From Candidatus Fraserbacteria bacterium (GTDB taxonomy: Bacteria; Bipolaricaulota; Bipolaricaulia; RBG-16-55-9): a DNA stretch of 19,867 nucleotides. The translations under genes were made by a program, and so were the position numbers. Location of the stretch: positions 1 through 19,867 of the forward strand of contig JBBIPG010000042.1 in NCBI GenBank assembly GCA_037442925.1, given 5' to 3'. The notes under the pieces were generated by a model. That model was not told the DNA's origin and searched no databases. It was given only the letters and a program-made list of their open reading frames with translations. Each line of letters starts with the position of its first letter. Position 1 is the first letter of the stretch. This document shows positions 1 through 19,867 of the stretch, piece after piece.

Positions 1-120
1 TGGCTCAATCGCTACCGGAGGTTGAAGGTGCGCTATGAGCGGCGTGCGGAGATCCATCAGGCGTTCCTCTCGGTAGGCTGTGCGCTCATCGTCTGGCACT
101 ATGTCCAACGGTTTTGTTAG
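1..120 (+). CDS. IS5-family transposase, C-terminal fragment (5' part lies outside the window)
   Basis: Frame 1 reads WLNRYRRLKVRYERRAEIHQAFLSVGCALIVWHYVQRFC*, matching the WLxxxRRLxxRYERxAxxxxAFL C-terminal signature of IS5-family DDE transposases. Not in the ORF track. Confidence 0.88.
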   Translation, partial: WLNRYRRLKVRYERRAEIHQAFLSVGCALIVWHYVQRFC

Positions 121-126
121 AGGCTC
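1..126 (+). mobile_element. Right end of an IS5-family insertion sequence; probable TAA target duplication at 127-129
   Basis: The transposase stop overlaps TTTTGTTAGAGGCTC (reverse complement GAGCCTCTAACAAAA), followed by TAA, a TA/TNA-type target typical of IS5-family subgroups. The left end is not visible. Confidence 0.72.
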
Positions 127-310
127 TAAACCTGAGCTTGAGGCCAAGCATCACGGTGCCTATGTGGCGATCGAAGTCAACAGCGGTGCCTACTTTGTGG
201 GCCAAACTACCGAAGAAGCCTTCCAGCAAGCTGAAAGAGCCTTCCCCAAGAAGGCCTTCTGCTTAATTCGCATTGGGTATAAGGCCGTACACAAGCTGAA
301 GCACTCCTGA
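127..310 (+). pseudogene. 3' remnant of a DUF5678-like small protein interrupted by the IS
   Basis: KPELEAKHHGAYVAIEVNSGAYFVGQTTEEAFQQAERAFPKKAFCLIRIG starts right at the IS end. The G-x-YVAI...EEA...A...P pattern resembles DUF5678-type proteins. The N-terminus of track ORF 80..310 is IS sequence. Confidence 0.65.
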
Positions 311-398
311 CGGTTGACTACCCGCAAGGGCGGGTCAAACTGGAGCGGAGCGGTGGACCTCAAAGGTCAAGGTAAAAAGCCCGGAGTGGACCCTTGCG

Positions 399-436
399 TG
401 CTTTTCTGTCAACGGATGGGGAGCGGATGAACGGAT
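399..436 (+). repeat. Cassette-boundary repeat R1
   Basis: TGCTTTTCTGTCAACGGATGGGGAGCGGATGAACGGAT; 405-435 is identical over 31 bp to 4052-4082. Confidence 0.93.
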
Positions 437-516
437 TCGTCTTACCCTGGTGGATTCTTGAAGCTACAATGTCGTGATTGAAGGGATAGCTATGGATCTC
501 GTTACATGATGCCTGG

Positions 517-1449
517 CTAGACATTGGCAGCAATCCATTCCGCCGTGATCCTCACAATCTCTTCAAAGGCTTCACGAAAGCTTGCACCAGGGTAACCGAC
601 AAGTTCGGGAATCATGATCTGGTTCCATCCGAAGGCAAGCAGTGAATGTTCCACTACATCGCGTAGGCGGGAACTCAACAAGTAGGAACTGTTGCTCAAG
701 TCAATGATCTCATGCTCTAAAGTCAATACGTGTGAGACGAAGGCAAAGATCGAATGTAGATACCGCCATCTAGGACCGGGGGAGTTGATCCCCATAAGAT
801 TCCGCCACTTGTTGGCATCCAGGTAATACGATCCAAGAGGAGCTCCTTTCGTGTTGTAAGTACGAATGAGCTGAGCCTCAGCCAGCTCATCTGCGGCACG
901 CCTTATGGCGCGCGGCGCGTAAGCAGTTGCATAAGCGAGAGCCTTGACTGTTGCTGATCTCTCCTCCAATCCAAGGAGCACACTCAGCAGATCCGCTTTG
1001 ATACCGACTCCAAGTCCTAATCGCATGCGCAACATCAAGCTAGATGGCTCTAACAGCGGAGCAGTTGGTTCTGTTCCTTTCTTCGGACGAGCAGGTGAAC
1101 TGGGTGCGGAAGCCGGGAGTGACTTCCAGCGAAAATCTTTACCTTCTCTTAGAGCAAGATACACAAACTCTTTGAGCTTCTGCTGGGCGAGTTCTGGATA
1201 TGCTTTGGAAACGTTTTTCATCCGTTGCACGCTCAGGAGTCTTGAACGGTGTATGGCCCACCAAGAAAGGACATCCCAGAGTCGATGTTCTTTCTCACGG
1301 AGTATTAGGGAAAGCAATACCAGAGCTTCCGGATCTATAATTGCAGTAGCCTTGCGCTTTGAGGAGGCAAACGAACCAACGGCATCCCATTGCCTCCATG
1401 CAGCTTCAGTTGCTACCTCTTGAAGGTGTTGCATCACCCTAGTCAACAT
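517..1449 (-). CDS. Hypothetical protein (310 aa) with a central winged-HTH-like segment; putative antitoxin/regulator partner of the nucleotidyltransferase
   Basis: ATG at 1449 (MLTRVMQH) overlaps the upstream gene's stop (1439-1441), so it is a more plausible start than 1554. ATVKALAYATAYAPRAIRRAADELAEAQLI looks like an HTH. Confidence 0.68.
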   Translation of the reverse strand: MLTRVMQHLQEVATEAAWRQWDAVGSFASSKRKATAIIDPEALVLLSLILREKEHRLWDVLSWWAIHRSRLLSVQRMKNVSKAYPELAQQKLKEFVYLALREGKDFRWKSLPASAPSSPARPKKGTEPTAPLLEPSSLMLRMRLGLGVGIKADLLSVLLGLEERSATVKALAYATAYAPRAIRRAADELAEAQLIRTYNTKGAPLGSYYLDANKWRNLMGINSPGPRWRYLHSIFAFVSHVLTLEHEIIDLSNSSYLLSSRLRDVVEHSLLAFGWNQIMIPELVGYPGASFREAFEEIVRITAEWIAANV

Positions 1450-2047
1450 TGGTGTGGGACCGATCAAGATCTTGGCGAAGCCGATCCAAAACCTGATCCA
1501 GTATTTGCCCGAAACCCTCAGACATGTCTTGGGACCGGACCCAGCGTGCAGCATCTTCGACCTCTTGCTGAGACGGGTGAAGGGCGCGCAGGTCCTGATA
1601 ATGAATCTCTGTGGGAGCGCTATCTACTGCCGCATACAGCTTAAAGAAGATCAGATCGTAACGCGACACGATTCCTACGTGAAGCCCTCTGTACCGCCTC
1701 CACTCCAATCGATCCTCTAGACTAGGGGGTAGCCCAGAACGCCATTGCGATCCTGCGACAGCGTTCATCCAGTCTTCGGGGAGCCCGAAATCTCTTGCGA
1801 CTCTTTTGATGGCTTGGGTAAGAGATTCTGGCAAAGGATTGGGAGGGCGCAGTGTCACTTTGGGTTCGGTTACAGGTTGTGAACCTATCGCAAGGATATC
1901 CACATCTTTCGTGGTTCGATGTACGATCCCCAGCAGGTTGAGAGCGGTGCCCCCCAAGACCACAATGCCCACTTCCTCACGCTGGGATTCCAAGATTTCG
2001 CCCACAGCATTCAGGGCTTTTTCAATATCTAATGGTTCTTCGCTCAT
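1439..2047 (-). CDS. Nucleotidyltransferase, DUF6036/AbiEii-like (putative type IV TA toxin)
   Basis: VVLGGTAL...HRTTKDVDIL motif (GG..A, RxTxDxD) and a C-terminal LIFFKLYAA...HYQDL segment, as in Pol-beta-superfamily AbiEii-like NTases. Confidence 0.82.
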   Translation of the reverse strand: MSEEPLDIEKALNAVGEILESQREEVGIVVLGGTALNLLGIVHRTTKDVDILAIGSQPVTEPKVTLRPPNPLPESLTQAIKRVARDFGLPEDWMNAVAGSQWRSGLPPSLEDRLEWRRYRGLHVGIVSRYDLIFFKLYAAVDSAPTEIHYQDLRALHPSQQEVEDAARWVRSQDMSEGFGQILDQVLDRLRQDLDRSHTNVD

Positions 2048-2069
2048 CGTTCATCGCCTTGGATATAGT

Positions 2070-2124
2070 GACTATTATAGTCCATATGGAAGACTATTAT
2101 AGTCCTACTTGGGAGCTAAGTCAA
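2070..2124 (-). promoter_or_regulatory. Sigma70-type promoter overlapped by two palindromic operators
   Basis: Minus strand TTGACT (2124-2119)-17 bp-TATAAT (2101-2096). Palindrome GACTAT-T-ATAGTC occurs identically at 2070-2082 and 2092-2104; the second copy contains the -10. Confidence 0.85.
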
Positions 2125-2138
2125 GATCTACTCACGGC

Positions 2139-2164
2139 ACGGATCGGGTAACAGATTAGCGGAT
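2139..2164 (+). repeat. Partial boundary repeat R2a (right portion only)
   Basis: ACGGATCGGGTAACAGATTAGCGGAT matches 2268-2293 at 24/26. Confidence 0.85.
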
Positions 2165-2166
2165 GA

Positions 2167-2293
2167 GGGTATGGCTATTGGGTTGGCTGCGCTCATTGGG
2201 GCTTGGCGTAAATTGCGGACTCATCCACGTCGGTGAAGAGCTTCCTTCTCTCTTTGCTTATCTGTCAACGGATCGGGGAACGGATTAGCGGAT
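2167..2293 (+). repeat. ~127-bp direct repeat, copy 1 (mini-ORF 3' half + pyrimidine tract + boundary repeat R2b at 2255-2293)
   Basis: Aligns by eye with 3075-3202 with about 16 differences (~87% identity). Confidence 0.95.
2171..2236 (+). pseudogene. Truncated copy of the small membrane peptide gene (MAIGLAALIGAWRKLRTHPRR)
   Basis: Homologous to the 3' part of 3034-3144; homology begins 2 nt after R2a. Confidence 0.5.
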
Positions 2294-2310
2294 AGAAGAC
2301 ATCGCCTGCG

Positions 2311-2337
2311 ATCTGCTAATCTGTTACGCGATTGTGC
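2311..2337 (-). repeat. Inverted copy of the repeat's right portion
   Basis: The reverse complement of 2311-2332 matches 2143-2164 at 20/22, with weaker pairing further out. Confidence 0.8.
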
Positions 2338-2407
2338 ATTTGAGTCAAGGCAAGGGCAGAAATTCCCAACGGTACATGTTCTGTTTCCTTTACCCTACCT
2401 CATCGAC

Positions 2408-2437
2408 TTGCAAGATTGTAAGAGCAGATGGTAAACT
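2408..2437 (+). promoter_or_regulatory. Putative promoter of hicB-hicA
   Basis: TTGCAA-18 bp-TAAACT with an extended -10 TG; purine-rich RBS region before ATG 2474. Confidence 0.5.
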
Positions 2438-2473
2438 GACTATGCTTTCACCTAGAGGAGATGAAAGGCGCCT

Positions 2474-2767
2474 ATGTCTGTCAAGAGCATTACGTTCAGA
2501 GTGGGGATCGTCATAGAACCAGATGACGATCAATACCACGCTTATTGCCCCGCATTAGAGGGACTTCATGTAAGCGGCACTACAGAAGCAGAAGCTTTAC
2601 AACATGCAAGAGATGCTGTTATGGCCTACCTGCGCTCTTTAATTAAGCATGGCGACCCCATTCCTTTAGGGATCATATCAGAAGTTGAGACATATGAAGG
2701 CTCGAAGCCGCATCCTTCGCGACATATACATCAGCATATTGAGGAGCTGGCTCTTGCGACTACATGA
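2474..2767 (+). CDS. hicB: HicB-family antitoxin (short, no obvious C-terminal DNA-binding domain)
   Basis: IEPDDDQYHAYCPALEGLHVSGTTEAEALQHARDAV...LIKHGDPIP is the typical HicB partial RNase H fold; ATGA overlap with the next gene. Confidence 0.92.
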   Translation: MSVKSITFRVGIVIEPDDDQYHAYCPALEGLHVSGTTEAEALQHARDAVMAYLRSLIKHGDPIPLGIISEVETYEGSKPHPSRHIHQHIEELALATT

Positions 2768-3021
2768 GCTATCCTCGGCATGTCTGGAATCAGCTTAAAA
2801 ACCTCACTGCAAAAGACTTAGCCAATGCCTTAGAGAAAGACGGATGGATACGTGATGAAAAGCAGGGTGCCGTGCAAGTCTATCGCCACCCTGACGGTAA
2901 GCGAGTCACAATCCATTTTCACCCAGGCAAGACCTATGGGGCTCGTTTGCTCAAGCAACTTCTCAAGGACATCGGCTGGTCCATTGCTGACATGCAACGG
3001 TTGAAGCTCGTTAGACGCTAA
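2764..3021 (+). CDS. hicA: HicA-family toxin (atypical, lacks the GSH motif)
   Basis: AKDLANALEKDGW...YRHPDGKRVTIHFHPGKTYGARLLKQLLKDIGW is a dsRBD-like HicA pattern; coupled to hicB. Confidence 0.87.
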   Translation: MSYPRHVWNQLKNLTAKDLANALEKDGWIRDEKQGAVQVYRHPDGKRVTIHFHPGKTYGARLLKQLLKDIGWSIADMQRLKLVRR

Positions 3022-3033
3022 GAAAGAATAGGC

Positions 3034-3144
3034 ATGAACAGTGTGACCTTACTACTGATTCTTGTGTTCTCGGCGGGTATGGCTATTGGGTTGGCTGCGC
3101 TCATTTGGGCTTGGCTCAAACTGCGAACTCATCCCCGTCGGTGA
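3034..3144 (+). CDS. Putative small single-pass membrane peptide (36 aa)
   Basis: MNSVTLLLILVFSAGMAIGLAALIWAWLKLRTHPRR*: long hydrophobic run plus basic tail. ATG lies 13 nt after the hicA stop. Below the ORF-track size cutoff. Confidence 0.6.
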   Translation: MNSVTLLLILVFSAGMAIGLAALIWAWLKLRTHPRR

Positions 3145-3202
3145 AGGTCTTGCTTCTCTTTTTTGCTTGTCTGTCAACGGATGGAGCAGCGGATTAGCGG
3201 AT
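3075..3202 (+). repeat. ~128-bp direct repeat, copy 2 (includes boundary repeat R3 at 3164-3202)
   Basis: Aligns with 2167-2293. R3 = TGCTTGTCTGTCAACGGATGGAGCAGCGGATTAGCGGAT. Confidence 0.95.
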
Positions 3203-3230
3203 GAGGCGCTGGTAATTTATAATCGGAGCG

Positions 3231-3476
3231 ATGGTTATGGACATCAAGAAACAGCTTGAAGCGTTTGATAGCAACTTCGTCTGGCTGGATGAGAATTATG
3301 ACGAGCTGACACACAGATACGCGGAACAATATGTAGCTGTTCTGCACCAGAAAGTAGTCGCGCATGACGCTGACTTAGATCGTTTGATGGAAAAGCTGAG
3401 GGCTAAATACCCTGACGAGGTCAACGCTATTGCAGTGGAATATGTGACGAAACAGAAGTTCCAGATGGTGTTATGA
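3231..3476 (+). CDS. DUF5678-family small protein
   Basis: WLDENYDELTHRYAEQYVAVLHQKVVAHDADLDRLMEKLRAKYP. TATAAT at 3218-3223 lies just upstream. Start is 3231 or 3237. ATGA overlap with the protease gene. Confidence 0.82.
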   Translation: MVMDIKKQLEAFDSNFVWLDENYDELTHRYAEQYVAVLHQKVVAHDADLDRLMEKLRAKYPDEVNAIAVEYVTKQKFQMVL

Positions 3477-3919
3477 GGATCGAAGGCCGCTGGAGCACAG
3501 CCGGCACTCCCTATGTGATTGCCTTTCTTGTCTGCCCAAAGCTCAACCTCCAAGAAAGTATAGCCTTCCTCGTTGACACCGGTGCATCCGCCACCGTGAT
3601 CATGGACAACGATGCTCACAGACTGAAGATCGATTATGCCGCGCTCAAGAGGCGTAAGGAGAAGACCACGGGAGTCGGGGGCTCCGTGGATACCTACATT
3701 CTGCCAGACGTAAGACTTTACTTCCGCACTGCTGATGGCAAGCTACACGAAGAGCGGATGGGCGACATTTCGGTGCTCAAGCATGCGATCAAGAACGAGG
3801 AAGAGGCAGCCCGAATCAGGAAGCTGCCCAGCCTATTAGGACGAGATTTCCTAAACCGCTACAAAGCTATGCTGGACAGGGCCAGTGACCGATTGACCAT
3901 CACAGATGAATCTACTTGA
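3473..3919 (+). CDS. Retropepsin-like (clan AA) aspartic protease
   Basis: FLVDTGAS catalytic motif, GVGG flap and SLLGRDFL C-terminal motif. Confidence 0.92.
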   Translation: MRIEGRWSTAGTPYVIAFLVCPKLNLQESIAFLVDTGASATVIMDNDAHRLKIDYAALKRRKEKTTGVGGSVDTYILPDVRLYFRTADGKLHEERMGDISVLKHAIKNEEEAARIRKLPSLLGRDFLNRYKAMLDRASDRLTITDEST

Positions 3920-3937
3920 CCTTGCCCCGTAAGCATG

Positions 3938-3969
3938 TAGCCAGTTCTGGCTATAGCCAAAGTTGGCTA
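3938..3969. promoter_or_regulatory. Two abutting 16-bp palindromes (operator-like)
   Basis: TAGCCAG-TT-CTGGCTA (3938-3953) and TAGCCAA-AG-TTGGCTA (3954-3969), both with perfect arms. Function is inferred only. Confidence 0.55.
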
Positions 3970-3990
3970 GACCGTTTTTGCATCTTCATG

Positions 3991-4046
3991 CCCTATTCAT
4001 CCTGCTTTGGGAGGACTGGAATAGGGACCGGTCCTCTCTCTTTTTT
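3991..4046 (+). terminator. Possible stem-loop/terminator closing the protease cassette
   Basis: CCCTATTC...GAATAGGG stem with inner TCCT/AGGA, followed by CTCTCTCTTTTTT. Confidence 0.4.
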
Positions 4047-4082
4047 GCTTGTCTGTCAACGGATGGGGAGCGGATGAACGGA
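4046..4082 (+). repeat. Cassette-boundary repeat R4
   Basis: TGCTTGTCTGTCAACGGATGGGGAGCGGATGAACGGA; 36/37 identical to 399-435. Confidence 0.93.
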
Positions 4083-4121
4083 GACTAAGCCTTTGGTTCA
4101 ATCGCCCGAGGACGCCTGACC

Positions 4122-4150
4122 TTGCGATCCAAAGCATTTTTCACTACGCT
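4122..4150 (+). promoter_or_regulatory. Putative promoter of the rplI operon
   Basis: TTGCGA-17 bp-TACGCT; RBS AAGGGGG at 4171-4177. Confidence 0.5.
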
Positions 4151-4183
4151 AATCGAGATTTGCACCAACCAAGGGGGATGCAC

Positions 4184-4648
4184 ATGCACGTTTTGTTGAC
4201 GCAAACCGTTGAGAAACTCGGCGAAGCTGGGGATGTCGTGAAGGTCGCTCCCGGCTACGCCCGCAATTATCTTTTACCCAAGGGACTGGCCGTAGAGCCT
4301 ACGCCTCATAACATCGAGCGATTCAAGGTAACCCGTGAAAAGCGCGCGACGGAAATGAAGGAGCGTGAAGAGTACGCCCGCACCCTCAAGCAAAGGCTCG
4401 ATGGCACCGTGCTTACGTTCTATCGCAAGGCCCATGACCAGAAACTCTATAGCTCCGTACGCCCGGAGGAGATCGCTGCTCAGCTCTCTGAACAATTCCA
4501 GGCCGAGATTGAGAAGGGACGCGTGCGGATGGATGCACCCATCGAGGCGCTGGGCCGCCATGCTGTGAAGATCGAGCTCTACAAAGACATCGCCGCCGAG
4601 ATCCGCGTGGAGGTCCTCGAAGAATCGAAATCCTCACAAACGGAATGA
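4184..4648 (+). CDS. rplI: 50S ribosomal protein L9
   Basis: MHVLLTQTVEKLGEAGDVVKVAPGYARNYLLPKGLA is the L9 N-terminal signature. Start reassigned from 4049 to 4184 on RBS and motif grounds. Confidence 0.97.
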   Translation: MHVLLTQTVEKLGEAGDVVKVAPGYARNYLLPKGLAVEPTPHNIERFKVTREKRATEMKEREEYARTLKQRLDGTVLTFYRKAHDQKLYSSVRPEEIAAQLSEQFQAEIEKGRVRMDAPIEALGRHAVKIELYKDIAAEIRVEVLEESKSSQTE

Positions 4649-5742
4649 ACGTCCGTCTGGTGCTGATCATACTCAGCTTGACCCTAGGGGGAATCAATCT
4701 CTCAATTCCCGTAGATGCGTTCGTTCCTTCGGGGTTTCTGTCTCTTAAAGAGTCTCAATCCCCCTTGGGTTGGGGAGGCGTCTATCATCGTGTCGATGGC
4801 GTCACACGCAGCGGTTGGGTGACTGTCCAGTACATCACGCTCGATCCGAGTCGCTGGCGCCCCGCGATTGCTCATTCCTCTACAGGAATCGGGACGGTCA
4901 GCTCTGTGGCCGCTATGGTTCGCGAGACAAATGCCGTAGCAGGGATCAACGCGAACTTCTTCGATCCTCCCACGGGGCTGCCTATTGGGTTCCTTCTCAA
5001 AGACGGACAAGTGCTCAACACTCCCTACTTGAATCGCGCGACGTTGGCCATCAGTTTCTTCGGTGAGCTTCACTTCGTAAACCCCCACATTTCGCTCACC
5101 CTTCGAACGCCTCACGGCACAATCACCGTGGACGGGATCAATCGCCCTCTGTCTCGCGACGCGCTCATCGTCTACACGCCTGAGTACGCTGGCCCCAGGG
5201 GCCTTTGGAACAATGCGCGTGTCGTCGCCATCCAAGGAGACCAGGTCAAGTGGATCGGCTCGGAGCGCAGCGTCCGCTTCACAGAGCGAGGCATGTACTG
5301 GCTCGCTGCTACAGGAAGTGCGAAGAATCGCCTGGCGAATCTCCTGCCCGCAGAGCGCGTCAAGCTCGACTATGCCATGAGCCCTGAACTCTATCTACTT
5401 CGAGATGCCTTCCAAGCAGGGCCGATGCTTCTTCGTGAGGGACAGATTGCTCTTGTTTACGAAGGTTTTCAAGCGGATATGCTCCAGAAACCGGCAGCCC
5501 GCAGTGCTTTAGCGCGCACCCGCGATGGAACGCTGATTTTGCTCATCGTAACCCGAGGCAATGGATCCGTGGGGATGAACTTATACGAACTTGCGCAATT
5601 TCTGCGCACGCTGGGTGCCGTTGATGCAATGGCTCTAGACGGTGGAGGCTCCAGTTCTTTGGTCTTTCAGGACGGAACCCGCCTGCGAACCCTCGGAAGC
5701 AGCCGAGAGATTCCCGTCAGCTTGGTCTTCTTGCGCCGGTAG
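4645..5742 (+). CDS. Exported phosphodiester glycosidase (NAGPA-like) family protein
   Basis: Signal-like N-terminus; AGINANFF, AGPMLL, ARSAL and AMALDGGGSS motifs. Confidence 0.88.
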   Translation: MNVRLVLIILSLTLGGINLSIPVDAFVPSGFLSLKESQSPLGWGGVYHRVDGVTRSGWVTVQYITLDPSRWRPAIAHSSTGIGTVSSVAAMVRETNAVAGINANFFDPPTGLPIGFLLKDGQVLNTPYLNRATLAISFFGELHFVNPHISLTLRTPHGTITVDGINRPLSRDALIVYTPEYAGPRGLWNNARVVAIQGDQVKWIGSERSVRFTERGMYWLAATGSAKNRLANLLPAERVKLDYAMSPELYLLRDAFQAGPMLLREGQIALVYEGFQADMLQKPAARSALARTRDGTLILLIVTRGNGSVGMNLYELAQFLRTLGAVDAMALDGGGSSSLVFQDGTRLRTLGSSREIPVSLVFLRR

Positions 5743-5763
5743 AGTTCAGCTGAGCGACGTATT

Positions 5764-7362
5764 ATGTTACAGCTGCGAGATCTTCTTCAGAGTGTGCTTC
5801 TCATCGGTTCACTCACGGCACTGAGTCGTGTGTTAGGCTTAGTGCGCGATACGATCATTGCACACCACTTCGGAGCCAGTGCCGACTACGACGCTTTCCT
5901 CATCGCGTTCTTGATTCCGCATCTCTTGAGAATGCTTCTCGCGGAAGGGGCTCTTAGCACGGCCCTCATCCCTCTGCTGTCCGAGTATCTGGTAAAGGGA
6001 CGGGAACTCGCCACTCGCTTTACCAACAATGTGCTCACGCAGGCATTGATCGTCTTGCCGATCATCGTGGTACTGGGCGTGGGACTTTCCCCCTATTATG
6101 TGCCATTTCTCGCAGATGGGTTCAACACCGCCAAGCAGGCGCTCACCGTTCAGCTTGTGACATTCACGTTCCCCTTCATCATGCTGGTTGGCATCTCCGC
6201 CATCTTCATGGGAGTGCTCAATAGTCATGAGAAATTCTTCGCTCCGGCTTTCGCTCCCGTCTTGTTCAACGTGGGAATGATCATCGGAGCTGTGTGGATC
6301 GCTCCGCACGTACATCCTCCGATATTTGGCTTAGCGTTAGGGGTGCTCCTAGGCGGGCTAGGACAGCTTCTCTTTCAGCTTCCCTTCTTGCGCGGGCAGC
6401 TACAGTATCGCTTCATCTGGGATCCCAAAGACGAGAGCGTTCGGAGATTGCTCACTCTGATGATGCCAACGGTCATTGGGTTGGCCGTCGTGGAATTGAA
6501 CGTGATGGTCGACAGCAAACTGGCCTCGCGCTTGGGGGATGGCTCCATTGCCGCCTTGCAGTACGCCGTACGACTATTCCAATTGCCCTTGGGAGTCTTT
6601 GCCGTCGCGTTGGCCACGGCGCTCTTGCCACGCTTGAGCCGACAAGCCGACCCGGCGAACCGCCAAGAGTTCATCGCTTCCCTGCAACAGGGGCTACGAC
6701 TGGCAGCCTTCATTCTACTTCCAGCGACGGCCGGACTCCTCGTGCTGGGTGGGCCGATCATTCAATTGCTCTTCGAGCATGGACGCTTTAGCCCAGAAGA
6801 TACGGCGCGCACTCTGTATGCTTTGCGCTTCTTGGCTCTGGGGCTTGTTGGCTATGGGATGACGTACCTTCTCACACGCGCCTTCTATGCTCTGCAAGAT
6901 ACGCGTACTCCCGTGGCGATCAGCGCCGTTACGGTAGGACTCAACATCGCCCTGGATCTGCTCTTGATTGGTCCGATGGGAATCGGGGGATTGGCACTGG
7001 CCACTTCCCTCGCTGGACTCATCCAGATGGTGCTGCTCACGCTCCTGCTGCAGGGCCGATTAGGGGCTCCCATCGTTCGCTCAGTTACTCCACATGTGGT
7101 CAAGATGGCTCTTGCTGCTCTGCTCATGAGCATGTGCGTTTACGTACTCGATCTGGTATTGGCCTCTGTGAACGTGAACGAGTTCGTCCGGGTCGGCCTG
7201 GGCGTGACCGTGGGATTATTCAGCTATGGATTGCTGTCATTGTGGGGACATCTGCTGCCAGAAATGAGACTCGTAAGGCCACGTTCTGAGACGCCTCCGT
7301 TTGGACGAAAGTCGCTCGCTCTGGCACGATTCAAGCAGCACTTCATTGGCCGGGCAGAATGA
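5764..7362 (+). CDS. murJ: Lipid II flippase MurJ (MviN)
   Basis: SRVLGLVRD, DAFLIAFLIPHLLRMLLAEGALS, RLFQLPLGVF, RAFYALQDTRTP; multiple TM helices. Confidence 0.97.
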   Translation: MLQLRDLLQSVLLIGSLTALSRVLGLVRDTIIAHHFGASADYDAFLIAFLIPHLLRMLLAEGALSTALIPLLSEYLVKGRELATRFTNNVLTQALIVLPIIVVLGVGLSPYYVPFLADGFNTAKQALTVQLVTFTFPFIMLVGISAIFMGVLNSHEKFFAPAFAPVLFNVGMIIGAVWIAPHVHPPIFGLALGVLLGGLGQLLFQLPFLRGQLQYRFIWDPKDESVRRLLTLMMPTVIGLAVVELNVMVDSKLASRLGDGSIAALQYAVRLFQLPLGVFAVALATALLPRLSRQADPANRQEFIASLQQGLRLAAFILLPATAGLLVLGGPIIQLLFEHGRFSPEDTARTLYALRFLALGLVGYGMTYLLTRAFYALQDTRTPVAISAVTVGLNIALDLLLIGPMGIGGLALATSLAGLIQMVLLTLLLQGRLGAPIVRSVTPHVVKMALAALLMSMCVYVLDLVLASVNVNEFVRVGLGVTVGLFSYGLLSLWGHLLPEMRLVRPRSETPPFGRKSLALARFKQHFIGRAE

Positions 7363-7978
7363 TCTTAGGCGTCTCAATGGCCGTGGGCTGTTCGGCCATC
7401 AAGCCTTCAGGAACTCCAATAAACTTCTCCACGTGACCTAAGAGTCCGTGCAGCGCCTGCCGAGGTTCCGCGCCATCTTTCAACGAGTTGATAGACCCGA
7501 TGAGCGCATCGACCGCTCGCTGAGCTTGCTCGAACTCTAGAGCACGCTTTTTCTCCCGATACCCTCGTACGGCCTCAGAAAGATGCTTGCCGAGAGAAGT
7601 CCCTGGAGTTTCAATCACTTCCACAGGACTGAGCTTTCGCTTCACGAATTCCAGCGCTTCGTATAGATCTTCATCGGTTCCGCGGGTCTGCTGAAGAAAG
7701 TATTGATAGATAGAGATCTCTAAGAACACAACGAAGTCGAGCAGATCTTGTGTGCGTGCGCGATAGAAGGGCTCTGTGGCAGCACTCCACACCCGATGAA
7801 ATTCCGGCCCCAGGCGCGATCGCTGATACTCCTCGTGGGATTGGAAATACCTACAGTGAGCAGGGCAGTCGATACGGACTCCTCGGTGTTGCCCGCAGCA
7901 CGAAGCCGAGATGAGTCCCCCAAGCGCCGGACACTCCCGCCGACCTTTATCTTTATGGCAATAGACGCAACTCGCCAT
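7343..7978 (-). CDS. Hypothetical protein with an N-terminal Cys-rich metal-binding domain
   Basis: CVYC...RECP...SCCGQHR...IDCPAHCRY (7 Cys). Last gene of the Rrf2 operon, 8 nt after the DUF59 gene; overlaps the murJ 3' end by 20 nt. Confidence 0.78.
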   Translation of the reverse strand: MASCVYCHKDKGRRECPALGGLISASCCGQHRGVRIDCPAHCRYFQSHEEYQRSRLGPEFHRVWSAATEPFYRARTQDLLDFVVFLEISIYQYFLQQTRGTDEDLYEALEFVKRKLSPVEVIETPGTSLGKHLSEAVRGYREKKRALEFEQAQRAVDALIGSINSLKDGAEPRQALHGLLGHVEKFIGVPEGLMAEQPTAIETPKIILPGQ

Positions 7979-7986
7979 CAGGGCGC

Positions 7987-8310
7987 TCAGACAAAGCCCA
8001 GCTCCATACGGGCATCTTCGCTCATCATGTCCGGAGTCCAGGGTGGGTCAAAGACAAACTCCACTTCTACATTCAAGTCCTCTCCGTACTTCTCGCGAAG
8101 CACGCGGGCCACTTCCGCCTCAATGACATCATATAACGGGCACCCCATCGTGGTGAGCGTCATCTCTGGAGATACGTCTTTCTCGTCGCGGATCTCGACA
8201 TCGTAGAGCAGGCCCAGATCAACTACATTTATTCCCAACTCTGGGTCATGCACGTTCTGGCGGATGCACTCGCGAATCTCATCAGCATTCAGGCTCATGT
8301 GCACATGCAC
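7987..8310 (-). CDS. Metal-sulfur cluster assembly factor (DUF59/SufT-like)
   Basis: DPELGINVVDLGLLY, MTLTTMGCP and DPPWTPDMMS motifs. Start may be 8298. Confidence 0.93.
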   Translation of the reverse strand: MHVHMSLNADEIRECIRQNVHDPELGINVVDLGLLYDVEIRDEKDVSPEMTLTTMGCPLYDVIEAEVARVLREKYGEDLNVEVEFVFDPPWTPDMMSEDARMELGFV

Positions 8311-8334
8311 TTCCTTTCTTCTACGACATAAAGA

Positions 8335-9408
8335 TCATATCGTCTGTCGCTGCTTCTGCAACAAGTACTGAGCGATCCTGCGGAACTCCTGGGCCGCTAC
8401 CGAATCCGGCGCGCTCGTGACAATGGGGATGCCTCGATCTCCGCCCTCACGGATCGCCGGATCGATCGGGATCTTCCCCAGTAGTGGGACCCCGCGGCGC
8501 TGGGCCTCGCGCTCGCCCCCGCCGGAGCCGAAGATCTCCGTAGGCTTCCCACAGTGGGGACACAGAAAATAGCTCATATTCTCGACGATCCCCCAGAGAG
8601 GCACTTCCAGTCTCTTAAATGTCGTGATGCCGCGGCGAACGTCAGCCAGTGAGACTTCTTGGGGAGTCGTGACGGCAATGGAGCCCGAAAGCTCTAGATC
8701 CTGAGCCAATCCCAACTGCGCATCGCCCGTCCCTGGAGGCAAATCTATAAGAATATAATCTAAGTCACCCCATTCCACACCACTCAAAAGTTCGTTGATG
8801 GCTTTTGAGATCATCGGGCCACGCCAGATGAGGGCTTCTTCGGCTTCGACCAAGAGCCCCAGCGAGATCGTCTTAAGGCCGTACTTCTCGATGGGCTGGA
8901 TCTTGCCGCGCGCCACCATGGGACGCTCATCAATCCCTAAAAGATTCGGGATGTTCGGGCCATGCACATCGCCATCAAAGAGTCCAACGCGTGCCCCGGC
9001 TTGGGCGAGAGCTACGGCGAGATTGACGCTCACCGTGCTCTTGCCCACGCCTCCCTTGCCGCTGAAGATGGCGACTGTCTCTTTGACGCTGGGCAACTCG
9101 ATGCGCCGCGCCGTGCGCGCCTCCGGCCGGATCGTTCGTTGAGGCCCGGCCGAATGCCTTGAGCCTACATCTTGTGTAAACGTGATCTCCACGCCGGACA
9201 CACTCTCAATCCGGCTCACTTGTTCGTTCACCCATTGGCGCAACTGAGACTTCGAAGCATAAGCGGGCTTGAAATGGAGTAGGATGCGTGCCCTCCCATC
9301 CACGATCTCGATTCGCTCCAGCATGCCCGCGTCGATGAGGTTCTTGCCCAGTTTCGGAAGGATGATGTTCTCCAACGCCTTTTGGATACGCCCTTCTAAA
9401 GAACTCAT
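8335..9408 (-). CDS. mrp: Mrp/NBP35 (ApbC) Fe-S cluster carrier ATPase
   Basis: SGKGGVGKST deviant Walker A, WRGPM, DLPPGTGD and ENMSYFLCPHC. Confidence 0.95.
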   Translation of the reverse strand: MSSLEGRIQKALENIILPKLGKNLIDAGMLERIEIVDGRARILLHFKPAYASKSQLRQWVNEQVSRIESVSGVEITFTQDVGSRHSAGPQRTIRPEARTARRIELPSVKETVAIFSGKGGVGKSTVSVNLAVALAQAGARVGLFDGDVHGPNIPNLLGIDERPMVARGKIQPIEKYGLKTISLGLLVEAEEALIWRGPMISKAINELLSGVEWGDLDYILIDLPPGTGDAQLGLAQDLELSGSIAVTTPQEVSLADVRRGITTFKRLEVPLWGIVENMSYFLCPHCGKPTEIFGSGGGEREAQRRGVPLLGKIPIDPAIREGGDRGIPIVTSAPDSVAAQEFRRIAQYLLQKQRQTI

Positions 9409-9863
9409 CGCACGAGACCGCTCTCTTCGGGATTCGGATGTCTATTCACATGGGAAGTGCGAATGCTCTCGAGTAGATCGGCCAGGGTCATAGCTCCCAA
9501 AGCTTGTTCAAAGCGTTCATTGATCAACGCCCAGAAGCCGCTGGTGGGGCAGCCATCCTCGATCATGCACCTGAGCGCAGGATCCAGACAGGTCACGAGA
9601 GCCACCGGACCCTCCAACGCTTCGATCACCTCTCGGACCGAGATCCGATCGGGGGCGCGTTCCAGAGAATATCCACCGCTTCGGCCGTGGGTGGCCGCGA
9701 TCAGCCCCGCATTCTTCAACTCTTGCATGATCTTTTCCAAGAAAGGATCCGGGATGCCTTGAGCAGCAACAATCTCGGTGATCGAAATCGGTGATCGGCC
9801 GTAGCTCTTGGCCAGTTCACACATGGCTCTAAGACCGTAATCGCTCTTGCGGGTGATCCTCAT
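9405..9863 (-). CDS. Rrf2-family transcriptional regulator, IscR/NsrR-like with three Cys
   Basis: MRITRKSDYGLRAM, GRSGGYSL and CLDPALRCMIEDGC. Start reassigned to ATG 9863. Confidence 0.93.
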   Translation of the reverse strand: MRITRKSDYGLRAMCELAKSYGRSPISITEIVAAQGIPDPFLEKIMQELKNAGLIAATHGRSGGYSLERAPDRISVREVIEALEGPVALVTCLDPALRCMIEDGCPTSGFWALINERFEQALGAMTLADLLESIRTSHVNRHPNPEESGLVR

Positions 9864-9895
9864 GTCTGGTCTCTCTCCCGAAAACTCTGTGGGCA

Positions 9896-9924
9896 ATTGT
9901 AGAGAAGGAGCATGGGATTGTCAA
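9896..9924 (-). promoter_or_regulatory. Promoter of the Rrf2 operon
   Basis: TTGACA (9924-9919)-17 bp-TACAAT (9901-9896). The imperfect inverted repeat CCCACAGAGTTTTCGGG just downstream is a candidate Rrf2 operator. Confidence 0.8.
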
Positions 9925-9937
9925 AGAGGGCTACGTT

Positions 9938-11188
9938 CTAGCGAGGACTCTGTTGAGCCTGGAGCTCAGCAATCAGCTTTTGCAGGATCTGCCACAGGGC
10001 AGGGTCCGAGATGTTGCGGCGGGCGTTGCCCAGTCCGATCTCGCGCGCCTTCTTGATCAGTTCGGCTGCCTCTGCCGTTCGACCCTCATACTGGAGCGAA
10101 AGGCCTTTCATCATCAGCTGGACGTACTCGCTTCCGGGGCCATGGCAGGCCTCGCAGGTGAGGTCCATCGTGCGCATGGTTTCCAGTAGAGGCTCGATCT
10201 TCCCAAGGTCAGGGAGACTACCCGTCTGACGAGCCGTGTCGAGTAATTTCAGCAGCTCCTCCCGTTCTTTGGGATCACTGACCGTCTGGGTGATCAGCAC
10301 GTCGGACAAGAAGGGATGATTGATCAGATAGAGCTCGGGGTGCGTGCTCGTCTTAAATGCATCTTGGAACCACTGCTCGACGTGCGCTTTGTTGGTGGGC
10401 GGAATGTACGGCGAGCCACCCGGATACGGGTTCGAGTGACACGCGATGCACGTGTTTGATCCGATGAACTCTAGCGGCGCTCCGATGGGAGAGGCGTCCG
10501 TCATCCCCGCGACGGCCTCTGCCTGCGGATTCACGAATTGAAACGACTCACGTTCTACTACATTGGCCACCAGAAATGTGTCTTTATAAAGCCGCCACCA
10601 GGCCTCCACCTGCTGGATGGACTTCTCGCGTTCCTCCAGGGGCGCGTTGAAGACGAACCCAAAGTCGTTGCCGGTCATCCAGCGAATCATTTCAATGGAC
10701 CGTTGTCGCACCATCTGCTGAGGAGAACGAAGTCCCTCTAAGCTCTCAAGAAAGATCTCGGCATAGCGGCTGCGCATGCCCTCATGGGCACGACGGCTCG
10801 TAAGAGCCAGAGGATCGCCGCCGTGGCAGGCAGTGCAGCCGACTTGGTCGAACGGGAGATCCTTCAGCACAAGGACATTGGCGTGGATCTCGTTGAGGTC
10901 TTTTAGGGGATTCTCGGCAAAGCGGGCTCCGCCCTGATTGATATGGCAGGCCAGGCACGCATCGGCGCTTCGTCCAGGGTCGGTCACGACTTTACTGGTG
11001 TTCAGGCCGAGCTGGAACTCAATGCTCAGGCGATCCCCCAGGCTGAGCGAGCCCTTTTCGTTCTCATGGACGGCGGCAAGGTAGGTGCGCTGCCAGTATC
11101 GCCATTCTTGATTATAGTCATCGATGGCTATGGCGATAACAGCCAACAGGAGCAAGACGCTTGCGACGGCGAAATATTTACGGATCAT
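9938..11188 (-). CDS. Exported or membrane-anchored tetraheme c-type cytochrome
   Basis: N-terminal hydrophobic helix and four CxxCH motifs (CLACH, CTACH, CIACH, CEACH). Confidence 0.88.
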   Translation of the reverse strand: MIRKYFAVASVLLLLAVIAIAIDDYNQEWRYWQRTYLAAVHENEKGSLSLGDRLSIEFQLGLNTSKVVTDPGRSADACLACHINQGGARFAENPLKDLNEIHANVLVLKDLPFDQVGCTACHGGDPLALTSRRAHEGMRSRYAEIFLESLEGLRSPQQMVRQRSIEMIRWMTGNDFGFVFNAPLEEREKSIQQVEAWWRLYKDTFLVANVVERESFQFVNPQAEAVAGMTDASPIGAPLEFIGSNTCIACHSNPYPGGSPYIPPTNKAHVEQWFQDAFKTSTHPELYLINHPFLSDVLITQTVSDPKEREELLKLLDTARQTGSLPDLGKIEPLLETMRTMDLTCEACHGPGSEYVQLMMKGLSLQYEGRTAEAAELIKKAREIGLGNARRNISDPALWQILQKLIAELQAQQSPR

Positions 11189-11207
11189 GGAGATTGTGAC
11201 GACTCCT

Positions 11208-11236
11208 AAGATAGCAAGAACGGCCTTGATTTACAA
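11208..11236 (-). promoter_or_regulatory. Putative separate promoter for the cytochrome gene
   Basis: TTGTAA-17 bp-TATCTT with extended TG, followed by AGGAG. Confidence 0.45.
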
Positions 11237-12040
11237 GCCGTAAGATTCAGGAGTCAGCAAGGGAGACTGGCGAATCCGATTGAAGCCTTTCCAGCCAACC
11301 CATCCCAGAAGCAGTAAGACTATAGGGGATGCCCACCAGATTGCAGGCCACCAAATCGGGGCATGGGATTTGGTGAAGACTAGGCCTTCCCAAGGGAAAG
11401 ATGAGGAACCGCTGCCTGCAGCACCACTAGATCTTTGGGTTTGACCAACCACTGTGAAGTGTTGTTGTTTGCTTAAGTCACCGTGAGCATAGACGAACAT
11501 GTGATAGCCAAATGTGCTTGGGATCAATAAAAGTATTACGACGAGGAGGGGCATAACAAGTTGGAGTCCTCTCTTCAGTTTCGAGCCCCATGAAGCCTTA
11601 CTCACCCCCCAGACGATGGTCAGAACTCCTCCGAGGATGATGGCCAACAGCAAGTCCGTCTGCCATTCGCGGGCAAGACTCTCTTGAGTCGCTTTCATGC
11701 GATCCACTAGAGAAGTGTATTCGGCAGGGATTGTGACCAAAATGTACTCCGACTGCAAAAAAGAGATCTGCTCCGTATTGTTGTGAATAAACGTGGTCAT
11801 CTGGTCCACCATGCCGGAGTACACATGACTCACCAAGCCATAGGGAATTGATATGAAGTACAGCAGTAAGGAGAAGAGCAGCGCGGACTTGAAGCTGATT
11901 CGTCGCTCTGCCTTGCCTAGTCGCAAAACGATCCCATTGAAGAGGAGTTGGATAAGGAGCGCGATAATAGACAAACCAATAATGGCGATTGTGGCAAACC
12001 CGATGGTTGCTAAGGCGTACCAGACATACCAACTGTTCAT
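11231..12040 (-). CDS. Hypothetical polytopic membrane protein (~5 TM)
   Basis: Several long hydrophobic segments; RBS GAGGTG upstream; no family recognised. Confidence 0.72.
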   Translation of the reverse strand: MNSWYVWYALATIGFATIAIIGLSIIALLIQLLFNGIVLRLGKAERRISFKSALLFSLLLYFISIPYGLVSHVYSGMVDQMTTFIHNNTEQISFLQSEYILVTIPAEYTSLVDRMKATQESLAREWQTDLLLAIILGGVLTIVWGVSKASWGSKLKRGLQLVMPLLVVILLLIPSTFGYHMFVYAHGDLSKQQHFTVVGQTQRSSGAAGSGSSSFPWEGLVFTKSHAPIWWPAIWWASPIVLLLLGWVGWKGFNRIRQSPLLTPESYGL

Positions 12041-12132
12041 ACAGTCACCTCGCCCTTATCTGGCGAATCATGCCCTTCGGTCAGACTCTATCTCGATTAT
12101 ACGTGCCTGTCACCTCCAGTCCTAATCGCAAA

Positions 12133-13197
12133 TCAGTTGGAAGGTGTCGAAGGCTTGACTATGATTGTGTAAAGTGGCGTAATCAGCGCTAAGGACAGCG
12201 GGCCTTCCAAGGGATTCGCTTCACTCCGAAGATTGTAGGGGTTTATGATTCCGAAGGGCACGAGGAGATGGCTGCCAGGTTCCTGCGGTGCGATGAGAGA
12301 CGCTGGTATATCCGCTTCTTGATCGCAGGAGAGCCTCAAGTGCGCTAGCGGCTGCTGGTTGCCCACTTCGATAGGAAGCTGCAACCCGTCTAGGATTGAC
12401 ATGGCAATATAATCCCTATCCCCACCTCCTGGAATGCAGGGAGCTCGCACCACTAGGTAATAGTCTAGACGCTGACCGGGTAGGAGTTCTACCTGCCAGT
12501 TATCTATTTGCTGGTCGAGCGGATTGGGCACAAGGCTTAGAAAGATCCCATCCCTCAGGTTGCTGTCTGACGGGAGCATTGTCCCCCTTCGAAACACGGA
12601 ATCAGGCGGCCTGAGCGGCGACACCTTAGGCGGTTCTCCATTCCCTACTTGAATACTCATTTCCACGTATAGAGTCACGGTCCGGGGGATGGGGGGCGTC
12701 TCATGGACGCCGATAAGCACAAGAGATATGTTATTGAGCCCAGAAGGGAGAGGAGGGATCTCATCTGGAAGACGTGAGCTTGGCAAAGCACCATCATCTC
12801 GGGGTACTGATAGCCGATGTACGATGTCCTCCTTCCCCTCCAAGACAAAAGGCCGCTGGAGGCCGTAGTTGAGCATGAGAAGCGTGAGGGTTGTCTGACT
12901 TGTGCCATTGATCACCCCTAGAAAAAATGATAGGGATTGATTCGGCTTTGCTCGTACGAAATCGCGTGACGGTATTTGGAGCCTATCCAACTCCTGAGCC
13001 GCCTGCTGATTACCAAAGGAATTGGCAGCGCAAGAGAGTTCGATCAGCTTTTTAGTCAGTTGTACATCCTCACCGAAGGCAATGAAACATAAGTAGCTAT
13101 TAATCTTCTGCGGTTGAGCCCGAGGGCTTAGACTCACGCAGGTCAAAGTTGTGAACAGAGCAAGGAGCGTGAACCGTCGGATCAGACTGCCATTCAT
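12133..13197 (-). CDS. Hypothetical secreted protein with two tandem beta-rich repeats
   Basis: Signal peptide MNGSLIRRFTLLALFTTLTCVSLSPRA. ATG lies 2 nt after the upstream stop (track start is TTG 13206). Internal duplication is visible. Confidence 0.72.
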   Translation of the reverse strand: MNGSLIRRFTLLALFTTLTCVSLSPRAQPQKINSYLCFIAFGEDVQLTKKLIELSCAANSFGNQQAAQELDRLQIPSRDFVRAKPNQSLSFFLGVINGTSQTTLTLLMLNYGLQRPFVLEGKEDIVHRLSVPRDDGALPSSRLPDEIPPLPSGLNNISLVLIGVHETPPIPRTVTLYVEMSIQVGNGEPPKVSPLRPPDSVFRRGTMLPSDSNLRDGIFLSLVPNPLDQQIDNWQVELLPGQRLDYYLVVRAPCIPGGGDRDYIAMSILDGLQLPIEVGNQQPLAHLRLSCDQEADIPASLIAPQEPGSHLLVPFGIINPYNLRSEANPLEGPLSLALITPLYTIIVKPSTPSN

Positions 13198-13199
13198 AG

Positions 13200-14315
13200 C
13201 TAGCAATTGAAGGTGATGAGGAAATCTCCAAAGGATGAGGTGGAACCGGAGCCTTTGATCGGATCAGAGAAGCTGTGGAAGCCGGTGCCTGTAGCATCGA
13301 GCATTGTACAACCCGTGATAGGGATCGTCTTGGTGGTTGAAAGCGATGTATAGCATGTCGTGGAGCTGGAATTATAGCCAGTTCGCCGACAAGAACCTGG
13401 TGTAGCTCCACTAAGAGTGAGGTTGCCTTCTACGAGAATGCGCGTGACTCTGCTGCTTGTCACTGAGGTATGTGTGCCATTGACGTCTATATTGGCGATT
13501 ATAGCAGGAGGGATGAGTCGGATAGAGTGGCTAATTGACCCACTGACAAATGTGTAACCATCTATGTCAGTTCCTCCTCCTATCCCAGGATCAAGCTCGG
13601 CTGTGGAGGAGGAGGTAGTACCATCTCCAAGGTAGATCTCACCTGCCGCATCGCCGTCCACACCAGGATCAAGGAAGACAAGTTGAGCCGCAAGCCCAGA
13701 GGAGTTGGGTTGTCTTGGATGAGTAAACACGAAGAAGACCACTATGCCTTGAGTGTCATCCCTTAGGAGTAGAGTTAGTCCTGGAACTAGGACACGACTC
13801 CGCTTCTTGTACTCCTCCTCCAGCCACCGAAAAGCCCCTTTCGCGAGCATCTCTTGGAGCAAGTCCTTTCGCTCTTGAGAGACGTTGACGGCTCGCATGA
13901 TCGCTCCCGGCTGATATGCCGCCAACATGATGCGACTCCGATCCCGAAACTGCCAGTAGGAGAGCAAGCGATCTCCAAAAGGCAAGAGCACTACCGTGCC
14001 TGGATGAGACCCTCGCTCGAAAGAGAAAGCTTGCGCTCTGTCTAGCTCCAACTGTTTCCCCTCAGACTCCAAGAGCGATCTGACTCCCTGCACCCTCCAA
14101 TCTCCGAACGCTTGCTCGAGAGCAGCCTGTCGCTCTGATCCCAATAGCTCTTCGTCAAACTGGAAGCCTTGAGTGGAGATACCCGGATCGGAGTCACCAT
14201 TCCTTGTGGTTGCCGCAGGAATATCCAATCCCTGCGTGCATCCGAAGAGCCCTAGCGACAGAGTGACAAGAAGAAGCCCCAATCCGACTTGCTCACCTCG
14301 AAATGTTGGAAACAT
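13200..14315 (-). CDS. Hypothetical lipoprotein with a Ser/Thr-rich, 4-Cys C-terminal domain
   Basis: RBS GGAGGG before ATG 14315; lipobox LSLGLFGC. The track's extension to 14441 runs through the riboswitch leader. Confidence 0.8.
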   Translation of the reverse strand: MFPTFRGEQVGLGLLLVTLSLGLFGCTQGLDIPAATTRNGDSDPGISTQGFQFDEELLGSERQAALEQAFGDWRVQGVRSLLESEGKQLELDRAQAFSFERGSHPGTVVLLPFGDRLLSYWQFRDRSRIMLAAYQPGAIMRAVNVSQERKDLLQEMLAKGAFRWLEEEYKKRSRVLVPGLTLLLRDDTQGIVVFFVFTHPRQPNSSGLAAQLVFLDPGVDGDAAGEIYLGDGTTSSSTAELDPGIGGGTDIDGYTFVSGSISHSIRLIPPAIIANIDVNGTHTSVTSSRVTRILVEGNLTLSGATPGSCRRTGYNSSSTTCYTSLSTTKTIPITGCTMLDATGTGFHSFSDPIKGSGSTSSFGDFLITFNC

Positions 14316-14406
14316 GGTTGCTAACCCTCCCTGTTGAGAAGCTTCCCGGAAGGGGCAAATTGGAAACGAGTAAGGAGAGTGAAACAGGAAGCTATTGCAC
14401 GCCTTC

Positions 14407-14488
14407 ATCTTCGGCAGCCTGGCGATCTCGGTGAGATCCATGGCTTTGCGCCCCCTCCTCGCGAAGGGTTTGCCCTTTCGGGTGTAAA
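14407..14488 (-). ncRNA. Cyclic di-GMP-I (GEMM-I) riboswitch
   Basis: Minus strand CCCGAAAGGGCAAACCCTTCGCGAGGAGGGGGCGCAAAGCCATGGATCTCACCGAGATCGCCAGGCTGCCGAAG: GGCAAACC P2 with GNRA loop (GCGA), CGCAAAGC junction, P3 hairpin and GCTGCCG 3' end. Confidence 0.93.
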
Positions 14489-14491
14489 CTC

Positions 14492-14521
14492 ATAGTAACA
14501 CATTCTTCCCTCATATGTCAA
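14492..14521 (-). promoter_or_regulatory. Promoter driving the riboswitch leader
   Basis: TTGACA (14521-14516)-18 bp-TACTAT (14497-14492) with extended TG; places the start site at the 5' end of the aptamer. Confidence 0.75.
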
Positions 14522-14548
14522 GGGGGGTAAAGGTTGCATCAGCAGAGG

Positions 14549-15715
14549 CTAAGTGAACAGGCTCTGAGCATATTCCCTGGCCCAATGATCAGCTTCCAGT
14601 ATGGATTTCAGATCCGGATGCTCAACGGGTCTATGAATAGTCAAAGTCTTTTCCAGAATCACAGCAATTTGCGTAAACGGGATTTCTCCATTCAAGAATC
14701 GCTCGACGGCTACCTCGTCCGCTGCATTCGCTGCCGCAGGGAACGTGCCTCCGTTGCGACCCGCCTCGACGACAAGCCGAAATGCCGGATACCGCCTTTC
14801 ATCCGACAAAGAAAACTCCAAGTGCAGCGAACGCCAGTCAAGTCTCTCATAGCAGTTCTGCGGCCGTTCTGGGTAGTTCAGGACATACTGAATGGGACCA
14901 CGCATATCTGGTGCACTCCAGTGAGCTAAGACGCTTCCATCGCACAGCTCGACCAGCCCATGCACAATGCTCTGCGGGTGAATCACAACATCAATCTGTT
15001 CAAACGCAAGACCAAAGAGCCAGTGGGCCTCGATCACCTCGAAGGCTTTATTGACAAGAGTGGCTGAATCAACTGTAATTCTCTTGCCCATCTGCCACGT
15101 CGGATGCTTGAGCACATCTTGAGGAGTCGCACGGGCAAGTTTTTCTAGCGGCCAATCCCGCAAGGCCCCTCCCGATGCTGTAAGTACGACCCGCGAGATC
15201 TCTTGGGGCGTTCGATTCTCCAGAAGCTGAAAGAGTGCGTTATGCTCGCTGTCTATGGGAATGAGCTTGGCACCACTTTGCTGAAGTGCTTTCTGGACGA
15301 GAGGGCCTCCCATCACAAGCGATTCTTTGTTCGCCAGTGCCACGTCAATCCCCGCTTCCAAGGCTGCCAGAGTCGGAATCAGCCCTACGGCCCCGACGAG
15401 CCCATTGACCACTAGATTAGCTCCTGACTCTGTAACGAGAGTTCTCAGGCCGTCCTCGCCGTGGGCGAACTCGATCTCTTTGCACGCAGAACCAAGTTGC
15501 TGCCGGAGAGCTTTAAGACCTAGCTCATTCTTAACTGATACCCACTTTGGTCGGAACTCACGAATCTGCTCACTCAGTAGGGAGATATCCTCGCCCGCGG
15601 CCAGGGCGATCACGTCAAAGCGGAGCTCGTCCTTATTGAAGAGACGAATCACGTCGAGCGTTTGCGTCCCGATGGAGCCGGTAGCACCGAGCACGCAGAC
15701 CCGTCTTGTTGTCAT
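14549..15715 (-). CDS. dxr: 1-deoxy-D-xylulose-5-phosphate reductoisomerase
   Basis: LGATGSIGTQTLDVI, LANKESLV, PIDSEHNA, HPTWQMGKRITVDSATLVNK. Confidence 0.98.
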   Translation of the reverse strand: MTTRRVCVLGATGSIGTQTLDVIRLFNKDELRFDVIALAAGEDISLLSEQIREFRPKWVSVKNELGLKALRQQLGSACKEIEFAHGEDGLRTLVTESGANLVVNGLVGAVGLIPTLAALEAGIDVALANKESLVMGGPLVQKALQQSGAKLIPIDSEHNALFQLLENRTPQEISRVVLTASGGALRDWPLEKLARATPQDVLKHPTWQMGKRITVDSATLVNKAFEVIEAHWLFGLAFEQIDVVIHPQSIVHGLVELCDGSVLAHWSAPDMRGPIQYVLNYPERPQNCYERLDWRSLHLEFSLSDERRYPAFRLVVEAGRNGGTFPAAANAADEVAVERFLNGEIPFTQIAVILEKTLTIHRPVEHPDLKSILEADHWAREYAQSLFT

Positions 15716-15733
15716 GGGGTCATCCGGCGTGGT

Positions 15734-17614
15734 TCAAAGAGAGGTGGGATTGGGAGCAGCTTGTGGTGCACTCTCCTTGATCAGCTGATCCAACTTCTCG
15801 CCTTCCAGAACTTCCACTTCCAAGAGCTTGTTCGCCAGTTTATGAAGGGCATCTTTGTGCTGACGCAGCAGGCTCTTCGCCCGCTCATAGCACTCCTCAA
15901 TGATCGCCTTGATCTCCTCATCGACCAGTGACGACATCTTCTCGCTGTGCTCGCGATTTAAGATCAAGTCCTGCCCGAGGAAGACGTTGCCGTCCTCGCG
16001 TCCCAGGCTGATGGGACCAACGCGATCGCTCATGCCGTAGCTCACGACCATGCGCTTGGCGATCTCGGTGGCTTGCTTGAGGTCGTTGTAGGCTCCTGTG
16101 GTGATCTCGCCGAAGCTGATCTCTTCCGCGGCCCGGCCGCCCAGCGTGCTCGTCAGCCGATCCAGCAACTCCTCCTTGGAGTAGAGATATTTGTCTTGAA
16201 GAGGAAACTGGAGTGTATATCCCAGTGCTTCCCCCCGAGGCACAATCGAAATGCGATGGACAGGATCTGCCTTCGGCAGCAACTTGCCCACTAACGCATG
16301 GCCCGCTTCATGATAGGCGATCTTGACTTTCTCTTCCTCGCTGATCAGTCGACCCTTGCGCTCGATGCCGGCGATGACCCGGTCGATCGCGTCCTCAAAA
16401 TCCTTCATGTCGATCGAGTTCTTGCCGCGTCGGGCGGCCAAAAGCGCCCCTTCATTGCACAAGTTCTCTAGATCCGCACCTACAAAGCCGGGCGTGCGGC
16501 GAGCCAGAATCGCCAGGTCCACATCGGGTGTCAGTTTCTTGTTCTGAACGTGCACCTTGAGTATGGCCTCTCTCCCTTTGATATCCGGCGGGGGGACCGT
16601 GATCTTTCGGTCGAAGCGCCCCGCTCTGAGCAGCGCGGGATCAAGGATGTCCGGGCGGTTGGTCGCGGCCAGAATGATCACGTGCTCGTTCTTCTCAAAG
16701 CCATCCATCTCCGAGAGGAGCTGATTGAGCGTCTGCTCGCGTTCGTCGTGACCGCCTCCGATGCCAGCGCCTCGCTTGCGCCCCACGGCATCGATCTCAT
16801 CGATGAAGACAATCGCACCCTTCCTGCCTTTGGTCTCGTCCTTGGCGCGCCGGAAGAGGTCGCGCACACGGGCGGCGCCCACGCCGACGAACATCTCGAC
16901 GAAGTCGCTGCCCGAAATGGAGAAGAACGGCACATCGGCCTCGCCCGCAATCGCCCGTGCCAAGAGCGTCTTGCCTGTCCCGGGCGCACCCACGAGCAAG
17001 ACGCCGCGCGGGATCTGAGCCCCCAGCCGCACGAATTTCTGCGGATCTTTCAGATATTCGACGATCTCTTGCACTTCTTCCTTCACTTCATCAATGCCCG
17101 CTACATCGGCAAACGTGACCTTTGAATACTCTTTATTGAAGACACGCGCTTGGCTACGGCCAAACGAGAAGGCACTGGTCCCTTCTCCCTGCATCCTCCG
17201 GATCATGAGATACCAGAGCATCCCGAAGAAGAGCAGGGGCAATAGATAAATCAGAATCGTCCAGAACATGGAAAAGTCCTGCTCCGGCTCCACCCTCACT
17301 GTGACGTCTGGCTGCTGCTTCAGTTGTTCGATCAACTGGGGATCATTGGGCCAGATGTTGGTGGAATACTTCTTACCCGGTTGGCCCTCCACGATCCAGG
17401 TGATCTGAGATCCTCGCAGGATGACCTCTTTGACACGATCCGCTTGAACGTCTTGGAGGAAATCGCTGTAGGTCTTGTTTTCTCCTGGAGCTGGAGTACG
17501 AAGCGACTGAAAGAGCACAACGACAAAGACGCCTGCAATGATCAAAAGCACAATGGTTCGGAAATTGCGACTCCGGCGACGTTGCTCTTCTTCGGGATTG
17601 AACTTGCCATTCAC
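15734..17614 (-). CDS. ftsH: ATP-dependent zinc metalloprotease FtsH
   Basis: Two TM helices, [19 protein letters not shown] region and HEAGH; GTG start. Confidence 0.98.
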
Positions 17615-17659
17615 TGCGAACGATCCTCTTCCTTTCGTCCACCCTCATTGTATCCGAAA

Positions 17660-18568
17660 TCATCTCTCTGATCCAGGCAAGCGGCGCAACGCCGAGAAGA
17701 CTCTCTCGACGATCTCCAGACCCGCTCGCCGCTGCGCCTCTTGCGTCTGAGCCCCGATGTGAGGTGTGAGAACGACGCGCGGATGCTCGATCAATCGTGC
17801 ATCGCGGAAGACATCGGCGGCGTAGCCTGAGAGCCTCCCTCTCTCCAGCGCAGCTAGAACGGCCGCCTCATCGACGACCTCCGCCCGTGCTGTATTCACA
17901 ACCACAGCGGACGGTTTCACATGATTGAGCACCTCAGCATCCAACAAGTGTCGTGTTTGATGGTTGAGCGGCACGTGCAGTGAGACCACGTCGCTCTCTC
18001 GAAGAAGGGTCATCAAGTCGACTCTCGGGATCGCAAGATTCTTGGGCCCAGCATCGGGGTCGGGTTCGTGGGCGATGAGTCCCATTCCAAATGCCGAGGC
18101 CAAATGCGCCACCCGACTCCCGATCCGGCCCAAGCCGACGATTCCCAGCGTCTTCCCATGAAGCTCCCAGCCGTAGCGCTGGAGCTTCTCGCGTGAGTGG
18201 AAGCCCTCTCGCAGATGGCGTGCCAGAGCAAGCATGAGGCCCATGGTGAGCTCGGCCACCGCGTTGGCATTGGCGCCGGGTGCGTTCAACACGACTACGC
18301 CCGCTCTCTCAGCGACTTCCAGGTCGATATTATCCAGACCTGTGCCTGCGCGACCGATGACGCGCAGCCTCTTGCCCCGCTGAATGACCTCTGCTTCCAC
18401 TCGTGTGCGCCCGCGCACGATGAGCGCATCGAACTTCTCAATGACCGTGAGCAACTCTTCCGGCGAGATCTTGGGCTCGGCCGTCACTTCCACTGCCGGT
18501 TGCGCCCTCAACCAGGCAATGGCCTCTGGATGCAGTGGGTCACTAATGAGTATTCTATGAGTTGTCAT
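17660..18568 (-). CDS. D-isomer-specific 2-hydroxyacid dehydrogenase (short SerA-like, no ACT domain)
   Basis: GRAGTGLDNID, GIVGLGRIG, LHVPL, NTARA and TPHIGAQT. Confidence 0.9.
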   Translation of the reverse strand: MTTHRILISDPLHPEAIAWLRAQPAVEVTAEPKISPEELLTVIEKFDALIVRGRTRVEAEVIQRGKRLRVIGRAGTGLDNIDLEVAERAGVVVLNAPGANANAVAELTMGLMLALARHLREGFHSREKLQRYGWELHGKTLGIVGLGRIGSRVAHLASAFGMGLIAHEPDPDAGPKNLAIPRVDLMTLLRESDVVSLHVPLNHQTRHLLDAEVLNHVKPSAVVVNTARAEVVDEAAVLAALERGRLSGYAADVFRDARLIEHPRVVLTPHIGAQTQEAQRRAGLEIVERVFSALRRLPGSER

Positions 18569-18616
18569 TCTGCGTCTCCCTCATGGGTTCACCTACTGTA
18601 GCGATCTACACTCCGC

Positions 18617-18646
18617 TTGGCAACATTACCACCCCTCTGGTATCAT
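18617..18646 (+). promoter_or_regulatory. Putative promoter of the large secreted-protein gene
   Basis: TTGGCA-18 bp-TATCAT with extended TG; no SD before ATG 18655/18661. Confidence 0.45.
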
Positions 18647-18660
18647 GGCCCTGAATGGCC

Positions 18661-19867
18661 ATGATCCGAACCAATCTCTTATTTGTGCTTCTATGCGCGA
18701 TCGGCAGTGTTGTGACCGTCCCCGCATGGGCTCAGCTCCCCGAACTTGCGCAGACTCCTTCACTGGAAATACCCGATGAAGCTCAAAGCCCGTCCTATGA
18801 TGTCTCAGGCCAAGTGAACTGGCTGTTGCGCTACGGTTTGGGTGATCCTCAGGGTCTGGCGCAAAAGACGTACTCCTCTGGCCTCTTCTTCTCCCAAGCC
18901 ATCACACTGGATGCAGACATCTCCGTGCCCGTCGAACGCCCCATCCCCGGGCTTCTCTCACTCACGGCCCACCTCGATAACGAACAGCCCGAATTCCTTC
19001 AGTCCTTGCGCATGCTCTGGCAAGCGCAGGGCTGGAGTGCGGAGTTTGGTGATTTCCCCATGGGCCGACCTGGCAGTCTCTTTGCCTCTTCCTCACGCTT
19101 ACTCAAGGGGTTTCGAGTCAATTGGCAACTCAATGAGCGAGTCACCGTAAGTGGCATCTACTCTCAAGTCTCCGGCATCCTTCAGTCTCGCACCTTTCGC
19201 GGGAACACCGTAGAAGAAAGGGTCACCTTTGCTTTTCATCCGGAGAATCAGCCCTTTCTCGACCAGCCCTATCTGAAGAACCTGCGCGGCTTGGAGTATT
19301 TTGCACTTGGGGACACCTTCGTGGAAGGCTTTACGCGTGTGAAGCTCTCCTTCAGCTCTGAGTCCCGGCTGCAAGAACTCCTCTTAAGCTACGACCTGGG
19401 ATATTTATATGAAGCCATCCGAGAGGACCCGGAGCGCGAGCTGGACTCAAGCGTGTACACCGTGATTCCCACAGGAGAGGAGTATTTTCTGGCGCTACGC
19501 AATGAATTTAAGACTCTGCTCCGCGATCGACTCCGCGAGTACATCGACGATTACAACCAAGACCAGCTCCTCACAGGCGATGAACGCAAAGAGTATCCCT
19601 TAAGTGAAGGCACCGAATACGAGCAGGCCTTTCTCGAGCGTCTGAGCGACCTCGTGAAGCTCACCATCGACTCCCTCACTCTCACACCCAAAGAGAGCCA
19701 GCATCAGCGTTTCTATGCGCTGGGATACGAAGACATTCAAGAAGACTCCGTGAAGATCGAGGTCAAAGTCGACGACGAATTCACCGATATTCTCGATCCC
19801 AAACTGGCAGACTATGAATACAAAGTCTATGCCGACATCGGGATCATCGAATTGGACTTCCCCGAGG
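18661..19867 (+). CDS. Large secreted or outer-membrane protein, 5' part (runs off the window end)
   Basis: Open frame of >400 codons, absent from the track: MIRTNLLFVLLCAIGSVVTVPAWA-QLPE (signal peptide), then amphipathic beta-strand-like segments (WSAEFGDF...RLLKGFRVNW...SGIYSQVSG...RTFRG). In-frame ATG also at 18655. Confidence 0.85.
   Translation, partial: MIRTNLLFVLLCAIGSVVTVPAWAQLPELAQTPSLEIPDEAQSPSYDVSGQVNWLLRYGLGDPQGLAQKTYSSGLFFSQAITLDADISVPVERPIPGLLSLTAHLDNEQPEFLQSLRMLWQAQGWSAEFGDFPMGRPGSLFASSSRLLKGFRVNWQLNERVTVSGIYSQVSGILQSRTFRGNTVEERVTFAFHPENQPFLDQPYLKNLRGLEYFALGDTFVEGFTRVKLSFSSESRLQELLLSYDLGYLYEAIREDPERELDSSVYTVIPTGEEYFLALRNEFKTLLRDRLREYIDDYNQDQLLTGDERKEYPLSEGTEYEQAFLERLSDLVKLTIDSLTLTPKESQHQRFYALGYEDIQEDSVKIEVKVDDEFTDILDPKLADYEYKVYADIGIIELDFPE

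Follow-up and report, generated by a model that had tools for sequence, protein, structure and literature searches.

Arms of a dispersed palindrome delimit toxin-antitoxin-like modules upstream of rplI in a Candidatus Fraserbacteria genome

Genes and repeats upstream of rplI

The window, which is the whole stretch of 19,867 nucleotides analyzed from the genome under study (G000, assembly 94% complete), carries a series of small gene modules separated by a repeat ahead of the core genes (Table 1). The contig breaks at the start of the window because an IS5-family element is located there; identical ends are found on contigs C78 and C10, they differ from the ends of the repeat, and the element is unrelated to it. 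A preliminary description of this DNA had stated that the window holds no recombinase gene, which has to be amended for the IS5 transposase stub and stands in that the stub is unconnected to the repeat. The DUF5678-like gene that it placed before R1 rests on a weak Pfam match, and the hicB-hicA and DUF5678-aspartic protease modules are confirmed by Pfam, as is the nucleotidyltransferase (NTase) of the remaining module. For the partner of this NTase, the lead towards the winged helix proposed before consists of weak ESM-Atlas matches (scores 0.78-0.82), and the partner has no family match in Pfam, NCBIfam or PADLOC. This gene likely starts at 1449, giving 310 aa; of 21 metagenome loci, 15 have a homolog of it after the NTase. 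A promoter-like sequence makes it likely that the NTase module is transcribed from a promoter of its own, and the module is oriented opposite to the repeats.

Table 1. Features of the window from its first nucleotide to rplI
Feature	Position	Strand	Evidence or remark
IS5-family element, right end	1..126	+	Transposase C-terminus 1-120, terminal repeat ends 126; NF033580, E 5e-7
DUF5678-like gene, 3' part, interrupted by IS5	128..310	+	Pfam, E 0.0014
R1	399..436	+	T-rich flank and single arm (405-436), spacer type x
NTase partner gene, 345 aa, uncharacterised	517..1554	-	ORF
DUF6036/AbiEii-like nucleotidyltransferase	1439..2047	-	Pfam
Sigma70-like promoter of NTase module	2096..2124	-	11/12 consensus match
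Fifth arm, 5'-truncated	2139..2166	+	HMM, 19.3 bits
Membrane-peptide gene 3' end and T-rich tail, truncated duplicate	2167..2254	+	Copy of 3075-3163; 89 nt, 89%
R2b arm (2261-2293), then decayed inverted arm (2311-2332)	2255..2332	+	
hicB-hicA pair	2474..3021	+	Pfam (HicB-like, HicA)
Membrane-peptide gene, 36 aa	3034..3144	+	
R3	3164..3202	+	
DUF5678 and clan AA aspartic protease pair	3231..3919	+	Pfam (DUF5678, aspartyl protease)
Intrinsic-terminator-like hairpin and T-tract	4009..4048	+	Directly upstream of R4
R4	4046..4082	+	Spacer type x
rplI, first core gene	4187..4648	+	Pfam

The four same-strand repeats R1, R2b, R3 and R4 were found where previously described, at spacings of 1856, 909 and 882 bp that agree with the intervals of about 1.86, 0.91 and 0.88 kb given before; R1 and R4 are identical at 36 of 37 positions, the single mismatch being position 404, and R4 does sit at the border with the core genes. 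The pattern TGTCAACGGAT-N4-12-CGGAT occurs four times in the window as against 0.00 expected from 200 shuffles. The TGCTTN formerly counted as part of the repeat is a locus-specific T-rich flank present on 4 of 34 full-length arms, all of them in the window. The likeness of R2b and R3, taken before as a repeat subtype, is real but reaches 89 nt further upstream (128 nt in total at 87.5%) and includes the 36-aa membrane-peptide gene, which had been overlooked. This gene is the second of a mobile module encoding two peptides and stands here as an orphan, its partner gene being absent. Its homolog in genome G001 (86% identical) is paired with a 57-aa gene, and paralogous pairs are found on contigs C45 and C5; being half of a mobile pair, the gene was rejected as a core target gene.

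All five arms in the window face one direction, and the arm is the only element common to the units of R1 to R4. The 30-bp block 3155-3184 is identical to 4037-4066 and common to R3 and R4, and likeness to a same-genus genome restarts at 4109, 27 nt past R4. Whereas R2b, which together with the decayed inverted arm is the relic of a full palindrome, folds partially (z -3.06), no folding is seen for R1, R3 and R4 (z +1.06, -0.27 and -1.48, respectively). An Rfam scan of positions 1-4700 at E<=1 gave no match.

The repeat is one arm of a dispersed palindrome

Searching the consensus in the genome and its relatives reveals that the repeat is one arm of a palindrome of about 80 bp, with 40 arms at 27 sites in 20 loci of G000 (27 exact cores in the whole genome; best score of the arm HMM in the reversed-genome control, 10.1 bits), and it is therefore not private to the array. 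Most of these loci lie beside housekeeping genes and some arms are located in frame inside P-type ATPase genes. Among 184 genomes of the phylum, five contain the exact pattern, all from the same family and G000 included; the viral contigs searched hold no copy. The arm comprises three ACGGAT boxes, its outer 13 bp being near-invariant and its spacers variable. With regard to the protein-binding iterons that the preliminary description suggested for the three CGGAT units, the variable spacing of 5-12 nt between the first two boxes would suit hairpin geometry more than a fixed array on double-stranded DNA. Full copies are made of arms of two or three short words, inverted to each other, with the ends TCTGTCAAC...GTTGACAGA (n=11), AAC/GTT near these ends and an unpaired internal loop, and all four tested fold (z -6.5 to -8.7). 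Extragenic hairpin doublets are over-represented in G000. Target-site duplications, as expected for a DDE-type MITE or IS end, were not convincing: 8 of the 11 full elements have none and the other three show just 2-3-nt offset matches.

The presence of the palindrome in many intergenic gaps, and the decayed second arm retained at R2b, would be expected if palindromes had inserted independently into each gap of a pre-existing toxin-antitoxin (TA) island, each then losing one arm. Such a history appears very unlikely given the common orientation of the five arms, the spacer of R1 and R4, which is absent from every other arm listed in the arm search, and the upstream flank of R2b, R3 and R4, which is shared beyond chance (scores 36.5, 15 and 9 vs. 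a 95th percentile of 4 over 551 between-locus pairs).

Association with a clade of GxxExxY nucleases

The window repeat belongs to the palindrome family of the GxxExxY nucleases. A GxxExxY gene lies between the same arms in G004, a genome of the same family (locus L180), at L109, L121/L268, L129 and further loci, and such arm-bracketed genes occur in Chloroflexota as well. In a GxxExxY tree of 33 rows, one branch (99/99) has all nine arm-bearing rows; counting distinct rows, the arm is found beside the gene in 8 of 10 inside this clade and 0 of 22 outside, and the remaining clades bear different repeat words, CACAGA/CACGAA in one of them. Neither PF13366 nor tblastn at E<=1 detects a GxxExxY gene in the assembly of G000, and therefore any action of the nuclease at this locus would be past or in trans. 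A PDB search with the nuclease gave 0 matches, hence no solved relative by sequence, and no published account of GxxExxY palindrome-bounded cassettes (TIGR04256/PF13366) was found in the literature searched.

Module order in a sister strain and in relatives

In the sister strain X2, a single 21-kb contig reads DUF5678-protease, 44 nt, membrane peptide, R4-type arm and rplI. Content and order of the modules before rplI are thus not fixed, in line with what had been proposed, and the difference in order is likely due to the repeats acting as recombination points. One junction (3157/4041) falls in the 30-bp block identical between R3 and R4, within the repeat unit; the second, from the protease end to the peptide gene, lies away from any arm. 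In this one case the arm type remains with the downstream DNA and the upstream flank differs. The hicBA pair has zero depth in X2, as seen in assembled contigs, which show presence rather than absence. X2 also has non-IS sequence at the region of 128..310, with a loose end at 127, and about 310 extra nt before R1. Runs X3 and X4, consisting of low-depth, near-identical pieces, were left out of the evidence. The bin likely misses further array members (X1 record 6); the loose-end motifs of the strain contigs were not found in the G000 bin, and single-site circular junctions of the window cassettes were not seen in the assembled contigs. Inserts of 44, 312 and 712 nt relative to the window were noted in the comparison of strain contigs.

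A second array, 23 kb away, carries different cargo in a relative, and the arrays on C69 and in G006 are orthologous, with a common repeated terminator-plus-arm unit and different cargo. No arm is found upstream of rplI in any of eight family genomes (completeness 80-90%, one of the contigs being short); in G004 the corresponding position ahead of rplI is occupied by another TA pair, without an arm.

Toxin-antitoxin genes and duplicated flanks

TA genes are found within 500 bp of 6 of the 20 arm loci as compared with 6.3% of 926 gaps (P about 0.001), the null being unmatched for a shared preference for accessory hot spots; leaving out this window, the count is 5 of 19 (P 0.005). On the other hand, a TA-family gene is lacking within 1 kb of 14 of the 20 arm loci, and of the 41 TA loci in G000, 34 are arm-free. 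The link between arm and TA genes holds as an enrichment, and with these counts and the scattering of the repeat over the genome, half of what the preliminary description had named as speaking against its own proposal, a dispersed repeat with no tie to accessory modules, is indeed observed.

In the window and at six further loci, cargo lies between direct duplications of 50-250 bp that comprise the upstream flank and the arm: 128 bp in the window, 51-87 bp on C69, 63-107 bp in G006, 248 bp (95.6%) around a TumE TA system and an MvaI-type restriction-modification system at L130, 154-234 bp at L084, 144 bp at L105 with a BrnT pair, and 214 bp (97%) at L284. Both length and end points of these duplications are variable. 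Direct flank duplications occur at 3 of the 34 arm-free TA loci (on C10, C17 and C5) vs. 3 of the 7 arm-near ones (Fisher P 0.051), so that the duplication route does not need an arm. In three arrays arms stand at every module boundary, and the flanks are unrelated between the arrays, that of R1 also within the window. The idea that the arm is simply part of a module was rejected for the NTase module, where 0 of 21 homologous loci (about 45% identical, many on short contigs) have an arm, and for the membrane peptide, whose G001 homolog has none.

These results bear on the possibility that the arms are passengers, an accessory hot spot behind a terminator having grown by duplication-type insertions and deletions that copied an arm without any role. 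The arm-free duplications just mentioned, the armless TA pair of G004 at the same site, the absence of the nuclease gene from G000 and the location of most arms between housekeeping genes or within P-type ATPase genes would all be compatible with it. It leaves unexplained the roughly five-fold enrichment of arms beside TA genes, the arm at each module boundary of three arrays despite unrelated flanks, the arm as the sole part common to all four units and the X2 junction within the repeat unit, and we regard it as rather unlikely.

Search for a recombinase

The attC sites of integrons have RYYYAAC and GTTRRRY as core consensus. All four repeats of the window read TGTCAAC and do not fit RYYYAAC, three of them are unfolded, and a crude scan finds no attC-like site, in agreement with the earlier statement, which set the repeat apart from attC. 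To see the locus as a CALIN, a degenerate integron array whose attC sites would be atypical, is hardly credible. The AAC/GTT near the palindrome ends and the unpaired loop recall such sites, and an internally deleted IntI-like relic exists on C52 of G000, yet this relic belongs to a different contig and has no arm in its vicinity, three of four boundaries are single non-folding arms, and the NTase module is inverted and likely transcribed from a promoter of its own. With TIGR02249 (IntI) nothing in the assembled G000 exceeds the cut-off, the C52 relic being the best match. Tyrosine recombinases (PF00589) give five matches in G000, the internally deleted IntI-like one among them, and no arm shares a contig stretch with any of the five; RAYT (PF01797) and four-helix-bundle genes were not found in G000, and no transposase lies next to arms in G000 or in the 39 of 125 neighbors scanned.

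A dedicated site-specific capture, in which a protein of the GxxExxY clade or some recombinase would cut and join at a fixed point in TCTGTCAAC and move circles of arm plus module like an integron integrase, is improbable. The near-invariant outer 13 bp, the co-variation of arm and nuclease clade, the arm type and flank pattern of X2, as would follow from a crossover at box 1 or ahead of it (one case), and the likely array members outside the bin argue for it. Against it stand the variable ends of the duplications, which a fixed crossover would not leave, the armless homologs of the NTase module, the viral contigs devoid of arms and the lack of a recombinase adjoining any arm examined; moreover, no rejoining chemistry is known for PD-(D/E)XK folds. 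The cassette-capture proposal made earlier is partly supported: the variable order, the junction in the repeat unit and the second array with different cargo agree with it, and no recombinase is tied to the repeat.

A model for the array

We consider the chances about even that repeats and duplicated flanks together serve as crossover points for gain, duplication, deletion and reordering of modules before rplI. The locus would then be an accessory array that recombines and has relic arms of a nuclease cassette as its framework, possibly seeded by nuclease cuts. This reading starts from what is observed, namely the identity of the arm, its dispersal and its tie to one nuclease clade. A palindrome may have landed behind the terminator while the nuclease was present, one arm being lost later. 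Direct duplications of upstream flank and arm enclose the cargo today, with flanks and arm types forming a mosaic; each module may have been gained via a single crossover with DNA bearing a copy of the site, the simplest route being homologous recombination by the host over 30-250 bp of shared sequence, with a nuclease cutting the arm as a possible start. TA addiction would retain modules otherwise lost by excision between repeats, and ordinary deletions and the IS5 insertion would have eroded the array.

In its widest form, GxxExxY nucleases and their clade-specific palindromes would constitute an undescribed mobile system that spreads empty hairpins and captures cargo, an arm cut priming the recombination that stacks TA and restriction modules into integrase-free, integron-like shuffling arrays across Bipolaricaulota and Chloroflexota; this is a speculative extension that we deem unlikely. 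The question addressed is how chromosomal TA and defence modules become stacked into arrays outside integrons, and the locus connects such arrays to a widespread family of repeats; for the nuclease that partners this family, the literature searched describes no function. The locus offers a direct test, since the arm sequence is named, L180 supplies the nuclease clade that matches it, and two strains show natural arrangements from before and after. An active arm would represent a new route of defence-island assembly; with a passive one, the locus would still clearly exemplify how accessory DNA is shaped by relic mobile palindromes.

Comparison with known systems

Tandem genomic islets duplicate the 3' end of a gene on integration, and pdif modules have paired 28-bp XerC/XerD sites. 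The window would resemble these systems in having cargo between direct target copies, including a gene end or terminator; it differs in that no integrase accompanies the cargo and the duplication length is variable, and by eye its sites are unlike the XerC/XerD layout of pdif. Rpn/YhgA proteins are nucleases of PD-(D/E)XK type, and GxxExxY is a different family. The Rpn/YhgA proteins were proposed to promote horizontal transfer and later reported as toxin-antitoxin defence (PMC5350276; bioRxiv 10.1101/2023.05.02.539157), a precedent which advises caution in that nuclease-driven mobility may be indirect.

Compared with integron arrays and CALINs (PMC4889954), tandem TA-rich accessory modules, related sites in the same orientation and strain-variable content are shared, whereas here the modules are bounded by something other than folded attC sites, no intact IntI was found in the assembly, modules have either orientation and possibly their own promoter, and a flank of 50-250 bp is duplicated with the site. 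REP/REPIN-RAYT systems consist of hairpin doublets scattered outside genes, which flank one small gene of nuclease type, the presumed spreader (PMC5581495, PMC3733652), with a GTAG or CGTC terminal tag on the REP element (PMC3733652). Dispersed hairpin doublets that also flank one small nuclease-type gene, with patchy copy number among relatives, are common to both; in contrast, the gene flanked here encodes a PD-(D/E)XK GxxExxY protein and not a Y1/HUH RAYT, the arms are without the GTAG/CGTC tag (11 full elements), and single arms delimit gene cargo in the window. The arm design is that of the GxxExxY palindrome-bounded cassettes, the exact arm bracketing GxxExxY in G004 and in Chloroflexota and many copies being gene-less. 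Unlike these cassettes, the window has no nuclease gene and shows direct single arms around unrelated cargo, and it is this delimiting of cargo by arms that is new here.

Window repeats and their modules

The feature seen in the preliminary description is real and was seen correctly, but part of it had been misread. The four repeats R1, R2b, R3 and R4 upstream of rplI, their spacings and the near-identity of R1 and R4 are borne out, the repeat pattern matching four times in the window against 0.00 matches expected. The proposed module identities hold by Pfam, except that the partner of the nucleotidyltransferase (NTase) has no family in Pfam, NCBIfam or PADLOC and gives only weak helix-turn-helix leads. 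TGCTTN, counted as part of the repeat, is flank, because among 34 full-length repeat units (arms) it precedes only the four window copies. Within the window, the upstream flanks of R2b, R3 and R4 are clearly more alike than those of different loci, and R1 has just 6 nt of upstream flank in common with the other units. The conserved NTase partner (~310 aa) lies next in 15 of 21 homologous loci, the toxin-like gene coming first.

Features of the window and of other loci (C, contigs of the Fraserbacteria genome G000; L, loci from genomes and metagenomes; G006, a relative)
Feature	Position	Remark
Truncated fifth arm	2139-2166	overlooked before
Decayed inverted arm	after R2b	overlooked before
89-nt duplication containing 36-aa membrane-peptide gene	upstream of R2b and R3	overlooked before
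Terminator	before R4	overlooked before
IS5 end	contig start	overlooked before
DUF6036 NTase module	window 517-2047; L198-L213
Membrane-protein pair	window 3034-3144; C45:17679-17976, C5; L053; L314:7045-7331
P-type ATPase arms	C19:29929, C20:27740; L036:3030-3062, L037:7741-7773
ParE-AbrB pair, lexA-recA operon	C22:375-3135 (L038)
Palindrome remnants and mini-palindrome, G006	L062:4822, L063:4289, L060:4402-4444
Tandem arrays, Chloroflexota	L088, L114, L139, L077, L141, L286
Toxin-antitoxin or defence neighbours of arms	L069, L084, L093, L099/L108, L105, L130
TumE-type and MvaI/BcnI modules	L130/L131 3169-6755
Arm-free PIN modules	C10:653-1580, C17:914-1988, C5:25230-30092
Integron-integrase-like gene	C52:1357-1734 (L249)

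Dispersal of the repeat

The repeat is not private to the array: an HMM built from 23 seed arms (threshold at least 14 bits) finds 40 arms at 27 sites, or 20 loci, across the G000 assembly (2.07 Mb, 86 contigs), the reversed genome scoring at most 10.1 bits, and the 12-nt core occurs 27 times. Many arm sites have housekeeping genes on either side (lgt/arsR, rnhA/mcm, paaD/paaB) or precede lexA. At the 11 sites examined, full palindromes of 71–101 bp comprise two inward-facing arms; target-site duplications are absent from 8 of these, and the other 3 show only 2–3-nt offset matches. Four full palindromes fold with z of -6.5 to -8.7; in the window only R2b does so, weakly, R1, R3 and R4 showing no fold. 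The exact pattern is found in 5 of 184 genomes of the phylum, all within the family of G000, and is absent from the same-genus genome G001 (80% complete). At sites in G006 orthologous to the lgt/arsR and rnhA/mcm palindromes, the outer 13–14 bp alone are left; the palindrome is vertically inherited and decays from the inside outward. Elsewhere G006 carries a 43-bp mini-palindrome.

Two heavy-metal P-type ATPase genes each contain a full in-frame arm, which just past DKTGT reads TDVSVNGS(M/V)NGL(M/T)DD/E; the usual TDVIPLNGYSADE is present in a third paralog. This suggests that coding sequence resembling the arm can be replaced by it. Around a ParE-AbrB pair and the lexA-recA operon there are both arms and palindromes. 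In some Chloroflexota, arms or palindromes form tandem arrays of 54–110-bp period without cargo.

Association with GxxExxY nuclease genes

Scanning species genomes for the arm pattern gave at least 112 stretches, mostly Chloroflexota among the matches listed, and no copy in the viral contigs scanned. DNA was available for 80, of which 8 were left out, 4 as overlaps, 3 as duplicates of loci in relatives and 1 as an isolated match; 39 of 125 adjacent proteins, chosen by eye, were scanned with Pfam. A GxxExxY gene (TIGR04256/PF13366) is bracketed by arms in L109, L121 and L129; L146 has a gapped copy there, recognised by likeness, and the four count as two independent sites. In G004, of the same family as G000, such a gene has four arms 5' and three arms 3' (L180). 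Some neighbourhoods hold toxin-antitoxin (TA) or defence genes (Table), and most remaining neighbours resemble, by eye, housekeeping genes. Of 30 genomes with the arm, 19 have a TIGR04256 gene. A tree was built from 33 of the 36 GxxExxY rows fetched, omitting 3 with fewer than 95 aligned residues, one of them arm-bearing; in it, a single 99/99 branch of 11 rows contains all 9 arm-bearing rows, and the 22 rows outside carry other repeated words instead of this arm. Since kin rows are not independent, the tree shows clustering of the arm on one branch, not co-evolution. Judged from these sequences, the repeat is the arm of a GxxExxY cassette, a design not found in the literature on GxxExxY, four-helix-bundle repeats or such arrays (mostly main texts of open-access papers). 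G000, 94% complete, has no GxxExxY gene; that a nuclease drove cargo capture is possible but less likely than not.

Association with toxin-antitoxin cargo

Eight Pfam families gave 54 TA matches in G000, or 52 in 41 loci after removal of 2 PIN matches in long ORFs. The proposed tie to accessory modules stands in part: a TA gene lies within 500 bp of 6 of 20 arm loci, compared with 6.3% of 926 gaps (P 0.001); leaving this window out gives 5 of 19 (P 0.005). Of the 41 TA loci, however, just 7 are within 750 bp of an arm. No arm accompanies NTase-module homologs in 21 metagenome loci, nor the membrane-peptide pair in G001; the arm is therefore a property of the site rather than of the module. This pair (57–66 aa and about 36 aa), without Pfam family, is mobile and recurs in accessory spots, possibly as a small TA-like module.

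Module variation upstream of rplI

What is new is that the arm marks the edges of shuffling TA and defence cargo, a role backed by comparison of loci but also faced with a genuine counter-case. Self-comparison of loci revealed direct flank-plus-arm duplications bracketing cargo: 128 bp (window), 51–87 bp (contig C69), 63–107 bp (G006), 248 bp (L130), 154–234 bp (L084), 144 bp (L105) and 214 bp (L284). Independent insertion of each arm is quite improbable. The window, which is all of contig C42, overlaps C69 by 140 nt (98.6%, window 19728–19867); the two contigs are likely one piece, so that a second array lies some 23 kb downstream of the first. In both this array and its orthologous counterpart in G006, every arm comes after a copy of one and the same terminator hairpin, but the cargo is not the same: G000 has BrnT-CopG and a PIN pair, whereas G006 has a membrane-peptide pair, a protease fragment and Uma2.

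Assembled contigs of 4 of 8 listed runs were compared. Module order before rplI varies. Run X2 contains a sister strain about 92–95% identical to G000, in which a 21,175-nt contig carries DUF5678-protease (3230–3913), 44 other letters, the membrane peptide (3033–3157) and then 4041–5972 with an R4-type arm and rplI. The membrane peptide/R4 join falls in a 30-nt block identical between R3 and R4, one breakpoint thus lying in the repeat unit; the other junction is not at any arm. A different 1.36 kb precedes the spacer and terminator found before R4. The first DUF5678 gene is IS5-free and has twice the depth; between it and R1 lie about 310 additional nt. Depth is nil over bins 2401–3000 (hicBA), by itself weak evidence. 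Run X1 may be the source run and so does not count as independent. One of its contigs, 2,063 nt long, with the depth of the genome and absent from the G000 bin, holds an R4-like unit, 712 nt and an R3-like unit; it is likely a further array portion rather than another organism's DNA. Flank types and arm types thus combine differently, the hallmark of crossovers within units.

We give even chances to the best reading, in which modules are gained, lost and reordered by crossing over at relic arms and their duplicated flanks; crossovers would likely proceed via host recombination, possibly seeded by the cognate nuclease while still present. Flanks are duplicated at arm-free TA loci too, in 3 of 34 cases against 3 of 7 near an arm (P 0.051), and in G004 the TA pair before rplI lacks arms; both count against a special arm role, and that arms are passengers is possible, if doubtful beside the TA enrichment. 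A fixed-site capture system is unlikely. An arm precedes rplI in 0 of 8 family genomes, and similarity to G001 starts again 27 nt past R4.

The repeat does not fit the attC core consensus of integrons. By the integron features in the sections of PMC4889954 used, the array resembles a cassette array in outcome but fails membership, and a degenerate integron is hardly credible; by the REP/RAYT features in sections of PMC5581495 and PMC3733652, the repeat family resembles REPINs in dispersal but fails membership. An integron-integrase-like gene of G000, its middle deleted, is divergent from an AbrB-PIN pair, a crude scan finding no attC-like site nearby.

PIN modules of G000 also have arm-free direct duplications of 43–73 bp. 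In L130/L131 the 248-bp duplicates (gene 3' end plus arm) enclose a TumE-type TA pair and an MvaI/BcnI restriction-modification pair, a third, 70-bp copy separating the two modules.
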